Shown here in pieces: positions 1-64,000 of a DNA stretch of 64,000 nt. The notes below the pieces were generated by a model. The model was not told the origin of the DNA, did not search any database, and saw nothing but the letters and a program-made list of their open reading frames with translations. The translations under genes and the position numbers were made by a program. Location of the stretch: the UHGV virus genome UHGV-0299153, one strand, 5' to 3'. Each line of letters opens with the position of its first letter. Within the stretch, counting starts at the first letter, position 1. The stretch comes from a virus.

Positions 1-72
1 ACAATAGGTTTTCTGCAGCTATCGAGATCCAGCTTGACAGGTTGGACGGTAAAGTACTGAAAACTTACTAAG

Positions 73-117
73 TTTATTTTTAGATGGCCTTGACTTCAGG
101 GCCATCAATAAAGTAAA
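73..117 (+). promoter_or_regulatory. Repeated 45-bp element, copy 1: palindrome GATGGCC-N10-GGCCATC with embedded TTGACT, then ATCAATAAAGTAAA
   Basis: Near-identical copy at 3821-3865 (1 mismatch); degenerate copy at 421-450; each lies 30-45 bp upstream of a start codon. Confidence 0.5.
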
Positions 118-160
118 CTTTATACTGTTAACACTGAACTAATTCAGAGGAGTTAAAACC

Positions 161-406
161 ATGGCAGCACTAATCACCAAATATTATGCCCCTACCAACA
201 CCAAAAGCGCCCGTATCATGGTAAAAGGCTTCGGACGTAAAAAGGTTTACACCTGGGATTATGCCTTAGACACGGAAGACAACTACACCAACGCGATGAC
301 CGATTTTATTAATGATCTGAACACGCGGATCTTGACAAATTATAAAATTACCGATATTGCCTATATAGGGGAAGGCGGGATCTGTTTTGTCGGTATCGTC
401 AAATAA
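161..406 (+). CDS. hypothetical early protein (81 aa)
   Basis: ORF track; GAGGAG SD 8 nt upstream of ATG; preceded by repeated promoter element. Confidence 0.55.
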   Translation: MAALITKYYAPTNTKSARIMVKGFGRKKVYTWDYALDTEDNYTNAMTDFINDLNTRILTNYKITDIAYIGEGGICFVGIVK

Positions 407-481
407 GCTGTTTTTTCGGTGGTCCTGGTAGCAGGGCCATCTATAAAGATAGTTTATCAACACAATGAAAGGAGAAAGTAC

Positions 482-835
482 ATGATCAGCGGGGCAAGTT
501 TTATTATTGGCGCTATTGCTACGGCTTTAATTGTAAACAAGATCCAATCTAAAAACGAAAAAGAGAGCAACGCGCTCACAGAATACCCATTTTGGGTATT
601 CAACGACAATGAAGACTACATTATCAAGTACAAGAATGAGAAGGGCGACCAGGTAACACCGCGACCGATCCCAGCTTACAAGATGCAAGAAACACTATAC
701 CGCCTAAAGGCTGGAGGCGCAAAAATCGTAGACTTTTGGGGATATGATTGCAAGGATCAGGAGGTTATAAAGCGCCGTATCCGGGCTATTCAGGCCAATA
801 TTGAAGTTAGCAAGGGGGGAATATATGAAGATTAA
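482..835 (+). CDS. hypothetical membrane protein (117 aa, N-terminal TM helix)
   Basis: Internal ATG of ORF 419-835 preceded by AAAGGAGAAAG SD; hydrophobic ISGASFIIGAIATALIV. Confidence 0.5.
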   Translation: MISGASFIIGAIATALIVNKIQSKNEKESNALTEYPFWVFNDNEDYIIKYKNEKGDQVTPRPIPAYKMQETLYRLKAGGAKIVDFWGYDCKDQEVIKRRIRAIQANIEVSKGGIYED

Positions 836-1022
836 TTTTGAGAAGATTGTAAAGCGATCTCATGATTCCAAAGAGCTGCCGGAACGACGCCAGCGTAACA
901 ATAAACTGAATAAGCCGAAAAGATTTGGGAAGATCTGGCGAAATCACTATGATCGCAAATTACCCAGCCTGCTTTTGGAACGTGAACGACAAGCGGAACG
1001 ATACCGCCACAAAGACAAATAG
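825..1022 (+). CDS. hypothetical basic protein (65 aa)
   Basis: Internal ATG of ORF 801-1022 with GGGGGGA SD; overlaps upstream gene end; followed by terminator. Confidence 0.45.
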   Translation: MKINFEKIVKRSHDSKELPERRQRNNKLNKPKRFGKIWRNHYDRKLPSLLLERERQAERYRHKDK

Positions 1023-1030
1023 CAACCAAC

Positions 1031-1057
1031 GCCCCGCCATTGTGCGGGGTTTTTTAT
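1031..1057 (+). terminator. Rho-independent terminator
   Basis: CCCCGC/GCGGGG 6-bp stem, 6-nt loop, followed by TTTTTT. Confidence 0.6.
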
Positions 1058-1204
1058 TTCTATCCTACGAATAGCGCCCCTGGTTGGCCCCACAAACGCC
1101 ACAAAAGCCCCTACCTATGCAATCCCCTTTATTAACCTGAAAACATCACCCAGGGCCGTTTTATGGTGTTAAAAAATATCATTGACAGTGATTTTATTTA
1201 AAGC

Positions 1205-1233
1205 TTGACACCTTGGAATAGTCCGGATATACT
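1205..1233 (+). promoter_or_regulatory. sigma70-like promoter
   Basis: TTGACA-17 bp-TATACT, 35 bp upstream of ORF 1269. Confidence 0.45.
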
Positions 1234-1268
1234 AACCACATCAAAGCAAGAAGGAAGGAGTAAACGCC

Positions 1269-1529
1269 ATGCGTAAATTGAAAAATTTTGATAAGGTAGA
1301 TGTAGTACTGAATAATTTTTACTACTGCAATAATAAAGCCGTTTGGTGGCGTGATAGTTCCACCGATAAAGTTAAGGCGCGCTTTCTCCAGGGGCACTGG
1401 CAAGGCCGTCCAGTGATTAAAATCATGGGGCAATTGGTAGCGTTTAAAAATTGCCGCTGTGTTGATGACGTTGAAGAGATTTTAAGCATTTTGCGCCACA
1501 ATAATTTAAAAAATAGTGTTGACAAGTAA
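1269..1529 (+). CDS. hypothetical protein (86 aa)
   Basis: ORF track; GGAAGGAG SD upstream. Confidence 0.5.
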   Translation: MRKLKNFDKVDVVLNNFYYCNNKAVWWRDSSTDKVKARFLQGHWQGRPVIKIMGQLVAFKNCRCVDDVEEILSILRHNNLKNSVDK

Positions 1530-1546
1530 ATCTCGATAAGTATACT
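1519..1546 (+). promoter_or_regulatory. sigma70-like promoter
   Basis: TTGACA-16 bp-TATACT, followed by hairpin GGCGGGA-AAAC-TTCCCGCC and SD AGGAGAA before ATG 1604. Confidence 0.5.
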
Positions 1547-1603
1547 TAAACACACAGGCGGGAAAACTTCCCGCCACTAACAAAGAAAATAGGAGAAAAT
1601 ATC

Positions 1604-2227
1604 ATGACCACCGTTAACATTACCACAGGTTACAATTTATCTTTCGACGTGCTGACCGATGAACAAAAAGAAAAAGCTATTGAAATGGTCCGCGAAAGAG
1701 AAGAACACAGCGGGGATAACTTTTTTGCAGAAAGTGTAATTGAAGACTATAAAGAACATATCTTTCCAGAGTATGGCCTTGAAGATACCAAGGTACATTG
1801 GTCCGGCTTTTGGTGCCAGGGCGACGGCGCGTCAATCAGTGCGGAAAACGTGGATTTAGAAAAATTCTTGCGTAAAGTCAAGTCTCTGACTAAATTCCGC
1901 TCAATTCGTCACTTGTTCGGCACAATGCACGATGGCGAGCTATCCGCAAGTGTTGAGCGTGATCCATATAGCCGCTATAGTCACGAAAACACTGTAAGCG
2001 GGTACATCGATACTACATGGCTAGACCTGACCGCCAAACAAGAAAATAAAGTGGAAGATCTGGAAGAGCTGATCACCGAGACGGTACGGGAGCTATCCCG
2101 CAAGGTTTACGTAGACCTGGAGGAGGCCTATCTAGAACAGTTCACTACCGAAAACCTGATCGGCCTTATTGAGGCCAATGATTGGCGGTTTGATGTGGAT
2201 GAATATGGAGAGATGAGTTTTTCATAA
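1604..2227 (+). CDS. hypothetical protein (207 aa)
   Basis: ORF track; SD AGGAGAA; no domain recognised. Confidence 0.6.
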   Translation: MTTVNITTGYNLSFDVLTDEQKEKAIEMVREREEHSGDNFFAESVIEDYKEHIFPEYGLEDTKVHWSGFWCQGDGASISAENVDLEKFLRKVKSLTKFRSIRHLFGTMHDGELSASVERDPYSRYSHENTVSGYIDTTWLDLTAKQENKVEDLEELITETVRELSRKVYVDLEEAYLEQFTTENLIGLIEANDWRFDVDEYGEMSFS

Positions 2228-2316
2228 ATAAGTGTTGCAATAATCTAAAAACCTGCTATATTAAAACTCAAGGGGCAAGACGTTTGCCCCCCACACAAAA
2301 CAAAGAGGAAAACATC

Positions 2317-2697
2317 ATGAAAAACACTACTAAAGCTATTGACACCGTCATGTTTAACCTGGTTACCTTTCGCGAGGATATGAAAGATCTTCCACGTGAA
2401 ACAGTGTGCGATCACATTGAAAACTATCGCAAACTAATCAAAGAGTTGCCTTTAAAACGTGATCAGTATGCGGCTAACGCCATGCTTAATGCCATGATCA
2501 AAAAGATGATCCAGTGTGATTTAACTCTGGCCTATGACTATGCGGGTGGTCGTTTTGCAGTATACAATCAGCCCGTGCCCGGTATGGGCACCACCGAAGA
2601 ATTGCACGCGTTAAATCTGAAGCAAGATGTATGGGATAACATGCCCCGCGTGGTGGTGTGGGCAGAAAGCGGAAAGATTTACGGCGATAATTTTTAA
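2317..2697 (+). CDS. hypothetical protein (126 aa)
   Basis: Internal ATG of ORF 2284-2697 preceded by hairpin plus CACACAAAACAAAGAGGAAAACATC leader. Confidence 0.55.
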   Translation: MKNTTKAIDTVMFNLVTFREDMKDLPRETVCDHIENYRKLIKELPLKRDQYAANAMLNAMIKKMIQCDLTLAYDYAGGRFAVYNQPVPGMGTTEELHALNLKQDVWDNMPRVVVWAESGKIYGDNF

Positions 2698-2761
2698 TCA
2701 GGTAACAGGCGGCAAATATGCCGCCTTATTGTTAAACAGAGCTGCAAAAGAGGTACATAGA

Positions 2762-3133
2762 ATGGAATTTATTATTTTGGCTGTAGTAGTTGCCTTGTTC
2801 AACGCCTGGATAGCTGGCAAAATAGGTAGATCCGCTTTTCTATGGTTTGTTATATCTATTTTCCTGGGAGTGGTTGCAACCATTGTACTAGTTATCCTTG
2901 CAATTGTTGACAAGGATAATAATAAGAAGGGTAAAGTATTTTCCGACCTGTATGACGCCCAAACTTTTGTTAACGCCTATTATAGTGATCTTCCGGTCTC
3001 CTTGCGCTGCAGCCTGGCGCAACAAGTTTTTGATGAGGCTAAAACCAGAGATCAAGCCCATGAGATATGTTTAACTGAGGCGGATCGCCTATTTGAGAGG
3101 AATAGAAAATATGTGGGCCAGCCGTTTAAATAA
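2762..3133 (+). CDS. hypothetical membrane protein (two predicted TM helices)
   Basis: Internal ATG of ORF 2627-3133 with AAAGAGG SD; hydrophobic N-terminal half. Confidence 0.5.
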   Translation: MEFIILAVVVALFNAWIAGKIGRSAFLWFVISIFLGVVATIVLVILAIVDKDNNKKGKVFSDLYDAQTFVNAYYSDLPVSLRCSLAQQVFDEAKTRDQAHEICLTEADRLFERNRKYVGQPFK

Positions 3134-3243
3134 TACCACGTTAATTAATCCCTTTAATGAAGATTTGAAGCCAGCCGCCTGGCGTGATGGATTCAATAAC
3201 GAACGCTTTATTTTCAGGCCTGATCTTGAGGAATTTTATAACA

Positions 3244-3369
3244 ATGGATCGAACAACAGCGGAGATAATTTTTCTTGTGGTGTGCGTGGTGATAGGACTC
3301 CTGGGGGCCATTGTAAACCACGTCACTACTAACAGGAGGGAAGGGGGAGACGATGACAACCAAGGATAA
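3244..3369 (+). CDS. possible small membrane peptide (41 aa)
   Basis: Internal ATG of ORF 3184-3369 with GAGG SD; hydrophobic core; competes with overlapping ORF 3093-3332. Confidence 0.3.
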   Translation: MDRTTAEIIFLVVCVVIGLLGAIVNHVTTNRREGGDDDNQG

Positions 3370-3476
3370 GCCATGCGCTGATAAGGTGCGCCGTGTTATG
3401 GTATGGCTTGAGATCATCGCCCTTGAAATATTGTTAGGCGTAGGGATGTATTTTATCTCTGTAAGTAACTGATAAC

Positions 3477-3508
3477 GGCCCCCGATCCCTGGGGGCCTAA
3501 CTTTTTTC
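3477..3508 (+). terminator. Rho-independent terminator
   Basis: GGCCCCC/GGGGGCC 7-bp stem, 7-nt loop, followed by TTTTTT. Confidence 0.6.
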
Positions 3509-3617
3509 AAAAAATTTTTCTTCCGGGGTGTTGCAATCCGGTCCTGAATATGGATAATAACAATCAACGGGGAGACACTCCCCACCACACAGACAAAGTT
3601 CCAGAAGGGGAAACAAA

Positions 3618-3818
3618 ATGAGCAACAATATCCGCGTTATTAACTTCAAAAAAGAAGAAAAAATTGCTGTGCTGGTTGATGGTCAAGAAATATTCAAGGG
3701 GTATTATGAAGATCATCAAACGGCGATTAGTATCACTCGCGTGATTGGTTACCATAATTTTTACCCTCAAGGCGCTGAGGCAGCAGTAAAACGAATTAAA
3801 GAGATTGTAGGCCTGTAA
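3618..3818 (+). CDS. hypothetical protein (66 aa)
   Basis: ORF track; preceded by TTGCAA promoter-like box, hairpin GGGGAG-ACA-CTCCCC and CA-rich leader. Confidence 0.55.
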   Translation: MSNNIRVINFKKEEKIAVLVDGQEIFKGYYEDHQTAISITRVIGYHNFYPQGAEAAVKRIKEIVGL

Positions 3819-3820
3819 AA

Positions 3821-3865
3821 TTTATTTTTAGATGGCCTTGACTCCAGGGCCATCAATAAAGTAAA
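3821..3865 (+). promoter_or_regulatory. Repeated 45-bp element, copy 2
   Basis: Same sequence as 73-117 with one mismatch; upstream of ORF 3910. Confidence 0.5.
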
Positions 3866-3909
3866 TTTAAACCCTGTTAAAATAATCAGTGCAAAAAGGA
3901 GGAATGATC

Positions 3910-4209
3910 ATGTTTATCCAGGCTAATAATCTTTATTTCTTTGATGGTCAGATCGTAGACGGCGTGGAGGTGGAAATCACCGGGTGCCCTGGCGGTCAGG
4001 TTATGACTTTTCGGAATAATGCCTTTGATGATTCTCATATCGTTATGAGAATGGAAGTTAGTAAGCTGGATGACAAGAAAACACTTATCGACTATTCCGT
4101 CAAAGATCATCCAGACTACCACATGATCTATGGTGATTTGTGCATTGTTGACCGTGACAAGGTGAACGGCATTGTTATAGCCATTGTGAACGATGTTTTC
4201 TCTGAATAA
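3910..4209 (+). CDS. hypothetical protein (99 aa)
   Basis: Internal ATG of ORF 3889-4209, 7 nt after GGAGG. Confidence 0.55.
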   Translation: MFIQANNLYFFDGQIVDGVEVEITGCPGGQVMTFRNNAFDDSHIVMRMEVSKLDDKKTLIDYSVKDHPDYHMIYGDLCIVDRDKVNGIVIAIVNDVFSE

Positions 4210-4432
4210 TTCCGGCAAATGATGCAAAATAAGGCCCCTAGCAGGGCCTGCAGCGATATAATCACATAAAGGCTATGCGGTTGCATGGCCTTTATTATTT
4301 TAGCGTTACAGCGGCCCCAAGGCGCTTAAAAATTTTTTAAAGAAGTACTTGCATCAAGCCCTACAATATGGATAATAGGACGTGTCAGGGGGGAGGCCCC
4401 AATCATTAACCGGATAGATAGGAGTTAAAACC

Positions 4433-4717
4433 ATGGCTATTGTTACCGCTGGCGATGTAGTAGAAATGGAAGCAAAATACTTAAAAGCGGGTATGCATAT
4501 CCTACGCAACGATCTTGAACTGGTCCTGACAATGGTTGACTATAACCCAGGGCAAGATTATCCAAGTGTTGACTACTTTTTTGAGTATGTTGATGAAGAG
4601 TTGAAAGAGGATGAGGCCTATTGCGGTGAGTTCTGCAACTTCTTTTGTCCTGATGAGGTTGTAAAGGTTATCTATCAACCTGGCGTAGCTTTCCCGCTGC
4701 ACGCTATCAATAAATAA
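4433..4717 (+). CDS. hypothetical acidic protein (94 aa)
   Basis: ORF track; SD AGGAG upstream. Confidence 0.55.
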   Translation: MAIVTAGDVVEMEAKYLKAGMHILRNDLELVLTMVDYNPGQDYPSVDYFFEYVDEELKEDEAYCGEFCNFFCPDEVVKVIYQPGVAFPLHAINK

Positions 4718-4779
4718 ACCTGGCGGGGCCGAAAAGGCCTCCGCCTGAAATTATGAAAAATAAAAAGAGGCAAACTATC

Positions 4780-5010
4780 ATGATGGAACAAATTAAACGC
4801 GCTGAGGCTATTAATGGCAATGTGATCTATTTTGTCAGCAATAACGAAAAAGGCGTACCATATGCGGCGGTAATAGTACAGCCTGACGGCGATTATTGGT
4901 TTACTGTGTACGGCGCTTACTCTTTTGGGCGTCCAGTGCATGATAAAATTTTGAAAGTAGCGAACCCTACCGGGAAGAATATCACAGCAGAAAAATTTTT
5001 TGAAAAATAG
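4780..5010 (+). CDS. hypothetical protein (76 aa)
   Basis: Internal ATG of ORF 4753-5010, 9 nt after AAAGAGG. Confidence 0.5.
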   Translation: MMEQIKRAEAINGNVIYFVSNNEKGVPYAAVIVQPDGDYWFTVYGAYSFGRPVHDKILKVANPTGKNITAEKFFEK

Positions 5011-5038
5011 TTGACATGGCCTTATAAGACTGTAGAAT
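5011..5038 (+). promoter_or_regulatory. sigma70-like promoter
   Basis: TTGACA-16 bp-TAGAAT, followed by hairpin GGGGGC-AACA-AGCCCC and leader CACAAAGAGG. Confidence 0.5.
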
Positions 5039-5090
5039 ATAAATCAAAGGGGGCAACAAGCCCCACCAACCACAAAGAGGATAAAAAATC

Positions 5091-5270
5091 ATGGCTATTA
5101 TTGCAAAGACTGAGATCGTAGGCTTAGATTCTATTCTCCTCGCATATGAGGAAGCTATAGAAATGTATGTGGTTTCCTATGGTGAATATATCCGTGAATA
5201 TAAATCTATTGATCTGGCTTTTGAATGTTATATTCGCCAGGTTAATAAAGCGTACGATGATTATCGTTAA
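5091..5270 (+). CDS. hypothetical protein (59 aa; below the ORF-track cut-off)
   Basis: Translated by hand: ATG 5091 to TAA 5268-5270, 60 codons; canonical promoter/hairpin/SD module upstream. Confidence 0.45.
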   Translation: MAIIAKTEIVGLDSILLAYEEAIEMYVVSYGEYIREYKSIDLAFECYIRQVNKAYDDYR

Positions 5271-5360
5271 AATAGTTTGACAACAAACAACCATCTAACA
5301 AAGCATAATACATAAGGCGGTGGAATGGTCCGCCACCTGGAACAAGAAGAGGAAAACAAG

Positions 5361-5465
5361 ATGAAACAGAAATTAATTGATGCGGTGATCCTGGTTATTG
5401 CCCTGGGTATTGGCCTGATTGCAACCATGGCTAATATGATCTTGTCTTCCAACGGTATCGGGTGA
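5361..5465 (+). CDS. hydrophobic micro-protein (34 aa, MKQKLIDAVILVIALGIGLIATMANMILSSNGIG)
   Basis: Translated by hand; SD AGAGGAAAA upstream; preceded by hairpin GGCGGTGG-AATG-GTCCGCCACC. Confidence 0.4.
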   Translation: MKQKLIDAVILVIALGIGLIATMANMILSSNGIG

Positions 5466-5474
5466 GGTTGGCAA

Positions 5475-5690
5475 ATGATCACTAACAAAACAGGCAAAAC
5501 AGAATTTTTACGCAACTTACAGATCGGCAAGCCTGAGATCTGGCATTGCACTAAAGCACCACGTGACGAAATGAAAGACTTCACCGCCACGCTGCAACGG
5601 GTAAAGATATCCATCACGCAGAAAAAGGCCTTGATAGTGGTGGAAGGTGAGATCCCTCAAACCGTTGTTATAGTTGAACGTACAGCATAG
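5475..5690 (+). CDS. hypothetical protein (71 aa)
   Basis: ORF track; GTGAGG SD-like upstream. Confidence 0.5.
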   Translation: MITNKTGKTEFLRNLQIGKPEIWHCTKAPRDEMKDFTATLQRVKISITQKKALIVVEGEIPQTVVIVERTA

Positions 5691-5781
5691 TTTAATTTAT
5701 ACCGATACCCGAAAATTAACCAACAAAGCATAAACAGGCGGTTACCGCCGCCTTAAACGTAGCAGAAAGAGGATAGACACA

Positions 5782-6066
5782 ATGAAAAAGATGATCGCAG
5801 TGGTTGCCCTGGTTGTTGGACTTAATGCGCCTGTAATGGCTAAAGAGCTGGCAAAAGAGGTTAATCTAACGGATATTCATGCCGTCAATCAAATCGGGGT
5901 TACTTATCGCTTATGCCTTGCCGCTAAAACTTTCCAGGACGGCACGACAGAGTGCTACGGATTCGAGGGTATCCGGTGCGGTGAGCTTGCTCGCGACCTT
6001 AAGGAAGATCCAGACCTGGAAGATCTGCCCATCACCGTAAACGGTAAAGCTTACGTAAACCGTTAA
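5782..6066 (+). CDS. hypothetical secreted protein (signal peptide)
   Basis: N-terminus MKKMIAVVALVVGLNAPVMA resembles a Sec signal peptide; AAAGAGGA SD; hairpin in leader. Confidence 0.55.
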   Translation: MKKMIAVVALVVGLNAPVMAKELAKEVNLTDIHAVNQIGVTYRLCLAAKTFQDGTTECYGFEGIRCGELARDLKEDPDLEDLPITVNGKAYVNR

Positions 6067-6068
6067 CC

Positions 6069-6203
6069 ATGAGAAAGATAATCATCACCTTGGGGATTGT
6101 GGCGGGATCGCTGGCGCTCTTTCCCCTTATGGTTAGATATGTGCTGATTAATGTTGTCCTGGTAGTCAGCGATCTGGTGTTATATATTAACTCATTGTTT
6201 TAG
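6069..6203 (+). CDS. possible hydrophobic micro-protein (44 aa)
   Basis: Translated by hand; start overlaps upstream stop; weak SD. Confidence 0.3.
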   Translation: MRKIIITLGIVAGSLALFPLMVRYVLINVVLVVSDLVLYINSLF

Positions 6204-6211
6204 GCGCGATA

Positions 6212-6403
6212 ATGACAGCGGAAGAAGTTAAAAAAGTACTGGCGGTACTGCGTTATCATAATCATTGCAAGGTGAAGAATGATCCTGATTATCTTGATTC
6301 ATCCCTTGAAGAGGATACACTACAAGCCATAAGCAACATGCAAGAATTGCTTAAGCGTATGACAGAGAAAAACCGACCGGACTACATAGGGGGTAAAATA
6401 TGA
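6212..6403 (+). CDS. hypothetical protein (63 aa)
   Basis: ORF track; stop overlaps next start (ATGA). Confidence 0.45.
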   Translation: MTAEEVKKVLAVLRYHNHCKVKNDPDYLDSSLEEDTLQAISNMQELLKRMTEKNRPDYIGGKI

Positions 6404-6711
6404 TCGCTATTACGCCAACCGTTTTAGATTGGTATCGGCAACGCATAGCGCCTCCGCTGGCTATCTTCAAAGATGCGGAAGCAAAACAACGCCGGATCTC
6501 AATACATGAGATCATCAACCTTAACGCTGGAGGCACACCATACCGCCCAGGACCTGGCCGTGAGATGGACAATACGTTAGCGATCCTGAAGATACGCCGT
6601 AAACGGTCCTCCCTTACTCTGGACTCATTACACACAATGCAGCCTCCGTTCCAGGTGACCGGGAAACGGATCGCCAGGTCCTGGACAAAGGCCAATGATC
6701 GGACCGTATAA
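6400..6711 (+). CDS. hypothetical protein (103 aa)
   Basis: ORF track; ATGA overlap with upstream gene suggests translational coupling. Confidence 0.5.
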   Translation: MIAITPTVLDWYRQRIAPPLAIFKDAEAKQRRISIHEIINLNAGGTPYRPGPGREMDNTLAILKIRRKRSSLTLDSLHTMQPPFQVTGKRIARSWTKANDRTV

Positions 6712-6845
6712 ATAAAAGTGTTTTGGTACTGATTTTGGGGTTGACTTGTTCGGCCCCTTTTGCTATTCTTATTAAACGGGCGGCACTTGGGAACAGGGGG
6801 AGACAATCACCGGGCCTGCCTGTCATATAAGAACTATAAAAACCG

Positions 6846-6874
6846 TTGACATCTGCCATGGGGTGAGGTAACAT
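6846..6874 (+). promoter_or_regulatory. sigma70-like promoter
   Basis: TTGACA-17 bp-TAACAT, followed by hairpin GGGCA-AAAG-TGCCC and leader CACACAACAACCAGGAGAGAGG. Confidence 0.45.
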
Positions 6875-6928
6875 TTATCTTGAAGGGGCAAAAGTGCCCA
6901 CACAACAACCAGGAGAGAGGAAAACACT

Positions 6929-7201
6929 ATGTCAAGCTGGATTAATCAAGAAGTCGAATCACGTTTTAATGCTATTTGGGATCTCATCGAAAAAGAGGAC
7001 GGAACATCAAGCCCCTACCTCAACAATTTGGAATTCCATTTTGTGGAAGCGATGAACGCAGAACATGATCACGAAGGTGGCGCGGATGAGTTCGCTAAAG
7101 GTTATGGCTTTAACAATGCCAACGAAATGATCGAGGCGGTCGTACTCCAAGCTGAGGAAGATTATCAATTAAAAACGCTTGAATTCTGCCGCCATAAGTA
7201 A
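6929..7201 (+). CDS. hypothetical acidic protein (90 aa)
   Basis: ORF track; strong leader module. Confidence 0.55.
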   Translation: MSSWINQEVESRFNAIWDLIEKEDGTSSPYLNNLEFHFVEAMNAEHDHEGGADEFAKGYGFNNANEMIEAVVLQAEEDYQLKTLEFCRHK

Positions 7202-7261
7202 TAAGATAATGACACGGGCCAAAAGGCCCACTAATCAGAACCGCACAAAGAGGTAAACATC

Positions 7262-7525
7262 ATGAAACGTCTTGATCAGCTCAAATTAGTTCAATATATG
7301 GCTTATCGTGTTCTTGAAGTCCAGAAAGGTAGCAAAAAAGAGGTTTGCGAGAAAGCTTATAAGATCTTCACTCGCAAAAAAGATGACTGGATGCTACGCC
7401 AGACTAAAAAGGCTGACATCTTGGGGTACCTGGAAGAAGAGATCCGCCTTGAAGAGCAAGAAGAGATCCGCCGTAGTGAGGCAGATTATCAGGCAGCTTG
7501 GGAAAACTGGATGAGCAACAAATAA
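7262..7525 (+). CDS. hypothetical protein (87 aa)
   Basis: ORF track; hairpin GGGCC-AAAA-GGCCC then CACAAAGAGG leader. Confidence 0.55.
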   Translation: MKRLDQLKLVQYMAYRVLEVQKGSKKEVCEKAYKIFTRKKDDWMLRQTKKADILGYLEEEIRLEEQEEIRRSEADYQAAWENWMSNK

Positions 7526-7591
7526 TACAACAAGTTACATGGTCAGGGGCAATAAAGCCCCTTGATCACATAAAAATTATGCTATCCCTGG

Positions 7592-7620
7592 TTGACAGGG
7601 ATCGGCAGTTTTGCTATATT
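7592..7620 (+). promoter_or_regulatory. sigma70-like promoter
   Basis: TTGACA-17 bp-TATATT upstream of ORF 7670. Confidence 0.5.
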
Positions 7621-7669
7621 CTTTTTTGAAGGGAAGTTGTAAGAAAATTAACTAAGAGGTAAAAACACC

Positions 7670-8089
7670 ATGAACATTAAATCTAATAATCCGGCATATA
7701 GCTTTGATAACGCTTTTTGTCACGGTCCGGCGGCGAAAGGATTCGAAATCGATGGTAAACTAATTATTGTCAATGTTGACGGGGAAGAGGTTGCAGTATA
7801 TCCGGTGGCAGACGTAAAAAGCCGTTTACAATGCCGCATGGATGTTACCGCCTATCAGCTTGATCCGGTCCGCATAGTTGCCCTGGTCCTGGAAGAAGAA
7901 ATTAAAGCCATGCACCATAGCAACAGATTTATTGGTGACGCGCAGGATAATATGAAAGTATGCCGCCATAAAGTTAATGAAGTGCTTAAAGAGTACGGCT
8001 ATAAAGATCTTATGATCAAACGTGAGGAAAAATTCCGCTACCGTAACGACCTGGCAAATCGGATTTTTGAAATATACGAATCATTATAA
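7670..8089 (+). CDS. hypothetical protein (139 aa)
   Basis: ORF track; SD AAGAGG; last gene of rightward block. Confidence 0.55.
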   Translation: MNIKSNNPAYSFDNAFCHGPAAKGFEIDGKLIIVNVDGEEVAVYPVADVKSRLQCRMDVTAYQLDPVRIVALVLEEEIKAMHHSNRFIGDAQDNMKVCRHKVNEVLKEYGYKDLMIKREEKFRYRNDLANRIFEIYESL

Positions 8090-8108
8090 TTTTTTAACTG
8101 AATTATCA

Positions 8109-8132
8109 AGGGGCTTAGGCCCCTTTCTTTTT
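8109..8132 (+). terminator. Rho-independent terminator ending the rightward early block
   Basis: AGGGGC/GCCCCT stem, TTAG loop, then TTCTTTTT. Confidence 0.6.
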
Positions 8133-8749
8133 GTCTGCTCTTCTCCTACCATAAACGGCCCTACCTGGCAAGTGGAATAATTGACTAGCCATCAATCCCG
8201 CATACTGTACAAATATACATGGAAAATAACTATTGCATAATTTTTCATTGTGTGGTAGCAAGTCCATTTTTACCCGTTTTCTCTCCCAAAAGTGCACGTA
8301 ATGCCGCTATTGCACAAATTTTAACCTGATGCACATCTCCAATATCTTGTCAACAACTAAAAATCTTTATAAGTCATACACTTACACAGCATCGAAAGCG
8401 TGTTCTACGCGAAAAATCGAGTATAACTATAGCCGCCAGATCTCAGAATTCACGTACGCACGCCATTCTATAGCCTGCAAAGTATTTATTCCAACCACAG
8501 AATAACGGAATAGTCAATACCTGCATAAAATAATTATTCGTGTAAACTGCATAACATAAATCAGCTCAGGTGTCAACATTTTTCGTAAACAGTCCGAAAT
8601 TATCACGATGAGTTATCATAAACAGAGAAATCTTTAGTCGTCTAATGTTTACTGTACATTACTATACTGACTGGAATCATTAGATGACTAAGAGAAAGAT
8701 AAGAAATAATTAATAATGTAATTATTTTACCTGTAACAATAAGGCAACT

Positions 8750-9030
8750 ATGCAAACGAATGGCATGGCGCGACGGAGTCGCGACATAATATAAAAGCAG
8801 TAACCATCACCCCCGTGATAGTTTGTCTGCAAACTATTAATCAGATCATAGTTGCCTTGTATTTAGTTAATCGTGACATAACAAGCAAGGCAACTATAGA
8901 TCTTCTAATAGTTGCCCTGCTTTTATATTATGTCATAGAAACACCCGAAGGGGTGACCAAAGGTCACCTGGCATAGCCAGTGAAAGATTGTAAACAAGTT
9001 AATTATTATCATGCAAACGAATGGCATGGC
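8750..9030. repeat. 20-bp direct repeat ATGCAAACGAATGGCATGGC (8750-8769 and 9011-9030)
   Basis: Exact match read from sequence. Confidence 0.7.
8783..8934. repeat. 18-bp perfect inverted repeat GACATAATATAAAAGCAG / CTGCTTTTATATTATGTC enclosing GGCAACTAT/ATAGTTGCC sub-repeats
   Basis: Arms at 8783-8800 and 8917-8934; GGCAACTAT at 8743 and 8889, ATAGTTGCC at 8848 and 8908. Confidence 0.7.
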
Positions 9031-9042
9031 TTATCATCTCTG

Positions 9043-9097
9043 TGTAAATAGTTTGTTTGTAAACAGTTTATACGTGAACAGTTAGCTGTGTAAACTA
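9043..9097. repeat. Cluster of TGTAAA(C/T)AGTT-like iterons
   Basis: TGTAAATAGTT, TGTAAACAGTT, GTGAACAGTT, TGTAAACTAT within 55 bp; related copies near 8540, 8825 and 9359. Confidence 0.55.
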
Positions 9098-10585
9098 TCA
9101 GGCATGTCAATTATGCCCGGTGTGTTTAAGGTGCCCAGTATGTCAGACAAGTTTTTCTCCTCTTTGTCAAGTGCTGCATGAAAAATTTACAAACTGGTAT
9201 GGTAGCATTTTTGCGGCCCTGTTTACATTCAGTAATGTATGTATAATCCTTGTTGTGTGGGCGTTTAGACGTCTAGACGGTTGGAAGTCCACAGGTCAAT
9301 ATCTAATCTATCGGCTGCTAACTATATCCCACACAAATAGTAAGAAATATAATTGTTATGTGTGTAAACAGTAACTCATGTTATCAATCCCTGTATGGAT
9401 CGCCAGTGGTGCGCATAATGGGTATTATGTTAAATTGCCCGTAATGATAACTATTCTCACAATGATAGGTATTCTCATTCCCCCACACAAAATAGATTGC
9501 AAATGTTGTGCCACTATGTGAACGGCCTCACCTATTAATTTGCCTCACTGCCTCGATATTTGAGAATTATTATAAGAATGAGAAGTATTCCCATTCCGTC
9601 CGCCTGGCAGCACTCCAGTCGCTACCGCTCATGACAGGGCAGAACTGGGTCCATTCAGATATTTCTGGCTGACTCTTCAGGCCTGTGTGGGAAAAGCCAA
9701 CCTCTCCGGCGGCGGCGGGGAGGGGTTTGTCAGGAAAATTGCAGGTCAATTAAAAAATTTACGGGGTATATGAAGCGCTCTTCAGATAAGGCATGTATTA
9801 TGGGATGAAACCCTCTTCAGGCAATGATATTTGTGGGTGTGATATTTGCTGGAAAGCCAGATATGACGGGACTCCCGGCGGGGCAGGGGTAGTACAGACA
9901 GGGAAAATATGGAGGATGTGGTTGGGTAAATTGATCAGGCAGGTAGAGTATGGAATATGTTACAGGTATGTTAAATAGGGAGGCTGAATATCTGTAGGAT
10001 TTGTGTGTAAAATCAAAGACTTAAGGGGTGTTGTGGTATTTTCTATAAATAATTCAAGTTTAATAGGCAATATTTGTCTCTATCCGCTTTGTGTGGTAAA
10101 CAGATTCAGATTAGATTGGTTTACAAGTGTATACATAATATACAAATTAAAGATACAAGAAACCCCCCTCCCCCTTCGGCTACCATTCACCTTTTCCTCT
10201 GACTGGTACTTAAACACTTATTCAGACTTTTCAGGTTATCACCCATATACCATATGGCAGTGACTGGTGTCCTCCGGCCCCTCTTTCGTCACCCGTCCGC
10301 TTCGCCATGCTAATGCCATAGCCAATGGTTCGGTTGTTCACCCTGTTCACTCAGGTGTATCTCCATACCCCTTCAAACCGAAGAGAACAGAAAACCCGAA
10401 TTACTCGGTAAAAGAAAAGAGAAGAACTTAATTTTATCAGGATAGGCAAGAATGTCAAGGCATGACTGCTCACTAAACAAGCAAACAGTCATGTGTGGGA
10501 GGTAAGTGATTGTGGTGGTAGGAAATTTAGTTGAAAGATGTGTTATAGGTGCTCCCAGCACTTTAGCCGGGTAGCTAATTGTGTG

Positions 10586-10801
10586 TCAGTCCAGTGGTTC
10601 ATCACCTACTTCACTGAAATCAATGTTCATGGTCTCCTCCCAACCATCAATCTCAGCACCAGAGTAGAGATCTTTAGGACTTACTCCCAAAGCCTCAGCA
10701 ACAGAGTCTATATTTAACACCTCTGGCAGGTATGATTCATCGAGTTCAAGGTAAATCAGGCCACGAGTGTTGTCAGCTCCACCAAATATTTCTATCTTCA
10801 T
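10586..10801 (-). CDS. hypothetical small acidic protein (72 aa)
   Basis: Internal ATG of ORF 10586-10867 with GAGGAG SD; last gene of leftward block. Confidence 0.5.
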   Translation of the reverse strand: MKIEIFGGADNTRGLIYLELDESYLPEVLNIDSVAEALGVSPKDLYSGAEIDGWEETMNIDFSEVGDEPLD

Positions 10802-10921
10802 GAAATCTCCTCTGGAAATGAGAATGTGAACAGGGTTTATATGTTCCAATGCACTGGAATTATGCACGTTTGCCTCTTCAGGCCATGCTTTAGCATGAGG
10901 AACCTGTGTGGGCTCGGTGCT

Positions 10922-11335
10922 TCATAGTCTACCACCTCTGAACTCTTCGTGCTCAGGCATAATAGAGAACCAGATATCTACGATGTCTTCCCACGTTAGG
11001 TCATCAGCCTCAGGATCTACCTGGAGCGAAGATGGAGAATCTTCAGAATCGAAGTTTTCCTCTTGCACTGGCTCAGTCAAGGGACATACAGTCACTCCTT
11101 TGGATGTCTCTTCAGATGCATGTGTGTTTATCATGTTCCACCCGTGAGTATTCCGGCAACAGCCACTATGGACGTAATGATCATCAGGATCACCACCAAA
11201 ACCTCTGACAATGTTTTCATTGTGTATCCCATATTCTCCAAACGATGTGTGGATACTATCACTGGAGCGGCAATGTGTCAACAGAAACGCCGCGAGGGTT
11301 TGGTTAAAATCCGAGCGTATGGTGATTTGGGTCAA
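10922..11335 (-). CDS. hypothetical protein (start uncertain)
   Basis: ORF track only; acidic C-terminus like neighbours; competing plus-strand ORFs. Confidence 0.3.
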   Translation of the reverse strand: MTQITIRSDFNQTLAAFLLTHCRSSDSIHTSFGEYGIHNENIVRGFGGDPDDHYVHSGCCRNTHGWNMINTHASEETSKGVTVCPLTEPVQEENFDSEDSPSSLQVDPEADDLTWEDIVDIWFSIMPEHEEFRGGRL

Positions 11336-11494
11336 AACGGACGTGCGTTCTCGCTACGCTCGAAATATGGAGTTGTTTGTAGGGAGCTCTTAAACGCTCT
11401 GTAATGAGATTAACTACCCAAGGTATGCAATCGTGCACCAGATAAAGAAAAGGACGCCACAGAGCGTCCTAGGTGTCTTAAATTTGATATTTTG

Positions 11495-11806
11495 CTATAC
11501 CCACGAGGGCTTATCAAGGTTGGAGTAGCTGAAAGGTGTCAAAAGGTGACTGTCAAAATCTCTCAAACTATCCAAATCTTTTTCCTCGTCCTGACACCAT
11601 CTGTGCCTACATTTGTTGTTGTAGTGCATGGAATGCATAGCGTTCTGCAACTTAACAGGCACAAGTGATTCAGGAGTAGATAGTATTGTTGGGTATGCCA
11701 GAACCACCTCAAACAGTGGAAACACATCGAAACTAAAGTCTACCTCTGCAGAGGTTGATGGCATATAGGAGTATTTAGCCGCCTTTGTAGACATAATCCA
11801 CCTCAC
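11495..11806 (-). CDS. hypothetical protein (103 aa)
   Basis: ORF track; start overlaps upstream gene end. Confidence 0.4.
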   Translation of the reverse strand: MRWIMSTKAAKYSYMPSTSAEVDFSFDVFPLFEVVLAYPTILSTPESLVPVKLQNAMHSMHYNNKCRHRWCQDEEKDLDSLRDFDSHLLTPFSYSNLDKPSWV

Positions 11807-12174
11807 ACAGGTTTGATAATACCTTCACCGAATAGCTCTTCGTATCTAATCTTGTCCGGATCCCACTCCTGTATAATTTCGAAGACAATATCCAACCCAG
11901 GAACAATCACTTCTCCAGTGTCAAGCTTAGCAAGAACAAAACCGGAAGGTTGAATGGTTTCCCAGTTACGGCGATCAGAATAAAATACTTCGAAAATATC
12001 GCCAACCTCAATCCGTTTCTGTTGCTCAAGATGCTCAAGGTTCTCTTTCATACGGATGCAGCGTATTTTTCGTGCAGGCCATAGACCACCTGCATCACGT
12101 TCATTCAATTCTTTTACAGTGATCGGTATACCCATCTCAAATCTCCTCCATAGATAGTAAAAAGAGGGGCCCAA
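11803..12174 (-). CDS. hypothetical protein (123 aa)
   Basis: ORF track; GGAGGAG SD upstream. Confidence 0.5.
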   Translation of the reverse strand: MGPSFYYLWRRFEMGIPITVKELNERDAGGLWPARKIRCIRMKENLEHLEQQKRIEVGDIFEVFYSDRRNWETIQPSGFVLAKLDTGEVIVPGLDIVFEIIQEWDPDKIRYEELFGEGIIKPV

Positions 12175-12190
12175 GCCCCCCTCTTTGTCA

Positions 12191-12496
12191 TTATTCTACA
12201 GAGCGTTTGAACAGAATGTCTGCCTCGGACATGTGCTCAACCTCTTCTTCGATTTTAGCTCGACGTTTTTCAGCCTCATAGCGAATATCAAACTCGGTAG
12301 CAACCAGAGATTTGATGAATTTAGGAGAATACAGGTGATCCTGCTTCTCAACGAGAATGATATCCTTAATGGCATCTTTCAGATCTTTAATCTGAAGTTG
12401 GAGTTCCACCAGTTCTTCGATTGTTTTGCGAAGGCGATCACGCTCTGCAGTGTCAGAAGGAAGAGAGGTGAACAGTTCAACTTTAGATTTAGCCAT
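12191..12496 (-). CDS. hypothetical coiled-coil protein (101 aa)
   Basis: ORF track; charged heptad-like sequence; hairpin plus T-run just downstream. Confidence 0.5.
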   Translation of the reverse strand: MAKSKVELFTSLPSDTAERDRLRKTIEELVELQLQIKDLKDAIKDIILVEKQDHLYSPKFIKSLVATEFDIRYEAEKRRAKIEEEVEHMSEADILFKRSVE

Positions 12497-12524
12497 AGTA
12501 AGAGTCTCCTTATGTTGTTTTAAA

Positions 12525-12776
12525 TTAACGTTCTACAAAAATACCGTTCAGTTCAATAACCAGGAATTTCTGGTCTTCACTATCGTCACGAGCCAGCACC
12601 TCACAGACGTAACGGTCATCTCCGTCATCATCACAGTCAAATACAAGACTGAGGACTTTATCATGATAAACCTTCGCCACTACCGCCTCGTAAGTATTGC
12701 CGATTGTGAATCCAAGATAATCTCCAATGCATTTGACAACAACATGATCACCAGCATTCAAGTCAATCTTCGTCAT
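12525..12776 (-). CDS. hypothetical acidic protein (84 aa)
   Basis: Internal ATG of ORF 12525-12842 with AAGGAG SD. Confidence 0.5.
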   Translation of the reverse strand: MTKIDLNAGDHVVVKCIGDYLGFTIGNTYEAVVAKVYHDKVLSLVFDCDDDGDDRYVCEVLARDDSEDQKFLVIELNGIFVER

Positions 12777-12931
12777 TACTGCGCTCCTTGGGTAATAATA
12801 CTGTATGTAAAACTTTAACCAGAGATGTGAATAACGCCCCAAAACACACCGATAGCGCTAAAACAGACAAGGCCATCATTAAAGCTTCAGTAAAATCAGT
12901 CACCCCTCACCTCTTGTTAGTCACTATACTG

Positions 12932-13195
12932 TCATTTATCCTTGCCGTCAAGAACTTTTTTAAATCTTTCAGGGATATCGCCTGTTCTTAGATAGCTCAT
13001 GACCTCACAAGGTTCCCACTTAAATTTCTTACAAAGCAGGGCGGCTGAGATTGTTTCATTGCGAAAAGAAAGGATATTAATATCCCATTCTGAGAACCCC
13101 AACTTCCGAAGGGTAGCTACAGAAATCCTCACCGCAACCCAGCAGCAAAAACATGCAACAAACGCCACTGCTATAACCCACATCAGGATGTTCAT
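12932..13195 (-). CDS. hypothetical membrane protein (N-terminal TM helix)
   Basis: ORF track; hydrophobic MNILMWVIAVAFVACFCCWVAV. Confidence 0.45.
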   Translation of the reverse strand: MNILMWVIAVAFVACFCCWVAVRISVATLRKLGFSEWDINILSFRNETISAALLCKKFKWEPCEVMSYLRTGDIPERFKKVLDGKDK

Positions 13196-13284
13196 ACAAG
13201 CACCTCACTGAAATACAAGACACAGTGTTAAGGTTACTGACCAGCAAATAATTAACAGTGCCGTTGCAACCTTGGCAAGATTTA

Positions 13285-13572
13285 TCATAGTGCCTCTAAG
13301 ATTTCATATCCTTCGGGTCGGAATACAAGCCACTCCGTGGCTCCGTTTGGTCGATACGCTTTATACAGAACAACCTGATCTCGGCACATGCACATAGCTA
13401 CATAGTTTTCATCCACACCTGCAGCCTGCATTGCAGCTTCTTCTCCGGCAACTGCTTTGCTTACAACCTCCTTGGTAGGCAGGTGTGCGATCAGCTCGTC
13501 ACCATCATTAATTCCAAAATGACTGAGTTCTCCATTGGTATCTTTAATCTTAATCTTAACCAGATCTTTCAT
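13285..13572 (-). CDS. hypothetical small acidic protein
   Basis: ORF in tightly packed leftward array. Confidence 0.5.
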   Translation of the reverse strand: MKDLVKIKIKDTNGELSHFGINDGDELIAHLPTKEVVSKAVAGEEAAMQAAGVDENYVAMCMCRDQVVLYKAYRPNGATEWLVFRPEGYEILEAL

Positions 13573-13901
13573 TAGTCTTCCTCCAGGTTCAAAGGCCCTA
13601 AGATTTCATATGCCAGATTAGAAGTTACCAGAGGGTCTTCTGCATCTTTAGTATTGTACCACCCGTGAATAACCAGAGTCCCACTTTGTTTCATGTCCAA
13701 CTGGAACTCTTCTGCCGTTTCCTCATCCAGCTCCAAGATTTCCATGAGGTATTTGATGTTAGGAAGGTATGCAGCTGTTACAGTTCCCTCCACCAAACCT
13801 TCGGGCCAACCTACATCCGGATGACAAGTAGGAACCAAGTTGGTCAACTTAATGGTGTACGCTTTTTCTGCACGAGCCTTCAGTAACGGGTCAATCTTCA
13901 T
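13572..13901 (-). CDS. hypothetical small acidic protein
   Basis: ORF in tightly packed leftward array; 1-nt junctions with neighbours. Confidence 0.5.
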   Translation of the reverse strand: MKIDPLLKARAEKAYTIKLTNLVPTCHPDVGWPEGLVEGTVTAAYLPNIKYLMEILELDEETAEEFQLDMKQSGTLVIHGWYNTKDAEDPLVTSNLAYEILGPLNLEED

Positions 13902-14251
13902 TATTCGTCCTCCTCTTCGGTGCCTGCTTCCAGTAATAAGTTAAGAATATCTTCTGCACAAGGCTCATAGAACTCTTGGCCTTCATTATCGATGATTTTG
14001 TAGTCATCTCCACGAATAATCAGTGGATCACTCTCAAAATTATCGAGACCTTTAACAACGACAACACGATCGATTGCCATCATTGTAAGAACTTTATCGA
14101 CATCTTCCTCTGCTACACCATACTGCAGCAGAATGTCTTTGGTAGGAGGAACAGCATCCACCACAACGCCGTTACCAAAACCTTCTGGAAGTTTAGCTAA
14201 AATATCTTCCGGAACCACATTCACATCAAAACCGGTAATTTCTACTTTCAT
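13901..14251 (-). CDS. hypothetical small acidic protein (paralog of 14252-14512)
   Basis: Shared EED...MM.ID..V.V block with neighbour. Confidence 0.5.
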   Translation of the reverse strand: MKVEITGFDVNVVPEDILAKLPEGFGNGVVVDAVPPTKDILLQYGVAEEDVDKVLTMMAIDRVVVVKGLDNFESDPLIIRGDDYKIIDNEGQEFYEPCAEDILNLLLEAGTEEEDE

Positions 14252-14512
14252 TTACAGCACCTCTTCGTCAACTACTTCATAAAAATGGCCTGGGATTGCA
14301 ATAGCGTTCTCACCTTCACCTACAAACACAGTTCCGTCAAGAATCAACATCATAAGAATGTCTGGAATATCCTCTTCCGGAACGTTGCCAAAACTTTTAA
14401 TCAGTTTGTAGGTTGGAAGATTTACCTCTAAGATGTCACCATCTTTAGAACGGAAATCTACACCGTCCTGAATCTCTGCCGTTTCAAGGTTTTTCAATTT
14501 AATCTTCATCAA
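14252..14512 (-). CDS. hypothetical small acidic protein (paralog of 13901-14251)
   Basis: ORF track; similarity to adjacent gene. Confidence 0.5.
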   Translation of the reverse strand: MMKIKLKNLETAEIQDGVDFRSKDGDILEVNLPTYKLIKSFGNVPEEDIPDILMMLILDGTVFVGEGENAIAIPGHFYEVVDEEVL

Positions 14513-14588
14513 TCAGTCTCCTGTCTTGTTAAGATGAAGGTATTATTTCACACAGGGTTGGTGTTGTCAACACCTGTGTGCAAGAAAA

Positions 14589-14984
14589 TTACTGAAACAG
14601 TGCGGATAAATTACCTTCTGGTGGGAACTTATCTGCCAAAAACGGTGTTAGCACAGTAGCCTTCTGAAGATCTGGGGTCCACTCGTTGTTCAGAACATCC
14701 CAGTAGTACGCAATGTTGCTGTGTGGGTGCCGCATTACGAACTTTTTCCCTTCGTAGTCATCTGAAACCTCTACAGAAGAAATAACAACAGAATCTTCAA
14801 GGGTTTCTTCATAGAAAGATCCGCCTTCAAATTTCCAACGAGATGCAAGAGCCCCTGCCTTGAACGCTGCAGATAACGGACTGTCGGCAAGAACATACAT
14901 TTCTTGCACTCTGTCGCTGCGATCTTTGCTTCTTACGTTGTACACAGTATCTGAGCTATACTCAACACGGTATAGGCTTACCAT
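14589..14984 (-). CDS. hypothetical protein (paralog of 16790-17188)
   Basis: Shared C-terminal HP.S...YW......WTP motif. Confidence 0.55.
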   Translation of the reverse strand: MVSLYRVEYSSDTVYNVRSKDRSDRVQEMYVLADSPLSAAFKAGALASRWKFEGGSFYEETLEDSVVISSVEVSDDYEGKKFVMRHPHSNIAYYWDVLNNEWTPDLQKATVLTPFLADKFPPEGNLSALFQ

Positions 14985-15343
14985 TACCGCACCTCCTCAA
15001 TAACTTCCACATCTGAACCCACCACAAATGCAAAAGGACAGGTTTCATGAAAGACATCCGGATCTCCGCCAAGCTTGCTAACAATTTCTCCACCACTAAT
15101 AAACACAAGCTCACCGATATTCATCAGATTGCTGAAATAGTATCCATAATGATTAAAGAATGCAGCAGGGTCAGGTAGACTAGTGGCCTCAAGTTCTACA
15201 TCGGTTGAGATTACTTTCTTATCATAACCTCTCGCCTTCTGAGATGCAAGATCCGCAGAATCTTCAGGCGACCGGAGATGCACAGGAATTGTTTCACCAA
15301 TAAAGCGTACTTTCATATTATCACCCAACAACCATAGCTTCAA
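14984..15343 (-). CDS. hypothetical small acidic protein (GSD/AGA family)
   Basis: ORF track; similarity to 15321-15584 and 17201-17455. Confidence 0.5.
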   Translation of the reverse strand: MKLWLLGDNMKVRFIGETIPVHLRSPEDSADLASQKARGYDKKVISTDVELEATSLPDPAAFFNHYGYYFSNLMNIGELVFISGGEIVSKLGGDPDVFHETCPFAFVVGSDVEVIEEVR

Positions 15344-15584
15344 AAGGGGTCATGAACGAATAAACGGCATCATCATCTGCTTCAGGGAATGCTCCCAAAG
15401 ACTTCATGTCTGAGCCCTTGACAAATACAAGGTTTTGATCAAAAGCTTCTTGGGGATCAATCCGATACATATTTCGTAGAATATCGCTTACCTCCTCATC
15501 AAGAGGTGAGTATGCTGTGCACGTTTTTCCGATCAAGCTTTGAGAATCAGGGTATCCACCTGAAGTTTTAAAATAAACAATCAT
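15321..15584 (-). CDS. hypothetical small acidic protein (GSD/AGA family)
   Basis: ORF track; VFVKGSD..SLGAFPE resembles VFILGSDLIAAGAPE. Confidence 0.45.
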   Translation of the reverse strand: MIVYFKTSGGYPDSQSLIGKTCTAYSPLDEEVSDILRNMYRIDPQEAFDQNLVFVKGSDMKSLGAFPEADDDAVYSFMTPFEAMVVG

Positions 15585-15674
15585 ATAGTATCACCTCTGG
15601 TAAGAGATGGGATTCCTTTCCCACAAATAATTACAAACCTTCCTTATCGAGGAAGTATGCTAATACAAGCAGGA

Positions 15675-15944
15675 TTATTCCTCTACAATCTCATACACAT
15701 CAGGAGTTACAATCAACTCTTCTCCGTTACCCGGTGCAATAAACACCACCAAACCTTCAGGTGTGTGCTTTTTAGCCATCTCGATAACATCTTCCCGCAG
15801 AGCTGGCTCCATCAGATCAAAACCTTCACCCAGGGCATCACGAACCACCTTCATATAGTCCACTGGTTGTGCTTCAACAATCATGCCTTCAACCAGACCA
15901 CAATTTTTGTCTGCCAGCTCAGTTTTGAATAATTTAATTTTCAT
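15675..15944 (-). CDS. hypothetical small acidic protein
   Basis: ORF track. Confidence 0.5.
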   Translation of the reverse strand: MKIKLFKTELADKNCGLVEGMIVEAQPVDYMKVVRDALGEGFDLMEPALREDVIEMAKKHTPEGLVVFIAPGNGEELIVTPDVYEIVEE

Positions 15945-16081
15945 TTAGAGGTCTCCTCAATTATTTGATATTAATAGCCGTAACCTAACACATTAACTAC
16001 AACTGCGATTGCAAACATAATTTCAAAGCATGCAATCTCTACATTTGGGACTAATTTCTTAATCACATCCATTGTAGCACC

Positions 16082-16399
16082 TCATTCTCCAAAGTCAATC
16101 TTTACTTTGCCTTTCCCCTTACCTTTCTTTCCACCGCATTTAGCCAGCTGACGTGCTGCAACATCTACCATACGGTCAGTTGCCTCGTAAGCATCACTGC
16201 CTTTAGCCTTGGCAATAACTTCTTTTCCAGAATTGTCAAAAATGAACGCCATAACTTCCTGGTGATCATTTTCAACTTTTACACTCACACGTGCATAGTT
16301 GGCAGATGGGTGCAAACGCTCCAGCTTAGACATTTTGTGGGAAATGAAAGACACCATACCTTCAGTGATTTCTACGTTGCCAGTGATTTCAATTTGCAT
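16082..16399 (-). CDS. ribosome hibernation promoting factor / RaiA-like protein (S30AE family)
   Basis: MQIEITGN-VEITE...KLE...VKVE...GKEVIAKAKGSDAYEATD..VDVAARQL aligns by eye with E. coli HPF MQLNITGNNVEITE...KLE...LKVEK...GGEIHASAEGQDMYAAIDGLIDKLARQL; AAGGAA SD; own promoter. Confidence 0.8.
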   Translation of the reverse strand: MQIEITGNVEITEGMVSFISHKMSKLERLHPSANYARVSVKVENDHQEVMAFIFDNSGKEVIAKAKGSDAYEATDRMVDVAARQLAKCGGKKGKGKGKVKIDFGE

Positions 16400-16446
16400 A
16401 ACGTGTTCCTTTTAAAGAAGAGGGAACCAAACCCTCTTTTAAAACA

Positions 16447-16475
16447 ATGATACTAAATCTGAAGCGTTGTGTCAA
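16447..16475 (-). promoter_or_regulatory. sigma70-like promoter for the HPF-like gene
   Basis: On minus strand TTGACA-17 bp-TATCAT, then leader hairpin (16419-16437) and SD. Confidence 0.5.
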
Positions 16476-16481
16476 CAGTTT

Positions 16482-16772
16482 TTACAGCTTGTCGTCGATA
16501 GTTTTTAAAATATCCACAGCAAGATCTGCCATTTTTCGAACATACTCTGCAAACTCAACAGGATCCTTGATCAAAGAATTCACAGGGTCGTACCCTAGAG
16601 CGTTCAAAATGGCTGCAGCATCTACAACCTTCTCATCATTTGCGAAGATCTCTCCATCAAACTTGTAGGTCCATTTTGAGTCAATCTTGGCAGGGAAGGA
16701 TTGGTCAACGCTTGTTACACCATCCTTTTTAAACTCTCCGGTGTTATCCGTGTCCAGAACTAAATCCATCAT
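16482..16772 (-). CDS. hypothetical protein (96 aa)
   Basis: ORF track. Confidence 0.5.
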   Translation of the reverse strand: MMDLVLDTDNTGEFKKDGVTSVDQSFPAKIDSKWTYKFDGEIFANDEKVVDAAAILNALGYDPVNSLIKDPVEFAEYVRKMADLAVDILKTIDDKL

Positions 16773-16789
16773 GTTAGTACCTCACTGTT

Positions 16790-17188
16790 TCAGTTTAGCT
16801 TTTCTTCAACAATCCCATAACTTGGGGCAGAGTCAAGAGCTTTCTGGTTTAAAAGTGGCGTAGCAGAATCTGCAAACGGTGTCCAAGTTTTTGTTCTGGC
16901 GTTCCAGTAATGCTTCACTCTGGAATCTGGATGCACTATAACAAAAACTTTTTCACTTGTCAACACATTAATTTCTTCCACACCCCTGCTGATAATTTCT
17001 CCGTCATATCCCCCGGTCTGGTATCCTTCGTACCAGGTTCTTGCATAGGCATAGCCAGCCTGCCAGCATGCAGCCTCCTCCGAGGTGGAGACTACGTAGA
17101 AGTCTTTCTCAAATTCTGGGATACGCCCTTGCTTTACGCTCCAAGCTCCGCGAATTTTCATTGTAACTTTGAATAGTTTATTTTTCAC
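16790..17188 (-). CDS. hypothetical protein (paralog of 14589-14984)
   Basis: Shared HPDS...HYW....TWTP motif. Confidence 0.55.
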   Translation of the reverse strand: MKNKLFKVTMKIRGAWSVKQGRIPEFEKDFYVVSTSEEAACWQAGYAYARTWYEGYQTGGYDGEIISRGVEEINVLTSEKVFVIVHPDSRVKHYWNARTKTWTPFADSATPLLNQKALDSAPSYGIVEEKLN

Positions 17189-17200
17189 AACGGTTACCCA

Positions 17201-17455
17201 TCACAGTTCTACAATATCTGCATCTGACCCTGCCCCAAAGGCATAATAGGACTCTTCCCCGAAATAATATTCCGGTGCACCAGCAGCGATCAGGTCTGAT
17301 CCCAAAATGAATACCACGTTGTGTCCTACATAGCTGTGATTTTGCCGCACAGGATCATCCCACGGCAACCCTTCGAAGTATACCGCAGGGACGACCTTTC
17401 CTTTCAGGAAGGATTGCCCCAAGTAGACGTTAGAATCAAGAATTTTAACCTTCAT
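17201..17455 (-). CDS. hypothetical small protein, DLIAAGA family
   Basis: Motif GSDLIAAGA shared with 17445-17672 and 21098-21331. Confidence 0.55.
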   Translation of the reverse strand: MKVKILDSNVYLGQSFLKGKVVPAVYFEGLPWDDPVRQNHSYVGHNVVFILGSDLIAAGAPEYYFGEESYYAFGAGSDADIVEL

Positions 17456-17672
17456 GATCGTCCTCCACTATCTCTACATCCTCACCTAGGGCAAAGTTGT
17501 AGGTCCACTGACTGTCAAAGCATTCCTGAGATGCACCAGCGGCAATAAGATCTGCCCCTTTTATTTTTAAAAGGTCAGGGTAATCTTCGTTAGGGACAGC
17601 AGTAAACACTTTCCCTACTAAAGGCTCCTGACCAATATAGAAGCTTGAATCTAAAACTTTAACTTTCATCAA
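17445..17672 (-). CDS. hypothetical small protein, DLIAAGA family
   Basis: Motif KGADLIAAGA; N-terminus MMKVKVLDSS parallels MKVKILDSN of neighbour. Confidence 0.55.
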   Translation of the reverse strand: MMKVKVLDSSFYIGQEPLVGKVFTAVPNEDYPDLLKIKGADLIAAGASQECFDSQWTYNFALGEDVEIVEDDHEG

Positions 17673-17956
17673 CGGTCTCCATCAGGTGGTTGTGGGACGT
17701 AAACACTGTTACGAATATCGTCCGCAGTATAGTAATAAGTGTCTCCAACCCTATCTCTGGCTGCAATGTACTCTGCTATACCAATAAGTGCCATTGATTT
17801 GGTGGCGTATCTTCCCAACTCGTTAGCTCCCCAGTAGAATTTAGACCAATAGGGAATAAGACCGAACAAATATACCTTTTGACGAACTTCCCAGTAAGTG
17901 CCTTTCCCGACAAGTTTAAACTCAACTTCACCACTGTTAATCTTTTTCATTATCAA
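17669..17956 (-). CDS. hypothetical protein (95 aa)
   Basis: ORF track. Confidence 0.5.
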   Translation of the reverse strand: MIMKKINSGEVEFKLVGKGTYWEVRQKVYLFGLIPYWSKFYWGANELGRYATKSMALIGIAEYIAARDRVGDTYYYTADDIRNSVYVPQPPDGDR

Positions 17957-18249
17957 TCTACCTCCACCGTGGTTGGATTGTCAGTAAGAAATTGAGCATT
18001 AGCTGGAGGCACGCCTGACATTTTCCACACAACCATAAGTTTGTAACCAGGCACTCTATTAAGTGCAGATCGAGTAGAGTTTGTGCACGTATATTTTCGC
18101 TTTCCAAACCCGTTTTCAAGCATGATCCAGTATCCCGTGTCTTTATCACCTGGAATTGGTAATCCCTCATCGTCCACCCACTGAATGGACCACGGCACGA
18201 TGGCTACAGCTTTATATTTAAACTTTTTAAACCACTCAAAAAGTTTCAT
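17953..18249 (-). CDS. hypothetical protein (98 aa)
   Basis: ORF track; preferred over nested same-strand ORF 17958-18170. Confidence 0.5.
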   Translation of the reverse strand: MKLFEWFKKFKYKAVAIVPWSIQWVDDEGLPIPGDKDTGYWIMLENGFGKRKYTCTNSTRSALNRVPGYKLMVVWKMSGVPPANAQFLTDNPTTVEVD

Positions 18250-18343
18250 AATTCAGCCTCGCATAGACATAATCACTATAAACAGGCAAACAATGAATCC
18301 GAATGCCACGCCACCCATAAACGTTAATATTGATGCAATCATG

Positions 18344-18529
18344 TCAATCAGCCTCGCTTGGCAACTCTTCCACCTTAACATGCCGAAAAGTGTTACCGTA
18401 ATGGTTGATCCATGACATCAGCTCACTTTCTTGCTCTTCCTCTGGGATGAACTCTCGAATACTGACAAGTTTTAAGAAAACCCAATCACAATCTGCACCC
18501 ATTCTACCAGACAGACAATAGTGCTTCAT
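18344..18529 (-). CDS. hypothetical protein (61 aa)
   Basis: ORF track. Confidence 0.4.
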   Translation of the reverse strand: MKHYCLSGRMGADCDWVFLKLVSIREFIPEEEQESELMSWINHYGNTFRHVKVEELPSEAD

Positions 18530-18548
18530 AAAAACCCTCCATCCTGGT

Positions 18549-18749
18549 TTAGAATACTGCCTCTTTTAATGATCCAAGGAGCAGCAGGTGTGAAATCTGA
18601 TCCACATCCATGGTAGATTCAATCTCCTCTTTTTTGAAAGGTTCTCGGCAAAACAGTACTACATTTGGGTTTTCGCTACGCACTATATAATACAGATCGT
18701 TCAAATCATTCTCATAGTAGGTATTAAATTTAAGAATTTTGTCACTCAT
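18549..18749 (-). CDS. hypothetical protein (66 aa)
   Basis: ORF track. Confidence 0.4.
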   Translation of the reverse strand: MSDKILKFNTYYENDLNDLYYIVRSENPNVVLFCREPFKKEEIESTMDVDQISHLLLLGSLKEAVF

Positions 18750-19033
18750 TTTCTAATCCTCTTCTTAGATTTTTGTGCAGAAACGCTTTCTGCAATACGA
18801 GACAGGCGTTCTTCTGAAGCTTTACCTACCCCAGGTTTCTTGAGCGGGTTATCTTTATGACCGCAATCCAATTGGATGCTAGATACCTCCCCAACCTTGT
18901 AAGTCAATTCTAACAAAAGGTTGTCGTCCTTGTCAAATGTTTTTACGATAAATTTTTTATCGTCCTCCTGAACTTCATACCTAGTACCTGCAGTATACAG
19001 CATGGTGCCATCAGTGTAGGATATCCAAATCAT
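18746..19033 (-). CDS. hypothetical protein (95 aa)
   Basis: ORF track; 4-nt overlaps with neighbours. Confidence 0.5.
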   Translation of the reverse strand: MIWISYTDGTMLYTAGTRYEVQEDDKKFIVKTFDKDDNLLLELTYKVGEVSSIQLDCGHKDNPLKKPGVGKASEERLSRIAESVSAQKSKKRIRK

Positions 19034-19377
19034 TGCACCTCCTTCTGCTGCAACAGCATTAACTCTTTGTTGGAAATCTTTACTGCTGTCTTTATTGTTC
19101 CATCTTCACGGAACCACGACCAGAATTCTACAGTGTCACCACTATCAAGCAAGGCATGACCATGGTAAAAATCCTTGTCCTTAGACAGTTTCTCATCTAT
19201 ATCTGCATCGACACATTCGTGATCCATAGCATTTTGCCTGAATGCATCGGTTATGCCAATGCATGCCTTGCTCTCAAGACTGGTATATCCGATATCTTTT
19301 AATTCAGTTTCCCAAGTCCAGTATCCTACAAAAGCCACAACAGCTACCCACATTAATATCGATTTAATCTTTGACAT
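19030..19377 (-). CDS. hypothetical membrane-anchored protein
   Basis: N-terminal hydrophobic LMWVAVVAFVGYWTW. Confidence 0.5.
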   Translation of the reverse strand: MSKIKSILMWVAVVAFVGYWTWETELKDIGYTSLESKACIGITDAFRQNAMDHECVDADIDEKLSKDKDFYHGHALLDSGDTVEFWSWFREDGTIKTAVKISNKELMLLQQKEVQ

Positions 19378-19437
19378 TCTCTCTACCTCTTTCTTAATTT
19401 GTTTAATTATGGCACATCCTTTGTGCCTTGTTGCACA

Positions 19438-19899
19438 CTACTTAAACAACAGTTCAAAATAGTGCAAAATTAACAGAAGTTGAATTACGCCTAGCACAAC
19501 AGCAAGTATGTTAATCTTAGAATCAAAAAACTTCTTAACTTTTACCCTAAAAGGTTCCTTAATGTCCTTTACGATCCTATCTATAGATGACCTCATATCC
19601 CTGATTACCATCCTGAACATTAAAGACGGATGATCCCTCTCTGTAACGGAATCGAAAACATACTCTCTTTGATCACAAGGGCCGCCAGCTCTGCGTATTA
19701 ACCTCTCCACAGAGACCTCGTACGACACACCTGTAACGTAATCATCTATGACAAGGAGTGACGGGTCTTTATCGTCCAAGGGTATCAAAGTTATCTTTCC
19801 AGATTTTGTTAAAATTTCTCCTTTTTCAAGTAAGGTGTACCAATGCTCTCTGCCAAGACTGTTGAGGCACGTTTTTACATATTTAACAAACATCGTCAC
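19438..19899 (-). CDS. hypothetical protein with C-terminal TM helix (153 aa)
   Basis: ORF track; C-terminal ILAVVLGVIQLLLILHYF. Confidence 0.5.
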   Translation of the reverse strand: MTMFVKYVKTCLNSLGREHWYTLLEKGEILTKSGKITLIPLDDKDPSLLVIDDYVTGVSYEVSVERLIRRAGGPCDQREYVFDSVTERDHPSLMFRMVIRDMRSSIDRIVKDIKEPFRVKVKKFFDSKINILAVVLGVIQLLLILHYFELLFK

Positions 19900-20099
19900 C
19901 CCTCATCGCACGTCTGATATAACCACTCTATAAAATCTTGATACCATTCGCCCTCTGAGCGCTCCGTAGGCCAATAATCTTCACCCTCTCGTGCATTAAA
20001 ATCTGAGTATTCAACTTTCCACTCCTTTACCAGCTCGTGGAGAAGGTTTTCAGCCTGCTCTAAAGATTTATTTTTTGCCATTGCTGTCTCCTTTTTCAA
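19896..20099 (-). CDS. hypothetical protein (67 aa)
   Basis: ORF track. Confidence 0.45.
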   Translation of the reverse strand: MKKETAMAKNKSLEQAENLLHELVKEWKVEYSDFNAREGEDYWPTERSEGEWYQDFIEWLYQTCDEG

Positions 20100-20164
20100 G
20101 ATAGTTATACATCAGAACTGCACCACCTAAGATGGCTACCAGTAACAATACCCCAGATAGCATC

Positions 20165-20362
20165 TCAATAAACATGGCTTGAAACACTGGAAGGTCTCCC
20201 TAAATTAACGCACCATTTTAAATACATGCTCTTTTCCCATAAAGGTGCCTGGCTAAGATCTGCGTAGAACGCAATCTCTTTAAGAACAGTATAAACAGTT
20301 TTAGGTGCGGTCTCCATCCCTACTCTCCTTTTTCTCCTTACGAATATTCTTGTAGTAATCAA
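20165..20362 (-). CDS. hypothetical protein (start uncertain)
   Basis: ORF track only. Confidence 0.3.
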   Translation of the reverse strand: MITTRIFVRRKRRVGMETAPKTVYTVLKEIAFYADLSQAPLWEKSMYLKWCVNLGRPSSVSSHVY

Positions 20363-20537
20363 CTAGGCACATTATTACGATGAAGATAACAATAGGCCAA
20401 AAAGGTGCAGCAGTGATGATGGTGATAAAATCATCAAACTTCACCTTTCGTCTAGACACGATGCATATACCTGTCAAGAATACCGCTGTTATAACGGCTA
20501 TTACCAGGTAACCTATTAGCACAACATTTATACTCAT
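20301..20537 (-). CDS. hypothetical membrane protein (two TM helices)
   Basis: Hydrophobic LIGYLVIAVITAVFLTGICIV and PFWPIVIFIVIMCLV. Confidence 0.45.
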   Translation of the reverse strand: MSINVVLIGYLVIAVITAVFLTGICIVSRRKVKFDDFITIITAAPFWPIVIFIVIMCLVDYYKNIRKEKKESRDGDRT

Positions 20538-20555
20538 TAGCCCTCCCTTTGTAGG

Positions 20556-21101
20556 TTAAATTGTATACTGCAGATGGTTGCTGATGGTGTCAAGAAAATT
20601 ATCCCGTTCTTTCTCAGAGTTTTCACGGGTGTATCTGAAAAACATATCGAGAATAACCTTATTGATATATTCCAGCTCCTCTGTGTTCAGGTACTTAGCA
20701 GGATCTACAATTACATCCCAAATATCATACAGACCACACTCATGATACCCATAACGCCACTCAATTGTCAAGCTGAGCGGCAAATCTTTACCGTCACAAA
20801 CAACCTTCCATCTACATATGTTGGTATCTGGGCGTACCTGTGCACGGTACACCTGTACAAAATCTAATTTAAATTTGAGGTACTCGTCATACAATTTAAG
20901 CACAAAGCTCTCGATTTGTGGAGACACTTTTGCAGCAAACTGTGCGTATTTGTACTTGCACTGGATGATCTTTCTGCGTTTTGCAGTTAAATTTTTTGCC
21001 GCTAGTTGTTCTTCAGTGTATCTCCACCTACGATCAACAAACGCAACAGGGTCTTTGTCCCCATAGAGGTCTTCCCAGTTAATCAGAAGCATACCTGTCA
21101 T
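20556..21101 (-). CDS. hypothetical protein (181 aa)
   Basis: ORF track. Confidence 0.55.
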   Translation of the reverse strand: MTGMLLINWEDLYGDKDPVAFVDRRWRYTEEQLAAKNLTAKRRKIIQCKYKYAQFAAKVSPQIESFVLKLYDEYLKFKLDFVQVYRAQVRPDTNICRWKVVCDGKDLPLSLTIEWRYGYHECGLYDIWDVIVDPAKYLNTEELEYINKVILDMFFRYTRENSEKERDNFLDTISNHLQYTI

Positions 21102-21331
21102 TCCTCCACAACTTCAAGGCCTTTGCCGCCTCGTTCTGGTAGATTACTTAAAGATAGGTAATACGTATAGTCAGGAGAGATCCTGCCAGACTCTGCACCT
21201 GCAGCTAATAAATCTTTTCCCTTAACCATGACAACATTATCGTTTGCAGATAGCCGTTTTGCTTCCACAATTTTACCAATGCAGTCAACCAAGGAAGGGT
21301 ACCCTAAATCTGTAAGAAATTTAACTTTCAT
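21098..21331 (-). CDS. hypothetical small protein, DLIAAGA family
   Basis: Motif KGKDLLAAGAE. Confidence 0.55.
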   Translation of the reverse strand: MKVKFLTDLGYPSLVDCIGKIVEAKRLSANDNVVMVKGKDLLAAGAESGRISPDYTYYLSLSNLPERGGKGLEVVEE

Positions 21332-21370
21332 GCTACCTCCTACTTCTACCGTCCCTGGTAAGATAAATTA

Positions 21371-21769
21371 TTACTGAACAAAGCGCGGAGCTGGGAAGGA
21401 TAACTCTTCTAAAGAGAAGATTTCATTCCCCACAATCCATGTTGCAGGATCATCTGGGTTGACTGGATAGATAATCATCACCTCGTCAGTGTTACATACC
21501 CGCTTTTTACCTGTGGAGTCATCAGCAACCAGCATGCGCGGTTCTTCAGAAATGCACAGGTAGCCTCCTCGGCCCACTGTTCCTTCCACAGGGTCTTGCC
21601 CTTTGATCACGATGATTATCTTCTCTCCTGAGGCGATATTACCTTGCACACTCACCGTTTGACCAACCTTGGATGTGCCAATCTTAGTGACTTCGAACAT
21701 TACATCCCGAATTACTGTTGCATAATCGCCAGACACTTTCTTACCTTCTTTAGTGATCTCAATCTTCAT
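21371..21769 (-). CDS. hypothetical protein (132 aa)
   Basis: ORF track. Confidence 0.55.
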   Translation of the reverse strand: MKIEITKEGKKVSGDYATVIRDVMFEVTKIGTSKVGQTVSVQGNIASGEKIIIVIKGQDPVEGTVGRGGYLCISEEPRMLVADDSTGKKRVCNTDEVMIIYPVNPDDPATWIVGNEIFSLEELSFPAPRFVQ

Positions 21770-22032
21770 ACACTGGGCTCCTTAAATGAATCTATGTAAT
21801 CAATTAAATCCCAAACATCCCTATGACCTGTCAGAGGGTATACTTCTCCAAGAGGGATCATAGCAATAAGTCTATCAAAAACCCAATCTGGACGCAACAT
21901 TTTATGGTGATACTCCCACTCACCTTCTACAGACTTTTTCTGAGTGATCAGGATCTCTGTGTAGTGTTTCGCCTGTCTTGAGTAAATTGAAAATGACTTG
22001 TACATAAATGACCCCCTTGTTGAGAACAACAA
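21766..22032 (-). CDS. hypothetical protein (88 aa)
   Basis: ORF track. Confidence 0.45.
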   Translation of the reverse strand: MLFSTRGSFMYKSFSIYSRQAKHYTEILITQKKSVEGEWEYHHKMLRPDWVFDRLIAMIPLGEVYPLTGHRDVWDLIDYIDSFKEPSV

Positions 22033-22039
22033 TACACAA

Positions 22040-22354
22040 CTACCAAGTTACTGTCAAGTAGGCAACCGTGTTATTTTTCTCTGGAGAGATGCCAACAACA
22101 TCTACCTGTAGACCTCCTGCCCTCAAATCCCCAACAATATGCGGGAAGTAATCTGAGAGATGCGAGGGTAGATTTATCGAAAATCCGCATCCCAGAAAGC
22201 CTGCTAACGCTTTATTTTGTATCTCCCCTACAATCGCATCATAAATGGAGTTAAGCTCGTCAGGGAGCGTTACAGGACGTTTTAGCGCTAACTGGTGTAA
22301 TTTGTCCTTAGCACTCATTTTCATTTCAGGTCTACCTCTGGTGGTGCCAACCAC
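22040..22354 (-). CDS. hypothetical protein (104 aa)
   Basis: ORF track. Confidence 0.45.
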   Translation of the reverse strand: MVGTTRGRPEMKMSAKDKLHQLALKRPVTLPDELNSIYDAIVGEIQNKALAGFLGCGFSINLPSHLSDYFPHIVGDLRAGGLQVDVVGISPEKNNTVAYLTVTW

Positions 22355-22854
22355 ATAAATGGCGGCAAGCCTAAACGGTTTTTCTTATCCCACACAAAAT
22401 ATGCATATGCTTGCCCGTCAGTTCTGCCATTTGATTGAAATGACGGACGCTTAGATATTGTGATCACAGTGGTAGGTGCATTATCAAGCCACCATTCAAA
22501 TCTGGCTTTGCTTTCCAGAAAATTAAGACGTAAAAGCATAATAACTACGTCAGCATCTTTCAACGCCTTGTCTACAAACTCACGAGCCAAGCTGTATGGT
22601 GGGTTGGTGATAATACAGTCAACATGGTTGTATTCTGTATTCAGATAGTCAACACCTTCTTGGATTTCTCCCCATGCAGATCCTAACGGCATACGGGAGT
22701 AGAACACACCTGAGGTACTATTCCTGCAAGGCTCTAAGTAGGTCCAGTCTTCTGGGAACGGAATAAGGTCATACAGCCCTTCTGCACACCACTCCGGTGT
22801 CACATACTCATCGTAGGCGTTACGTTGTTCATCAGGTTTTCTAGCACAAGTCAT
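22321..22854 (-). CDS. DNA methyltransferase (amino-methyltransferase, NPPY motif)
   Basis: CIITNPPYSL is the motif IV signature of N6-adenine/N4-cytosine DNA MTases; short (177 aa). Confidence 0.55.
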   Translation of the reverse strand: MTCARKPDEQRNAYDEYVTPEWCAEGLYDLIPFPEDWTYLEPCRNSTSGVFYSRMPLGSAWGEIQEGVDYLNTEYNHVDCIITNPPYSLAREFVDKALKDADVVIMLLRLNFLESKARFEWWLDNAPTTVITISKRPSFQSNGRTDGQAYAYFVWDKKNRLGLPPFMWLAPPEVDLK

Positions 22855-22905
22855 GCAAATCTCCAGATCATAAAAGCCCTCCGAAGAGGGCTTTAGAATT
22901 AATGT

Positions 22906-23955
22906 TTAAACTTCTTCGACAATTCCTGCACCCAGGATTTTTTCATTGAGCTCTTTTGCTGTTTTAATAATATTATCTACCAGACGCTTGCGAGTCTTAT
23001 CTTTCACCTTAACCTCTTCACCGCCGTTCAGAGTAGTCTTCAATTGAGACAGAATATCCTGAAGTTCAACGACAGAGAATCTCTGCAGATCTTCTGAAGT
23101 AATCTCACCCAGGGCAATTCGGACGGTCTCGCCACTTTCCATCTGCAGATTCAGGAACACAGTGTGAACATCACCTTTCGAACCACCCGCTTTTGCAGAT
23201 TCAACAGCATGAACTAACTCATCTAAAGATGTGCACTGGTGAATCTCCGGAAGACCTGCTTCACCTAACACGCCTTCTTCATCACCTTTTGCCAGAAGCT
23301 TTTTCGGTTTTTGTCCGTTCTGGATGCGTTGTATGTTGCCTTCATCCAGAATAATAGCTCCAGTGCGTGCTGCCAGCTCTTCTCCGTCCAACCACACTTC
23401 GCCACCAGCTGTGATGGATGCGATCTCATCTTCTGTCAGCACCCCACCGTAGTATTTTTCGATTAAGCGTTCGAAACGTTTTTTCCAGTAGCTGACCTGA
23501 GTATTCATGTTCACACCGTTACCATAAGTGCCACCTTGGTAGTAGTGGAACATAAACTCTGTGTCCGGAGCCACAGTGCGTTCTTTGCAACCCAGCCATA
23601 AGATTGTTCCCGCAGAGCAGCACATCCCTTCAGCATGTGCAACAACGCTTGCCTGAGACTCGCGGAATGCCTGCAGATAAGCCATTGCAATGTGCACGCA
23701 ACCCCCAGGACTATTGATGATCACCCGAATGCTTTCTTCCGGCTGAGCCATACGGATCGTCTGCAGACGAGACATATGATCTTGTAAGTCTTCCAAATCG
23801 TCGATATAAAGAACGTGGTCAACAACTGGTGTTGGGTAGCTGTATGTTTCCATAATACCACCCGGCATACCGAACATTTTATTACTCATAGGTTCGAAAC
23901 CGTTCTGTTTTTCTTTCATGCCGTGTACCATGGTGCTACGAGGTGTTAAATTCAT
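22906..23955 (-). CDS. ClpP-like (S14 family) serine peptidase with long C-terminal extension
   Basis: VIINSPGG...AEGMCCSAG resembles the ClpP core and active-site Ser region; about 150 extra C-terminal residues. Confidence 0.65.
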   Translation of the reverse strand: MNLTPRSTMVHGMKEKQNGFEPMSNKMFGMPGGIMETYSYPTPVVDHVLYIDDLEDLQDHMSRLQTIRMAQPEESIRVIINSPGGCVHIAMAYLQAFRESQASVVAHAEGMCCSAGTILWLGCKERTVAPDTEFMFHYYQGGTYGNGVNMNTQVSYWKKRFERLIEKYYGGVLTEDEIASITAGGEVWLDGEELAARTGAIILDEGNIQRIQNGQKPKKLLAKGDEEGVLGEAGLPEIHQCTSLDELVHAVESAKAGGSKGDVHTVFLNLQMESGETVRIALGEITSEDLQRFSVVELQDILSQLKTTLNGGEEVKVKDKTRKRLVDNIIKTAKELNEKILGAGIVEEV

Positions 23956-24015
23956 GAGAAATCCTTAATATTGGAAGTTGAAAGCTATTTATTTAAACCT
24001 GATTCACATTTACCT

Positions 24016-24327
24016 TTATTTAGCAATCACTATAGAGTACTTACGATTGTCAGAAGCATCGCAGCTCAATGATTGCCAGTCTACCACATACCACGTATCA
24101 TTGTCAACAATTACTTTATCGCCTGTTCTGTAGCAGGTGCTGCTTTCAATAATCCGAGACTCGATAAAGAATCTGTGTCGGCGCTCACGTAGCAACGCTA
24201 AGTTGATTATATTACCACCACTGTCCTTGATCCACACATTCTTGGATCCTTTATTTGCCAAAATTGTCTCGCCGTTATAGACAAACAGGCAGTATATTTT
24301 ATTCAGTCTCTCTTGTATTGTAGCCAT
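24016..24327 (-). CDS. hypothetical protein (103 aa)
   Basis: ORF track. Confidence 0.5.
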   Translation of the reverse strand: MATIQERLNKIYCLFVYNGETILANKGSKNVWIKDSGGNIINLALLRERRHRFFIESRIIESSTCYRTGDKVIVDNDTWYVVDWQSLSCDASDNRKYSIVIAK

Positions 24328-24430
24328 ACTATCTCCTTCTCCTTGTCTTGTCCGATAATAATATCTAAAGCTTACCTGTTTGTCAACAACTGTTTTAGAT
24401 ATTTAAGGGTGGAATAACCACCCTTCTGTA

Positions 24431-25219
24431 TTACTCGGAAACAGGGGTCCAAATATGATTTGCACGATCCTCAATAAGATTGAGTGCAATCTGACGACCC
24501 AACCCGGAACGAACAACATCGTCTGGACTATCAAAGCTGATCATTCCAACCTCAGGGTCTGGATGACGAGTAAAGAAATCCGTCACCCATGCAAGGCCAG
24601 ATTTACCAGGGATGTCACGTTGGCTATTATCGCCCATAATTACAAGGGTGGCCTGATCAGAGATCCTTGTGATAATTGACAACATTTCTTCAGGGTTAGT
24701 TTGCTGTGCCTCGTCAATCAGGACAAAGCATCGCTCATCGAAACTACGACCACGAATGCTTTCAACCTCACAAATCTCGATACGGCTGTTCTGACCGTTT
24801 CCCAGCATTGCGGCAAAAGCACCTTTGCCAACACGACGACAAATCGTGTCCATCATGCTTCGAAGATAGGGCCACAGTTTCTGCATTGCATTTCCAGGTT
24901 TAAATCCTGAAGTCTTTCCTGTCTGAACGTAAGGACGTGCAACAATGATCTTATCAATCTCGTTCTTACGCAGAAGATCACCTGCATATGCAGATGCCAT
25001 GAATGTCTTACCGGATCCAAACACACCGTTTACAATGATAATCTTACGTGACCCTAGATAATCAAGATACTTTTGCTGCTTCTTATTCATTGGTCGGAGA
25101 GCTGGAGCGGTGTGCTCTCTTTCGTCAGCAAATTTCTCAGCAGCCTTGCGCAGGCGATCAGATTTGCGAGCCTCTCTAGCTTCATCACGCATGCGTTTTG
25201 TTTCTTTAGCTCGACCCAT
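24431..25219 (-). CDS. phoH: PhoH-like ATPase
   Basis: Walker A GVFGSGKTF and PhoH-like architecture (262 aa). Confidence 0.8.
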   Translation of the reverse strand: MGRAKETKRMRDEAREARKSDRLRKAAEKFADEREHTAPALRPMNKKQQKYLDYLGSRKIIIVNGVFGSGKTFMASAYAGDLLRKNEIDKIIVARPYVQTGKTSGFKPGNAMQKLWPYLRSMMDTICRRVGKGAFAAMLGNGQNSRIEICEVESIRGRSFDERCFVLIDEAQQTNPEEMLSIITRISDQATLVIMGDNSQRDIPGKSGLAWVTDFFTRHPDPEVGMISFDSPDDVVRSGLGRQIALNLIEDRANHIWTPVSE

Positions 25220-25257
25220 GTTGGGACTCCTTTCAGATTGAGATGTGCCAAGTACTT

Positions 25258-25608
25258 TTACTGCAACAGTTTTTCAATAGCCGCTTCCATGCTGCTTGCA
25301 ACAGCCTGAACTCGGATATTCATCTCTTCTTGGTGGATCAGCTCCTTAAGCTCTTTAATGGTAAATTCTTTAGAGAAACCTTCCACCATAATCTTGTGTA
25401 AGGCTTCTTGCGTATCTACTTGCAAGAACTTTTCCAGTTTGTTGGCAGAGGCTTCTAAATCAGCCCGAATGCGAGGGTCATCTGTGCGATTCAGCATTAG
25501 GCGTAAGCCATCAAGATTAGTAGAAATAGCGTCTGCATGTTGAGTAACTAACCGTGGCAAAATGAGATCTACAAACTTATTAGCCAAATCGATACGTTCT
25601 TGTGTCAC
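25258..25608 (-). CDS. hypothetical protein (116 aa)
   Basis: ORF track. Confidence 0.5.
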   Translation of the reverse strand: MTQERIDLANKFVDLILPRLVTQHADAISTNLDGLRLMLNRTDDPRIRADLEASANKLEKFLQVDTQEALHKIMVEGFSKEFTIKELKELIHQEEMNIRVQAVASSMEAAIEKLLQ

Positions 25609-25782
25609 TGTTGCACCCCCTCTTCATCCTCATGATGTTTCTTTTCACGCTTGTGTTTTTTCTTGAGCTCAAGCGCAATTTCTTTTTTGTACGCCTTCTT
25701 CAAGGCTTTTTTAGCCATTTGGCACCTCCTCTGCTTTCATTTTACGATAATTATACCTATCTAAACAAAGCTTTGTCAACAG

Positions 25783-26256
25783 CTAGTCTACCTGAACCCA
25801 ACCGCCTGATACTTTTTTAAACATTCTTTGGTTATCACTGCCTCGGAACGGTTTCTTGGTTGGTAAATCTTTTACATACTTACCGTCAATGATGATATCA
25901 GCCAGTTTAAGAACATCACTAGAGATATGGTCAAATGTGAACCCAGTATATACAAGAATAGTTTTCTTGTCACCAAATTTTTCCTTAATTTTCTCCATCA
26001 GGCTAATAATATCTGGCTCATTATAGTATGCTAAGGGTTCTCCACCCAGCAGAGAGATACCGCACACAGACGGGTTATCTAAATCTGACAAGATTTTTTG
26101 CAAGTCTTCTTCAGTAAACTCTCTCCCCTTATCTTTTGACCAAAATGCCTGATTAAAGCAACCAGGGCAAGCGTGTGGGCACCCAGATACCCATAAGGCA
26201 GTTCTAATACCTGGCCCTTCGGTGTAAGATATTTCTGTGTATCCGGCAATATTCAT
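25783..26256 (-). CDS. nrdG: anaerobic ribonucleotide reductase activating protein (radical SAM)
   Basis: CPHACPGC cluster (CxxxCxxC) near N-terminus; size 157 aa; directly downstream of nrdD. Confidence 0.8.
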   Translation of the reverse strand: MNIAGYTEISYTEGPGIRTALWVSGCPHACPGCFNQAFWSKDKGREFTEEDLQKILSDLDNPSVCGISLLGGEPLAYYNEPDIISLMEKIKEKFGDKKTILVYTGFTFDHISSDVLKLADIIIDGKYVKDLPTKKPFRGSDNQRMFKKVSGGWVQVD

Positions 26257-26432
26257 AGATACTCCGCATCACATTTAGGGCAATGCCAAATAAAATCGTC
26301 CAGTGCCTTGCACCAACGAAGATTGCAACGACAACCACACTTGCAAATTTTATAAATACCTGTAGACATACTGTACCTCCTAGCTCACTGTGTGTCAATA
26401 ATATGCCACATCCTTGTGGCTTTTGTCAAGTA

Positions 26433-28556
26433 TCAGCAACCACAACTTCCGTAGTGCTTAACCCGTTCTATAACTTCCGCTTGCTTACCTTTATTGTAAG
26501 GACGGGAGTTTGGACTAGACAGGTACCCGGATACACGTCTGATCACACTGATCGTTCCCTCTTCATGGTTTCCACACTCTGGGCATACAAAGCCTTTAGC
26601 TGTTGCACTAAACTCACCAGAGAAACCACACTTGAGACATTTATCCACAGGTTGGTTAATACCAAAATACATAATGTGTTTATACCCGAAGTCAACAAGA
26701 GCCTCTAAAGCATCCAGGTTGTTTTTCAGATTTGGTGTCTCTACGTATCCGATGTTGCCACCAGAAGAGATCATGGCAAAACCTTCCTCATACTCCCACT
26801 TATCAAAAGGAGAGCTATTGATCCATACTGGCTGATGGAAACTGTTGGTGAGATATTCATGCTCGTGCTTCAACACTTCAGGATATTCACGATCCAGACA
26901 GGTTGCAGCTTTATAGCATAGACTCTCAGAAGGGGTGCCGTACAAGCTAAACGCTAGTCTACTTTCCTTCTTGTATCGCTCACAAGCATCTCTCATGTGC
27001 TGAAGTATTCCAAGAGCTAAAGCCTTGTCACCCTCCCTGCCCAAAATCTGACAGGTTTCATACACACCAATATACCCAATACTGATGGAAGCGTACCCGT
27101 CATAGAAGAGTTTATCAATACTCTCTTCAGGATCCAGGCGAGCAAGAGCGCCTTCACACCACATGATAGGGTTCTGCCCTGCCTTTGTTCCTTTTAGACG
27201 GTTAACCCTTACAAGGTGAGCCTCGTATGCAAGATCCAGATACTCGTCAAGAACGGCAAAGAAATCAACACCTTCCGTCTTAGCTTTTGCCGCAATCATT
27301 GGCAGGTTAAGACTAACAACACCCAAGTTGAATCTGCCGAGGTATTTCTCCTCGCCTGTTTCCAAGTCATTGTATTTGCTAAGAAAACTCCGGCAACCCA
27401 TGCTCGTTACTTTACCATCTGTCGAGCCTGTCACTTTACGATTTAGTGGAACAGAAACAAAGTCAGGATAAATCCGCTCTGCAGAGCATTCCAGAGCTAA
27501 TCGTTTCAAATCATAGTTAGGATCTCCAGGGTTCATGTTGACACCCTCTTCTAGGAAGAACAGCACTTTAGGGAACACAGGTGTGATACGTTCTTCACCA
27601 AGACCCATTTTGTGGACTTTCAAGTAATTTTTGGTAATCATTCTACCAAAGACCGAGGTATCCAGTCCTAAACTTAATGTGATGAATGGAGTTTGCCCGT
27701 TGACAGAAGTTAACGTATTGATTTGATAGAGCAAAGTCTGCATGCTGTCAAATACGTCTTTATCTGTCATTTGCATTGCAACAGTCTCAGCATCTGGCAA
27801 CCAATGTTCCTGGCAAAATTTAAGGTTCTTCTCATAGGTCGCTTCAGCATACTGTGCCAGATAATGATCAATATGGCTCATAGTCTGACCACCATATTGA
27901 GCACTAGCTACTGCACTAGAGATTTGGCTAAGGATTGTTGTTGCAACCCCTATTGACTTCGGCTTACTGACATGGGCGTTACCAATGTTGAATCCGTTTT
28001 CCAACATATCTGGATAATTTACCAAACAACAGTTTGTTAACGGACTGATCAAGTAGTCAAGATCATGCACATGGATGAAGCCTCTATTGTGCTCTTCTGA
28101 GACACGGTCTGGCAGGATCTGTGTTGATGCAAGGTGTTTGCTAAGGATGCCTGCAAGCAGGTCACGATGAGTGTGTACATGATTGGTAGGCTTATTTGCG
28201 TTTTCTTTTGTAAATTCATCACAAGTGCGATCCAAGAAGCCACTAATATCTGCAAGCAGTTTTCCACCTGCCTCTCTATTATTATCTCTTGTCTGCCTAT
28301 ACTGGATGTATTCTCTGGCTGCACATTTTAAACCCATATCCATAAGAGCGTCTTCAACAAGGATATGGATATTTTTTACAGAGATCGTGCACTGGTCGGT
28401 TGGTAGAGTGTTAGCAACAACTTCATTAACCGCGCAGGCGATCCGGTAAGCTTCTTCTTCAGTATGTCCAGACTCAAGTAAGGCGGACTCTGCCGCCTTG
28501 ATCACCTTAATTCCGTTATAGACCTCTTCTCTACCGTCCCGTTTTACAACTTTCAC
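26433..28556 (-). CDS. nrdD: anaerobic ribonucleoside-triphosphate reductase
   Basis: 707 aa; C-terminal CLKCG...CPECG zinc site and glycyl-radical motif RRVSGYL. Confidence 0.85.
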   Translation of the reverse strand: MKVVKRDGREEVYNGIKVIKAAESALLESGHTEEEAYRIACAVNEVVANTLPTDQCTISVKNIHILVEDALMDMGLKCAAREYIQYRQTRDNNREAGGKLLADISGFLDRTCDEFTKENANKPTNHVHTHRDLLAGILSKHLASTQILPDRVSEEHNRGFIHVHDLDYLISPLTNCCLVNYPDMLENGFNIGNAHVSKPKSIGVATTILSQISSAVASAQYGGQTMSHIDHYLAQYAEATYEKNLKFCQEHWLPDAETVAMQMTDKDVFDSMQTLLYQINTLTSVNGQTPFITLSLGLDTSVFGRMITKNYLKVHKMGLGEERITPVFPKVLFFLEEGVNMNPGDPNYDLKRLALECSAERIYPDFVSVPLNRKVTGSTDGKVTSMGCRSFLSKYNDLETGEEKYLGRFNLGVVSLNLPMIAAKAKTEGVDFFAVLDEYLDLAYEAHLVRVNRLKGTKAGQNPIMWCEGALARLDPEESIDKLFYDGYASISIGYIGVYETCQILGREGDKALALGILQHMRDACERYKKESRLAFSLYGTPSESLCYKAATCLDREYPEVLKHEHEYLTNSFHQPVWINSSPFDKWEYEEGFAMISSGGNIGYVETPNLKNNLDALEALVDFGYKHIMYFGINQPVDKCLKCGFSGEFSATAKGFVCPECGNHEEGTISVIRRVSGYLSSPNSRPYNKGKQAEVIERVKHYGSCGC

Positions 28557-28831
28557 TTTTTCTCTCCAAAACCATTCTTAACAAAAGAGATGAAATCGTC
28601 GGCACCGCCTATATGGACACTTTCAAGATTACTTTCTAAGAAGATCTGCGGCAACGTTCTGGGTACGATTGGACTGCACTTCTCAATAAGCTCTTCTTTT
28701 GTGTAACCCTCGCCAAGTGTCTTATATACAAAAGGCAGACCCTTACTGACTGCAAATTCTTTTGCTCTTACACAATGTGGGCAGTTATCTTTACCGTAAA
28801 TAATAAAGAAAAAAGATTTTTCACAGCTCAT
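28553..28831 (-). CDS. glutaredoxin-like redoxin (CPHC)
   Basis: N-terminal CPHC active site; 92 aa; sits between nrdB and nrdD. Confidence 0.65.
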   Translation of the reverse strand: MSCEKSFFFIIYGKDNCPHCVRAKEFAVSKGLPFVYKTLGEGYTKEELIEKCSPIVPRTLPQIFLESNLESVHIGGADDFISFVKNGFGEKK

Positions 28832-28834
28832 GTA

Positions 28835-29923
28835 TTAAAACTCCCAAATTTCTTCTTCAGCGTCGTTAACAGTTGTGTTGACGCGGTAGTCAGTGTTCGA
28901 CATTTCTTGGTTCGCCGTCTGTTGCAATGAAGGTTTCATCCACACCTGCATAAACGGTAGAGGGTCCTTTGTTGGCGGCACAAAGTCTTTGTCGATGTCG
29001 TAGTAATCATAAATCGGTGAGCAGTTATAGTCAACCCATTCTTTAAGCAACGGTGAGTTAAGACCTATAATCGCTCTTCCTTCGCTGAAAATATAGTCAC
29101 TCCAACCGTACTCTTTGGTTCGTACTTCATCAAGAATCTCTTTTAACTCCCCTTTTATCTCAAGGAAGCTTTTCTCCCATGCGGGATCATTAAGCAGGAT
29201 ATCAATGATGGCAAAATCACCTTTCGAATGTAGCATTTCGTCAAGCATGATTTTTTGAACAAGCTGCGCCACCTGAACAAAGATACCCTGCTCAGCTACT
29301 GCGAAAGTGCATGCAAAACTTGCAATAAACTCAATACTTTCCAGAGCTAAAAGTGCAAAAAGCGCTCTAAGAATGCATTTCCGCACAACATCTTCTTCAA
29401 CACTAGAAGGATCCAGTCGGTATTTTGCACCAATAACCTCAAGCTCTTGCATGTATTTGACAATAACGCCGGATCTGCTCAGAACGTTTTGGTTTTCCTG
29501 AATCTCTTCTATAATCTCACGGGCATTGGGGAGGCATTGTCTAACAATCTCTGAGTAAGTTAGTGCGTGAAGAACTTCAATCTCTGACTGTTTCATCAAT
29601 AGAGTGAAAAGCTCACTATTGGTGATAAATGGTGAAAACAGACAAATGATAGATCTTGCCGCAACGCTATCAGCCTCCCATTGCCACATCAAGGTCTGCA
29701 CCATCACGTCATAAGTTGACTTTGAGCATGTTACAAAATCTGAAATAGATTGCGACAAATCCACTTCATCCTCTGCCCAGTCTTGTTCTTTTTGTTTTTT
29801 GTATAGTTCAAACAGTTGTGGATATTTTTTGTTGATAGAGTCGTACATACCCATTTGCTGTCCTAGAAACAGCGGATAGTCACCAGTTTTATGAGCGGTG
29901 TTCTCAGCATTAAATACAGCCAT
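28835..29923 (-). CDS. nrdB: ribonucleotide reductase small (beta) subunit
   Basis: 362 aa ferritin-like protein immediately downstream of nrdA. Confidence 0.8.
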   Translation of the reverse strand: MAVFNAENTAHKTGDYPLFLGQQMGMYDSINKKYPQLFELYKKQKEQDWAEDEVDLSQSISDFVTCSKSTYDVMVQTLMWQWEADSVAARSIICLFSPFITNSELFTLLMKQSEIEVLHALTYSEIVRQCLPNAREIIEEIQENQNVLSRSGVIVKYMQELEVIGAKYRLDPSSVEEDVVRKCILRALFALLALESIEFIASFACTFAVAEQGIFVQVAQLVQKIMLDEMLHSKGDFAIIDILLNDPAWEKSFLEIKGELKEILDEVRTKEYGWSDYIFSEGRAIIGLNSPLLKEWVDYNCSPIYDYYDIDKDFVPPTKDPLPFMQVWMKPSLQQTANQEMSNTDYRVNTTVNDAEEEIWEF

Positions 29924-29962
29924 TATTCTAACCTCTAAAATGGGGCCGAAGCCCCTTTAAAA

Positions 29963-32278
29963 TTATAGTGCACAACTTTCGCAATACTGATCTTCAACTG
30001 AACTATCTGCATTCAAAGGATAGTTCTTTCTGGTTTCATCTTCAGCCTGTTTCTTGGCATGAAGTTCCTCTGCCAAGGAGTCGCCAGCACCAACCCTAGA
30101 GTTTAAATAATACCATGTCTTCATTCCGAATTTAGTGGCACGGATAAGGTACCCTAGCTGCTCCTTCATTGAAATTTTACCATCTTTCAACTTGGTGTAG
30201 TCTATGTACAAATCCGCGCTGATTGCCTGACCTGTGAATTTTTGAATCACAGCATACATATCGATCATGTCGTTAGTATCAACGTCCCAAGCCGAAGTGT
30301 AATACTCTTTCAACTCATCATAGTCAGGAACGATAAACAGCACCTGCCCTTGTGGCGACTTTTTAAAGATAATGTGCTCACGGACAGGATAGACCCCGTT
30401 AGTGGTGTTTGTTGCCAGCGAAGAGCTTTCATTAGGCATATATGCTTCAAGAACGCTATTACGTAGCCCACCATTTTCAATGATTTCTTTACGTAACCCT
30501 TCCCAATCCTGTTTAAGAGAAGGATCTTTCACCACGCTATCGACCTCTTTGTTATAGGTGTCGATTGGTAACCAACCTTCTGGATATTTTGTTTTATGCA
30601 TCCACTCGCAGACACCACGCTCTTTTGCCAACCGTAAACTTGCCTTATGCAAGCTGTAGCTGTGAAGTTCTGCAAGATCGTGAACGAGCTGTTTACTTTC
30701 AGGAGATCCGTAAGTAACCTTGTGGCTGGCAATAAAATGTGCAACATTGGTAAGGCCAACCCCGATGGATCTGCGTTTTTTAACTGTGCTTTCCATATTT
30801 TCATACGGATATGTCATGATTTCCATAACATTGTCAATCATAAGCACCGTATAGTATGCAACATCCTCATACTCCTCTGGAGTAACCCTCCCAGCTACAA
30901 GAGATGACAGGAAGCACAATGCAACCTCTCCATCATCAGCATCGTACTTGAAGATATTACGCATATCTGAATAGCCTTTTGTCGGGAGGGCTATTTCTGC
31001 ACACAGGTTACTTGAATAGATCACATCTTTAAAAGGTGTATGTCTATTCATCTCATCTGTCCAGTATACATACAGCCTTCCCACCTCAGTACGCTGCGTG
31101 ATCAGTTCAACAGCAAGATCTCTGGCCCGGATCCATGTTTTAGGAATACTGTCATCTTTAGCAATACGATCAACCTCTGCATCAAACTCCTCCATAGACA
31201 TGGTGAAGATACCCTCATGCAGTTGAGGCGCGTGCTTATAAGAAACAAGCATCCAATCCAAATTCTTAGCCACACGGTTGATAAACGACCTATTAATACC
31301 GATGGAGTAGTCCATGGTGTTGATTCTTTTTGAAGCAACAGTCATAGGGTTTCTCAAACGGATTAGCTCATCAATCTGCGGGTCTAGTGCAAGAAATGAT
31401 ACTGTTGCAGAACCGCCACGTGATTGTTGTCTGTTCTCCTTAACCCCAGCATCAATACCTCGATAATATGGAATCTTACCCATGTGTTTAATAGTGTTAC
31501 CACGAACACCATCGCCTGCAGATCTTGATGATAAATAGTAGCCGATACCTGCTTGGTTAACCGTCATTGTGTACGCAACTTCACGTGCCACACCAATAGA
31601 TTTTGCTGTATCGTCAGCTTTTATTACACAACAAGATGCATACCCTGTCTTACCTGTGCGCAGCCCGTTTAAGTACGGTGTCGGGGCATTGATCTTTAAG
31701 TCGGACAGATAAGTGTATAATTTTACAACATCGTTGATACGACGTTCTTTCGGCATATTCTTCATGACAGCCATTGCTATCCCCATAAACATCATCTGGG
31801 GAGATTCAAACAAGGTGTCTTTAAGAGTATCCTTGATCCCGTATTTGTCGCGAAACTGTTTAAGGACTGCATAGCCATAACCGAGATCTTTACTGTGGTC
31901 AATAACAGCGTCTAAAGTGTTTAGCTCGGTAAAGCTATAGCCCATATCCTCCCAATACCCTTTCTCAACCATGGTATTGTAAAATGATGGTAAGGAAGGG
32001 ATCTTTGTAAACCCTCCAAAAGCCTCTTTATAAATCTGACCAATAAGAACACGACCAGCCATACGGGAATGTGCTTCGTCTTTACGGCTAACACAGGAGT
32101 CTATGATAGCTTGGTTAACTTCTTTGGTTGTACATCCATCATACAGTCGTTTGTATGCATCCAGTGCAATATGTGACCAATTGCCGTTACCGTCGTCACC
32201 GAAAATAGCTGCCTTATTTAAACGTTCTGGATCGAATGCTACCTCACATCCGTTGCTTTTAATTACCTTGGTGATCAA
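29963..32278 (-). CDS. nrdA: ribonucleotide reductase large (alpha) subunit, class I
   Basis: 771 aa; catalytic-site block SSNLCAEIALPT and C-terminal CxxC redox pair. Confidence 0.85.
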   Translation of the reverse strand: MITKVIKSNGCEVAFDPERLNKAAIFGDDGNGNWSHIALDAYKRLYDGCTTKEVNQAIIDSCVSRKDEAHSRMAGRVLIGQIYKEAFGGFTKIPSLPSFYNTMVEKGYWEDMGYSFTELNTLDAVIDHSKDLGYGYAVLKQFRDKYGIKDTLKDTLFESPQMMFMGIAMAVMKNMPKERRINDVVKLYTYLSDLKINAPTPYLNGLRTGKTGYASCCVIKADDTAKSIGVAREVAYTMTVNQAGIGYYLSSRSAGDGVRGNTIKHMGKIPYYRGIDAGVKENRQQSRGGSATVSFLALDPQIDELIRLRNPMTVASKRINTMDYSIGINRSFINRVAKNLDWMLVSYKHAPQLHEGIFTMSMEEFDAEVDRIAKDDSIPKTWIRARDLAVELITQRTEVGRLYVYWTDEMNRHTPFKDVIYSSNLCAEIALPTKGYSDMRNIFKYDADDGEVALCFLSSLVAGRVTPEEYEDVAYYTVLMIDNVMEIMTYPYENMESTVKKRRSIGVGLTNVAHFIASHKVTYGSPESKQLVHDLAELHSYSLHKASLRLAKERGVCEWMHKTKYPEGWLPIDTYNKEVDSVVKDPSLKQDWEGLRKEIIENGGLRNSVLEAYMPNESSSLATNTTNGVYPVREHIIFKKSPQGQVLFIVPDYDELKEYYTSAWDVDTNDMIDMYAVIQKFTGQAISADLYIDYTKLKDGKISMKEQLGYLIRATKFGMKTWYYLNSRVGAGDSLAEELHAKKQAEDETRKNYPLNADSSVEDQYCESCAL

Positions 32279-32583
32279 TTTGCTTCCTCCACTTCATTAA
32301 CGTATTTATCAAGGCAGGTATCAGTATCTTGCTGGATAAAGGTATCCTCTTCTACAGAGATATTTATAATTTTACCTGTATACTCGTCATAATAAACATC
32401 ATCATACATTTTAATATCGTTTGTCAGGCCGTTGAACCAAAGCCAACCAACATACTCTGCCCGACTTGCAAAACCAAGATCCTTCCACTTGGAGTTATGG
32501 CTCATCTTCACCACCTTAGCTTTCAATACCGAATAATTTTTCCAGGCGATGCAGATCTTCAAAATTGAAAGGTTCATCAACAA
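32275..32583 (-). CDS. hypothetical protein (102 aa)
   Basis: ORF track. Confidence 0.45.
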   Translation of the reverse strand: MLMNLSILKICIAWKNYSVLKAKVVKMSHNSKWKDLGFASRAEYVGWLWFNGLTNDIKMYDDVYYDEYTGKIINISVEEDTFIQQDTDTCLDKYVNEVEEAN

Positions 32584-33016
32584 TATGAATATCTTCAGCC
32601 TTTTCAGATTGTTTTGTATACTTTCTTACATTAACACGATCCTCTACTGGGATATCATACGGGAGATCTTGAACAAGCATTGCCTCACCAGGTGCTTTAT
32701 CCACATCTAAAATATCTACACCGTTATACATTTGCGGGTATCTAAAGTCTGCACGCATAACACCAGCAAATACATCTGCCTTTCGATAATGTGTTGGCTT
32801 ATTTTTGCATCGAACGTTTTTTCCACGAAGAACATCAATACTTTTTAAATCAAACCCTACGGCAAAGAGTGCAGCTCGGAGACCGTTTCGTGTGCGAACG
32901 TTAAACCCAGGGACGGTAGCTAGGAAATCTAAAGTAACTGAAATAAATGTCTTTTTAGGAATCATAACATTACTCATATCTGTCTCCATTTCTGGCTCAC
33001 CAACAAAGTGAGCCAT
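32516..33016 (-). CDS. hypothetical protein (start probably internal)
   Basis: ORF track; 3' end overlaps next gene by 68 nt. Confidence 0.45.
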   Translation of the reverse strand: MAHFVGEPEMETDMSNVMIPKKTFISVTLDFLATVPGFNVRTRNGLRAALFAVGFDLKSIDVLRGKNVRCKNKPTHYRKADVFAGVMRADFRYPQMYNGVDILDVDKAPGEAMLVQDLPYDIPVEDRVNVRKYTKQSEKAEDIHIVDEPFNFEDLHRLEKLFGIES

Positions 33017-33075
33017 TATTATAGATTATCTGATACTATTAGTCAACACAAAAGTTACCTATCGCTGTGATAGGA

Positions 33076-34059
33076 TTAACCTTTCACGAAGTGGTTATTA
33101 AGCAGTTGTCTGTGCTGAACCCACCCACAAAAGTTGGCAGACCAGAATTTACCATCACGGTCTTGATGGGTTACACCTTCCTGCCAAACACAGCTGTCTT
33201 GTGTGATTTCACATGAAGACAGGTAGTAGTTTAAACGTTCCATTGCGTTATCGTGATCCATAGGTGTTGCCTGGTGCTCGTAAGGGCTTGCATGGATACG
33301 ATCCCCACCAATCAATTTTTTAGCCACACTGTCTGCCTTTTCAAACGTGCTGTCAATATTTCGATAAGATACTTGTGCACAGCAACTAGCACTGATAGAC
33401 AGAGCTTCTTTAGTATCGAGAATGCAGAGCTTTCCTTCTGTGTCACGTACAGCGTAGTTAAACTCTCCGTCCAAATAAACGTGCTCTACATATGGAGTGT
33501 GCCATTGCCCTGGTTTAAGGATTTCAGGAGTGCTATTCACAAGAGCTTCCCACATACAATTAGCCAACATCTGAATCGTAGGATCCGCATCGTGCCAGCA
33601 ACGGAGATGGAAAAAATTATTCCACTCTGTGCTTGTTACAACTGTTTTCATGCGCTGAAACGGCTCCACTAAGCGGTTACATACTTGTTTATGGTAACCA
33701 GCAAGGGCGAACTTCTCTGCATGCCAAGCGGCGTTTTTTGCAGCTTCTTTCCAAAACTCTTCAGGGGTTAGCTCCATGTCAGTGTACTCTACACGGATCT
33801 TTTGATCGTGTTCTCCACCATCTTCCATACCTCGCTTATTTACACCGAAGCGAACTGGCATTGCCGGATTCTCCACAATCTGCTGCAGCATCTTGCCGAC
33901 AGGAACTGCACGGGAAGACATGGCGTTTCGGCTGAACACTCGGTGCGTCATAAGCTCTGAGTGAATAATTCGAGGATACTCTAGCTCAAAAGTGGTGATA
34001 CGCTTACCTTTCTCGGAAATGCTGTCAGCAATGATCTTTGCAGTGCACAGTTTTAGCAT
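33076..34059 (-). CDS. thyX: flavin-dependent thymidylate synthase
   Basis: ThyX signature RHRVFSRNAMSSR (RHRxxSxxxxSxR). Confidence 0.85.
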   Translation of the reverse strand: MLKLCTAKIIADSISEKGKRITTFELEYPRIIHSELMTHRVFSRNAMSSRAVPVGKMLQQIVENPAMPVRFGVNKRGMEDGGEHDQKIRVEYTDMELTPEEFWKEAAKNAAWHAEKFALAGYHKQVCNRLVEPFQRMKTVVTSTEWNNFFHLRCWHDADPTIQMLANCMWEALVNSTPEILKPGQWHTPYVEHVYLDGEFNYAVRDTEGKLCILDTKEALSISASCCAQVSYRNIDSTFEKADSVAKKLIGGDRIHASPYEHQATPMDHDNAMERLNYYLSSCEITQDSCVWQEGVTHQDRDGKFWSANFCGWVQHRQLLNNHFVKG

Positions 34060-34259
34060 TATTTAGCTCTCCTTGTTTTAATTTTGGAAATTTCGTCTGG
34101 GTTTATGTTGGCCTTAAATGCAAGGTATCTGTTAAACATATCAGAGCACATGTCTTGGGTGATCCTGGAGGCATACACTAGCTTACCTCCCAGATCATAT
34201 ACCTCCAGCCAGTCACCGTATCTGACTACAGGATCGCCACCTTTAGAACATCTGCCCAT
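34059..34259 (-). CDS. hypothetical protein (66 aa)
   Basis: ORF track. Confidence 0.45.
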   Translation of the reverse strand: MGRCSKGGDPVVRYGDWLEVYDLGGKLVYASRITQDMCSDMFNRYLAFKANINPDEISKIKTRRAK

Positions 34260-34260
34260 T

Positions 34261-34854
34261 TCAAATACCTTCTAAAAACTTTCCTATTTTATACCAGCTA
34301 TTGGCGGTATAGTCAACACTGACCTTTAACTCCTCGAATTGCTCATAAGGCGTATCTTTTAGGATTTTAATAACTTCAGGTCGTGAAGCGAATTGGTTAA
34401 GGTATTCATGCCTGTCGTCAATTATAACATCTACAGCCACATTTCCTTTGAAATGTGTGGCGTAGAAGCCGTGACCCTGGGTGTGATCGTCCAGATCCAT
34501 AAAATCACTGGTCCAACGCTTTAAGAACCTTGATTTAGATGCAAGGTGACCTTTCTTGCATACCGAGATAAATGCAAGCTTGTGACCACGAGCCACCAAA
34601 TCTTTCATAACCTCAATAGCCCCCTCTTCAGGCTTAAGAAAGTCGTAGAGGAATGGGTCACTCCAGAAATCAAAAGGCCCTATGATGTTTTCTTTGGGGC
34701 GATCAGGCCAATACTTTGACAGATCGTAATACATCAGTCCATTAGAAGGTTTAGCGACTGTCTTACTGGCTGGACCATACAAACGCTCCAACCACTCCCA
34801 CCATGCTGTTCCTGAATCTACCAGTGTCAAATCTACATCAATTCCGATTAACAT
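34261..34854 (-). CDS. HAD-superfamily hydrolase-like protein (possible nucleotidase)
   Basis: N-terminal IGIDVDLTLVD fits HAD motif I DxDx(T/V); sits in nucleotide-metabolism cluster. Confidence 0.4.
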   Translation of the reverse strand: MLIGIDVDLTLVDSGTAWWEWLERLYGPASKTVAKPSNGLMYYDLSKYWPDRPKENIIGPFDFWSDPFLYDFLKPEEGAIEVMKDLVARGHKLAFISVCKKGHLASKSRFLKRWTSDFMDLDDHTQGHGFYATHFKGNVAVDVIIDDRHEYLNQFASRPEVIKILKDTPYEQFEELKVSVDYTANSWYKIGKFLEGI

Positions 34855-35465
34855 TCTTCTTGGGCCTCTTTAGCATCAATATACTTGCACACAATCTCCG
34901 ATGCACACTCCCAAGGTGCACCTTCAGGGTTTACAACATCGAACTCAATCCCTTTTATTCCGTTCTTTTCCAGACTTAGATAGGTTCTGGAATCATTTCC
35001 CCAGTCATATCCGACACGGTGAATACGGAACAACAACAGATCTCCACCTGTGCTGTATGCGTACTCACTAAGGCATGCCAGCTCCTCTTTGAATCCACCA
35101 TCGGAGTAAACAACAACCCCTTTACCTTTAGGGAAATCTTTCTTCAAGGATGTGACTGCGGCCTTACCGAAAGCATCTTCACCAAAGATAGGTTTAATCA
35201 GATTTTCACTACAATGGATCATCCACTCTCGCGGAGAAACATGCTTACCGTCTATCATTAAGAAAGGGCAAGGCTCTTCTTTGTAGTGGCGGTCATAAAG
35301 TGCATTCCAGAGTTGAGGAGTTACACCAGCTGCCTTAATTGCCACGCTGAAGAGCATCTCCTTAACCTCACGATGGTGTGAGTTAGGAATAGCTTCCAAC
35401 AAGAGATCTGCAATGTGATCCTTACCACTACTAGGTGGGGCGTTAAGAACAATAATATCCATCAA
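34848..35465 (-). CDS. P-loop nucleotide kinase (putative dNMP kinase)
   Basis: N-terminal LNAPPSSGKDH resembles the phage dNMP kinase P-loop (T4 gp1: LSGVKRSGKDT). Confidence 0.45.
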   Translation of the reverse strand: MMDIIVLNAPPSSGKDHIADLLLEAIPNSHHREVKEMLFSVAIKAAGVTPQLWNALYDRHYKEEPCPFLMIDGKHVSPREWMIHCSENLIKPIFGEDAFGKAAVTSLKKDFPKGKGVVVYSDGGFKEELACLSEYAYSTGGDLLLFRIHRVGYDWGNDSRTYLSLEKNGIKGIEFDVVNPEGAPWECASEIVCKYIDAKEAQEEC

Positions 35466-35665
35466 AAACCTCCGTGGTATTCTTCAACTGCATCAATAAT
35501 ACTTTTACACTTATCTACCAGCTCGTTAGCCACTACAGCATCGTCTTCCCAAACAGCCTCTTCAATCTGATCAAGCAATGATCGCATCTTATCCATCATT
35601 TCTGGGATAAAGTTTTCTGAAAAGCTGTCTGGAACTGTTAACTTTAGTGTCATTGCGGTCTCCAA
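35462..35665 (-). CDS. hypothetical acidic protein (67 aa)
   Basis: ORF track. Confidence 0.45.
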   Translation of the reverse strand: METAMTLKLTVPDSFSENFIPEMMDKMRSLLDQIEEAVWEDDAVVANELVDKCKSIIDAVEEYHGGF

Positions 35666-35680
35666 TCATACTATGCGTTA

Positions 35681-36139
35681 TTAGAAGTTTGTTTTTACAC
35701 GTCCCTTTTCATCTACCTCATTGTTAGCTAAAAGCGTTACAAAGTCTGTGAAACGGACATGAAGAACTCTTTTCTTGTCAAGGTATCCTAAAGCCACCCC
35801 TGAAAAATTTAGCATCAAGGGGGCTAAAGAAGCTCTAGCACTGAAATGCTGTTGTTCTACTCTTCCTACACCCTTAGTGTAGGATGGGTTAAGATTGTAA
35901 GTTCTGAATCCCAGTTTTGTTGGAGCTTTAGAATTAAAAACAACTTTATAGCGTTTCTTACTCAACTTATGCTCCAGGATAAGAATTCCCTTATCACCCT
36001 TGATAAGTTGAAAATCTGTAAAGTGCTCTTTTAAGACGAAAGGTAGTGCCAGTCCCATAGCCTGGCCTCTTTGTACCGCTGTCTCACCAAAAGCTTTTGC
36101 ATCAGCAAGTTCTTTGGTCAAGTCTATGCTTTTGATCAT
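35681..36139 (-). CDS. hypothetical protein (152 aa)
   Basis: ORF track. Confidence 0.5.
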   Translation of the reverse strand: MIKSIDLTKELADAKAFGETAVQRGQAMGLALPFVLKEHFTDFQLIKGDKGILILEHKLSKKRYKVVFNSKAPTKLGFRTYNLNPSYTKGVGRVEQQHFSARASLAPLMLNFSGVALGYLDKKRVLHVRFTDFVTLLANNEVDEKGRVKTNF

Positions 36140-36950
36140 ACCGGGTCTCCAAAATGTATTGTAGTTCTTTCTTGCCTATACTCTTCATTCCAGCAGTCTT
36201 ACCTGCTTCTTCTTGAAAAGAAGAATAGCATTCAGCAAACACTCTGTCAACACCGTCAACTAAAGATTTTATGAAATATGTAGATTCTTCAGATTTTGGA
36301 TCATCATCACCCAATACTTTTCCAGCGTTATACCCAACACGTCTTACACAGAAGTCGTAGTCATCCGGTGTGCTAAAAGAAAATAACTTATTCTCTCCAA
36401 TCTCTACAGGATCCCTATTGCACGCCTTTTTCTCCCAAATTTGGAAAACACATGGCACGTCATAAGGTTTGCCATTAAGTAAAAACGAGTTCTTAGGGCA
36501 CCTTTCGCTGTAGACAAGGTGCATAGACATGTCCAGTTTGTTTGAAAAAAATATTTTTTCAAATGTCCGTGGCAAGATGAAGGCTATAGCCCCGCCAAGC
36601 TCTAGCAATGATGCACAATGGTTAAAGAATTTGCAAGCTAAAGATGAATTCTTGCCAAATGGTGGGTTACCTATGAAGACATCTGCCTTGGGGTGCATCT
36701 CCAAGAAGTTTGCCTGAATGCACGGTGTTGGTCCTTCAAATTCAGGATCTGGTACTAAATCGTACGACAGTATCTCTGAAAATAGTTTTGAAAAAGAACC
36801 TCTTCCAGCAGAAGGCTCAACGTATGCACAATTCCCATACTTATCTTTTACTTTACCAACAAGATATTCTGCATACCCTGGGTTTGTGTAATACTTGTCG
36901 TTAGACTCTTTCTTGCTCAAAGTGCCTCCAAAAGGAAAAGGGAGGCGCAA
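36102..36950 (-). CDS. DNA methyltransferase (amino-methyltransferase, NPPF motif)
   Basis: DVFIGNPPFG motif IV; 282 aa. Confidence 0.6.
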   Translation of the reverse strand: MRLPFPFGGTLSKKESNDKYYTNPGYAEYLVGKVKDKYGNCAYVEPSAGRGSFSKLFSEILSYDLVPDPEFEGPTPCIQANFLEMHPKADVFIGNPPFGKNSSLACKFFNHCASLLELGGAIAFILPRTFEKIFFSNKLDMSMHLVYSERCPKNSFLLNGKPYDVPCVFQIWEKKACNRDPVEIGENKLFSFSTPDDYDFCVRRVGYNAGKVLGDDDPKSEESTYFIKSLVDGVDRVFAECYSSFQEEAGKTAGMKSIGKKELQYILETRYDQKHRLDQRTC

Positions 36951-36965
36951 GCCTCCCTCTACTTG

Positions 36966-37949
36966 TTAGATTATCTGAATCAGGGTGTTTTTCATCTCTT
37001 CTCTGGTACGGATGTTGTTACGATCACGAACAACAGATCCACAACCTTCGCAGCGGTATGTTTTAAATGCACTCAGCTGAGTATACGCCAAAGCTTCTTC
37101 CTCGTGAAGGTGTTCTCCACCACAGCGTGGGCAACGAACCTTTGGCTCCTCGTCCTGGTAGTACAATGACATGTTTGGGTGCTGCTTAGCAAACGGGCGA
37201 GCCAGCAAATACAAGCCTTCCAGAGACAGGATATCACCAACATTATACTCCCGCATCTGTTTAAATGCCTCAAGATCGCCATGGACACACTTGATCCACA
37301 TTTCAAATGTGTGGTCAATCAGTTTCTGTCGGGCCAGTTGGAAGTATTTGCATGCATACTCTAAAGTGTTTGCATTCAAACGGAATGCCTTCTTGATCAT
37401 TTTAAGGGTGTCAACCTCTTTGTAGGGGCTTGTTGGAGGCAACCCGTGAAATGCAAATCGTTGGTTGGCCCACCCGCAGTCAAAACCTGAATTGTGGGCT
37501 ACTGCGACATCGCATTTATCCAGATAATACCACAAATCCTGAATCAATTCGAGATCATTGTGAATATCCTCATCCCACATTTTGTAATCTGGAAGAGCGC
37601 AGTCAACCACACTAGGGCTGTCTAACCACTTACCTGCGAAAGTTAGCATATAGGGCATAACTTCAATACCACAGGTTTGAATGTTGGTCTTATAGTGCCC
37701 AAAGAACCAGCCGTTTGTTGGGGATGTCTCTGTATCATACACCCAAACTTTAGCACCTTTGTGCTCTTCAAGGAAGCGCTCCGTTGCTTCTCCTACAATC
37801 TCTGACATATTCTCTTGTGCACGTTTAAGCTGTAGTCGGATCCAGCTCTCACGTGACTCACGGCCTAAAAATTCACGAGCAATTTGTCTATTAGTGTATC
37901 CTTGTTGCTTTAGTGTTAAAATTTGCTCAAGAGTTAACTTTGTCATCAT
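36966..37949 (-). CDS. DEDDy 3'-5' exonuclease with N-terminal HTH and C-terminal zinc ribbon
   Basis: Exo motifs VWVYDTETS, VAHNSGFD, YNVGD; N-terminal TLKQQGYTNRQIAREF HTH-like; C-terminal CPRCG...CEGCG. Confidence 0.65.
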   Translation of the reverse strand: MMTKLTLEQILTLKQQGYTNRQIAREFLGRESRESWIRLQLKRAQENMSEIVGEATERFLEEHKGAKVWVYDTETSPTNGWFFGHYKTNIQTCGIEVMPYMLTFAGKWLDSPSVVDCALPDYKMWDEDIHNDLELIQDLWYYLDKCDVAVAHNSGFDCGWANQRFAFHGLPPTSPYKEVDTLKMIKKAFRLNANTLEYACKYFQLARQKLIDHTFEMWIKCVHGDLEAFKQMREYNVGDILSLEGLYLLARPFAKQHPNMSLYYQDEEPKVRCPRCGGEHLHEEEALAYTQLSAFKTYRCEGCGSVVRDRNNIRTREEMKNTLIQII

Positions 37950-37961
37950 CGTTAAGATTCC

Positions 37962-38183
37962 TTAGTAAAACTGAAGAATGTCTTTTAAAGCGAAGTCACG
38001 ATATTCGCCCTTGTCTACATCGAAGGCACGCATCAACCACTGCTCTTCTTTATGATACTCTGTAGAGCCAAACCATAAATTAGGCTCAGTAACGCAGCGA
38101 TCTGCAACAACACCTTTCCAGTTACGGTATTTCATCCTGATCAGGACTGAGTCGCAAGGATTGAATACCTTTTTCATCCCCAT
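37962..38183 (-). CDS. hypothetical protein (73 aa)
   Basis: ORF track. Confidence 0.4.
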   Translation of the reverse strand: MGMKKVFNPCDSVLIRMKYRNWKGVVADRCVTEPNLWFGSTEYHKEEQWLMRAFDVDKGEYRDFALKDILQFY

Positions 38184-38727
38184 AGAAATCTCTCTCCTCA
38201 GTTTTCTTTATAAACTCCTGCATGTAGAGCTCAATAGCCTCATGCTTGGTGCACTCTGGATTAATGACAAGATTGAGATCTGATTCTGCTCGTGCAATAA
38301 TCGTAGCTTTAGAGCATCTCCTCAAGAACTTTGTCATATCATCTCTGTAGTTTTTGTGGAGCGGGAAGTCGCTGTAGTCTTTCTCCAAATAGTCAGCCAT
38401 CCGGCGCAACGCCTCTGATAAACTGCAATCTGTATACTCGTTACAGTATTTCATCCAGTATTTAAGCACATACCCCTCAAAGGTATTAGTGCATTGAGAC
38501 AAAACACCCCTGCAACGACCAGTCAGATGATCATGATCTAAACAAGGCTTACGAAGTGGCTCGCACAAGATCGGATCAAGACCATCCTGCTCCTCTGACA
38601 ATTCTTTTCGAAAGTTGGCTATGTCCTTAGAATCTTTTAACCACCCGTTATGAACTGGGGCTTTGACAGCTTTCTTTCTTATTTTACGCTTTGCGATAAT
38701 CCCTCCAGATGAGCCCTGCCTATCCAA
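38122..38727 (-). CDS. endonuclease VII-like Holliday junction resolvase
   Basis: CLDHDHLTGRCRGVLSQCTNTFEG matches the T4 gp49 signature HLDHDHELNG...RGLLCNLCNAAEG. Confidence 0.7.
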   Translation of the reverse strand: MDRQGSSGGIIAKRKIRKKAVKAPVHNGWLKDSKDIANFRKELSEEQDGLDPILCEPLRKPCLDHDHLTGRCRGVLSQCTNTFEGYVLKYWMKYCNEYTDCSLSEALRRMADYLEKDYSDFPLHKNYRDDMTKFLRRCSKATIIARAESDLNLVINPECTKHEAIELYMQEFIKKTEERDFYGDEKGIQSLRLSPDQDEIP

Positions 38728-39308
38728 TAAGCATCTGCGAGATCGGCCTTACCTTGTACCAAATTGATCCCGTCTAGGAACCCAGGTTCAGATACTTCGC
38801 AGGCCTTAACCATCAACTTTTTATCCATTGTAACAGGTTTCTTCACAGTATGCTCTTTACCTGTCTTTTTGTCAAGCTTTTTCTTCTCCTCAAAAGCAAG
38901 TTCTTCAGGAAGATGACTACGAGCAAACTTTTTGGCAGTTGTTGGTGTCACTGTGTGGACCTTAAACAGGCCGTCATTTTCACAATCAGCTAAGGCATCC
39001 CAAAGCATAATTTCAAGACCGTAAAACAACCCAGCCAGTTCACGTGTGGCATCCCCGCGTGATCCAAAGGAAAGCCCTTCCATAACCACGGTGTCAACGT
39101 GATGCGTGTGGATATAATATCTGACCTGTTTGCAGATCCAGTCAATACGCTCAGCAGCTGTTGCAAAAGAAACCGTCCCTGGTTTCTTCTCTTTTGCAGA
39201 TGAGCTTTGAGTTCGTAACACAACCTTATGAACAGGCTTTCCATCGTCCCATACAACGCAAGCTGTGTGTGTCAACGACTGGTCTATGGATAATAGACGC
39301 TCTCTCAT
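38679..39308 (-). CDS. RuvC-like resolvase (putative)
   Basis: N-terminal LLSIDQSLTHTACVVW, central VVMEGLSFGS and C-terminal DLADAYWIGRAH resemble RuvC-fold catalytic blocks. Confidence 0.45.
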   Translation of the reverse strand: MRERLLSIDQSLTHTACVVWDDGKPVHKVVLRTQSSSAKEKKPGTVSFATAAERIDWICKQVRYYIHTHHVDTVVMEGLSFGSRGDATRELAGLFYGLEIMLWDALADCENDGLFKVHTVTPTTAKKFARSHLPEELAFEEKKKLDKKTGKEHTVKKPVTMDKKLMVKACEVSEPGFLDGINLVQGKADLADAYWIGRAHLEGLSQSVK

Positions 39309-39640
39309 GCTTCCTCATCCTCCTCTCCTTCATCAGGAGCATAAGCCTTATCTTTGAACAAGACGAGAGAGCAAAGCTTAACATCTGTTTCCACACTGGT
39401 GAACATGCATAACCGCTCGCCCTCAATCAACTCACAATCCTCTTTTAAAACAGCAGACCATACACGGTCATCTGCGTAATCATCTGTGTACAGGATGTAT
39501 GAAATAGTGTCATCTTCATACAACCGCCACATACCTGTGGCAACAATAAATGTATTTTTTGTTTTAATGGTCCCTGTTGTATGATCATCCTCAAAAACAG
39601 CTTCCATAATTGCATTATCTACAGAATTTTTAGTCATCAA
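39305..39640 (-). CDS. hypothetical protein (111 aa)
   Basis: ORF track. Confidence 0.5.
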   Translation of the reverse strand: MMTKNSVDNAIMEAVFEDDHTTGTIKTKNTFIVATGMWRLYEDDTISYILYTDDYADDRVWSAVLKEDCELIEGERLCMFTSVETDVKLCSLVLFKDKAYAPDEGEEDEEA

Positions 39641-40776
39641 ATTGCTCCAACATTTCTAAGAACGTTAACAAGTTTTGTTCGATCATTGAATGTTCGCTTC
39701 ATATACAAACAGTCAAAAATTATACTCATCCACTGACCTACGGAAATTCTACGATCAATACCATTGAAGTCAGTATACTTAACAACACCTTTCGGGAACC
39801 ACTTCTTGTACTGATCAATAATAGCCGCCCACATCTCCTTTGGAGTGCTGCACTGAGACAGTAGGTAGAATGCTGAGGCATCCCCGAACTTACCCTTACC
39901 GATAAGTCCTTGATACGGCTTGATGTTGTCAGCAGAGTCACCACACAGCATTTGGTATCCGAAGAACAGCATTCCGTAACCACCAACCTCTCCATTAGGC
40001 TTCATGAAGATGTTACCCATACCGTTATCGATCAGCATAGGGGTTTCCCTTACAAAATCTCCCTTATCATTTCGCATGGGATCGAACACAAGCCCCGGTA
40101 GTGTTCTTTGGTCCTTATCAATAGAGATAATAAACTTGTTGAACTTACCTGTTTTTTGGTAGTGGTTCCAACCTTCAAATTGCTGGATAGCTAACCAGTC
40201 GTCAGCCTCGATACCGTTGATCACTTGAGCATTATACTGCTTTTGGAGATACTGCCTTGCATCTCCAAGCAGCAGTGGTCGAAGAGTATTGTTACGGTTG
40301 GCTTTATATCTTTCCGGCATTGGGAGATCTAGTCTGAAGTTACCTGTGCCTCCCAGCACCCCAACGCACCGATCTTCCGGAATACCGAGATAATTAAGGA
40401 CTGCATTAGCTTTACACTTAATTGTGTGCAAGCAGTTCTCTACAGGATCTGGGGTTTGGATATCCAAGACATCGAAATCTTCTCGTGTCCACGGAATAAA
40501 CTCCTTGCCAGCCTTTTTACATGCAGCTTCACGGTTGGTATTCTCAGCTTTTAACCAACCACCAACGGTGTTCTTCTGCCGCCCCCAGAACTCTGTTCGT
40601 GTTTTAAACATCTTCTTACGTCCGGAGGCTTTGTGTGTTACCTCAATTGTCCTTTTTTCACAACTTGCTGCAGCTTGATATGCAACCTGATCGAAGTCAT
40701 AATAAACTATAGCGTCAGGTTCAAGAAGATCAGCCAGACAATCTATGGACTCAATAAGTGGATATTCTCTACTCAA
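39637..40776 (-). CDS. 5'-3' exonuclease / flap endonuclease (FEN family)
   Basis: CGDSADNIKPYQG matches the H3TH GDxSDNIPGV block of phage flap endonucleases; 379 aa. Confidence 0.7.
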   Translation of the reverse strand: MSREYPLIESIDCLADLLEPDAIVYYDFDQVAYQAAASCEKRTIEVTHKASGRKKMFKTRTEFWGRQKNTVGGWLKAENTNREAACKKAGKEFIPWTREDFDVLDIQTPDPVENCLHTIKCKANAVLNYLGIPEDRCVGVLGGTGNFRLDLPMPERYKANRNNTLRPLLLGDARQYLQKQYNAQVINGIEADDWLAIQQFEGWNHYQKTGKFNKFIISIDKDQRTLPGLVFDPMRNDKGDFVRETPMLIDNGMGNIFMKPNGEVGGYGMLFFGYQMLCGDSADNIKPYQGLIGKGKFGDASAFYLLSQCSTPKEMWAAIIDQYKKWFPKGVVKYTDFNGIDRRISVGQWMSIIFDCLYMKRTFNDRTKLVNVLRNVGAI

Positions 40777-41077
40777 AGACCCTCCTGTTAGTTATTCTGC
40801 AAGATGGTTGGATGCTGTAATGGAATGCATCATCACTCTCTGCAATAAGTGACTCAACATCCCAATACTTTTCAAAAAGGAACGGATTAGACCCCCAGTG
40901 GTGGGTTATTTTCATCAAGGAGTCTGGTATCATATAACCACAGATCTTAATTACATCGCCAGGTTGAATTGTGTTTTCATGAAGGTTGCTTGCCTTCTTC
41001 AGAATCATACCTTTATGATTCTCGTTTGCATACAACTGGACAATATCTTTATCTTCAATAATAAAAATTTTAAGCAT
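40769..41077 (-). CDS. hypothetical protein (102 aa)
   Basis: ORF track. Confidence 0.5.
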   Translation of the reverse strand: MLKIFIIEDKDIVQLYANENHKGMILKKASNLHENTIQPGDVIKICGYMIPDSLMKITHHWGSNPFLFEKYWDVESLIAESDDAFHYSIQPSCRITNRRVFE

Positions 41078-41136
41078 ATCTAGTTCTCCTAGTTTATAGA
41101 TATCTGACCGATAATATCAGATTAATAACACTTTTG

Positions 41137-41430
41137 TCAAGACTTTTTAGTCTTTCTTGGAGAGCTTTTTGTTGATCTTTTCCTTTTGTGGTAGATTCCA
41201 AGTGCAGCGTTTTCTTGGGCGCACGTTTTAACAGTTCTCAGACAAGAACTTTCAGCTTTAGGCAGGTTTAACTCCCACCAACCAAGCCAGTAAAGTTCTG
41301 ATTCAGACAACTGCTCAGATTCAGCCTTCCGATACAAGGCTTGCATACCTCTGATGATATCGTCCAGAGGTGTATCGAATACAAAAGCTGTCTTATCGAA
41401 TTTCTCTTTTACAGGTTTCTTAGCCATCAA
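41137..41430 (-). CDS. hypothetical protein with basic C-terminus (97 aa)
   Basis: ORF track. Confidence 0.45.
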   Translation of the reverse strand: MMAKKPVKEKFDKTAFVFDTPLDDIIRGMQALYRKAESEQLSESELYWLGWWELNLPKAESSCLRTVKTCAQENAALGIYHKRKRSTKSSPRKTKKS

Positions 41431-41884
41431 GGTAACCCTCTATCCACGAAAAGTCAGTCTTCCATTCTGGAACTTTACTAAGCTCACGCCACTCTGCAAA
41501 GCAGTCTCGGTAATAGGCCTCTGCCATACCCTTGGTGATCTTATTCACCTTAGCTAACTGACTAACTGCCTGAGCATACTTTCCACGGATATTTGCTAAC
41601 CCAGGATGCACCGATGTGTGACAATCTGGGCACAACGCTATCAGTCCGACAAGCCGGATCACTCCCTCTTCGAAAGTGTAAAGTTCATGACACTCCACTG
41701 GGTGTTTGCTGCCTTTACCGCCGCACACCTCACAGGTGTAGTTGGCTTCTCTATAGCACTTCTTGCGGATCTTATCCCACTCACTCTTCTTCACAGCGTT
41801 TCGGAGGTTATTATACCAAGCTGTTTCTGGGATCAGTTGCACAATAAGCCTGCGTTCAGACTTCATTAAACGTCCGTCTTCCAC
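41420..41884 (-). CDS. HNH endonuclease
   Basis: CEVCGGKGSKHPVECHELY ... CPDCHTSVH: two Cys pairs flanking an HNH-like His/Asn core. Confidence 0.55.
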   Translation of the reverse strand: MEDGRLMKSERRLIVQLIPETAWYNNLRNAVKKSEWDKIRKKCYREANYTCEVCGGKGSKHPVECHELYTFEEGVIRLVGLIALCPDCHTSVHPGLANIRGKYAQAVSQLAKVNKITKGMAEAYYRDCFAEWRELSKVPEWKTDFSWIEGYLDG

Positions 41885-41893
41885 GTATTCTCC

Positions 41894-42100
41894 TCACTCA
41901 AAGAAATGGGTGCGAGGACAAGATCCAGCCTCGCCTTGTTTCACAAGCTCGTAGAGCTCACCTTGACTTGTCTCATAAAGGCAAATACGTTTACCATTGT
42001 CCCGATATACATCGACAAGATACGCTGTTTCACCTGCAAACACGACACCACAGGCCAGACATGCTGCCATGAACAAAATTGCCAACAGAAAGTCTTTCAT
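41894..42100 (-). CDS. small secreted/membrane protein adjacent to endolysin
   Basis: N-terminal hydrophobic LLAILFMAACLACGVVFA; 68 aa. Confidence 0.45.
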   Translation of the reverse strand: MKDFLLAILFMAACLACGVVFAGETAYLVDVYRDNGKRICLYETSQGELYELVKQGEAGSCPRTHFFE

Positions 42101-42163
42101 GGTTAAACCCTCCTAAACATTTTATGAGGTAACAATACCACGTCCGTGTGGTTATGTCAATGA

Positions 42164-42634
42164 TCAATCAAGGACAACACCGCCTGCCTTTTTAAACACC
42201 TCGATCAACTTCTCAATCTTCTGTTCATGCTGACCATATCCAGCACCAGGCAACGAAGCCCAGCGGGAACGGCATTTATGGATAGCCTCGTGGATACGCC
42301 CTTCGTCAATGTCGGCGAGAGCCTTGCACTCACGGATCAGTTGCAACGCAATCTTGTCCTGACTGGCAGGGCCAAAATCTGGCAATCCTAACTGTTCCAT
42401 GTAGTGTTTAGCAAACTTCTCCAAAACCTGGTAACGCCCAGCAGCGGAGGAGGTAAGTTTAGCATTTAGCTTAACGTAAACACCGGGATGCTTGCTGTAA
42501 TCGCTGAACAGCTTGCCTCCGACTATGACATCGTATCCCCGATCCTTGGTAGGTTGTCTACCATTATCTGTGCCTTCCGAATATGCGATCATATCCAAGA
42601 AAGCCTTTCGTTGAACATTTTTATCAAGTTTCAT
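42164..42634 (-). CDS. endolysin, lambda R-like lytic transglycosylase
   Basis: QRKAFLDMIAYSEGTDNGRQ...GYDVIVGG...WASLPGAGYGQ aligns closely by eye with lambda R. Confidence 0.85.
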   Translation of the reverse strand: MKLDKNVQRKAFLDMIAYSEGTDNGRQPTKDRGYDVIVGGKLFSDYSKHPGVYVKLNAKLTSSAAGRYQVLEKFAKHYMEQLGLPDFGPASQDKIALQLIRECKALADIDEGRIHEAIHKCRSRWASLPGAGYGQHEQKIEKLIEVFKKAGGVVLD

Positions 42635-42776
42635 TTTTCATACTCTCCAGTTCACTCATAACGAGCCCCGATCAGCACCACTGTGTGGTGTGGCTAGGTT
42701 GCACAGTTCATACATCAGGGCATATGTAGGTGCAAATTGAAAACACTTATTCAATTGGCTACTAAACATACCTAAA

Positions 42777-44060
42777 TTATTCCAGCACCTCCCAAGTGTC
42801 TGGGTTAACATTTCGGACGCAGATACCGACAGGGAATTGGTAGTTGTTGTCTTCTGTCCTTGCTTGATATTTGAAGGTGACAAACTTGCCGATCATTTCC
42901 TGCATTCTGTCATAGCTACGCTCCTCGTGCGTACCTTTCATCTTCATTTTAACAACAATACCTTCCTTGTCAACACAGATAAGAACACCTTCATCATTCT
43001 TATCTTTCTCAACGTCAATAACTTTCACCTCTGCGTCGTTGAACTTTTTCCATTTCAATGCTTCAGATGTTCTCTGACCGTACTCATATTTACCACAGAA
43101 GTTACGCATAATGGTACCTTCATATCCTTCGGACATGAATATACCAACAGATTCTTCGCAATGATCAACTGTGTACGCAAGCTCTGCGTCAACAACCTTG
43201 ATATGGTCAAGCATCAGAGTGGTAACGGTATCCTCTGCATCCATAAGATCCTTGCAGCGTCCAGACTCTGTTTCGGGATCCCACCACACCTTGTCGCTAG
43301 GAATATCAAAAATGTGATACTCCAGATCGTAGCTACAGTACCCACCGTAACGCAAATCATCACGAACAGGCTCAACATCGACAGGAATATCTACCTTGTT
43401 GAAGTTTTTGTATGTTGATAAGCCGGACTTAATTGCGGCATGACGGCGTTTTTTATCTGCCTCATAGTCTTTATCGATCTCGGCCTGAATCTCTTCCTGT
43501 GTGCGCCACCGTTTAGCAAGAGACACTATTTTCTGCAAAGGAAGACCATGAATGTATAGTTCCCCATCAAGTTGTTTAATCCCAGTGGTAGAATGGAAAG
43601 AACGAAGTTGCTCTAAAAGCTTTCCTTGAATAGGGTAGGACTTATTACCACGGGAAATAAATTTAGGCTCACCATTTTGGAAAACAACAAGCAGACGAAG
43701 GCCATCTAACTTACGCAAGATCCAGCAAGGTAGTTTAAGTGCCTTGCCACGCTTCAGGTAGTCATGCACCAGCATGGGTAAAAGATCAACACCCTGCTCG
43801 CAATCTTCCATGTTTTCAACATACCCCAGACGGACTTGTTTTTCCCACTTGCTGATAGCCTCAAGCTCGGCCTGTTGCTCAGCTGTAGTCTCATTGGCAC
43901 GACCTACGTTCTTAGGTGTGCATACCGTCTCTTTGTACTGCAATTTACCGTCAAGCTTGCCAAACTCTACGATAACCTTTTCGCCATCAGTGAATACTTT
44001 CCACTGTTGGTAGCTGCCATCTTTGTTCAGTGCGTACAGTGTTGTTTTGATTTGATGCAT
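42777..44060 (-). CDS. ATP-dependent DNA ligase
   Basis: Motif I KxDG (LRKLDGLRLLVV); 427 aa. Confidence 0.65.
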   Translation of the reverse strand: MHQIKTTLYALNKDGSYQQWKVFTDGEKVIVEFGKLDGKLQYKETVCTPKNVGRANETTAEQQAELEAISKWEKQVRLGYVENMEDCEQGVDLLPMLVHDYLKRGKALKLPCWILRKLDGLRLLVVFQNGEPKFISRGNKSYPIQGKLLEQLRSFHSTTGIKQLDGELYIHGLPLQKIVSLAKRWRTQEEIQAEIDKDYEADKKRRHAAIKSGLSTYKNFNKVDIPVDVEPVRDDLRYGGYCSYDLEYHIFDIPSDKVWWDPETESGRCKDLMDAEDTVTTLMLDHIKVVDAELAYTVDHCEESVGIFMSEGYEGTIMRNFCGKYEYGQRTSEALKWKKFNDAEVKVIDVEKDKNDEGVLICVDKEGIVVKMKMKGTHEERSYDRMQEMIGKFVTFKYQARTEDNNYQFPVGICVRNVNPDTWEVLE

Positions 44061-44329
44061 TACTCGGCCTCTTCCTTAAAAATTTTAAACATCTCTTCTT
44101 TACTCATTACCAACCAGTCTCCCATAAAGTCAACTAGCCAATCTCCCTGGTACAGGACAAGGTTACCAAAAGGCTCGACAAGCTCACACATGCGACGAAG
44201 ATCTCTGGTCCGAACAGGTGACGATGTAAACACACCTGTATCAATCCACCGTTGCAGATCAGATACTGATGAAGAGCTTCCGTCAAACTGGTGGGCTTCT
44301 ACAGGTTTAGCAAGATTAAATAACGGCAT
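44060..44329 (-). CDS. hypothetical protein (89 aa)
   Basis: ORF track. Confidence 0.5.
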   Translation of the reverse strand: MPLFNLAKPVEAHQFDGSSSSVSDLQRWIDTGVFTSSPVRTRDLRRMCELVEPFGNLVLYQGDWLVDFMGDWLVMSKEEMFKIFKEEAE

Positions 44330-44624
44330 TGCAGTCCTCCTTCTGTAGTAGGTCTTTTATAGGATAAACAAGTAAGTGTGGATCGGAATAACGTATAGTC
44401 TTATTCTGCCACACTATGAACTTTATTACAACCAAATTTACAATATCTTTATCACCATGTAGCCCAACACACACATTTGTCCATATTTTGTGGTTGAAGA
44501 TCTTGCTATCGATGTAGATTTTAGTGTCAAACTTATCTTCCATTCTACCTATAAGTTTGATCAGCTCCTTCATCTGGTCGCCAAACACAGCATCTTTTTC
44601 AAGATTTCTGGAATGCTTGTACAT
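44316..44624 (-). CDS. hypothetical protein (102 aa)
   Basis: ORF track. Confidence 0.5.
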   Translation of the reverse strand: MYKHSRNLEKDAVFGDQMKELIKLIGRMEDKFDTKIYIDSKIFNHKIWTNVCVGLHGDKDIVNLVVIKFIVWQNKTIRYSDPHLLVYPIKDLLQKEDCNAVI

Positions 44625-44686
44625 AACTAACTACCTCGCTGCATACTTTCCATAATAAGTAAAGCCGGGATTACCCGGCTATGTTG

Positions 44687-45400
44687 TCAAATATACTCTG
44701 TTACATCCTTGAAGCTCGAAGGCTTCATGATCTTACCTTTACTGTCAAGGAATATGATAACTTTATTACCGTTGTAGAACTCTTCCTTAGCAACAAAACC
44801 TTCGTAGCGACCATCAAAGCGTCGCTCAAGATCTTTAATCTCCAACTCTATGAGTTGTTCAGCAGGCATATCTGCACTGGCACCGTGTGAATACCGTAGA
44901 TGGTTTACCCGTGCAAACTTGCTGTCATTAGATTTGAGAACCTTACGCATCATCCCGCACACATCGCCGCGAAGCTGGAACAGCAAAGCTGTTGACAACT
45001 CCGCTAAGCGGTAAGCTGACGCTCTTTGCTTGGATGTGTTTTTCGCAGCGATCAGTGTATCATAGAACTCACCGATCTTGAACTTAAGACCTCGTGGATT
45101 ATCAAACAGGTTTGACCACTTTTCGTGATTGTCATTAACGAGATAAGCTGCATAACTTGTGACAACGTGAAGATCGCAGGCCTCTTTTAGCAGGTGATCT
45201 CCACCATCACCTTTCTCCAGCTCTTCCAAAACCTCATTGAACTCTTCCTCAATGAAGCTAAGCTGTAATTCGAATGGTGTGTATGATTTTTTCACTTTAG
45301 CTGCCACACGGTTCCAGTTTTCCACCCAGTTGGCAGACCAAAGGTAGTTTTCAGGCTGAGACAGTTTTTCCAGGTTGTCGATCAGTTTAGTATTTAGCAT
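44687..45400 (-). CDS. hypothetical protein (possible MazG-like NTP pyrophosphohydrolase, weak)
   Basis: Acidic EEEFNEVLEELE...DLH block loosely resembles MazG/HisE metal-binding helices. Confidence 0.35.
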   Translation of the reverse strand: MLNTKLIDNLEKLSQPENYLWSANWVENWNRVAAKVKKSYTPFELQLSFIEEEFNEVLEELEKGDGGDHLLKEACDLHVVTSYAAYLVNDNHEKWSNLFDNPRGLKFKIGEFYDTLIAAKNTSKQRASAYRLAELSTALLFQLRGDVCGMMRKVLKSNDSKFARVNHLRYSHGASADMPAEQLIELEIKDLERRFDGRYEGFVAKEEFYNGNKVIIFLDSKGKIMKPSSFKDVTEYI

Positions 45401-45414
45401 TAAAAGGTCACCTC

Positions 45415-46176
45415 TTACAGTTCCATAAAGTTTTCTACAGTTTCAATAAATGCTTTATCAGAGAAAGCGTCAACAGCACCGTTAAACCATACAGGGATCC
45501 CGCGATCCTCATATTGATAAAGGTCGCTACGTGAAATGCCACTTCCATCTGCACTCTGCGAATCATACTTGTTTACAATCAGCAGTTTTGTGCCTTTACA
45601 AGTAGCAGGAAACAATTCCCAGTTAAAATTAATAACTGTGTTAGAACAACCTACCAGGATCACCATATCATTGCTGGTAAGAGATGTCAACAGGTCATAC
45701 ATGTCTGTATACTTAGGAGCAACCTCACCGAAGAACACTACATTGGGCTTAACCCAGGTATACTTGCCTGTATCTACCTCCGTGTATCCGATATTTTTAA
45801 TTACATCATTACCTTCAGCATCTTCGTAGGTGATTTCAGGCAAATACCCGTGGACATGTAAAATATCTTCATGTTTTACACCAGCACGCTCCAGCAAATC
45901 ATCTACATTGGTAGTAAGGTTGATCACACGACCATACCAGCGGGAATACCACTCAGCGATCCGAAGATGTGCAAGGTTAGGATCAACACTGCCCAGAGCT
46001 ACACGACGTGCATTGTAAAAGTCATGCACCTTATAGTAGTTCTTGGCAAAGGTGTGGATGTTGCACACCTCATCGATGCTGAAATTCTCCCACATTGCAG
46101 TGCTACCAGATCGGAAAGTGGGAATACCAGATTCAGCGCTCAAACCAGCACCGGAGATAATAATCAGTCGTCGCAT
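45415..46176 (-). CDS. Sir2-family (sirtuin) NAD-dependent enzyme
   Basis: GAGLSAESGIPTFR, TTNVDDLLERAG, VHG (catalytic His), VVFFGE, VLVGCS; no CxxC zinc-ribbon pairs. Confidence 0.8.
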   Translation of the reverse strand: MRRLIIISGAGLSAESGIPTFRSGSTAMWENFSIDEVCNIHTFAKNYYKVHDFYNARRVALGSVDPNLAHLRIAEWYSRWYGRVINLTTNVDDLLERAGVKHEDILHVHGYLPEITYEDAEGNDVIKNIGYTEVDTGKYTWVKPNVVFFGEVAPKYTDMYDLLTSLTSNDMVILVGCSNTVINFNWELFPATCKGTKLLIVNKYDSQSADGSGISRSDLYQYEDRGIPVWFNGAVDAFSDKAFIETVENFMEL

Positions 46177-46184
46177 AAGTGTCC

Positions 46185-46535
46185 TCAGTAGATGTTTTGT
46201 TTAATCTCTATTCCAAACTTCTTGAATGAGTCAGCAGCAAGCATAAATTTACGAGCTGCCGATGGATTAGAAGTATGCACGAAAATAATCACGTTGTCAA
46301 TAAGTGGTGGCTTTCCGAATACAAGTTTCTCCTCTAGCGCAGAGAAGCAGTCGTACCCTTCAAGCACTTCACCTAGGTCATTGTCAAAATACCACTCAGA
46401 TACGCGTCTGTAGAGCTTTCTCTTATCATTAAGAAAATCCATAAACTCAGAAGAATTCTTTAGCCACAGAGCGTCTGGGAGTCCATAATCTGACGGATCT
46501 CTAAAATCATCAAGCCACACAATCCACTTCTTCAT
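46185..46535 (-). CDS. hypothetical protein (116 aa), possible receiver-like fold
   Basis: ORF track; KWIVWLDDFRDP N-terminus; 4-nt overlap with RNA ligase gene. Confidence 0.45.
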   Translation of the reverse strand: MKKWIVWLDDFRDPSDYGLPDALWLKNSSEFMDFLNDKRKLYRRVSEWYFDNDLGEVLEGYDCFSALEEKLVFGKPPLIDNVIIFVHTSNPSAARKFMLAADSFKKFGIEIKQNIY

Positions 46536-47467
46536 TGCATATAGTCCTCGTTGTGGAAATAGTAGTCCAGTATCTCACGACGCTCCTGCTCTAATAAGCA
46601 ATTCCACACATCTTCTGTACAGTTGCTACGAATAAATTTTACCATACCGTAAAACTCTTCGTCAACACGTTTAAAGATATCATCATCCCAAATCTTCCAA
46701 GCTTTACCCCTCATTACGGCCTTCCGTGCCAGATAGTATGGAGACTTGATCTTCAGCTGCAGATCATAAGGGTAGTAAGGCTTACGAATCATATACCCTT
46801 CACCTCTTGTTTCTGCAGCTAATTCTTTTGCATAGCTGAACGGAATTTCACGCACAGTGTGAGGACGTTTTGCACCAAGGTATTTGGCAATCCCATCTAA
46901 AGCTGCTTCTGGTAGCATTATTCCAGAATCATTATATCTGCAACCTATCAAATATGCGCCATGATCTTCCTGAACAATATGCGGATCTGAAGGGTGGCAA
47001 ATTTCAAACATGAATGTCATGTTTTCATTGCCCATAACCTTCTTGATAAGATCTAAATTACCACATTGCTCCCTGATGGTTTCTTTTGCGAGGTTACAAT
47101 ATGGGGAATCAAGAGACCCGGTTGTTGAGAACAATAGTTCACCTTTATGAGATGATACCACACCGAGGAATCCGTTCTTTTTCTCTACCGCAGTAACAAG
47201 TTTACTGTCCGGTAGGTTGGTGGAGTTTTCTCCTAAGTTGAATACTTTTGTGAAAGGCCATGCCACAACATTCCCCTCATTGCCAACAACAATACCTCGG
47301 CACTCCAGTAAACGCGGAGACAAATGCCACAGATTGTTGTAGAATACTTTTCTGGCATATTTATAGATCTTTAATCCAAGATCTGGATAATACCGACTGG
47401 TTACAAGACCTTTGTCTACTAGGTCATCTGCATTAAAATACTTCATCATACGTTCCTCATTTGTCAT
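46532..47467 (-). CDS. RNA ligase (nucleotidyltransferase superfamily; putative)
   Basis: Candidate motif I EKKNGF (KxNG), motif IV FMFEICHP, motif V LQLKIKSPYY; adjacent to kinase/phosphoesterase pair. Confidence 0.5.
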   Translation of the reverse strand: MTNEERMMKYFNADDLVDKGLVTSRYYPDLGLKIYKYARKVFYNNLWHLSPRLLECRGIVVGNEGNVVAWPFTKVFNLGENSTNLPDSKLVTAVEKKNGFLGVVSSHKGELLFSTTGSLDSPYCNLAKETIREQCGNLDLIKKVMGNENMTFMFEICHPSDPHIVQEDHGAYLIGCRYNDSGIMLPEAALDGIAKYLGAKRPHTVREIPFSYAKELAAETRGEGYMIRKPYYPYDLQLKIKSPYYLARKAVMRGKAWKIWDDDIFKRVDEEFYGMVKFIRSNCTEDVWNCLLEQERREILDYYFHNEDYMQ

Positions 47468-47510
47468 TTTGTCAGTCTATCCTGACACACAAATAACCTA
47501 GTGTCAACAC

Positions 47511-47539
47511 TTGAAATTAACAAAACAGTTAGGTATACT
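47511..47539 (+). promoter_or_regulatory. sigma70-like promoter at divergence point
   Basis: TTGAAA-17 bp-TATACT, 29 bp upstream of ATG 47568. Confidence 0.5.
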
Positions 47540-47567
47540 ATCATTAAAATTAAAACGGAGGATTGCT

Positions 47568-47978
47568 ATGTCTAAAATGCTATATATCGTGCGTGGTCTG
47601 CCAGGGTCTGGCAAATCAACACTGGCAAATGCGCTATCTTTAGAAGGTCTGTATCCACATTTTGAGAACGACATGTTCTGGTATGACGATGACGGCAATT
47701 ACAACTGGGATGCAAGTAAAGTAACACTCGCAGCAAAATGGTGCAAAGATAACGTAGAAGATATGATGCGTATGGGATACGACCGTATCGTGGTAAGCAA
47801 TACGTTTACAAAAGAAAAACATGTGCAGGAATATGTTGACATGGCAATCAGTCACGGGTATAGTTATACCGTGATCGTGGTTGAAAACCGCCACGGTAAT
47901 AAAAGCATTCATGATGTTCCAGACAAGGTTGTGGATCGTATGGAACGCCAGCTTAAAAACTGCATTAAACTTAAATGA
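47568..47978 (+). CDS. P-loop polynucleotide kinase-like protein
   Basis: N-terminal LYIVRGLPGSGKSTLANAL P-loop typical of polynucleotide-kinase (PNK)-type kinases; ACGGAGG SD. Confidence 0.55.
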   Translation: MSKMLYIVRGLPGSGKSTLANALSLEGLYPHFENDMFWYDDDGNYNWDASKVTLAAKWCKDNVEDMMRMGYDRIVVSNTFTKEKHVQEYVDMAISHGYSYTVIVVENRHGNKSIHDVPDKVVDRMERQLKNCIKLK

Positions 47979-47985
47979 GGAATGT

Positions 47986-48540
47986 ATGAAATACTTTGTA
48001 ACAAGCGATACACACTTTCTCCACCAGCGGGTCATGGAGTTTGATTCATGTCAAAAACACAGATCTCAGTATGATCACAATCTTGACAGTATGAATGCGG
48101 GAATCATCACCAAGTGGAACTCTGTTGTGTCACCTGCAGACACTGTGTTCCACTTGGGAGATATTGCATGCACTAATGATAAGAATATCAACAAATTGCT
48201 CCCAGATATTCTAAATATGTTGAACGGACATATTATTCTTGTTCGTGGCAACCATGACACAAGGACGACTGTCAAAATTATGAAAGAGTTCGGTCATGAG
48301 GTTGTAGATTATTACGAGCTTCGCCACAACAAGAATTTGATCTGTATGAGCCATTACCAGTTTGCAAAGTGGAACAGAAAGCCTCACGGATCAGTCCAAC
48401 TGTTCGGTCATGCTCACGGAACCACACAACAGTTGTTTGGCAGGCAGCTTGATGTCGGTTGGGATGTGTGGGGGAGACTCTTACCATTAGAAGAGGCATA
48501 CCGTATTGCAATGAGTTTTGATATTGACAGCAGGGAGTAA
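47986..48540 (+). CDS. calcineurin-like metallophosphoesterase
   Basis: TSDTHF (DxH), LGDIA (GD), VRGNHD (GNHD/E), GHAH blocks. Confidence 0.75.
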   Translation: MKYFVTSDTHFLHQRVMEFDSCQKHRSQYDHNLDSMNAGIITKWNSVVSPADTVFHLGDIACTNDKNINKLLPDILNMLNGHIILVRGNHDTRTTVKIMKEFGHEVVDYYELRHNKNLICMSHYQFAKWNRKPHGSVQLFGHAHGTTQQLFGRQLDVGWDVWGRLLPLEEAYRIAMSFDIDSRE

Positions 48541-48587
48541 TCCCTGCTATTTTAAAGAAAATTGCCACACAAGGAGAATCAGGAGAT

Positions 48588-48938
48588 ATGAAAGATGGGG
48601 ATAAGCTGCTATATCTTAAAGTCCCCCTTGAAATACTGTCTATGTCAAAAGTTTTGAATGACACAACTGGGGAGGTTGTTGTTCTTGACTTGTATGACAA
48701 GATCGTATACTGCTACCTGCACAACTGGTATAAGCTTGGAGGAAATTCACGCTTCACACCAAGCACAAGGAAAATTGCAGCAGATATTGGGATAAAGAAA
48801 ACAAAAGCAGCAGCGTGCGTTAAAACTTTAGAATGTGCAGGAGTGGTTGAAACATCCACACAAGGGAGAGGTAAAAGATGCACATTTTCCAAAGTTTTGC
48901 CACCAGAAGAAGTTATTCGAATGTCAACAACTGGTTAG
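48588..48938 (+). CDS. hypothetical protein, possible DNA-binding (116 aa)
   Basis: ORF track; AGGAGAA SD; TRKIAADIGIKKTKAAACVKTL resembles an HTH; lies upstream of iteron array. Confidence 0.5.
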   Translation: MKDGDKLLYLKVPLEILSMSKVLNDTTGEVVVLDLYDKIVYCYLHNWYKLGGNSRFTPSTRKIAADIGIKKTKAAACVKTLECAGVVETSTQGRGKRCTFSKVLPPEEVIRMSTTG

Positions 48939-49013
48939 ACCAGCAAAAACTTAAATATCTGTACTATAAGGATTTGTATGTTTTATGTTCACCACGGAAC
49001 AGAAACTATTAAC

Positions 49014-49073
49014 TGTCCGTCACGCGGACACATCTGCCCGTAATACGGACACTAACTGTCCGTGATACGGACA
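49014..49073. repeat. Iteron array: alternating TGTCCGT / ACGGACA half-sites (5 copies)
   Basis: TGTCCGT 49014 and 49057; (A)CGGACA 49025, 49045, 49067; followed by 130-bp AT-rich block with palindromes AGTAC-N5-GTACT. Confidence 0.7.
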
Positions 49074-49577
49074 CATAAAGAATATAACTAAAATAACTAA
49101 ATAATAAAAATAAAAGATCTAGTACTTATGGTACTAAGTACATATACTTAACTTATGTAGAATATATTAGATCCTAAGTACCATGTTTTTAAATTTATTA
49201 CTTACTATGGGTAGTGTCGGCCCTTCATTGGCACTCGCCTACGAGGGGCGAGATGCCGGGCCTCCCTAGTGCACACAATAACAGAGGTGCATACATGCAG
49301 GTCTGTTAACATGTGTGGGAGCGAAGCGATAGCGCAGGCCAAAGGCCGAGCACTAATGTGGGCCACCGACGAAAGCTTGCCAGCGCCGTAAGGAGTCGGT
49401 TGAGAGCCTCCCGCGCGAGTTTGGATAAAGTTTATGTGTGGAAACGGATAATGAGGCCCCTAAATCACTCAACAGCTATATAAACCATACCAAGTAATGC
49501 AATCGCACCAGTTTGATAGAAAAGCTCGTTACAAAGCGATACAGTGAGTTTTTCTATAACTTGAAGAGGAGGCAGCT

Positions 49578-50156
49578 ATGAGTTCACGCAAAGATGACCG
49601 TGAAAAGATTGCAAAACGTTATCAGAATGAAGAACAGATGGAGAAAACTTTCAAGTGGAAGCCAGGTTTCCAGCGTAATCATTCTAACGCTCGTGATCGT
49701 AAGCATCCAGATAAGTGGCTAACACCGCCAAATGATGGCATGCAGGCTGGTGATGAGAAGGAGCTGTCACCTGGAAAAGATGGCAACTATATCCGCACTA
49801 AGGAAGCGAGTCCAAAGGATGATAGCTATCTTGTAGATAAGGTTCTTGATGGTATTGATGTAGATGTTGACACTGCACGAAACCTTTTTCTTGGTTGGTA
49901 TCGTACAGGGTTTTTCGACATCAAGGCTATTCGTCGTGTTTGTGATATTAAAAAGTCTGCCTATGATGATGACTCCCTACATCGCACTCTGAGACAATAC
50001 TCAGAGAGATACGGTCATCCAGTTATCACTCTTGACGATATTAACGAAGTGATGTATCATGCAGAGGTTGTTGCAGGTAGATTCGGTGATGCATATCTCG
50101 GTATTCTTTCTGCAAAAGATGAGGCAATGTTAAATAAAATTTACTATGAACGCTGA
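49578..50156 (+). CDS. hypothetical protein (192 aa)
   Basis: ORF track; GAGGAGG SD. Confidence 0.55.
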   Translation: MSSRKDDREKIAKRYQNEEQMEKTFKWKPGFQRNHSNARDRKHPDKWLTPPNDGMQAGDEKELSPGKDGNYIRTKEASPKDDSYLVDKVLDGIDVDVDTARNLFLGWYRTGFFDIKAIRRVCDIKKSAYDDDSLHRTLRQYSERYGHPVITLDDINEVMYHAEVVAGRFGDAYLGILSAKDEAMLNKIYYER

Positions 50157-50355
50157 GGAGCGCTTAATGAACAACCCGGTAGCAAAGAACTGTAATAAGT
50201 TCAACAAGTCTGCAATTCACACTGACAGGAAAAAGGGCTGGTCTCCTGACATTGACGAGGAGCTTGAGAGTTACTTTGAAGACCTGGTCACTAATGCAGA
50301 TGAGGTTGCGATTAAAGAATACGCAGACAGGAAGGATAAGGCCGGAATCTGTTGA
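50146..50355 (+). CDS. hypothetical protein (69 aa)
   Basis: ORF track; overlaps upstream gene end. Confidence 0.45.
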   Translation: MNAEERLMNNPVAKNCNKFNKSAIHTDRKKGWSPDIDEELESYFEDLVTNADEVAIKEYADRKDKAGIC

Positions 50356-50431
50356 CAAAAATAGTGTTACCTGATAAGATCTGCAATATGATGTGATGCA
50401 ATTTTAACTTACGAGGTCTACAGGTAATGCT

Positions 50432-50674
50432 ATGTTTAAGGTTAAGCTCGTTTTTCGTTCCATGAATGAGGATTATTTAGAAGATGAAGGTGAATTTCGT
50501 GCACTGGATGATGCAATAGATTTTGCCAACGACCTAGCTTGTATGAATACAGGTTATGGGCTATGCTGTTGGGATGGTGGTGTTCAGATCGGTGATAGCA
50601 AGATCTTCTACTTCTACCCTGAGCCTGATAACAAACAAATTAAGTATGTTTTATTTATTTGCGCTTTACAATGA
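50432..50674 (+). CDS. hypothetical protein (80 aa)
   Basis: ORF track. Confidence 0.5.
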   Translation: MFKVKLVFRSMNEDYLEDEGEFRALDDAIDFANDLACMNTGYGLCCWDGGVQIGDSKIFYFYPEPDNKQIKYVLFICALQ

Positions 50675-50739
50675 GGTTGTTTTCGTGTATCATGATGAAT
50701 ATCCAATTTAAAGATGAATTTGATGGCTTTATCTCCGGA

Positions 50740-50950
50740 TGCTTTGAAACAGGGTTCGGAGAAGACTGAGTTCCCCTTAGAGGGCTTGATAGTGCACCAC
50801 ACTTAAAATGGTAGGGGCAGCCAGCACATGACGATGTGACCCCAGCCAACCTGTAATAAGGTCGAGCCTGAGCGCGGTAATGGGTATAGCTGGAAAACCC
50901 ACTTGCTGGTCCAGGACGCTGGACAAGTCGCAGGGAACACCACCCTGCGG
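50740..50950 (+). ncRNA. candidate structured non-coding RNA (GC-rich, ORF-free island)
   Basis: GC-rich block in AT-rich context; hairpins CACAT-GACG-ATGTG (50825-50838) and GTCCAG-GACG-CTGGAC (50909-50924); CAGGGT/ACCCTG closing pair; only an implausible antisense ORF. Confidence 0.3.
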
Positions 50951-50955
50951 CGAAC

Positions 50956-50984
50956 TTGACAATCAGTATTTGCTGTGATAAAAT
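50956..50984 (+). promoter_or_regulatory. sigma70-like promoter
   Basis: TTGACA-17 bp-TAAAAT, 28 bp upstream of ATG 51013 (SD GGAGGA). Confidence 0.55.
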
Positions 50985-51012
50985 CCACCTATCACGTGAT
51001 AATGGAGGAAAC

Positions 51013-51351
51013 ATGGCGGATACAACTAAAAAGCGTCGCCGTAGAGGCAGACCTCTGAAAGAGGAGTCTAACGCCATTCAGCTAGAGAAGAACATCCTTG
51101 ATATGAAGGAATCTTTTATAGCGATGGTTCCAGAAGCTCACAAAGTTTTAAGAGAGCTGATGTTGGACCCGAAAACCAAACAAAATATTCGTCAAAGCAT
51201 TGCAGAGTATGTTCTTGATAAGGCAGACCGAATGCAGGAAGAATATGATGAGATGTTTGGTGAAGAGGAAGAGGTGGTAGTGGAAGAGGCTGAAAAACCA
51301 GCACCTTTTATGCCATTTACTACAGAAATACAGCCTGTTAGCAATAGCTAA
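51013..51351 (+). CDS. hypothetical DNA-binding protein (basic N-terminus KKRRRRGRP); possible terminase small subunit
   Basis: Internal ATG of ORF 50956-51351; strong promoter and SD; upstream of tRNAs and terminase large subunit. Confidence 0.5.
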   Translation: MADTTKKRRRRGRPLKEESNAIQLEKNILDMKESFIAMVPEAHKVLRELMLDPKTKQNIRQSIAEYVLDKADRMQEEYDEMFGEEEEVVVEEAEKPAPFMPFTTEIQPVSNS

Positions 51352-51447
51352 AATATTTTCTTGACAAACTTTGCTTAACAGTGTAATATTGTAAACATGG
51401 TCTCCCACCTTTTCTGGCGGCTAAGGTGTAAAAGAAAGCCACCCAGT

Positions 51448-51522
51448 GCCCTGTTAGCTTAGTGGATAAAGCAGCGGCCTTCTAAGCCGTTGACACTGGT
51501 TCGAGTCCAGTACGGGGTGCCA
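51448..51522 (+). tRNA. tRNA-Arg (anticodon TCT)
   Basis: Cloverleaf folded by hand: acceptor GCCCTGT/ACGGGGT, anticodon loop CTTCTAA, T-arm ACTGG-TTCGAGT-CCAGT, encoded CCA. Confidence 0.75.
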
Positions 51523-51526
51523 AATT

Positions 51527-51613
51527 GGGGAGTTATCCCGTAGAGGTAGCGGTGTAGACTGTAAATCTATTGTCATTGCGACTCGGGTGGTTCGACTCCA
51601 CCACTCCCCACCA
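51527..51613 (+). tRNA. tRNA-Tyr (anticodon GTA), type II
   Basis: Acceptor GGGGAGT/ACTCCCC, anticodon loop CTGTAAA, long variable arm, T-arm GGTGG-TTCGACT-CCACC, encoded CCA. Confidence 0.8.
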
Positions 51614-51728
51614 AATTTATATTTTTTAGATGCATAAATAATACAGATAATGGCATTGATATTTATCGTCGTTTATACTAGTCACTAACTGCTCGAAAAT
51701 CAGTGTCATTATCAGTATAATTTATAAA

Positions 51729-51819
51729 GGAGGGTAGGGAGCAATGGTGCTCAAGCGGTCTTGAAAACCGTCCCGTTGAGGATGACTCGATGATGGTTCG
51801 ATTCCATTACTCTCCGCCA
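51729..51819 (+). tRNA. tRNA-Ser (anticodon TGA), type II
   Basis: Acceptor GGAGGGT/ACTCTCC, anticodon loop CTTGAAA, long variable arm, encoded CCA. Confidence 0.75.
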
Positions 51820-51917
51820 CATTGTTGACCTTGTAATTAAGCGAAAGCCGGAAGCAGAACCGGATTATCAAATGTTACAGTCGTCATCGCCGACTAGCAA
51901 CATGGTCAACATATTGA

Positions 51918-52014
51918 GCTAGGTAAGCCCTTTGGCAAGGGCGAGGATTTTTAATCCTGAAAATAGACGAGGTAGTCGTTGAATACATAGGTGGTTCGAT
52001 TCCACCGCCTAGCA
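51918..52014 (+). tRNA. atypical tRNA-like gene (anticodon loop TTTTTAA, apparent UUU; about 30-nt variable region)
   Basis: Acceptor GCTAGGT/GCCTAGC, D-arm GCCC-TTTGGCAA-GGGC, T-arm GGTGG-TTCGATT-CCACC; only a 4-bp anticodon stem; no encoded CCA. Confidence 0.45.
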
Positions 52015-52021
52015 CCTTTTT

Positions 52022-52097
52022 GCTGATGTAGCACAATTGGTAGTGCAATTGATTTGTAATCAATAGGTTGCGGGTTCAAGTCCTGCCATCAGCACCA
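52022..52097 (+). tRNA. tRNA-Thr (anticodon TGT)
   Basis: Acceptor GCTGATG/CATCAGC, anticodon arm ATTGA-TTTGTAA-TCAAT, encoded CCA. Confidence 0.75.
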
Positions 52098-52098
52098 T

Positions 52099-52173
52099 GG
52101 CCCTGTAGCTGGAAGGTTCAAGCAAGCGACTCATAATCGCCAGACGGTGGTTCAATTCCACCCAGGGCCACCA
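52099..52173 (+). tRNA. tRNA-Met (anticodon CAT; could be an Ile-lysidine type)
   Basis: Acceptor GGCCCTG/CAGGGCC, anticodon loop CTCATAA, T-arm GGTGG-TTCAATT-CCACC, encoded CCA. Confidence 0.75.
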
Positions 52174-52184
52174 AATAGTAGATA

Positions 52185-52261
52185 CTCCGCGTAGCTCAGC
52201 TTGGTAGAGCGCCTGATTTGGGATCAGGAGGTCGAGTGTTCGAATCACTCCGTGGAGACCA
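52185..52261 (+). tRNA. tRNA-Pro (anticodon TGG)
   Basis: Acceptor CTCCGCG/CGTGGAG (one GU), anticodon arm CCTGA-TTTGGGA-TCAGG, T-arm GAGTG-TTCGAAT-CACTC, encoded CCA. Confidence 0.75.
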
Positions 52262-52307
52262 CTTTCAGTTATACTTTAAACATATACAAACAAAAGGAAC
52301 CTTTAAA

Positions 52308-52577
52308 ATGTATACACTTAAAATTGTAGAGCGTGTAAATCCAACCCATACCGTAGATTTTCGTGACGATTTCAATCCTCTGGCTGTAAATCTTCGAGAG
52401 TCATATCATGAACTCAGCTGCGATGCAGTGGTGGTCTTTTTTGAAGACAACTCTGAAGGGGCGGTAGCTTGTGTTGTTGATAGTGAGCAGAAGTTTTATA
52501 TTTACAGAGATGTAGATGCATACTTGATGAATGAAAATGCAGTTACTGTTAGAATCATCCACCGAGTGCCTCGATAA
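52308..52577 (+). CDS. hypothetical protein (89 aa)
   Basis: Internal ATG of ORF 52218-52577 with AAGGAA SD; the longer ORF would overlap tRNA-Pro. Confidence 0.5.
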   Translation: MYTLKIVERVNPTHTVDFRDDFNPLAVNLRESYHELSCDAVVVFFEDNSEGAVACVVDSEQKFYIYRDVDAYLMNENAVTVRIIHRVPR

Positions 52578-52682
52578 GTATTAGTCTCCTTTTAGTTAGT
52601 TTCGATCTATTTAGGTTACTCAATTTTAACCCGCCCCGTTAGCTGTATAGCTGCGGGGTTTTTTCGTTTCTGGAGCCTTAAA

Positions 52683-53081
52683 ATGATTTCAGGTTTAACA
52701 TGGCTGAGTAGGTATAGAGGGATCATAAAAGGTTTAGTTTTTGCAGCGGCTATAGGTGCAGCTTATCTTGGGGCCGTGTATTGGTTTAACTCTAAGCTTA
52801 ATGATGCCTACCAAGAGGGTGTGTCAGCAACAGAGTTAAAGTGGGAACGGATCCTTGATCAGCAACAAAAGCAGGCCGACAAAATTAAAATGGGCCACGC
52901 AGAGGAGGTTAAAAACCTTGAAAAATCTCTTTCTGATTTGCAGGATAAATTAAATATAGCTGAGAGGGCAGGTAGAGAAAAGCAGATTATCTACCTCCAA
53001 TCACCTGAAGGTAAGAAGTCAACACTTCCTGATCAGCTTATAGATATTTATAATGAGAGTATCAATCAGGAGGATCGATGA
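52683..53081 (+). CDS. i-spanin (Rz-like)
   Basis: N-terminal TM helix GLVFAAAIGAAYLGAVYWF then charged coiled-coil periplasmic domain; directly followed by lipoprotein gene. Confidence 0.6.
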   Translation: MISGLTWLSRYRGIIKGLVFAAAIGAAYLGAVYWFNSKLNDAYQEGVSATELKWERILDQQQKQADKIKMGHAEEVKNLEKSLSDLQDKLNIAERAGREKQIIYLQSPEGKKSTLPDQLIDIYNESINQEDR

Positions 53082-53365
53082 GAGTTGCTACACTGTTTAT
53101 TGCGTGCTTGTTATTATGTGGGTGTGCAACCAGTGTTGAGAAAGAATACAAGATTGACCCTCCAGATGTAGGAAGGTTGATTGTTAAACCCCCAGAAGGT
53201 GCCATGAAACCACCTGCTAAAGCTATGCCTTTGAAGAAAGGTGCGCCAGATGCAGTGAACTCTGGCATTATGAGGGATAATAATCTGTCTTGTAGCAATG
53301 ATAGAGCTAAATTGATCATTTTGCAAGACTATATTAGAACACTGTTTCCAAAGGAGAGAGGTTAA
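53078..53365 (+). CDS. o-spanin (Rz1-like outer-membrane lipoprotein)
   Basis: Signal peptide with lipobox-like LLLCGC, proline-rich mature region; 95 aa. Confidence 0.6.
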   Translation: MRVATLFIACLLLCGCATSVEKEYKIDPPDVGRLIVKPPEGAMKPPAKAMPLKKGAPDAVNSGIMRDNNLSCSNDRAKLIILQDYIRTLFPKERG

Positions 53366-54912
53366 TGTCTAAGATTTACGGACCGTGTTCTGAAAAGCAG
53401 AAGATGATCCTAGAAAACGATGCAGATATTTTGGTAATCGGCGGTGCCGCAGGGTCTGGCAAGTCGTTCCTCTTGCAGTTGATGCCACTTAAAATTATTG
53501 ATGACCCCCACAGCTCTGTGGTTATGTTCCGAAGAACAACCCCACAGTTGGAAGGTGAGGGTGGACTATGGCCTAAAGCAGTAGCTATTTATAGTGATCT
53601 GCCTGAAAACATTAAGCCAAAGTTCAGAGAGAAGGATCATAAGTTCATTTTTCCACGGTTTGATCCGAACACTGGCAAGTGGGATAGGAGCAAAAAGGGA
53701 GCTGTTGTAAAATACTGCCACATGGAGTATGTACAAGATAAGCTTAACCATCAAGGGCTTGAGTACACCATGGTTTGCTTCGATGAGGGAACGCAGTTCG
53801 AATGGGAGCAGATAGACTATCTGATGTCTCGTCTGCGATCTCAGTCAAAGTATCCATCAAGAATGGTTATCAGCTGTAACCCAGATTCAGAACACATGCT
53901 TGCCAAACTGGTTAGATGGTGGTTGGACGATGAAGGGTATCCAGATCCGGAGAAATGCGGTAAGAAAAGATATTTTATCCGACGCGACGGTGAATTTATC
54001 TGGGGAGACTCTAAAGAAGAGTTGATAGAGAAATACACCACGGTTAACGGACTGGGTGTGGAGATCAAGCCAAGACCGTTGTCATTCTCGTTTATAGGCG
54101 CAACAATCTTCGATAATCCTGTCTGCTTGAGAGACAACCCAGAATACCTTGCTTTTCTTGAAGGTCTGCCCGAGCTTGAAAAAGCCCAGCTTCTTCATGG
54201 CAACTGGTTTGCAAAGCCTGAGGGTGCAAACTATTTTCAAAGATCTTTCCTTCGTGATGCCGATAGAGTACCCCTTGGATCAGTATCTTGCAGGGCATGG
54301 GATAAGGCAGGAACCGAGAGAACTTCCGGTAATAAATTTCCTGACTTTACCGCCAGTGTTAAGGTAAGTAAAGATAGCGACGGCTTTTATTACCTGTCCG
54401 GTGATTATTGTCCTGAGAACGTGGATGACGGGAGGTATTCCACAGGTCTGGAAGGCAAGTTCTGTAAAAAGGCTGGTGAACGAGATGTGATCATCAGGAA
54501 ACAGGCGCAGTTTGATGGTGATGATTGTATAATCGTATTCTCTGTGGACCCCGGTCAGGCAGGTAAGAGTGAGTTCTTAACATCCTCCAGATCCTTGCTC
54601 GCCGAAGGGTTTAGGGTTGAAGAAGACCCAATGCCTTCCAACAAATCTAAACTGACAAGGTTCTCACCTTTTGCCAATCTTGCCCAACAAGGAATGGTTA
54701 GGATTGTAAAATCCAGTTTCCATCCTGATACTCTGGAAGCATTTCTGACTGAACTTGAAAAATTCAACGGGGAAAGATCAACATTTAACAGGAAAGACGA
54801 CTGGGCCGACTGTGTAGCTTCTGCGATTAATTTCCTGGAGAAAGAGGAGGTAGCACTTCCTTGTGTGATTCCATCAATCTCATCACCTTCTATGTTCAAG
54901 CGTTTTATCTAA
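53365..54912 (+). CDS. terminase large subunit
   Basis: Walker A ILVIGGAAGSGKSF at N-terminus, 515 aa, immediately upstream of portal-sized gene. Confidence 0.75.
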   Translation: MSKIYGPCSEKQKMILENDADILVIGGAAGSGKSFLLQLMPLKIIDDPHSSVVMFRRTTPQLEGEGGLWPKAVAIYSDLPENIKPKFREKDHKFIFPRFDPNTGKWDRSKKGAVVKYCHMEYVQDKLNHQGLEYTMVCFDEGTQFEWEQIDYLMSRLRSQSKYPSRMVISCNPDSEHMLAKLVRWWLDDEGYPDPEKCGKKRYFIRRDGEFIWGDSKEELIEKYTTVNGLGVEIKPRPLSFSFIGATIFDNPVCLRDNPEYLAFLEGLPELEKAQLLHGNWFAKPEGANYFQRSFLRDADRVPLGSVSCRAWDKAGTERTSGNKFPDFTASVKVSKDSDGFYYLSGDYCPENVDDGRYSTGLEGKFCKKAGERDVIIRKQAQFDGDDCIIVFSVDPGQAGKSEFLTSSRSLLAEGFRVEEDPMPSNKSKLTRFSPFANLAQQGMVRIVKSSFHPDTLEAFLTELEKFNGERSTFNRKDDWADCVASAINFLEKEEVALPCVIPSISSPSMFKRFI

Positions 54913-55014
54913 GTGTTGCCAATCTTAATTAGATGTGGTAGAATAGAGTAATCGGAGATACTAGCCCTCTAACACGAGGGCTATTTTGTTATACTGTTTT
55001 GAGGGGTAAAGCTT

Positions 55015-56571
55015 GTGTCCAAAAAGAACCGCAGGAAACACAACGCCACAGCCAAAACTGTGAATAAATCTGGGAACGCAGGCGCACCAACTCATAATGT
55101 TCGTATGAGTGAGATCGGTTCTGGCGCACTTTCCCAAATTATGGCAGAGTCGCAATCTATGATGGTTGAGGAATTGCGTTGGCCTCAGCTGATTGCTACA
55201 GTGGAGACTATGAAATGTGATTCCACAGTTGCTACTGCCTTAGATACAAAATATGTTTTCATCACGAAAGCATTTAATGATTTTAAGATCCTTTATAATG
55301 TTAAAAGTGAAGACTCTAAGAAAGCTGCCGAGCTTATAGAGTATTCTTTGCGTAATTTGGCAAACCAACAAACTCTTCGAGATATTGCAAGAAGCGCAGC
55401 TACCTTTAACGAGTATGGTTTTTCACTGTTTGAGAAAGTATACCGCAGAGAGAGAGAAGGTAAATATGCCGGGATGCTTCTTATTGATAAAATTGCATTC
55501 CGACCTCAGGCTAGTTTGTCCAGATCAGAGCCGTTTGTTTTTGACAAGAATAGTAGAACACTGACAGGTATTTATCAGTCACCTAATGCATTTCTAAACA
55601 CTCAGAATGCACGCTGGGCTGGACCTCTTGCTGCAATGCCTTCAAAAGGCTTTAATGAGCCTGAAATTTTCATCCCTGCTAAAAAGCTTATGCTCATGAC
55701 CCTGTCAGGAACAGAATCTAACCCTGCAGGTGTGTCACCGATGATAGGTTGCTACAGATCTTTCCGTGAGAAAGTTCTGATTGAAAACCTTGAGGTTGTT
55801 GGCTGTTCCAAAGACCTTGGTGGTGTGCTTGAGCTGAAAATTCCTTCCAATATTTTGAACAAGGCCAGCATTGACCCGAATTCAATGGAAGGGAGAATGG
55901 TTGCAGACCTTATGCTTGACGCAGCAAACGCCCATAGTGGTGAGCAAAGTTTCTTTATACTTCCGTCTGACAGAGATAAGTCTGGTAAAGAGCTTTACTC
56001 CATGACCCTGAAGGGGGTTGACGGTATGGGTAAGCAGTATTCCACTAAAGATTTGATTGATGCCCGTAAGAAGGCGATTCTTGACCGTTTCGGTGCTGGC
56101 TTTATTAACCTCGGTAACGATAACGTTGGATCCTTCTCTCTGTCTGAGTCAAAACAGTCTATCCATGGTCATTTTGTTCAGCGTGATATAGATATTATCA
56201 CTGAGGCCTTCAATAAAGATCTTATTCCACAGCTTCTGGCATTGAATGGTATCATCCTTGAAGATGATGATATGCCTAAACTGAAACCTGGTCTGATTGA
56301 AGAGGTGGACATGGAGAGCTTCTCCAAGTTTGTCCAGAGGATCGGTGCTGTAGGTTACTTGCCAAAAACTCCTGCAGTAATTAATAAGATTCTTGAAGTA
56401 GGCGGGTTTGATGAAAGATTTGACGAGGACATGGATCAGGAAGAGCTGATGAAGCTCTTGGGCCAGGACATCAGTAGGGCTGGTGATGGAATGGCTGCAG
56501 GATCCACTGGTAACGGAACTTCTAAGATGTCATCAACCAGAGATAATTCCATATCCAACATGGAAAATTAA
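55015..56571 (+). CDS. portal protein (putative)
   Basis: 518-aa protein directly after terminase large subunit and before scaffold/capsid genes; assigned by position and size only. Confidence 0.55.
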   Translation: MSKKNRRKHNATAKTVNKSGNAGAPTHNVRMSEIGSGALSQIMAESQSMMVEELRWPQLIATVETMKCDSTVATALDTKYVFITKAFNDFKILYNVKSEDSKKAAELIEYSLRNLANQQTLRDIARSAATFNEYGFSLFEKVYRREREGKYAGMLLIDKIAFRPQASLSRSEPFVFDKNSRTLTGIYQSPNAFLNTQNARWAGPLAAMPSKGFNEPEIFIPAKKLMLMTLSGTESNPAGVSPMIGCYRSFREKVLIENLEVVGCSKDLGGVLELKIPSNILNKASIDPNSMEGRMVADLMLDAANAHSGEQSFFILPSDRDKSGKELYSMTLKGVDGMGKQYSTKDLIDARKKAILDRFGAGFINLGNDNVGSFSLSESKQSIHGHFVQRDIDIITEAFNKDLIPQLLALNGIILEDDDMPKLKPGLIEEVDMESFSKFVQRIGAVGYLPKTPAVINKILEVGGFDERFDEDMDQEELMKLLGQDISRAGDGMAAGSTGNGTSKMSSTRDNSISNMEN

Positions 56572-56638
56572 AAATTATCAACACAGGGGGTTGCAAAACC
56601 TCCTTTGGCGTGATAAAATAATCCACATGGGGAATAAT

Positions 56639-57058
56639 ATGCCACAGGAAGAAATGATTTCCTACGAAATCATCTACGAGCCTGACACTAAAGATGCTCA
56701 CGGTGAGTGGATGAGTAAAGACACCATCAAAAAGGCTAAAGATAACTGGGACGCAGCATACGCCGCAGGCCTAGTTTCTGAGAACCTTTTCCACTTGACC
56801 TCTACAGATGCTTTCACCATTGAAAAAACGTGGATTCAAGAAGAGTTTGATGTTGTAGTAATTGGCACTGAGCAGGTCATCAAGGCTGGCTCTTGGGTTG
56901 CTAAAGTTAAATACAATAATCCTGAACTATGGGAAGCTAAGAAGGCTGGCATTGTTGGTGGCCTAAGCATTCAGGCAACAGGTAATGTTGATGAAGAAAC
57001 TGGTGAAATTACCAACGTAAACTTCGGGATCAGTGTTGTAGAAGAGGGCAATGAATAA
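56639..57058 (+). CDS. hypothetical head-morphogenesis protein (139 aa)
   Basis: Internal ATG of ORF 56483-57058; promoter-like TTGCAA-17 bp-TAAAAT at 56591-56619. Confidence 0.45.
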   Translation: MPQEEMISYEIIYEPDTKDAHGEWMSKDTIKKAKDNWDAAYAAGLVSENLFHLTSTDAFTIEKTWIQEEFDVVVIGTEQVIKAGSWVAKVKYNNPELWEAKKAGIVGGLSIQATGNVDEETGEITNVNFGISVVEEGNE

Positions 57059-58035
57059 TGTCTGAAAAAACGATTACTATTAAAGAGAAGGGGATTGCCC
57101 TGTGCCATAAGGCGCAAGGCTATAGCGCTAACAACAGACCTGTATCTCTTTTGATGAAGAGTGATCTTAAGCCTGAGCAGTTAACAGACGATATTGTTAA
57201 GGCACTTCGCCAAGTTACTGTGGAGCTTAGTTTTGAAGAATACCTGCGTCGTTTCTTCGATATGTGGTATGATGATGCTAAAGCACTTGCACACATGCTT
57301 GGTTTTGAGATTGAAGAGGAGGCTTGGGCTAAAGAGCATCCTGATTGGGAATGGGCGCAAGCTGACGCAGAGTCTTGTATTGCATGGCTGGAAGAGCGTT
57401 GTGATAACGTGACCATTCATAAGGCTGCAAAAGAAGGCAAGCCGCTTAGTGTGGTAGATCAGTACAGCCTGTTAAAAACACAACAGATTTTTGAACAAGT
57501 AACCGCTGATCTCTTCGATAAAGAAGGGAACCTGATCAAGGCGGTACAGGAACCTGCTGAGGTGGATAAAACTACCGAGGTGGATGATGTTGCAAAATCC
57601 GCAAATACCGAGGAGAATCCGGTGGACGTAACCAAAACTAAAGAGTATCTGGATCTGCTGAAGCAAGTAGAAGAGCTGAAAGCAACCCAGAGTAAAGCTG
57701 AAGAAATCATCAAGGCCCAGGTTGAAGTTGAAAAAGCTAAAATGCTGACTAAGGCTCAAGCTTTAAGCTTTGTTGGTGAAGAAGATCACGCAACCCTGGT
57801 TGACTTCATGCTGGAAAAAGCTAACGAACCTATCGTAGCTATGCTGGAGAAAGCTCAAGCAAAAATTGAAGAGCTGGAAGCAGAGGTGCATAAAACTAAA
57901 GAAGAGTTTGCCACCACTGAACATGGTAATGATGGCGAACCTGTTGTGGATGATATTGCAAAATCCGCAGAAGAAATTCTTGCTGAAAACGTTGCAAAAG
58001 CACTTGCTCGTGCACGTGCAGAATCTAACAAATAA
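57058..58035 (+). CDS. scaffolding protein (putative)
   Basis: Acidic, strongly alpha-helical/coiled-coil sequence between portal and capsid genes. Confidence 0.5.
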   Translation: MSEKTITIKEKGIALCHKAQGYSANNRPVSLLMKSDLKPEQLTDDIVKALRQVTVELSFEEYLRRFFDMWYDDAKALAHMLGFEIEEEAWAKEHPDWEWAQADAESCIAWLEERCDNVTIHKAAKEGKPLSVVDQYSLLKTQQIFEQVTADLFDKEGNLIKAVQEPAEVDKTTEVDDVAKSANTEENPVDVTKTKEYLDLLKQVEELKATQSKAEEIIKAQVEVEKAKMLTKAQALSFVGEEDHATLVDFMLEKANEPIVAMLEKAQAKIEELEAEVHKTKEEFATTEHGNDGEPVVDDIAKSAEEILAENVAKALARARAESNK

Positions 58036-58055
58036 GACATTAACGGGGGAAATAA

Positions 58056-58445
58056 ATGATTACCGCTCAATATTCTGATATCGTGCTCGGCAAAGTTGAT
58101 TCTAGCGATGCTGGCTACAATTTTAAAGAGATGGAAATTACACTGACAGAGCACCATCATGCTGGCACGGTTGTGACCAAAGATGGTAGCATTGCCAATC
58201 AGGACGGTTCAAACGCCTATGGCGTTCTGGTGGATCGTGCTTTAATTCCGGACGCTGCTGGTAAAGTACATATCGCTGAACCTCTTGGCACAAAGAAATA
58301 TAAACTGGTTGTTGCTGTGCGTGGTGTTACTTTTGCCAAGGATAAATTGCTGGCAACTGGTGGTGCTAAAGCAGAACAGGCTGTGTTAGACAAGCTTGAG
58401 GCTCTGGGTAACAAGGTTCAGGTCCAGACTCTTGGTGAAGAGTAA
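58056..58445 (+). CDS. head decoration protein (putative)
   Basis: 129-aa protein immediately upstream of major capsid gene; Gly/Ala/Val-rich like lambda gpD-type proteins. Confidence 0.4.
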   Translation: MITAQYSDIVLGKVDSSDAGYNFKEMEITLTEHHHAGTVVTKDGSIANQDGSNAYGVLVDRALIPDAAGKVHIAEPLGTKKYKLVVAVRGVTFAKDKLLATGGAKAEQAVLDKLEALGNKVQVQTLGEE

Positions 58446-58493
58446 GCCCTAAATTGTTCGGGAAAATATTTAAGTTTTACTTTGGAGAAATAA

Positions 58494-59501
58494 ATGATTA
58501 CTCGTAAAGATGAATTTGGCATTGTTGATTTAGGTGCTACTCTGGACCTTGTTCCGCGCCAATTCCGACTGATTACTGGTATGGATCTGTTCGAAACCCG
58601 TCTCGGCACCTCAACGATTGCTCAGATCGAGCGTGTTGATGAAGTTGTAACCGACATTCCGGCACGCCGTCGTGGTGGTGAGCGTAATTACGTTGGTAGT
58701 GAACGTGCTCAGGTTAAAAACCTGAACATCCCGTTCTTCCCTCTGGACAAAGGCATCACCGCAGCAGATGTTCAGAACTTCCGTCGTTACTTCACCCCTG
58801 ATGCTCCGAAAACTGTTCAGGACGTAGTAACCCGCGTTGTTCGCCGTATCCGTGTTTCTCATGAAGCACTGCGTGAGAAAGCGCTGTTCCAGGCTATTCT
58901 GGGTAAATCCTATGCACCAGGTGACACCACCTGTCAGTATGATTACTACACTCTGTGGGGTGTGTCCCAGAAATCTGTAGAAATTGATCCAGCGAAAGCA
59001 GATCAGGACCCGATGGAAGTTCTGGAAGACGCTCGTCTGCATATCGCCCTGCAAGCTGGTGACAACGCTGCTGGCTACCGTATCGTGGCTCTGTGCTCTC
59101 CTGAGTTCTTCAGTGCAATCACTCACCACCCGCTGGTAGAACTGGCATACACCTACTACGGCTCTGCTCAGGAACCTCTGCGTCGTCGTCTGGGTGCTGG
59201 CGGTCAGGACAGCGTTTATCGTGTGTTCGAACATAAAGGTATCACCTTTATCGAAGATATCTCTGGCAATATTCCTAAGAAAGAAGCTCGCATTCTGCCG
59301 ATGGGTATTGATCAGATGTTCCAGCTGCACTTTGCTCCGGCAGATGATGTTAACGAAGCAAATACCCCAGCACAGGAACTGTATATGTGGTATAAACACT
59401 CTGCATACCTGCGTGAAGAGAAGATTGAATCTGAAACTTCCATGCTGGCAGTTAACACCCGTCCAGAGCTGGTTGTTAAAGCAACTCTGAAAGGTGAATA
59501 A
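58494..59501 (+). CDS. major capsid protein (putative)
   Basis: 335 aa; follows scaffold/decoration genes; shifted codon usage (CTG, CGT, GGT, GAA) typical of highly expressed genes. Confidence 0.6.
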   Translation: MITRKDEFGIVDLGATLDLVPRQFRLITGMDLFETRLGTSTIAQIERVDEVVTDIPARRRGGERNYVGSERAQVKNLNIPFFPLDKGITAADVQNFRRYFTPDAPKTVQDVVTRVVRRIRVSHEALREKALFQAILGKSYAPGDTTCQYDYYTLWGVSQKSVEIDPAKADQDPMEVLEDARLHIALQAGDNAAGYRIVALCSPEFFSAITHHPLVELAYTYYGSAQEPLRRRLGAGGQDSVYRVFEHKGITFIEDISGNIPKKEARILPMGIDQMFQLHFAPADDVNEANTPAQELYMWYKHSAYLREEKIESETSMLAVNTRPELVVKATLKGE

Positions 59502-59581
59502 TCACTAAGGTGATTCATCCCATATGGGGAGGGGGTTCTCCCCTCCCCTTTTTATTTATTAGGGTTTAACAGGAGTGTCCC

Positions 59582-60427
59582 GTGAAGAGAGCCGTATATC
59601 CAGTTGAGTATGATCCGCTATTAAGAGTTTTCAACAATCAGTTAAGTTTTTATCAATTTTTAGCACAATATAACCCAGAAATCAATGTTGGTTTATCAGC
59701 CCTGCTGCCACCAACAGAATTCGTTATTGGCAGTGTTCACTATCCATGTAGAACGATTGTAGACTTCTTTGAGAAGATTGCAAAACATACAGGCCTGCCA
59801 ATTGATACTGGTATTTCAACTATCCGTATGGGTGTTATTCTTCTGTTCTTCACAGAGAACCTTGATGAAAGCACTTTAACACTGCAAAGCGGGGATGTCA
59901 ATATCACCCTCACCCCGTCAGTGTTTAAAGAGGTAGATGCTGCTTTCCAAGTTTCCGTGGCAGAGGGGCATCTATGGGACCCTGTAGGGATGCCTAAAAA
60001 AGTGACCATAAACGATGAGCAATGCAACATTGTTTATGAAGAAGATACCCAAACTTTCACCATTGAGTGGCCTAAGAAACGTTCTCAGGTTGTAAATCTT
60101 GGACTGGTTTCTACGATAGCTCCACCGCCTGAACCAGAACCGGAGCCGCCTGTAGGTCCTACTGAACCTGGTGGTGACGGTGAAGAATCCCCAGATCCGG
60201 CTGCACCGGGAGGCACTGAGCAGGATCCTGAACAGGCACAAGAATCAAGATCTTCTCGCAGTGATATTGATGCCATACTGCAGCAGGCCGCAGCTCTTAA
60301 CAACGAAGATGACAAAAGTGGTTCAAAAGATGCACTCCAAACCTTCGCCAAAGAGCACGGTGTTACCTTAAGTAAGGCAAAAACTTTCCAAAATATGATG
60401 AAAGATTTTGAGGCTGCACTGGCATAA
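59582..60427 (+). CDS. hypothetical structural protein with Pro/Glu-rich linker
   Basis: ORF track; PPPEPEPEPPVGPTEPGG low-complexity linker. Confidence 0.5.
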   Translation: MKRAVYPVEYDPLLRVFNNQLSFYQFLAQYNPEINVGLSALLPPTEFVIGSVHYPCRTIVDFFEKIAKHTGLPIDTGISTIRMGVILLFFTENLDESTLTLQSGDVNITLTPSVFKEVDAAFQVSVAEGHLWDPVGMPKKVTINDEQCNIVYEEDTQTFTIEWPKKRSQVVNLGLVSTIAPPPEPEPEPPVGPTEPGGDGEESPDPAAPGGTEQDPEQAQESRSSRSDIDAILQQAAALNNEDDKSGSKDALQTFAKEHGVTLSKAKTFQNMMKDFEAALA

Positions 60428-60429
60428 TT

Positions 60430-61107
60430 TTGTTAAGGCCCCTTCCAAATCAGGAATGGGGCTTTATTTTTACGAGGTATTTTCAAATGGCATGGTATGA
60501 AGATGAAGAGATTATCCCGTCACCGCCTAACCATGATGGTGTAGTCGATACCCCAGAAGAACCACCAAAAGAAGATCCTGTACCTCCGGAACCTGATCCA
60601 GACCAACCTCTTATTAATATTATGAGGTTGTTGCTTGGCAATGTTGATGAGGAAACCCTCCCTGATGAGGTAATTAAAACATTCCTTGACATGGAGAAGT
60701 TGAAACTAAATTATCCGGCAGATCCTGATAAGCTACCTCTACTTAAGTATAATGTGCTTGTGCAGCTTGTGCGGTGGCTGATGATGCAGGAAGTGTCCAG
60801 CGGTAATGCAAGTATAACTTCCCGTCTGGAAAAAATAGGTGATGAGACCATAGAGATTCGTGGTGGATCTTCCTACGCCCAATGGAAGGATTTCCTTGAT
60901 TGGCTGCTGGCACACCCAGACTATGTAGATTCTGAGCTAGATGCTTACAGCAGAATGATTATCATTGGTGGTGTTCGTGTAGACGAAGGAATTCGGGTTA
61001 AATTTAATGAAAACAGCAACGGACCGTTCGATGTCCAGGGGATTACACCTATCAGCGGTCTAAATAACCAACCTCCTCGCCACCCAAGACGCAAACGCAG
61101 TTTTTAA
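60430..61107 (+). CDS. hypothetical structural protein (225 aa)
   Basis: ORF track; in late block. Confidence 0.5.
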   Translation: MLRPLPNQEWGFIFTRYFQMAWYEDEEIIPSPPNHDGVVDTPEEPPKEDPVPPEPDPDQPLINIMRLLLGNVDEETLPDEVIKTFLDMEKLKLNYPADPDKLPLLKYNVLVQLVRWLMMQEVSSGNASITSRLEKIGDETIEIRGGSSYAQWKDFLDWLLAHPDYVDSELDAYSRMIIIGGVRVDEGIRVKFNENSNGPFDVQGITPISGLNNQPPRHPRRKRSF

Positions 61108-61148
61108 AAATTGTTGCTTTTGATGTATCTTTGTGGTAAAATACATTA

Positions 61149-61625
61149 GTGAGGGATATAATGCTAAAGGTTAAATGTCAAACAAGGTTCAACCTAAAGC
61201 GTTTAGATCGCTTCTACAAAGAACTTGTGAGACTTGAAAGTAAAACAATAACCTACGGCTTTTATGACGAACCTCACCCGTCAGGCTTAAATATGGCAAC
61301 ATTGGCAGCCATTCACAACTTCGGTTGGAACGGGCTGCCTGTTCGCAATTTCATGGAGACAGCTTTTGCATTTCACAGCACTCAACTACAGACCTTGACA
61401 GAAAAATTGTTGAGAGCTATGGCTAGAGGATCAAGTGCAGAGGCTATTCTTAAGCAGATGGGGGACACAGGGGCCAAAGCTATCCAGTTTGTTATTGAGG
61501 CTGGTCAGTTTAGTAACCCTACTGTTAGTGAGCAGTGGGCACAAGAGAAGGGCTTCAACGAGGCTATGCGGCATTACGATGTGCTGCTGGAATCTGCAAC
61601 CTTTAAAATTGGACAGCAAAAATAA
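61149..61625 (+). CDS. hypothetical structural protein (possible head completion/neck)
   Basis: ORF track; position between capsid and tail genes. Confidence 0.45.
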   Translation: MRDIMLKVKCQTRFNLKRLDRFYKELVRLESKTITYGFYDEPHPSGLNMATLAAIHNFGWNGLPVRNFMETAFAFHSTQLQTLTEKLLRAMARGSSAEAILKQMGDTGAKAIQFVIEAGQFSNPTVSEQWAQEKGFNEAMRHYDVLLESATFKIGQQK

Positions 61626-61634
61626 GGGGGTTGA

Positions 61635-62060
61635 GTGGCAGCAGGTTATAAGCTGATAGGAAAGAACAGGCTAATACCCCGTAAAACATTCAAAGGTCGC
61701 CACAGAGTGTATAACAAAACAGTTGGTGGTCCTTTTGCTAACGAGGGGTTAGAACTTGAGTATGAAGAGTTTGATGTCTTAGAGTGTGTTGTGCAGCCGT
61801 TGACAGGAAGGGCAGCTAAAGATTACTCCTCTCAAATAAATCCAGAAGGTGACAGACAGTACGAGGCTTTTACAGTCTACTCCTCAACCAAGTTGTATAG
61901 TCCAGATGAAGGAACATATGCAATGGCTGATCAAATTCAGCTGCCTGACATCCGTGGTGACTTGAAATGGTTTACCGTTTTAAAATGCGATGCATATGTT
62001 ACCTCTGGTGGTGGGAGATATAGATTTTTTGTGGTAGAAGAGCCTGAAGGAGAAGACTGA
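61635..62060 (+). CDS. hypothetical structural protein (141 aa)
   Basis: ORF track. Confidence 0.5.
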   Translation: MAAGYKLIGKNRLIPRKTFKGRHRVYNKTVGGPFANEGLELEYEEFDVLECVVQPLTGRAAKDYSSQINPEGDRQYEAFTVYSSTKLYSPDEGTYAMADQIQLPDIRGDLKWFTVLKCDAYVTSGGGRYRFFVVEEPEGED

Positions 62061-62611
62061 TGGAAGCTTTCGAAAAAGTTTTTTCTGATCTTGAAACAAC
62101 CATTGCTAAGCTTGTCAAGGTTGCCACAGGAAGAACTGTAGTTCTGGCAGAAAGCTCTACCATACCGAAGCCGGAAGGTGAGTTTGTGCTTTTACAAACC
62201 TTGGCGATCAATCCCACCACTTGGGAAGATAATGAGTTTCAAGATGCGGAGGGTAATGCTTACGTCACCCACAGCTACACTATTACTTATCTGTTAACAG
62301 CTTATCGTGGCAGGGCATATGCTGCACTTAGCAGAGTATTGCAAGCAATAAACCTTCCAATGTTTTATGACAAGTATTTCCCTCTGGGATCGTGCTTTGC
62401 CTACTCTAACAATTCAACAATCTCACCTCAAAGAGTGCCGTTGAATAAGCAGACGTATGAAAATAGAGCCACTGTGATGCTGACATTTAACGTAAGGTTT
62501 GTTGAAACAGACATTGGGGCTTTTGAGGATCTCCAGGGAATTAAGGCTGAAATAACCACACACTTCCCTTCACCCAATTCTGGTAAAGCGGTTACAGACA
62601 GTGGTCAGTAA
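62060..62611 (+). CDS. hypothetical structural protein (183 aa)
   Basis: ORF track; start overlaps upstream stop. Confidence 0.5.
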   Translation: MEAFEKVFSDLETTIAKLVKVATGRTVVLAESSTIPKPEGEFVLLQTLAINPTTWEDNEFQDAEGNAYVTHSYTITYLLTAYRGRAYAALSRVLQAINLPMFYDKYFPLGSCFAYSNNSTISPQRVPLNKQTYENRATVMLTFNVRFVETDIGAFEDLQGIKAEITTHFPSPNSGKAVTDSGQ

Positions 62612-62683
62612 TCGTTATAATTGTGTAGTGTAATGATTACACTGCGTGTTTGATATCCGTGCACAGATATTAAGAGGAAACAA

Positions 62684-64000
62684 ATGCCATATTTAGATAA
62701 AGTGGTAGATGTTACAGTTAACCTCGGAACCCAGCCTATTGACACTGTAGGTTTCGAAACTCCCCTGTTCATCGCTATCCACAACAACTTTACTGAGCGA
62801 GCTCGCGTATATGCAGAGCTGGATCAGATGGTGGAAGATGGTTTCGCACAAGGCTCTGCAGCGTATGAGTTTGCAGCAAAAGCTTTTGGTGGTGTATTCC
62901 CTCCACAATACGTTATGATCGGCAGACAGGCCAAAGAAAAGACCACTGTAGATTTTAAAGGTATTGCTGCCGCAGCTGATACCGATGTCGTAATGACTAT
63001 TGCAAAAGGTAGCTACAATACCTCTTTGATAGTCCCTATCTCTGGTGGAACAGCTGCAACTCAGATTGCAGAGTCAATGAAGACTAAAATCGAAGCAGAT
63101 GATAACTTGGACGATATCACTGTAGAGGCTTCTGAAGGTGTTCTCACCATCACTGGTGACTGTACTGTTGGTTACCATACTGGTAACTATACAATCAAAA
63201 ATATCGCCAATGCTGAAAAACCTTCTACAGTAGTTGATAAGATCAATGCTGAGCGTGACAATTGGTACTTCCTGTGCCATGAAGACCACACCGACATTGA
63301 AGCATGTGCTAAGTGGGCTCAGGCTAACTACAAGCTGCATGTCTACTCTACTGCAGAAGATGTGACGGGTAAAGATAATAACATCGCCACCAAACTGAAA
63401 GCTGCACAATATGACAGTGTCGGCATGTACGATCCTCGTGCAGATAAGGACTTCCCGGAGGGTGGTATCATAGGTGCTATGGCATCCAACGATCCGTCTT
63501 ACGGCGACAGCTTGCACTTAAAACAGATGCCAGGTGTGATTGCACCGTCTCTGACTTTAACTCAGCGTATGGCTATTTGGGAAAACCACGTTAACTTCTA
63601 CAGAATGATTAACGGTGTTGGTGCTTTCTGGGAAGGTAAGTGTGCTTCAGGTCAGTATGCAGACGCTATTCGTTTTGCACACTGGATCAAGTTCAGATCT
63701 GAAGAATCTATGTTTGGGTACATGCATCGTCGCTCCAACATGGGTTTAAGCATGAAGATGTCTGATGATGATCTTCCGGTTATCAAGTCTGTCCTGATGA
63801 ACAACCCAATCAACACTGGCATTAAGAATGGTGCGATCCTGACAGGTTTTGACGAAGACAACAATGTGTTCTACGACCCGATCATCACAGTTCCTAAACG
63901 TGCAGAGATTCCAACCAATCAGTTGGCTGCTCGTGTTCTGGAAGGTGTGAAAGTAGAACTGGTGTATAACAACGCCCTGCACTTCGTTCGTATCCGGATC
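62684..64000 (+). CDS. tail sheath protein (putative), 5' partial, runs off window end
   Basis: Hand translation from ATG 62684 (SD AAGAGGAAA) is open for 439 codons to the window edge; absent from ORF track for lack of a stop; late-block position. Confidence 0.5.
   Translation, partial: MPYLDKVVDVTVNLGTQPIDTVGFETPLFIAIHNNFTERARVYAELDQMVEDGFAQGSAAYEFAAKAFGGVFPPQYVMIGRQAKEKTTVDFKGIAAAADTDVVMTIAKGSYNTSLIVPISGGTAATQIAESMKTKIEADDNLDDITVEASEGVLTITGDCTVGYHTGNYTIKNIANAEKPSTVVDKINAERDNWYFLCHEDHTDIEACAKWAQANYKLHVYSTAEDVTGKDNNIATKLKAAQYDSVGMYDPRADKDFPEGGIIGAMASNDPSYGDSLHLKQMPGVIAPSLTLTQRMAIWENHVNFYRMINGVGAFWEGKCASGQYADAIRFAHWIKFRSEESMFGYMHRRSNMGLSMKMSDDDLPVIKSVLMNNPINTGIKNGAILTGFDEDNNVFYDPIITVPKRAEIPTNQLAARVLEGVKVELVYNNALHFVRIRI

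Follow-up and report, generated by a model that had tools for sequence, protein, structure and literature searches.

The host ribosome factors HPF, RaiA and RMF are reportedly peripheral and salt-labile, and the C-terminal tail of RaiA is said to clash with RMF and to antagonise it. A cryo-EM study of the T. thermophilus 100S ribosome located the contacts between HPF and rRNA: Tyr31 stacks against the loop of h24, phosphates of h44 are contacted by Arg86 and Arg93, and h23 by Arg103; it also describes Tyr77 as a highly conserved structural residue (PMC6177447). Proteins of this family are also encoded by viruses. Mizuno et al. (2019) name a protein of the Escherichia coli phage rV5 among the virus-encoded HPFs (PMC6375957), and in Mathieu et al. 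(2020) hpf of rV5 is referred to 'as already described' (PMC6969025). The GenBank record of rV5 (DQ832317) lists the gene as 'ORF 144, sigma 54 modulation factor' with a promoter given as 'Sigma70-type promoter; P144', and RefSeq names the product, gp144, 'ribosome-associated translation inhibitor RaiA'; the annotation dates from 2006, and publication followed in 2019. The rV5 genome paper counts 33 σ70 promoters of consensus type, and some 88 small ORFs in the region of the gene (PMC3606486).

The rV5 protein has been tested on ribosomes by Mizuno et al. It was expressed from pBAD24 in uninfected E. coli NM522, the cells were harvested at an OD600 of about 1, when exponential growth was ending, and the ribosomes were pelleted through a cushion of 500 mM NH4Cl and 1.1 M sucrose (PMC6375957). 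HPF peptides were absent from the 70S and 100S fractions, though detected in the crude extract, and 100S levels showed no discernible change on expression (PMC6375957). The authors deemed the result inconclusive, naming a wrong growth phase, a genuine loss of binding and dissociation by salt as possible reasons, and suggested that the viral HPF may compete with the host factor and prevent dimers (PMC6375957). Because of the high-salt cushion and the use of uninfected cells at that density, we do not regard this negative result as decisive. No functional study later than this one was found in the literature, nor were transcriptomes or data on the timing of expression for Vequintavirus (rV5-like) phages. 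rV5-like phages also go unmentioned in the Paride paper, which was consulted on the infection of dormant cells.

Here we analyse the copy of this gene found in a 64,000-nucleotide stretch of viral DNA (UHGV-0299153), referred to as the window. A first-pass annotation, made from the sequence alone, had described at 16082-16475 a phage-encoded homolog of HPF/RaiA with its own promoter, a leader hairpin and a Shine-Dalgarno sequence (SD). This span comprises the ORF, the leader and the promoter; the strand had been left unstated.

Results

Identity of the phage and the gene

The 3 kb of DNA round the gene are 97-99% identical to those of more than 100 Vequintavirus (rV5-like) phages of E. coli, phage nimi being the closest over this length (98.8%) and rV5 itself reaching 97.1%. 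The protein is 100% identical to rV5 gp144 (ABI79209). The gene is encoded in 119 phage records, out of about 121 Vequintavirus records, and many of the 119 carry a name of the HPF type (sigma 54 modulation factor, hpf, RaiA or ribosome hibernation factor). The window belongs to an rV5-like Vequintavirus, in agreement with the first-pass annotation, which had taken the carrier for a lytic phage. The further suggestion that the factor may be undescribed was wrong, as this is rV5 gp144, annotated in DQ832317 and reported by both Mizuno et al. and Mathieu et al. The existence of the gene, its family, its promoter and a first functional test are already public. Hence the first interpretation held for the homology, the promoter, the SD, the tail and the lytic phage, and failed for the undescribed status. 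The co-sedimentation and 100S assay that it proposed had already been done once, by Mizuno et al. (2019), and was negative.

The coding sequence lies on the minus strand (16399→16082), with the ATG at 16399 and a TGA stop at 16084-16082, and its product has 105 residues (MQIEITGNVEITEGMVSFISHKMSKLERLHPSANYARVSVKVENDHQEVMAFIFDNSGKEVIAKAKGSDAYEATDRMVDVAARQLAKCGGKKGKGKGKVKIDFGE). Two parts can be distinguished. The S30AE/HPF core, supported by profile and structure matches, comprises residues 1-88 (16136..16399, minus strand) in the order β-α-β-β-β-α, and is followed by a Lys/Gly-rich C-terminal tail of residues 89-105, GGKKGKGKGKVKIDFGE (16085..16135, minus strand), which ends at the TGA codon (16082..16084, same strand).

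Family membership and fold

The protein matches Pfam PF02482 (Ribosomal_S30AE) over residues 3-88 with E=1.8e-12 and 48.3 bits (gathering score 23.7), and it passes the NCBIfam model TIGR00741 (HPF/YfiA family) with 45.9 bits at a cut-off of 40.9. A phmmer search of the PDB gave the E. coli HPF chains 2rql, 4v8h and 6h4n as top matches (E about 5e-12 to 2.5e-11), with residues 1-89 aligned on 1-89. By BLASTP the identity to E. coli HPF is 43% (38/88), compared with 25% to YfiA/RaiA. Each of these searches bears out the HPF/RaiA homology that had first been seen as an alignment of the core with E. coli HPF, and the S30AE profile search, which had been proposed as its check, returned a significant match. 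Two narrower models gave lower scores: the equivalog of E. coli-type HPF (NF007780) reached 55.8 bits, less than half of its cut-off of 125, and that of RaiA (NF007654) 17.6 bits, below its cut-off of 158. The protein is a member of the superfamily that lies closer to short HPF than to RaiA and, judged by these scores, is an ortholog-grade copy of neither. PHROG places it in a family of its own, phrog_12469 (E=7.5e-71), with phrog_8990 matched only at 1.5e-6.

A single-sequence AF2 model, of low confidence (pLDDT 58), predicts the arrangement β-α-β-β-β-α, with strands at residues 3-7, 35-43, 48-55 and 60-66, helices at 13-29 and 70-88, and residues 89-105 disordered. Foldseek searches with this model found only HPF, RaiA and pY among the best 30 PDB matches (E 3e-8 to 1e-4, TM 0.62-0.74).

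One reading of these matches is that of a canonical short HPF, which would either form 100S dimers together with host RMF or block the decoding centre, and would so bring about host shut-off or ribosome storage. This comes close to the role given to the gene in the first-pass annotation. The size of the protein is near that of short HPF, and the best matches are the short HPFs of E. coli and Vibrio rather than RaiA, both by identity (43% vs 25%) and by equivalog score (55.8 vs 17.6 bits). However, a score of less than half the HPF cut-off does not favour it, expression was without discernible effect on 100S, and a tblastn search for RMF, Sra or a second HPF in the 64-kb window gave nothing at E<0.1 except the gene itself, so that a phage RMF is absent from the window. 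Moreover, the protein has a C-terminal extension of the kind that is said to antagonise RMF in RaiA, and global silencing from an early promoter would presumably also stop phage translation. We consider a canonical short HPF improbable.

Promoter, leader and ribosome-binding site

As claimed at the outset, a σ70-type promoter with the sequence TTGACA-17 nt-TATCAT precedes the gene (16475..16447, minus strand); it agrees with the consensus at 11 of 12 positions and is annotated in rV5 as P144. The window holds 29 matches to the pattern TTGACA-N16-18-TAnnnT, roughly ten times the number in dinucleotide shuffles (3.0±1.9), and 0 of 100 shuffles reach 29. Furthermore, the strand of the matches tracks the orientation of the gene blocks in the window. 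Since the pattern class is enriched and its strand follows gene orientation, P144 cannot be put down to chance. Five phage loci, among them that of the lineage that is 64% identical, show no variation in the -35 hexamer or in the AAACTG upstream of it. The promoter is of the class read by unmodified host RNA polymerase.

The leader contains a stem-loop (16438..16418, minus strand) in which AAGAGGG and CCCUCUU form a stem of 7 bp round a 7-nt loop, with a folding energy of -9.9 to -11.1 kcal/mol. Its stability is about that of shuffled sequence (z about -1.0), and the leader folding z-scores in four lineages are -1.0, -2.0, +0.1 and +0.5. Of the related loci, L007 retains the hairpin and L006 has a changed version. 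In L002, a diverged relative, the hairpin is lost, and GAGGG, part of the 5' arm, acts as the SD. The hairpin of the first-pass annotation exists, in that it is a real inverted repeat; it is no more stable than shuffles, statistically undistinctive, and a minor, unproven feature. It might have a role such as stabilisation of the mRNA 5' end. It was rejected as a terminator, the terminator scan having made no call and a T-run being absent, and the z-scores in four lineages together with its absence from L002 rule it out as a significant element.

A Shine-Dalgarno-like AAGGAA, read from the sequence (16411..16406, minus strand), stands 6 nt 5' of the ATG, so that the SD had been correctly placed. 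It is shared by rV5 and L007; in L006 the sequence is GAGGAG. The surroundings of the gene, with its own consensus σ70 promoter, are a phage array of small ORFs and not the context of an rpoN operon, and no Pfam domains were found in the ten flanking ORFs.

Distribution and selection

A tblastn search with E. coli HPF of 50,697 phage records found 130, about 119 of them rV5-like; among the others are a jumbo phage of Xanthomonas and some fragments. One apparent homolog from a 'Salmonella phage' was discarded as a Salmonella chromosomal contig inside the phage collection. A full HMMER search of 1.84 billion cluster representatives gave only one other close cluster, P0004, a protein of 103 aa that is 64-65% identical and comes from contigs, about 125-137 kb long, of uncultured phages. 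The nearest cellular HPFs in the same search show 31-45% identity, with E values of at least 2.5e-7. A word-index search found 5 clusters only, and IMG/VR yielded 2 loci. A further match, P0006, has 1160 aa with 8 short repeated matches to residues 35-81, and looks more like a repeat protein than an HPF. By these searches, only two phage lineages carry this gene. Gene order at the P0004 locus follows that of the window, with neighbouring proteins 29-82% identical and the HPF 64%, which places the gene in the common ancestor.

In comparison with two diverged Vequintavirus copies, dN/dS is 0.05 (dS 0.24) and 0.04 (dS 0.74). For the core alone, pN is 0.014 against L006 and 0.024 against L007, with pS of 0.23 and 0.45, respectively. 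These substitution patterns indicate strong purifying selection on the gene, which is therefore not a decaying passenger. The same values bear on the view that the gene is a chance ORF, or a host gene that was captured and is now carried as functionless DNA. The only point in favour is the lack of a demonstrated function; against it stand a dN/dS of 0.04-0.05 with substantial synonymous divergence, the occurrence of the gene in 119 phage genomes as well as in a lineage at 64% identity, the conservation of the promoter, and the detection of the protein when expressed (Mizuno et al.). We give this view almost no weight, and on the pattern of sequence conservation a functionless relic is effectively excluded.

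Residues of the putative ribosome-binding surface

The T. thermophilus HPF sequence (identical to 2ywq_A) was aligned with the phage proteins and 20 cellular homologs. Two of the four mapped positions (Tyr31, Arg86, Arg93 and the structural Tyr77) are substituted, and the substitutions are common to both phage lineages: Tyr31 corresponds to Leu29, and Arg86 to Val80 (Thr80 in P0004). Equivalents are kept for Tyr77 (Tyr71) and Arg93 (Lys87). Among the cellular sequences, position 29 is aromatic or His in 17 of 21, and position 80 is Lys or Arg in the same number, 17 of 21. The conserved Arg16 and Lys89, as well as the near-invariant acidic residue at position 50 (Glu50), are absent from both phage lineages. 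Both have also gained basic residues on the β-sheet (R37, K41, K59, K64 and K66). The retained family positions are K22, K25, R28, E43, G58, D69, Y71, D75, D79, R83, Q84 and K87. Taken together, positive charge has been relocated from the helices to the β-sheet and the tail.

The Lys/Gly-rich tail described in the first-pass annotation is present, with the segment GGKKGKGKGKVK at residues 89-100. The 17 residues of the tail have a pI of 10 and a net charge of +4, compared with a pI of 5.9 for the core, and are predicted to be disordered (pLDDT<50 in the single-sequence AF2 model). The tail is conserved inside Vequintavirus (pN 0-0.05). That of P0004 is different in sequence, basic and of similar length, and in both lineages the tail ends alike, in a K-[IW]-D-[FY] motif. 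The sequence is unrelated to the tail of RaiA.

These changes bear on a further explanation, in which the HPF fold has been neofunctionalised and the protein acts off the ribosome. Its dsRBD-like α/β fold and remodelled positive surface, together with the tail, would then bind a different partner, be it some other RNA, a protein of the host or, as in a sponge, a nucleotide signal. Consistent with this, ribosome association and a 100S effect were both absent in the only test; both lineages have lost R16, the Tyr or other aromatic at 29, K80, K89 and E50 and gained charge on the β-sheet; cellular HPFs among the 1.84 billion representatives are only 31-45% identical; and the common K-[IW]-D-[FY] tail end could be a docking motif. 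There is a precedent in the anti-CBASS sponge Acb4 of phage SPO1, whose fold was compared by its authors with V. cholerae HPF (4HEI) and which is a weak Foldseek match of our model (E about 1e-2, TM 0.42-0.44). Against it, the protein has retained the majority of the family-conserved residues, with the ARQL-K helix motif among them, and is dissimilar in sequence to Acb4, and its structural likeness to HPF and RaiA (TM 0.62-0.74) far exceeds that to Acb4. Moreover, the high-salt wash makes the negative ribosome test a weak one, and no data point to an alternative ligand. We hold an action off the ribosome to be less likely than not, though it is the foremost and a serious rival of the reading preferred below.

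Membership of the Acb4 family was considered separately and rejected, as the Acb4 structure 9E4W was absent from the PDB phmmer results at E≤1 and gave only the weak Foldseek match stated above. In the supplementary phage list of the Acb4 paper (Table S1), rV5, other Vequintavirus and the Bas4/Bas5 phages were not found, so the Acb4 screen is uninformative on rV5-like phages.

A repurposed HPF fold could also take the form of an anti-hibernation decoy directed against host RMF/HPF, or of a binder of non-ribosomal RNA or nucleotides, paralleling the origin of the Acb4 sponge from a dsRBD/HPF-like fold; the protein would then be no hibernation factor at all. The basis for such repurposing is the loss of helix contacts shared by both lineages, the charge on the β-sheet together with the conserved tail-end motif, and the failed co-purification with ribosomes. 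This, too, we regard as rather doubtful.

Discussion

Gene 144 is best explained as a long-diverged descendant of a gammaproteobacterial short HPF that is carried by rV5-like Vequintavirus. As to its function, we tentatively prefer a RaiA-like protein that binds the 30S subunit of vacant host ribosomes weakly and reversibly and whose tail occupies the mRNA channel, while recognising that this is far from assured. Unmodified host RNA polymerase would transcribe the gene from its own σ70 promoter within a long array of small, presumably early genes, and we infer expression early in infection and action on the ribosome. The core would dock where HPF and RaiA do, in the 30S cleft that separates head from body, a position overlapping those of mRNA and of the tRNAs in the A and P sites. 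Docking on vacant ribosomes would be weaker and more reversible than that of host HPF, because, as we propose, two conserved helix contacts have been lost. By analogy with the RaiA tail or the linker of long HPF, the flexible polycationic tail may run along the mRNA channel. The outcome would be RaiA-like, with idle ribosomes parked or protected as 70S monomers and host HPF and RMF out-competed, such that no 100S dimers form and the ribosome pool stays quickly available for phage mRNAs.

A RaiA-like binder is consistent with the family match and fold, and with the retention of most family-conserved positions, Tyr71 and Lys87 among them. Purifying selection, the 119 records, the syntenic P0004 copy and the conservation of the promoter argue in the same direction. 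For a RaiA-like rather than an HPF-like outcome speak the tail, which is longer than that of HPF, basic and predicted to be disordered, the lack of an RMF homolog in the window, and the unchanged 100S level on expression. Competition with host HPF has, moreover, been proposed by Mizuno et al. (PMC6375957). Weak binding would also fit the loss of the protein in the 500 mM NH4Cl wash and the lost high-affinity contacts. Against a RaiA-like binder, the sole experiment found no peptides in the 70S/100S fractions, Leu29 and Val80/Thr80 replace contact residues, Arg16, Lys89 and Glu50 are lost, and the scores lie far below both the HPF and the RaiA equivalog cut-offs. The ribosome-silencing or ribosome-protecting role of the first-pass annotation is no more than putative, in view of these scores and of the change at two of the four mapped positions.

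Provided that it acts on ribosomes, the protein would offer a simple handle on how a lytic coliphage manages idle host ribosomes, whether by protection, silencing or blocked hibernation, and rV5-like phages are widely used in phage-therapy and biocontrol collections. Should the decoy reading prove true, this would be the first viral anti-hibernation factor. Leu29, Val80, the lost Arg16, Glu50 and Lys89, the lysines of the β-sheet and the K-Φ-D-aromatic end of the tail provide concrete mutants, put forward as hypotheses. New in this analysis are the purifying selection, the restriction to two lineages, the contact substitutions that these share, and the shift of positive charge.

Among known systems, rV5 gp144 and its Vequintavirus orthologs (those of FV3, FFH2 and the BASEL phages among others) stand nearest. 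The protein is 100% identical to that of rV5, and the P144 promoter, the gene order and the downstream 33-aa ORF145 all match, leaving no difference of substance. Other phage proteins with PF02482, from Cronobacter phage GAP32 (AFC21633), the Xanthomonas jumbo phage XaC1 and phrog_8990, belong to other sequence families and are probably independent acquisitions (Mizuno et al., PMC6375957). Acb4 of SPO1 (9E4W) is likewise small and phage-encoded, and its α/β fold is dsRBD-like and was likened to HPF by those who discovered it; it is, however, a tetramer with nucleotide pockets.

The N-terminal domain of T. thermophilus long HPF (2YWQ, 6GZQ) has the same fold (Foldseek TM 0.71-0.83), and the phage protein resembles it further in the basic segment after α2, which in long HPF is the linker, and in the retained equivalents of Tyr77 and Arg93; unlike long HPF, it is without a C-terminal dimerisation domain. 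E. coli RaiA (YfiA, protein Y; 1N3G, 4V8I) shares the superfamily and fold and likewise extends past helix α2, although its tail is the longer of the two and has an acidic end, that of the phage protein being rich in Lys and Gly with IDFGE at its end. The mode of action of RaiA, binding of the 70S monomer and antagonism of 100S, is the one that we propose for the phage protein too. E. coli short HPF (YhbH; 2RQL, 4V8H, 6H4N) is collinear with it from Met1 at 43% identity over residues 1-87, with the same β-α-β-β-β-α order, the helix motifs KxxKLE and ARQLxK, and the conserved Tyr71. It differs in that R17, Y30, D/E50, K80 and K89 are replaced in the phage protein, in its short KDKLKQH end, which the 17-residue Lys/Gly tail of the phage protein exceeds by about 10 residues, and in its rpoN-operon context, as opposed to the σ70 promoter of the phage gene. 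The closest characterised relatives are thus E. coli HPF, for the fold and with 43% identity, and RaiA, for the proposed mode of working.

Leader and neighbourhood of the HPF gene

The leader of the HPF gene (16399 to 16082, minus strand) was compared with that of L002, a locus from a diverged phage lineage whose HPF is 64% identical, by setting L002 3941-4001 against window 16400-16481. In L002 the leader lacks some 26 nt of the window's length. Its SD, 5 nt upstream of the ATG, is GAGGG, which in the window forms the hairpin's 5' arm. On account of both differences, the hairpin and new AAGGAA SD of the rV5 lineage look like the product of a small insertion or duplication.

Downstream, a 33-aa ORF on the minus strand (15971-16072; MDVIKKLVPNVEIACFEIMFAIAVVVNVLGYGY), corresponding to rV5 ORF145, begins 9 nt beyond the HPF stop codon, behind an SD of its own, GAGGTG. 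Its C-terminal half is hydrophobic; a Pfam search returned no match to it, and no counterpart was found in L002. A promoter-like TTGACT-16-TACAAT (16098..16071) overlaps the 3' end of the HPF gene.

The HPF gene is flanked by five small acidic ORFs, all on the minus strand (13901-14251, 14252-14512, 15675-15944, 17201-17455 and 17445-17672), with an N-terminal MK[IV]K[IL] and a C-terminal ...E[IV]VE[ED]. None contains a Pfam domain. They look like paralogs of one another.

HPF in public records and sequence libraries

The name given to the HPF gene varies across public records and includes sigma 54 modulation factor, RaiA, hpf, ribosome hibernation factor and hypothetical protein. At least seven records carry the name ‘ATP-dependent protease La Type I’ for it, a clear misannotation. 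Window 15000-18000 is also matched by 18 ‘Campylobacter phage’ records (MG0656xx), with about 97% identity over 3 kb for those among the matches listed; such a match to an E. coli phage region suggests that the hosts of these records are mislabelled. The sole ‘Salmonella’ HPF match in the collection of 50,697 phage records (AGRM01000002.1) was rejected as a phage, being a 691-kb chromosomal contig of Salmonella enterica.

A HMMER scan of 1.84 billion cluster representatives with the phage HPF returned a protein of 1160 aa (P0006), in which eight separate stretches match phage HPF residues 35-81, the β2-β4 sheet region (E=2.9e-9). P0006 may be a repeat protein made of S30AE-like β-units.

tRNA cluster and ORF-poor region

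ARAGORN called seven genes in a tRNA cluster on the plus strand (51448-52261), including tRNA-Ser(tga) (51729-51819) and a 99-nt ‘tRNA-???’ with a four-base anticodon, atcc (51918-52016). Rfam at its gathering threshold reported just five tRNAs in the cluster, missing both of these.

Between gene blocks of opposite orientation lies a region of about 2.5 kb (~8100-10580) in which a convincing ORF is absent, with just short ORFs of up to 86 aa mixed on both strands. Matches to σ70 promoters lie on the plus strand up to about 7.6 kb and, from about 10.4 kb onward, on the minus strand. G+C drops as low as 0.365 within the region, where GC skew also switches sign. Short repeats are dense: the 20-mer ATGCAAACGAATGGCATGGC occurs in two exact copies, starting at 8750 and 9011, and an 18-nt inverted repeat is perfect over both arms (8783-8800/8917-8934). 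Also among the repeats are the motifs TTGTAAACAGT and ATAGTTGCC. An Rfam search gave zero matches in ~8100-10580. Candidate roles for the region are replication origin or regulatory RNA, and its counterpart in rV5 is the ‘non-coding’ region 104013-106618 (PMC3606486).

Follow-up and report, generated by a model that had tools for sequence, protein, structure and literature searches.

The phage neighbourhoods closest to the locus described here were classed as neighbourhood type 2, with Escherichia phage V5 and Proteus phage Mydo as the prototypes, in section 3.7.3 of a survey by Iyer, Burroughs, Anantharaman & Aravind (Viruses 14:1977, 2022). There, the V5 sirtuin was proposed to be KptA/Tpt1-like and to remove a 2'-phosphate from RNA, cREC, NADAR and Nudix proteins were treated as processors of ADP-ribose derivatives, and the known ADP-ribosylating sirtuin systems were described as having a Macro partner. 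The gene, the cluster and the tRNA-mending idea were already published in 2022, and our analysis adds no new object to them, the gene being annotated and the hypothesis in print.

Phage T4, a virulent coliphage with its own tRNAs, counters PrrC by means of Pnkp and Rnl1, which supply an Rnl1-type ligase, a 5'-kinase and a 3'-end phosphoesterase. To our knowledge, this repair pathway has no sirtuin, cREC or MazG-like partner. The tRNA ligation pathway of fungi and plants combines Trl1, which joins ligase, kinase and CPDase in a single protein, with Tpt1, whose reaction comprises an attack on C1'' of NAD+ and then a transesterification through O2''. In our reading, these 2 steps map one-to-one onto the sirtuin mechanism. 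In the sirtuins SIRT5 and CobB, a Y-x-x-R pair binds acidic acyl groups. Below, we compare the phage sirtuin and its neighbours with each of these systems.

Results

The window, by which we mean the whole 64,000-nt stretch of DNA that was analysed, derives from a Vequintavirus (an rV5-type phage of E. coli) and is 98-99% identical to many deposited genomes; the Sir2 gene is already annotated in more than 100 near-identical ones, and databases describe its product as a deacetylase. The gene is third in a four-gene operon on the minus strand, in the order T4 Rnl1-type RNA ligase (46532..47467, 311 aa), cREC (46185..46535, 116 aa), sirtuin (45415..46176, 253 aa) and MazG-like pyrophosphohydrolase (44687..45400, 237 aa). 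The sequence-only reading of this DNA had pointed out a 4-nt overlap between the ligase gene and the 116-aa gene, which we observed at 46532-46535; gaps of 8 nt and 14 nt follow, and this tight spacing is consistent with the co-transcription suggested in the same reading. A terminator-like GC-rich hairpin, AGCCGGGTAATCCCGGCT with a T-rich tail (44663..44680, minus strand), lies at the operon end, 7 nt past the stop of the 237-aa gene, and phage Murica carries a terminator annotation at the equivalent position.

Two genes, one for a polynucleotide-kinase-like protein and one for a metallophosphoesterase, are transcribed divergently from the ligase operon. As read from the sequence, the 100-nt intergenic region (47468..47567) contains plus-strand promoter-like hexamers at 47511-47544, which are putative and represent consensus matches only. 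The cluster is situated within a long leftward block that also encodes a DNA ligase, RNase H, exonucleases, ribonucleotide reductases and thymidylate synthase, with the 427-aa ATP-dependent DNA ligase (42777..44060, minus strand; Pfam DNA_ligase_A_M and DNA_ligase_OB_2) as the constant syntenic partner of the cluster. All 6 components of the type 2 neighbourhood (sirtuin, T4-like ligase, cREC, nucleotide kinase, MazG-superfamily pyrophosphatase and calcineurin-like phosphoesterase) are found within 44687-48540. Nothing substantive separates this locus from the V5 and Mydo clade of the survey: the gene set is shared, and there is no Macro partner. A Pfam scan gave no Macro match among 10 flanking proteins, and the near-identical genome EmilHeitz has no gene annotated as KptA, 2H, Macro or Nudix, and no further dUTPase.

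We are almost certain that the protein under study is this sirtuin in this operon. Pfam SIR2 (PF02146) was matched from position 1 to 178 of its 180 positions, with an E-value of 1.1e-27 and a score of 97.6 bits where the cutoff is 24, and PHROG 2162 ('Sir2') was matched with E=5e-108. The closest solved structures by sequence were E. coli CobB (1s5p, E=7e-21) and SIRT5 (1e-20), and an AF2 model (pLDDT 90) superposed on CobB with a TM of 0.75-0.83 (Foldseek). The Sir2 assignment of the sequence-only reading is borne out by these matches, which lie well outside chance expectation, and the fold held under profile, structure and alignment comparison, with the equivalents of the catalytic His and Asn kept. 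The signature blocks quoted in that reading are present as well, although one was misquoted, the sequence being VILVGCS and not VLVGCS.

The motifs fall at residues 9-22 (GAGLSAESGIPTFR), 88-99 (TTNVDDLLERAG), H109-G110 and 146-151 (VVFFGE). Invariant among 20 homologs were G9-A10-G11, S16-G17, F21-R22, Y54/R57/R58, T89-N90-V91-D92-D93, H109-G110, K143-P144-N145-V146, S178-N179 and N202. In common with E. coli CobB and human SIRT5, the phage protein has the Rossmann core, the GAGxSxxSGIPxFR loop, the Asn/Asp pair, the His-Gly, the FGE loop and the FYNxRR acidic-acyl motif; its class III Y54-x-x-R57 lies in a FYNARR sequence that aligned to FYNARR of CobB and FYHYRR of SIRT5, and the motif is present in most of 149 distant representatives. 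In contrast to those enzymes, the phage sirtuin has no Cys4 zinc site, carries Thr89 where the TQN(I/V)D motif canonically has Gln, and is encoded in an RNA-repair rather than a metabolic context. The protein is acidic, with a net charge of -12 (family pI 4.6-5.8; the pI of the CobB fragment used for comparison is 5.3). The NCBIfam equivalog cutoffs for CobB were not reached (NF001753, 122 bits against 243; NF040867, 104 against 320; NF001755, 92 against 318).

The two CxxC pairs of the zinc ribbon are absent, as had been noted from the sequence: the protein has only 3 Cys (C38, C177 and C192), no CxxC, and no Cys between H109 and K143. At the position of the CobB zinc module, the AF2 model has a beta-hairpin (110-128) and a third strand (142-146), with no metal-binding Cys. 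The Cys4 site was found in 0 of 120 close homologs, 69 of which have no Cys in the H109-K143 region, 49 have one and 2 have two, whereas 74 of 149 more distant cluster representatives have 4 Cys. Loss of the zinc module is clade-wide. By these criteria, the product of 45415-46176 is a genuine sirtuin of class III (CobB/SIRT5-like) origin that has kept the predicted full NAD-cleaving catalytic centre but lost the Cys4 zinc site. In the searched parts of the survey cited above, we found no mention of the clade-wide Cys4 loss together with the Gln-to-Thr change, of the retained YxxR, of the acidic pI or of the chromosomal relatives in Marinobacterium.

The 116-aa protein, which had been described as receiver-like, is indeed a cREC protein (cyclic-phosphate-processing receiver domain) and a predicted metal-independent phosphoesterase: it matched cREC_REC (PF20274) with E=9.1e-14 and 52.3 bits against a cutoff of 27, and PHROG 1479 with 6e-33. 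A receiver-type acidic pocket was invariant in 7 homologs (D9, D10, D51-N52-D53, H87, S89-N90-P91 and K96), and the neighbourhood contains no histidine kinase partner for it. The 237-aa protein had been called unknown in the sequence-only reading; we assign it instead to the all-alpha NTP pyrophosphohydrolase superfamily (MazG/dimeric dUTPase), with a small C-terminal beta extension. Its only sequence-profile match was PHROG 671 (5e-22); it fell below the cutoff for Pfam PRA-PH (13.7 bits against 21.3) and had no NCBIfam match and no PDB sequence match. In its AF2 model, the four helices are arranged as in NTP-PPases, the acidic motifs ExxE...ExxD for metal binding are present, and a dimeric dUTPase is the best fold match; the model is of moderate quality because a word-index search found only 16 close relatives.

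The RNA ligase, encoded by the first operon gene, matched RNA_lig_T4_1 (PF09511, 9.3e-15) and PHROG 562 (4e-65), and its translation contains motif I (KKNG), motif IV (EGYMIR) and motif V (LKIKSP). On the plus strand, the P-loop polynucleotide-kinase-like protein (47568..47978, 136 aa) matched Pfam AAA_33 (1.7e-10), PHROG 2071 (3e-58) and PHROG 505, 'polynucleotide kinase' (5e-10), and a GGAGG ribosome-binding site precedes its ATG at 47568. The calcineurin-like metallophosphoesterase (47986..48540, plus strand, 184 aa), a candidate 3'/2',3'-phosphate end-healing enzyme, matched Metallophos_2 (1.5e-6), Metallophos (5.4e-6) and PHROG 547, 'phosphoesterase' (2e-51). As in T4, these genes provide a virulent coliphage that has its own tRNAs with an Rnl1-type ligase, a 5'-kinase and a 3'-end phosphoesterase. 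Unlike in T4 Pnkp, kinase and phosphatase are encoded separately here, and the phosphatase is of the calcineurin-like type instead of HAD.

We also examined the contexts of homologs in other phages and in bacteria. Vequinta/Mydo-like phages (~135-150 kb) have equivalent genes in shuffled order, and in the Mydo-like phages L023-L027, L031 and L054 a DNA ligase gene comes directly after Sir2, with the stop and start codons overlapping. In T5-like phages, 2 small genes separate Sir2 from HAD_SAK_2, a 'Swiss Army Knife RNA repair' phosphatase, and in a marine phage HAD_SAK_2 is 2.3 kb from Sir2. A 607-kb megaphage encodes an Rnl1-type ligase 2 genes upstream of the sirtuin and a kinase-like protein downstream (hhalign probability 88.6), while a T4-like contig has the series Band_7, RlaP (an RNA-repair nucleotidyltransferase), Sir2 and NADAR. 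Genes connected with ADP-ribose or NAD adjoin homologs: NADAR and NAMPT at locus L082, NADAR at L146, and DUF4326 and Nuc_deoxyri_tr2 at L058. Such neighbours indicate an active NAD consumer. At L151, the homolog gene overlaps that of a nucleotidyltransferase/CoaE-type kinase fusion (Pfam CTP_transf_like and CoaE). For a group of ~150-kb phages (L032-L041 and L045), Pfam gave only DUF7275/DUF7277 and one distant metallophosphoesterase among the sirtuin neighbours, and hhalign comparison of 39 unknown neighbour clusters with the repair-gene clusters gave a single match, that of cluster c120 to the kinase.

In the aggregate, a link of the sirtuin to RNA-healing and to ADP-ribose/NAD genes is supported in several unrelated phage lineages, although conservation of the neighbourhood is partly synteny and not independent evidence, because much of it falls within one broad related phage group. 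The nearest cellular homologs, at 41-51% identity, are also zinc-less and are chromosomal in about 20 Marinobacterium species; none has RNA-repair genes beside it, the neighbours being metabolic or transport genes. Zinc-less homologs are present as single genes on the chromosomes of Marinobacterium, Haliea and other bacteria. Other large phages encode KptA: 98 phage records have KptA and 976 have a Sir2-clade homolog, and no record was shared between the 40 listed of the former and the 40 listed of the latter, which differ in genera and genome sizes.

Discussion

The sequence-only reading had raised NAD-dependent RNA end processing or ADP-ribose handling as a function for this sirtuin. The contexts found in several independent phage lineages favour that suggestion, which nonetheless still derives from gene order. 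From this context we infer, tentatively, a Tpt1-like mechanism, the likeliest single reading although somewhat less than an even prospect. A host anticodon nuclease would cut a tRNA to leave 2',3'-cyclic phosphate and 5'-OH ends; the 5' end would be phosphorylated by the kinase, the cyclic phosphate opened by cREC or the metallophosphoesterase, and the break sealed by the RNA ligase. The sirtuin would ADP-ribosylate the leftover 2'-phosphate with NAD+, releasing nicotinamide, in what would be the two-step chemistry of Tpt1/KptA on a different fold, and the by-product would be linearised and split by cREC and the MazG-like enzyme. The mapping of the 2 Tpt1 steps onto the sirtuin mechanism would explain the retention of His109. 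SIRT5 structure 4f56, that of the bicyclic intermediate, was among the structure matches.

In favour of the Tpt1-like mechanism, end-healing and sealing enzymes adjoin the sirtuin gene, EmilHeitz has no annotated KptA, and the reading agrees with that of Iyer et al. for phage V5. Separate phage genes match the logical parts list of the Trl1/Tpt1 pathway: an Rnl1-family ligase, a P-loop 5'-kinase, an NAD-dependent enzyme and, in cREC or the metallophosphoesterase, a candidate cyclic phosphodiesterase. The phage parts differ in being separate polypeptides, and the CPDase and 2'-phosphotransferase roles would fall to non-homologous folds. The folds of the sirtuin (Rossmann) and of Tpt1/KptA (ART) are unrelated, so that the phage protein could only be a functional analogue of KptA/Tpt1, a resemblance drawn from gene context alone. 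Against the mechanism, every residue for ordinary lysine deacylation, including Y54-x-x-R57, is intact; the protein is acidic, which is unexpected for an RNA-binding enzyme; and the kinase, metallophosphoesterase and Rnl1 could by themselves make up a full heal-and-seal route of the T4 kind, in which no 2'-phosphate is left over. Also, T5-like phages keep the sirtuin without a nearby Rnl1 ligase, kptA is already present in E. coli, and the Marinobacterium homologs have no RNA-repair neighbours.

A stronger form of the proposal, which we consider doubtful, is that the sirtuin is a true non-orthologous replacement for Tpt1/KptA and the first sirtuin to have an RNA 2'-phosphate, not acyl-lysine, as its physiological nucleophile. 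The catalytic His would then promote transesterification through O2'', and the pocket in which the conserved Tyr/Arg(Arg) bind acids might be re-used for the backbone phosphate. The mechanistic mapping and the pocket are our own suggestions, added to the hypothesis already in print. In such a scheme, cREC would be the cyclic phosphodiesterase, the MazG-like enzyme would split the ADP-ribose cyclic phosphate, and a coliphage would possess a complete yeast-style '2'-phosphate' tRNA ligation pathway made of unrelated folds. Should the proposed activity exist, it would define a new class of sirtuin reaction, with phosphate rather than acyl-lysine attacking NAD+, and a second, independently evolved way of removing 2'-phosphates when RNA is repaired. 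Virulent coliphages of wide occurrence (the rV5-like and T5-like phages and their relatives) would be spending NAD+ to keep tRNAs intact against host nucleases, which would bear on how phages evade defences that cleave tRNA and on why they are harmed by those that deplete NAD.

Since the class III motifs are intact and the Marinobacterium homologs have no RNA-repair neighbours, an ordinary deacylase role is possible, though on balance improbable: a CobB-like class III enzyme, tolerant of zinc-site loss, would use NAD to strip proteins of the host or phage of acetyl or acidic acyl groups. CobB and SIRT5 are the best sequence and fold matches; the NAD loop, N90, D92, H109, the FFGE loop and Y54-x-x-R57 are all invariant; the CobB fragment is likewise acidic; and the existing database annotation is that of a deacetylase. 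The zinc-less chromosomal homologs of Marinobacterium, Haliea and other bacteria, among metabolic and transport genes, agree with such a role, as does the position of Sir2 beside both ligases, with translational coupling to the DNA ligase gene in Mydo-like phages. In a variant of our own, the deacylase would protect the adenylate-accepting lysines of the adjoining RNA and DNA ligases from non-enzymatic acylation. CobB acts likewise on acetyl-CoA synthetase. Yet the protein scores far under each CobB equivalog cutoff, Thr replaces the motif Gln and the whole clade lacks the zinc module, no acyltransferase partner was found among the neighbours examined, and a recurrent linkage to RNA end-healing and to NADAR/cREC in unrelated phages is unexpected for a general deacylase.

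A further alternative, which we think unlikely, is an ADP-ribosyltransferase or NAD glycohydrolase acting on another target. Such an enzyme might cap RNA 5'- or 3'-phosphates, modify a base, or produce or break down a soluble molecule derived from ADP-ribose, with cREC, NADAR and the MazG-like protein as erasers or scavengers, in host takeover or as a counter to NAD/ADP-ribose-based immunity rather than in repair. Homologs adjoin NADAR, NAMPT, DUF4326 and Nuc_deoxyri_tr2 and overlap the nucleotidyltransferase/CoaE-type kinase fusion at the loci given above, a sirtuin with an ADP-ribose hydrolase resembles a writer/eraser pair, and cREC, NADAR and Nudix are listed as ADP-ribose-derivative processors by Iyer et al. 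(Viruses 14:1977). However, there is no Macro partner here, unlike in known ADP-ribosylating sirtuin-Macro systems, and the retained catalytic His favours a two-step reaction over simple transfer or hydrolysis. No defence-type Sir2 NADase (ThsA, DSR, Sir2-HerA) was matched: Pfam SIR2_2 gave only E=0.099 (13 bits against a cutoff of 24.5), and the sole PADLOC match amounted to 15.6 bits over 34 residues. Our literature search found no anti-defence or counter-defence report for the clade. We have accordingly rejected a defence or anti-defence Sir2 as the leading idea, and the earlier suggestion of interference with host NAD-based defences finds no support in these searches.

Least probable, in our estimation, is that the clustering has no functional meaning and reflects a shared early/middle 'nucleic-acid metabolism' block, the MazG-like protein being perhaps simply a dUTPase-type pool sanitiser. 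The composition of the leftward block would fit, as would the dUTPase fold match of the 237-aa protein in a phage for whose near relative EmilHeitz no other dUTPase is annotated; in T5-like phages and at loci L056 and L082, the sirtuin is as near NrdD as it is to any repair gene. Against this stand the tight operon, whose genes overlap or lie almost end to end before a single terminator, and the recurrence of differing healing enzymes (Rnl1, HAD_SAK_2, RlaP and cREC) beside the sirtuin in phages that are not syntenic.

Our literature search found no experimental study, biochemical or genetic, of this sirtuin clade; the 'phage Sir2' of a 2026 NARP3 paper concerns host Sir2-HerA, not this gene. 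Possible clients of the repair enzymes are the 7 phage tRNAs encoded at 51448..52261 on the plus strand (ARAGORN, with Rfam tRNA matches). One of these, the 97-nt tRNA-Lys(UUU) at 51918-52014, was considered as an intron-containing splicing substrate because ARAGORN gave a 4-base anticodon; we rejected it as such, since in the Rfam alignment this tRNA has no intron but an ordinary UUU anticodon loop together with a long variable arm.

The 253-residue protein as a zinc-less sirtuin

The product of ORF 45415-46176 (minus strand, 253 aa) had been assigned to the Sir2 family by a sequence-only reading, and database searches bear this out. The protein matched Pfam SIR2 with E=1.1e-27 (97.6 bits; cutoff 24) and PHROG 2162 with E=5e-108, and its nearest solved structures are both class III sirtuins, E. 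coli CobB (7e-21) and human SIRT5 (1e-20). An AlphaFold model, made with 20 homologs as input (mean pLDDT 90), aligned to CobB with TM scores of 0.75 (query-normalised) and 0.83 (target-normalised). Twenty phage homologs that share 49-61% identity with the window protein all keep its NAD loop unchanged (G9-A10-G11, S16-G17, F21-R22), along with N90, D92, H109-G110, K143-P144-N145-V146, S178-N179 and N202; the His/Asn equivalents, for whose loss we looked, are therefore kept.

The zinc ribbon is missing, as had also been claimed: there is no cysteine between H109 and K143, and none of 120 close homologs has more than 2 in this interval. Of 149 representatives taken from more distant clusters (50% identity), 74 have four cysteines there, mostly as two CxxC pairs. 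The four-cysteine representatives carry predominantly TQN(I/V)D, whereas zinc-less sequences mostly have Thr for Gln. In the model, a predicted beta-hairpin (110-128) and third strand (142-146) take the position of the CobB zinc module. The class III Y-x-x-R pair is retained (FYNARR in both the window protein and CobB, FYHYRR in SIRT5). The protein scores far under every NCBIfam CobB equivalog cutoff, and it did not match defence-type Sir2 models. As judged from its sequence, the protein is a zinc-less sirtuin with a complete catalytic centre.

Organization of the locus

The three ORFs named in the sequence-only reading were all found, on the minus strand. The 237-aa protein (44687-45400), previously taken as unknown, is MazG-like at the level of fold. 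The 116-aa protein (46185-46535) is a cREC domain (Pfam PF20274, 9e-14), as defined in a 2021 jumbo-phage paper by Iyer et al., with invariant receiver-type acidic residues D9, D10, D51 and D53. Upstream of it, on the same strand, a 311-aa RNA ligase of the T4 Rnl1 type is encoded at 46532-47467 with its ligase motifs intact. Because the ligase and cREC genes overlap by 4 nt, 8 nt separate the cREC from the sirtuin gene and 14 nt the sirtuin from the MazG-like gene, the final stop codon is followed by a GC-rich hairpin and T-rich tail (44680-44663, minus strand), and a terminator is annotated at the equivalent site in phage Murica, these four genes look like a single operon.

Separated from the operon by a 100-nt intergenic region, and on the opposite (plus) strand, are genes for a 136-aa P-loop kinase similar to polynucleotide kinases (47568-47978) and a 184-aa calcineurin-like metallophosphoesterase (47986-48540). 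An ATP-dependent DNA ligase gene (42777-44060, minus strand) lies 600 nt downstream of the operon terminator. Between terminator and DNA ligase gene (44060-44624, minus strand) are two hypothetical proteins of 102 aa (PHROG 7684) and 89 aa (PHROG 14585), for which no family assignment was obtained; both recur with the cluster in Mydo-like phages, in which the 89-aa protein has a homolog of ~155 aa.

More than 100 deposited Vequintavirus (rV5-like) E. coli phage genomes match the 4-kb region at 97-99% identity. The sirtuin gene is not new to databases, since most annotated records of these near-identical genomes name its product 'Sir2', 'NAD-dependent deacetylase' or 'sirtuin domain'. Window positions 44000-48000 are also ~99% identical to 18-25 'Campylobacter phage' records (including MG065653, MG065654, MG065666 and MG065676), whose host attribution or naming in GenBank looks doubtful.

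Genomic contexts of sirtuin homologs

We compared 58 viral loci, 80 genome loci and several metagenome contigs carrying sirtuin homologs (L-numbers below). Vequinta/Mydo-like phages (~135-150 kb) have the ligase, cREC, kinase, sirtuin, DNA ligase, MazG-like and phosphoesterase genes together in varying order, cREC being absent from three loci. In Mydo-like phages of ~145 kb (L023-L027, L031, L054), the stop codon of the sirtuin gene and the start codon of the ATP-dependent DNA ligase gene overlap (in L023, 8001-8777 and 8777-10078), which suggests translational coupling of the two; in the window, by contrast, three genes intervene.

T5-like phages have NrdD, sirtuin, two small genes and HAD_SAK_2, a 'Swiss Army Knife' RNA-repair phosphatase, in that order. 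A 607-kb megaphage has the sirtuin two genes downstream of an Rnl1-type ligase and upstream of a kinase-like gene. A T4-like metagenomic contig has Band_7, RlaP (an RNA-repair nucleotidyltransferase), sirtuin and NADAR in order, and a phage-like contig in a Bacilli MAG (L082) has NADAR, NAMPT, sirtuin, EndoVII and NrdD. DUF4326 and a nucleoside deoxyribosyltransferase-like gene accompany the sirtuin in a 279-kb phage. In a marine phage (L151, 7001-8888; L152, 531-4423), the sirtuin gene overlaps one for a 389-aa protein in which a cytidylyltransferase-like nucleotidyltransferase is fused to a CoaE-type (dephospho-CoA-kinase-like) kinase, and the gene for a 277-aa HAD_SAK_2 protein lies 2.3 kb downstream. 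The recurrence of such contexts in lineages without shared synteny ties the clade to RNA end-healing and ADP-ribose/NAD handling. Cutting against this link is a group of ~150-kb Escherichia phages (L032-L041, L045; e.g. ESCO5, nieznany), where the sirtuin ends a conserved gene run with no recognisable domains but DUF7275/DUF7277, and no RNA-repair gene was detectable nearby except a kinase-like ORF in L045.

T5-like phages, two ~86-120 kb phage contigs and the Bacilli MAG contig all carry an anaerobic ribonucleotide reductase gene (NrdD) at a distance of 1-4 genes from their sirtuin homolog (L003, 5515-8819; L056, 7959-11125; L082, 6989-10132; also L055).

The closest cellular homologs (41-51% identical) are chromosomal, zinc-less and carry an MTTNVDDL motif. 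They occur in ~20 Marinobacterium species (L063-L084) and a few other bacteria, such as Haliea (L075) and L148-L150, with Glu/Leu dehydrogenase, SNF symporter, 2-oxoacid:ferredoxin oxidoreductase and TRAP transporter genes as neighbours. No RNA-repair genes were found beside these chromosomal homologs, which tempers the RNA-repair reading; in L148-L150 a metallophosphoesterase gene lies directly 3' of the sirtuin homolog.

Possible functions

Iyer, Burroughs, Anantharaman and Aravind (Viruses 2022, 14:1977; PMC9503650) place most viral sirtuins in a clade of their own with links to RNA repair, and list three neighbourhood types. Gene, family, neighbourhood and hypothesis are already in databases and literature; we found no experimental work on this clade in the full-text literature. 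Added here are the clade-wide loss of the zinc site coupled to the Gln-to-Thr change, retention of the class III YxxR motif, fold-level placement of the 237-aa protein, the cellular zinc-less relatives, and further independent contexts (RlaP/NADAR, NAMPT, marine-phage HAD_SAK_2, megaphage Rnl1).

We tentatively favour the published reading, that the sirtuin removes RNA 2'-phosphate like KptA/Tpt1. The sequence-only reading, which proposed NAD-dependent RNA end processing, was correct in observation and reasonable in this leading interpretation; the substrate is the part that we infer. In Tpt1, an oxygen nucleophile attacks C1'' of NAD+, and ribose O2'' then attacks the electrophilic centre. 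In sirtuins, the conserved His promotes the second catalytic step. Both steps of Tpt1 thus have a counterpart among the two of sirtuin catalysis, which makes the chemistry plausible, and a Tpt1-parallel second step would explain the invariant His109. By a crude check, 98 phage records carry KptA and 976 the sirtuin clade, with zero overlap among the matches listed, which fits functional replacement of KptA. No KptA, 2H, Macro, Nudix or NAD-synthesis gene is annotated in the near-identical EmilHeitz genome.

Against 2'-phosphate removal, the deacylase motifs are wholly intact and the protein, like its family (pI 4.6-5.8), is acidic; the main rival is an ordinary protein deacylase, possibly serving the neighbouring ligases, which we regard as rather less than probable. 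Also against it, kinase, phosphoesterase and Rnl1 could already make up a pathway of the T4 type, after which no 2'-phosphate is left, and the host has its own kptA. Another role in ADP-ribosylation or with an NAD-derived metabolite, to which the NADAR and NAMPT contexts would be relevant, seems unlikely. That T5-like phages have no ligase near the sirtuin, and Marinobacterium homologs no repair context, speaks further against the 2'-phosphate reading; clustering without functional meaning, set beside the contexts recurring across lineages, is quite improbable.

Neighbouring tRNA genes

Seven tRNA genes lie 4 kb from the cluster, on the side opposite the DNA ligase gene. At 52126-52238 (plus strand), Rfam gave a weak hit to YrlA (Y RNA-like), with E=0.088 and 25 bits where the gathering score is 69; it overlaps tRNA-Met and tRNA-Pro and most likely reflects their tRNA-like structure, not a Y RNA. 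The 97-nt tRNA at 51918-52014 (plus strand), 4 kb from the RNA-repair cluster, is annotated 'tRNA-OTHER' in Murica and 'tRNA-Lys' in EmilHeitz. Its anticodon loop, UUUUUAA, identifies it as tRNA-Lys(UUU), a classic anticodon nuclease target; the 4-base anticodon given by ARAGORN is a misreading, and we rejected an intron, as the extra length is an unusually long variable arm (~26 nt).

Follow-up and report, generated by a model that had tools for sequence, protein, structure and literature searches.

An rV5-like coliphage carries, a few kilobases from a cluster of tRNA genes, a polynucleotide-kinase-like gene and a calcineurin-type phosphoesterase gene transcribed away from an RNA-ligase-like gene, and the question that this locus raises is whether the three products repair broken RNA together and, if so, against what. 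The window studied here is a 64,000-nucleotide stretch of a viral genome (UHGV-0299153) that belongs to Vequintavirus, with 96-98% identity to many records and 96.5% identity to phage V5 across the RNA-repair region. An earlier note on this DNA had proposed a divergent RNA-repair cassette, and each of the elements it named was found where it had been placed. From its sequence, the locus is a predicted RNA-repair cluster of kinase, phosphoesterase and RNA ligase with three accessory genes. The neighbourhood and the gene names are already public, and the locus is not novel as a genome-scan finding: Iyer et al. 2022 (Viruses 14:1977, PMC9503650) predicted the V5-type neighbourhood in silico as RNA repair, as part of a sirtuin-centred type 2 neighbourhood "prototyped by Escherichia phage V5 and Proteus phage Mydo", and all six of its genes are present within 44687-48540. 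Our searches of the literature found no biochemical or genetic data on any protein of the cluster and no experimental work on RNA repair in Vequintavirus.

Layout of the locus

The divergent arrangement was borne out, with the ligase gene on the minus strand and the kinase and phosphoesterase genes on the plus strand around a spacer of exactly the proposed length, and the promoter-like sequence claimed for the spacer is present there (Table 1). In the diverged relative L003 this plus-strand site is kept in position as TTGACA-17-TAATAT, and the spacer also retains its core GTCAACACTTGA as well as its -10 position; promoter-like matches are modestly enriched in the region (33 observed vs 20.7 +/- 4.4 expected). 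For the ligase, no sigma70-like site in the spacer scored over the scanner threshold on the minus strand, and the back-to-back site listed for that strand is a weak candidate. Inside the kinase gene, 5' of the phosphoesterase, lies another promoter-like site, and the rV5 record marks the sigma70-type promoter P80 at the matching position. The spacer is where the genome as a whole switches strand, with the GC-skew minimum at the same place, and not a private regulatory region, and the repair set heads two divergent early transcription blocks. Among the sequences compared, Vequintavirus alone has the divergent layout, and relatives show co-directional operons or fusions.

Table 1. Positions of the genes and sequence features discussed (numbering of the window).
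Feature	Position	Strand	Basis
Terminator-like GC-rich hairpin, right after the MazG-like stop codon	44663..44680	-	consensus scan
MazG-like all-alpha NTP pyrophosphohydrolase-like protein, last of the minus-strand unit	44687..45400	-	PHROG 671
Sirtuin (Sir2) family protein	45415..46176	-	Pfam SIR2 1e-27; PHROG 2162 at 5e-108
cREC (cyclic-phosphate-processing receiver-like) protein, predicted	46185..46535	-	Pfam PF20274
Short Rnl1-type ATP-dependent RNA ligase, putative	46532..47467	-	longest ORF, 311 aa; Pfam PF09511
Divergent control region, 100 bp exactly	47468..47567		sequence read directly; strand-switch point
Palindrome TGTCAG-N6-CTGACA in the spacer	47470-47487		sequence read directly
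Weak back-to-back promoter-like site	-35 TTGACA 47507-47502; -10 CAGGAT 47484-47479	-	by eye
Plus-strand promoter-like site	TTGAAA 47511-47516, 17 bp, TATACT 47534-47539	+	consensus scan, 10/12
Minimal polynucleotide-5'-kinase-like P-loop kinase, putative, 136 aa	47568..47978	+	Pfam AAA_33, PHROG 505
Promoter-like site inside the kinase gene	47836..47864	+	TTGACA-17-TATAGT, 11/12
Stand-alone dinuclear metallophosphoesterase, presumed 3'-end healer, 184 aa	47986..48540	+	Pfam, PHROG 547
tRNA island, seven tRNA or tRNA-like genes	51448..52261	+	ARAGORN

The core of the proposed cassette stands, and its extent had to be widened, as the cREC, sirtuin and MazG-like genes 3' of the ligase had been overlooked. 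The minus-strand unit runs from the ligase through these three genes to 44687, with a 4-nt overlap between the ligase stop codon and the cREC start codon. The hairpin behind the MazG-like gene may mark the end of this ligase-cREC-Sir2-MazG transcription unit; it is weak evidence, since terminator-like sites are not enriched (7 observed vs 7.4 expected). The cREC protein, set among RNA-repair genes with no histidine kinase, matches PF20274 at 9e-14 (52.3 bits vs a cut-off of 27), with invariant D9, D10, D13, D51, D53, S89 and K96 forming a receiver-like acidic site, and such proteins are predicted to help to resolve cyclic phosphates (PMC7824862, PMC9503650). The sirtuin is zinc-less and scores under every NCBIfam CobB cut-off. 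The MazG-like protein, which is counted in the V5-type neighbourhood (PMC9503650), matches PHROG 671, nucleotide pyrophosphohydrolase, at 5e-22 and has no Pfam match; none of the six cluster proteins reached the cut-off of an NCBIfam family. The three are clade-specific accessories, which would probably provide an alternative or extra route for cyclic or 2'-phosphate ends, or deal with by-products.

The tRNA genes begin 2.9 kb beyond 48540, in agreement with the distance of about 3 kb given before. The island holds Arg-UCU, Tyr-GUA, Ser-UGA, an odd 99-nt tRNA-like gene, Thr-UGU, a CAU tRNA (Met or Ile) and Pro-UGG, and five of the seven genes pass the Rfam tRNA gathering score. Its closeness may have relevance to the repair set.

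The three core proteins

The ligase covers the whole of the Pfam profile PF09511 (RNA_lig_T4_1) at E 9e-15, with 55.5 bits against a cut-off of 28.3. Its start is probably M7 or M8 (47449 or 47446), because a GAGGA precedes, the homologues begin there and residues 1-8 of the model are disordered. Searches of solved structures with the single sequences of the ligase and the kinase gave nothing useful and profiles were needed; the ligase family profile matched T4 Rnl1 (2c5u) at E 1e-12, and hhalign aligned the ligase to T4 RnlA with a probability of 97% over T4 residues 33-248. Thirteen positions (R57, G58, K74, F76, N77, K96, N98, G99, E155, E223, G224, K239 and K241) are invariant, among them motif I, K96-x-N98-G99, which is the same in 27 homologues and aligned to T4 K99-E-D-G. 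K96 is thus the predicted adenylylation lysine, equivalent to T4 K99. The residues R57, K74, F76, E155, E223, G224, K239 and K241, which belong to motifs III, IV and V and to the upstream positions specific to Rnl1, are also aligned to T4 residues, and in T4 Rnl1 R54, K75, F77, E159, E227, G228, K240 and K242 are known to be essential from mutational work. Loss of the adenylation lysine had been named earlier as the finding that would speak against a ligase, and the alignment finds the lysine kept together with all Rnl1 catalytic residues. The protein falls far under the cut-off of the T4 RnlA equivalog TIGR02308 (37.5 bits vs 242.25) yet over that of PF09511, and therefore stands as a subfamily of its own within the Rnl1 superfamily. 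T4 Rnl1 is about 65 aa longer, and the phage ligase appears to be without most of its C-terminal all-helical tRNA-specificity domain (T4 residues about 255-374). This speaks against tRNA in particular, which is therefore a presumed target. In the C-terminal part of the phage protein R253 and R296 are invariant.

The kinase matches Pfam AAA_33 at 1e-10 and PHROG 505, polynucleotide kinase, at 5e-10, and hhalign aligned it to residues 2-141 of T4 Pnkp (probability 95.5%, E 1.5e-8). Its P-loop, G10-L-P-G-S-G-K16-S17-T18, fits GxxxxGK(S/T), and the invariant residues include G13, G15, K16, T18, D35, N78, T79, R108, H109 and G110, with S17 nearly invariant; D35 is aligned to T4 D35 and to the first Asp of RDDFR in Pnkp1. 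The possibility that this is a nucleotide or adenylate kinase had been raised before, and the predicted fold is nearer to polynucleotide and tRNA kinases than to nucleotide kinases, the model being nearest to T4 Pnk and Clostridium Pnk and not to adenylate kinases. In the lid region E-N-R108-H-G is invariant, and hhalign places R108 on T4 R122 with low confidence; in T4 the lid arginine R122/R126 contacts the NTP. Two features do not fit the T4 enzyme, however: position 38 is W in the window and F in most homologues where T4 has Arg38, and the invariant N78 stands where T4 has Asp85, both of which are essential in T4 according to mutational studies. The protein is wholly kinase domain, with no fused C-terminal HAD (DxDxT) 3'-phosphatase. 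Among 80 loci with bacterial chromosomal homologues of the kinase, a ligase adjoins in two and the phosphoesterase of this set in four, and no recurrent functional neighbour was found; the kinase family is therefore not intrinsically bound to RNA repair, which also counts against a repair role.

The phosphoesterase starts at ATG 47986, which has a GAGGA ribosome site, and not at TTG 47881, as public records concur, 7 nt behind the kinase stop. Both PF12850 (Metallophos_2) and PF00149 (Metallophos) score over their cut-offs and PHROG 547 matches at 2e-52. In 29 sequences D8, H10, G58, D59, G88, N89, H90, H123, G141, H142 and H144 are invariant and D91 nearly so, and all six superfamily motifs (DxH, GD, GNH(D/E), H, GH and GxH) are kept. 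The nearest solved relative is aq_1665 (1xm7; profile E 5.5e-28), with weaker matches to GpdQ, YfcE, MJ0936 and the P. putida nuclease MPE, while the profile gave no match at E<=0.1 to the lambda-Pase/CthPnkp clade. The enzyme was correctly described as a separate metallophosphoesterase without a fused HAD domain, but the suggested resemblance to bacterial Pnkp is an analogy only, and by sequence it would be placed in the uncharacterised aq_1665 type and not in the lambda-phosphatase/Pnkp type. CthPnkp and lambda-Pase are the two metallophosphoesterases shown to heal RNA 3' ends. Both the lack of a detectable relation to these two and the kinship with the uncharacterised aq_1665 stand against the proposed role in 3' healing.

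Gene linkage and competing explanations

Among 80 viral ligase loci, this kinase lies within 8 kb in 73 and this phosphoesterase in 62. Seen from 79 kinase loci, the phosphoesterase is found in 57, an Rnl1-like ligase in 30 and an unrelated Rnl2-type ligase (PF09414) in 25, and the kinase-phosphoesterase pair therefore follows two RNA ligase families. From either side the phosphoesterase is a constant partner and not an occasional one. Sirtuin (11/80), cREC (13/80) and MazG (13/80) are found in few ligase loci even after iterative searches; they are clade-restricted parts of the neighbourhood, and the ligase family as a whole thus works without them. At least four gene arrangements occur: phosphoesterase>ligase>kinase, kinase>ligase>phosphoesterase, divergent, and a single kinase-plus-ligase ORF; sister clades have phosphoesterase>ligase>cREC>kinase>Sir2>(DNA ligase)>MazG on a single strand. 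Of eleven loci, at least seven have kinase and ligase fused into one protein, the fusion having been confirmed domain by domain in seven, and beside one such fusion gene (L053) Pfam found no substitute phosphoesterase in nine neighbouring ORFs. The shuffled gene order, the linkage and the kinase-ligase fusions indicate that kinase, ligase and phosphoesterase act together.

It is likely that the locus encodes an RNA break-repair set, for end healing and sealing. The T4-like healing-and-sealing function suggested in the earlier note is thereby upheld by profiles, motifs, fold searches, linkage and fusion. The kinase would transfer a phosphate from NTP to the 5'-OH end, with D35 as general base alongside the P-loop and R108, the lid Arg; the binuclear metallophosphoesterase would open the cyclic phosphate and remove the resulting phosphate to leave a 3'-OH; and the ligase would adenylylate itself on K96, pass the AMP to the 5'-phosphate and seal the break. 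This reading is based on homology, conservation of catalytic residues, fold, gene linkage and gene fusion, and from it we infer which substrates are used, the chemistry of the phosphoesterase, the order in which the steps follow, the promoters and what the set is directed against. The most likely role would be the reversal of attack by host or competitor RNases on tRNA or other translation RNAs, and an anticodon nuclease may be what the set counteracts. RNA healing and sealing is the classic phage response to anticodon nucleases, and T4 Pnkp and Rnl1 perform such repair against PrrC.

Alternatively, the six genes could form one obligate, NAD+-dependent pathway of the fungal/plant type, as proposed by Iyer, Burroughs, Anantharaman and Aravind, in which cREC or the phosphoesterase would open the cyclic phosphate to a 2'-phosphate, the ligase would seal, and the sirtuin would act like Tpt1/KptA and move the 2'-phosphate to NAD+, after which resolution of the ADP-ribose cyclic phosphate would fall to cREC and removal of by-products to MazG. 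Ligase, cREC, Sir2 and MazG do form one tight minus-strand unit, and sister clades carry them with the kinase and phosphoesterase on one strand. Trl1 requires a 2'-phosphate recognised by Arg residues in its C-terminal domain (PMC12440814), with which the invariant R253 and R296 may be compared, although superposing the phage arginines on those of Trl1 did not succeed. In C. thermophilum Trl1-LIG the pocket for the 2'-phosphate is made by R334 and R337. If the pathway were true, it would be a phage version of fungal/plant tRNA-splicing chemistry from unrelated folds, and would bring the first sirtuin that dephosphorylates nucleic acids and the first cREC domain with an enzymatic function; it is already in print as a prediction (PMC9503650), and novelty would lie in its demonstration alone. 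An obligate six-gene pathway seems unlikely to us, as the accessories occur in 11-13 of the 80 ligase loci against 73 for the kinase and 62 for the phosphoesterase. To our knowledge no sirtuin has been demonstrated to strip a 2'-phosphate from RNA. We likewise doubt that the ligase is a 2'-phosphate-dependent, Trl1-like sealer with a Tpt1-like zinc-less sirtuin and a cREC that resolves the by-product.

The set could also have a housekeeping role independent of host immunity, repairing or maturing the phage's own tRNAs or RNAs broken during infection. The tRNA island at 2.9 kb would suit such a role, its odd 99-nt gene might require processing, and 29 of the 59 ligase-seeded relatives scanned have a tRNA or tmRNA gene within 8 kb, a count that has no background rate for comparison and leaves about half of the relatives without a nearby tRNA gene. 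However, bacterial tRNA maturation needs no healing and sealing as far as we know, and the sole characterised precedent known to us, T4, is one of counter-defence, so that a housekeeping role appears rather improbable.

T4 gp63 also serves in tail-fibre attachment. It is most improbable that the three genes are unrelated, with the ligase in tail-fibre attachment and the kinase and phosphoesterase working on DNA ends or nucleotides, perhaps alongside the nearby ATP-dependent DNA ligase: "RNA ligase and tail fiber attachment" is a T4 label copied in many records, 42 of the 80 loci have a DNA ligase within 8 kb and Iyer et al. (PMC9503650) term the kinase a "nucleotide kinase", but the fusions and the near-constant three-gene linkage in shuffled order point to a shared substrate, every ligase catalytic residue is invariant, for which an assembly chaperone would have no need, and the kinase-phosphoesterase pair also accompanies Rnl2-type RNA ligases.

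The break-repair reading would make the rV5-type set a widespread alternative build with a minimal kinase, an aq_1665-type metallophosphoesterase and a short Rnl1, joined in some clades by cREC, sirtuin and MazG. Within phage RNA repair we know of the T4 Pnkp/Rnl1 pair alone as worked out. Biochemistry of the rV5-type set would show what two uncharacterised families of enzymes do, and would also reveal which host RNases are withstood by the common therapeutic-candidate coliphages of rV5 type.

Comparison with known systems

With T4 Pnkp (pseT) and Rnl1 (rnlA) the set shares the clustering of the genes in the early region and the logic that both ends are healed and then sealed; pseT and rnlA lie on the same strand, 1.4 kb apart. 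In T4 the kinase is fused to the HAD phosphatase that performs the 3' healing, whereas here the kinase is a free-standing domain of 136 aa and a separate metallophosphoesterase would take the 3' end, and the Arg38 and Asp85 of T4 Pnk are replaced in the rV5-type kinase. Pnkp of Clostridium thermocellum and Capnocytophaga Pnkp1-Rnl-Hen1 have the same three components, a Pnk-type kinase, a binuclear metallophosphoesterase and an adenylyltransferase ligase. The bacterial Pnkp is one polypeptide with a phosphoesterase of the lambda-Pase/CthPnkp clade, while the phage set consists of three separate proteins with an aq_1665-like one, and no Hen1 methyltransferase was found among the nine genes scanned (42777-44060 and 44687-50156). 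Fungal and plant Trl1 (ligase-kinase-cyclic phosphodiesterase) shares the ligase-kinase fusion with some phage relatives, but in the phage fusions the domain order is reversed, with the kinase N-terminal, and the 2H-type phosphodiesterase of Trl1 has no counterpart in the phage set. The closest system is the V5 neighbourhood of Iyer et al. 2022 (PMC9503650), with its T4-like ligase, cREC, kinase, MazG, sirtuin and, in part, calcineurin-like phosphoesterase: it is the same locus, every component is shared and there is no difference in the locus itself.

Gene content of the locus in Vequintavirus

The locus belongs to Vequintavirus, the rV5-like E. coli myophages, as more than 100 phage records are 96-98% identical to the 5.6 kb around it and name its three core genes 'RNA ligase', 'polynucleotide kinase' (also 'ATP-binding protein') and 'phosphoesterase'. 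It is thus already annotated, and a published in silico description takes this phage itself as prototype (Iyer et al. 2022, PMC9503650), so as a finding it is not novel. No experimental work on the proteins of the locus (ligase, kinase, phosphoesterase or accessories) was found in the literature, and as a biochemical system the locus is moderately interesting. The top DNA matches to the window (98%; MG065654, MG065666, MG065676 and 15 others) are unannotated and titled 'Campylobacter phage'; they are plainly rV5-like coliphage genomes, so the host given in the titles seems mistaken or the result of contamination.

ORF calls bore out the positions that the earlier note gave for the three genes, and all the elements it described were found in place. 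Translation of the ligase most probably begins at M7 or M8 (47449 or 47446), because GAGGA precedes both codons, homologues start there and residues 1-8 of the model are disordered. The phosphoesterase start is the ATG, behind a ribosome site and 7 nt past the kinase stop codon, and not the TTG upstream. Three genes behind the ligase had been overlooked. First comes a cREC gene (PF20274; domain defined in a jumbo-phage paper of the same authors, PMC7824862) with invariant receiver-like acidic residues, whose start overlaps the ligase stop codon; it is followed by a sirtuin gene at an 8-nt gap, a MazG-like gene at a 14-nt gap and a terminator-like hairpin. In sister clades the ligase, cREC, kinase, sirtuin and MazG-like genes form one co-directional operon, with the kinase between cREC and sirtuin.

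Features of the locus and its surroundings
Feature	Coordinates	Strand	Remark
ATP-dependent DNA ligase	42777-44060	minus	0.6 kb past MazG-like gene
Ligase ORF	46532-47467	minus	
Divergent spacer	47468-47567	both	100 bp
TTGACA	47507-47502	minus	perfect match; weak -10 follows
TTGAAA-17-TATACT	47511-47539	plus	
Kinase ORF	47568-47978	plus	
Promoter P80	47836-47864		inside kinase gene; annotated in rV5 record
Phosphoesterase	47986-48540	plus	start ATG behind GAGGA ribosome site
HTH protein gene	48588-48938	plus	third plus-strand gene
tRNA-like gene	51918-52016	plus	99 nt, long extra arm
CAU-anticodon tRNA	52099-52173	plus	
Terminase large subunit region	53365-56571	plus	two long ORFs, 53365-54912 and 55105-56571

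Linkage of the three core genes across phages

The strongest new evidence that kinase, phosphoesterase and ligase work together is the linkage survey. Six-frame ORFs of 80 viral loci with ligase relatives (35-89% identity) were searched with a profile of each window protein, and partner counts within 8 kb of the ligase were confirmed through iterative searches. The kinase was found at 73 of the 80 loci and the phosphoesterase at 62, with cREC at 13, the MazG-like gene at 13 and the sirtuin at 11. The widespread core is therefore kinase, phosphoesterase and ligase, and sirtuin, cREC and MazG are additions in one clade, which moves the emphasis relative to the published description. The order phosphoesterase-ligase-kinase was seen in about 36 loci, counting those with accessory genes in between, and kinase-ligase-phosphoesterase in 19; the divergent layout was seen in the Vequintavirus locus alone. 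At 42 of the 80 loci, as in the window, a DNA ligase lies no more than 8 kb from the RNA ligase.

At 11 loci, all IMG/VR contigs (L040, L041, L043, L045, L046, L048, L050, L053, L056, L058 and L060), a single ORF of about 430 aa gives both the kinase and the ligase match, and in the seven examined domain by domain the kinase always formed the N-terminal part and the Rnl1-like ligase the C-terminal part. Near these 11, no phosphoesterase of the window family was found. In five of them (L043, L048, L053, L058, L060) the phage also encodes a tmRNA, with its gene 4-6 kb downstream.

The reverse survey, seeded with the kinase, gave the phosphoesterase in 57 of 79 loci, an Rnl1-like ligase in 30 and an unrelated Rnl2-type ligase (PF09414) in 25, the last link being first noticed in freshwater phage contigs with abutting kinase and phosphoesterase genes. 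The pair accompanies RNA ligases of two families and is fused to those of one, for which an RNA end-healing module is the best explanation. As a caveat, members of the 130-aa kinase family also occur frequently as orphan genes on the chromosomes of Bacteroidota, Vibrio, Leptospira and Halomonadaceae (37-49% identity), and at 80 such loci (L171-L250) the ligase or this phosphoesterase was almost never adjacent and no partner recurred; the association is therefore a feature of phages and does not extend to the kinase family as a whole.

The strand switch and the tRNA island

The plus-strand site that the earlier note gave as a promoter is present in the spacer, and a consensus scan gave only mild enrichment of promoter-like matches in the region (33 against 20.7 +/- 4.4 expected). 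In L003, a diverged relative with an 89% identical ligase, the equivalent position reads TTGACA-17-TAATAT within diverged flanks. Back-to-back with it, the minus-strand TTGACA is conserved too; read by eye, this is a candidate promoter for the ligase, below the threshold of the promoter scanner. The ligase heads a minus-strand block of 36 kb of genes, the kinase heads a plus-strand block continuing through tRNAs, terminase and structural genes, and the cumulative GC skew of the 64-kb window has its minimum at the spacer. The spacer is the strand switch of the genome, and the 'divergent cassette' thus marks a junction on the scale of the genome and not a dedicated regulatory device. The HTH protein matches PHROG 12838 'replication initiation protein' (6e-80), and a replication origin may lie near the spacer or this gene.

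Seven tRNA or tRNA-like genes start 2.9 kb downstream, in line with the roughly 3 kb reported earlier; among scanned ligase-seeded relatives 29/59 have tRNA or tmRNA genes within 8 kb, which says little without a background rate. The 99-nt tRNA-like gene, conserved in L003, stays under the Rfam gathering score for tRNA; its fold is a cloverleaf whose anticodon arm is unusual (GGAUU-UUU-AAUCC, z -3.8). ARAGORN gives it a 4-base anticodon (atcc), and phage EmilHeitz carries a homologue annotated as tRNA-Lys (AAA). Possible readings are a decoy or a variant tRNA-Lys(UUU), which would fall in the class targeted by PrrC/PARIS. The CAU-anticodon tRNA, Met according to ARAGORN and the rV5 record and Ile (ATA codon) according to a BASEL record, may be a lysidine-modified tRNA-Ile2. 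The rV5 annotation joins the terminase from three pieces, which with the two long ORFs of the window suggests intervening elements.

The core proteins and the proposed repair route compared with known systems

The ligase matches Pfam RNA_lig_T4_1 along the entire profile; a profile of 27 homologues found T4 Rnl1 in PDB (E 1e-12), and hhalign against T4 RnlA gave 97% probability. The adenylylation lysine, on which the earlier reading depended, is present as K96 in K96-x-N-G (T4 K99-E-D-G), and all catalytic positions align and are invariant in the family: R57/G58 (T4 R54/G55), K74/F76/N77 (K75/F77/N78), K96, E155 (E159), E223/G224 (E227/G228) and K239/K241 (K240/K242). The ligase nevertheless forms a separate subfamily; its score falls far short of the equivalog cut-off for T4 RnlA. 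Most of the T4 C-terminal domain, to which tRNA specificity has been attributed in the literature, appears to be absent from the window ligase.

The phosphoesterase has the full set of six motifs of binuclear metallophosphoesterases, each of them invariant across 29 homologues. Among solved structures it comes closest to Aquifex aq_1665 (profile E 5.5e-28), which stems from structural genomics and has no known function; GpdQ, YfcE, MJ0936 and the Pseudomonas nuclease MPE match less well. Neither lambda phosphatase nor the phosphatase domain of CthPnkp was matched at E<=0.1, and the proposed likeness to bacterial Pnkp therefore holds at the superfamily level and not beyond.

The kinase, 136 aa, is a bare kinase domain from a very large family (more than 7,900 clusters at 90% identity). 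Its profiles match T4 Pnk, CthPnk, Pnkp1 and PSTK weakly (E about 1e-3), and hhalign against T4 Pnkp gave E 1.5e-8 over T4 residues 2-141. The P-loop, the general-base D35 (T4 D35) and R108 in the lid region are invariant, whereas an aromatic residue stands in place of T4 Arg38 and an invariant Asn in place of T4 Asp85; the fold and core chemistry are therefore PNK-like, and the protein is not a typical member.

A T4-like healing and sealing route is the best supported and probably the right one: the kinase would produce the 5'-phosphate, the metallophosphoesterase would turn the 2',3'-cyclic phosphate into a 3'-OH, and sealing by the ligase would go through K96-AMP. In the sirtuin-bearing clade an NAD+-dependent, Trl1/Tpt1-like route could operate instead, which we consider unlikely. 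The sirtuin has been proposed to remove 2'-phosphates as KptA does (PMC9503650), the ligase model is equally similar to Trl1 and to T4 Rnl1, and Trl1 recognises the 2'-phosphate by C-terminal arginines. The healing-and-sealing interpretation of the earlier note was largely right. Following the T4 precedent, the target of the T4-like route may be tRNA anticodon loops or other RNAs, and its role would be counter-defence.
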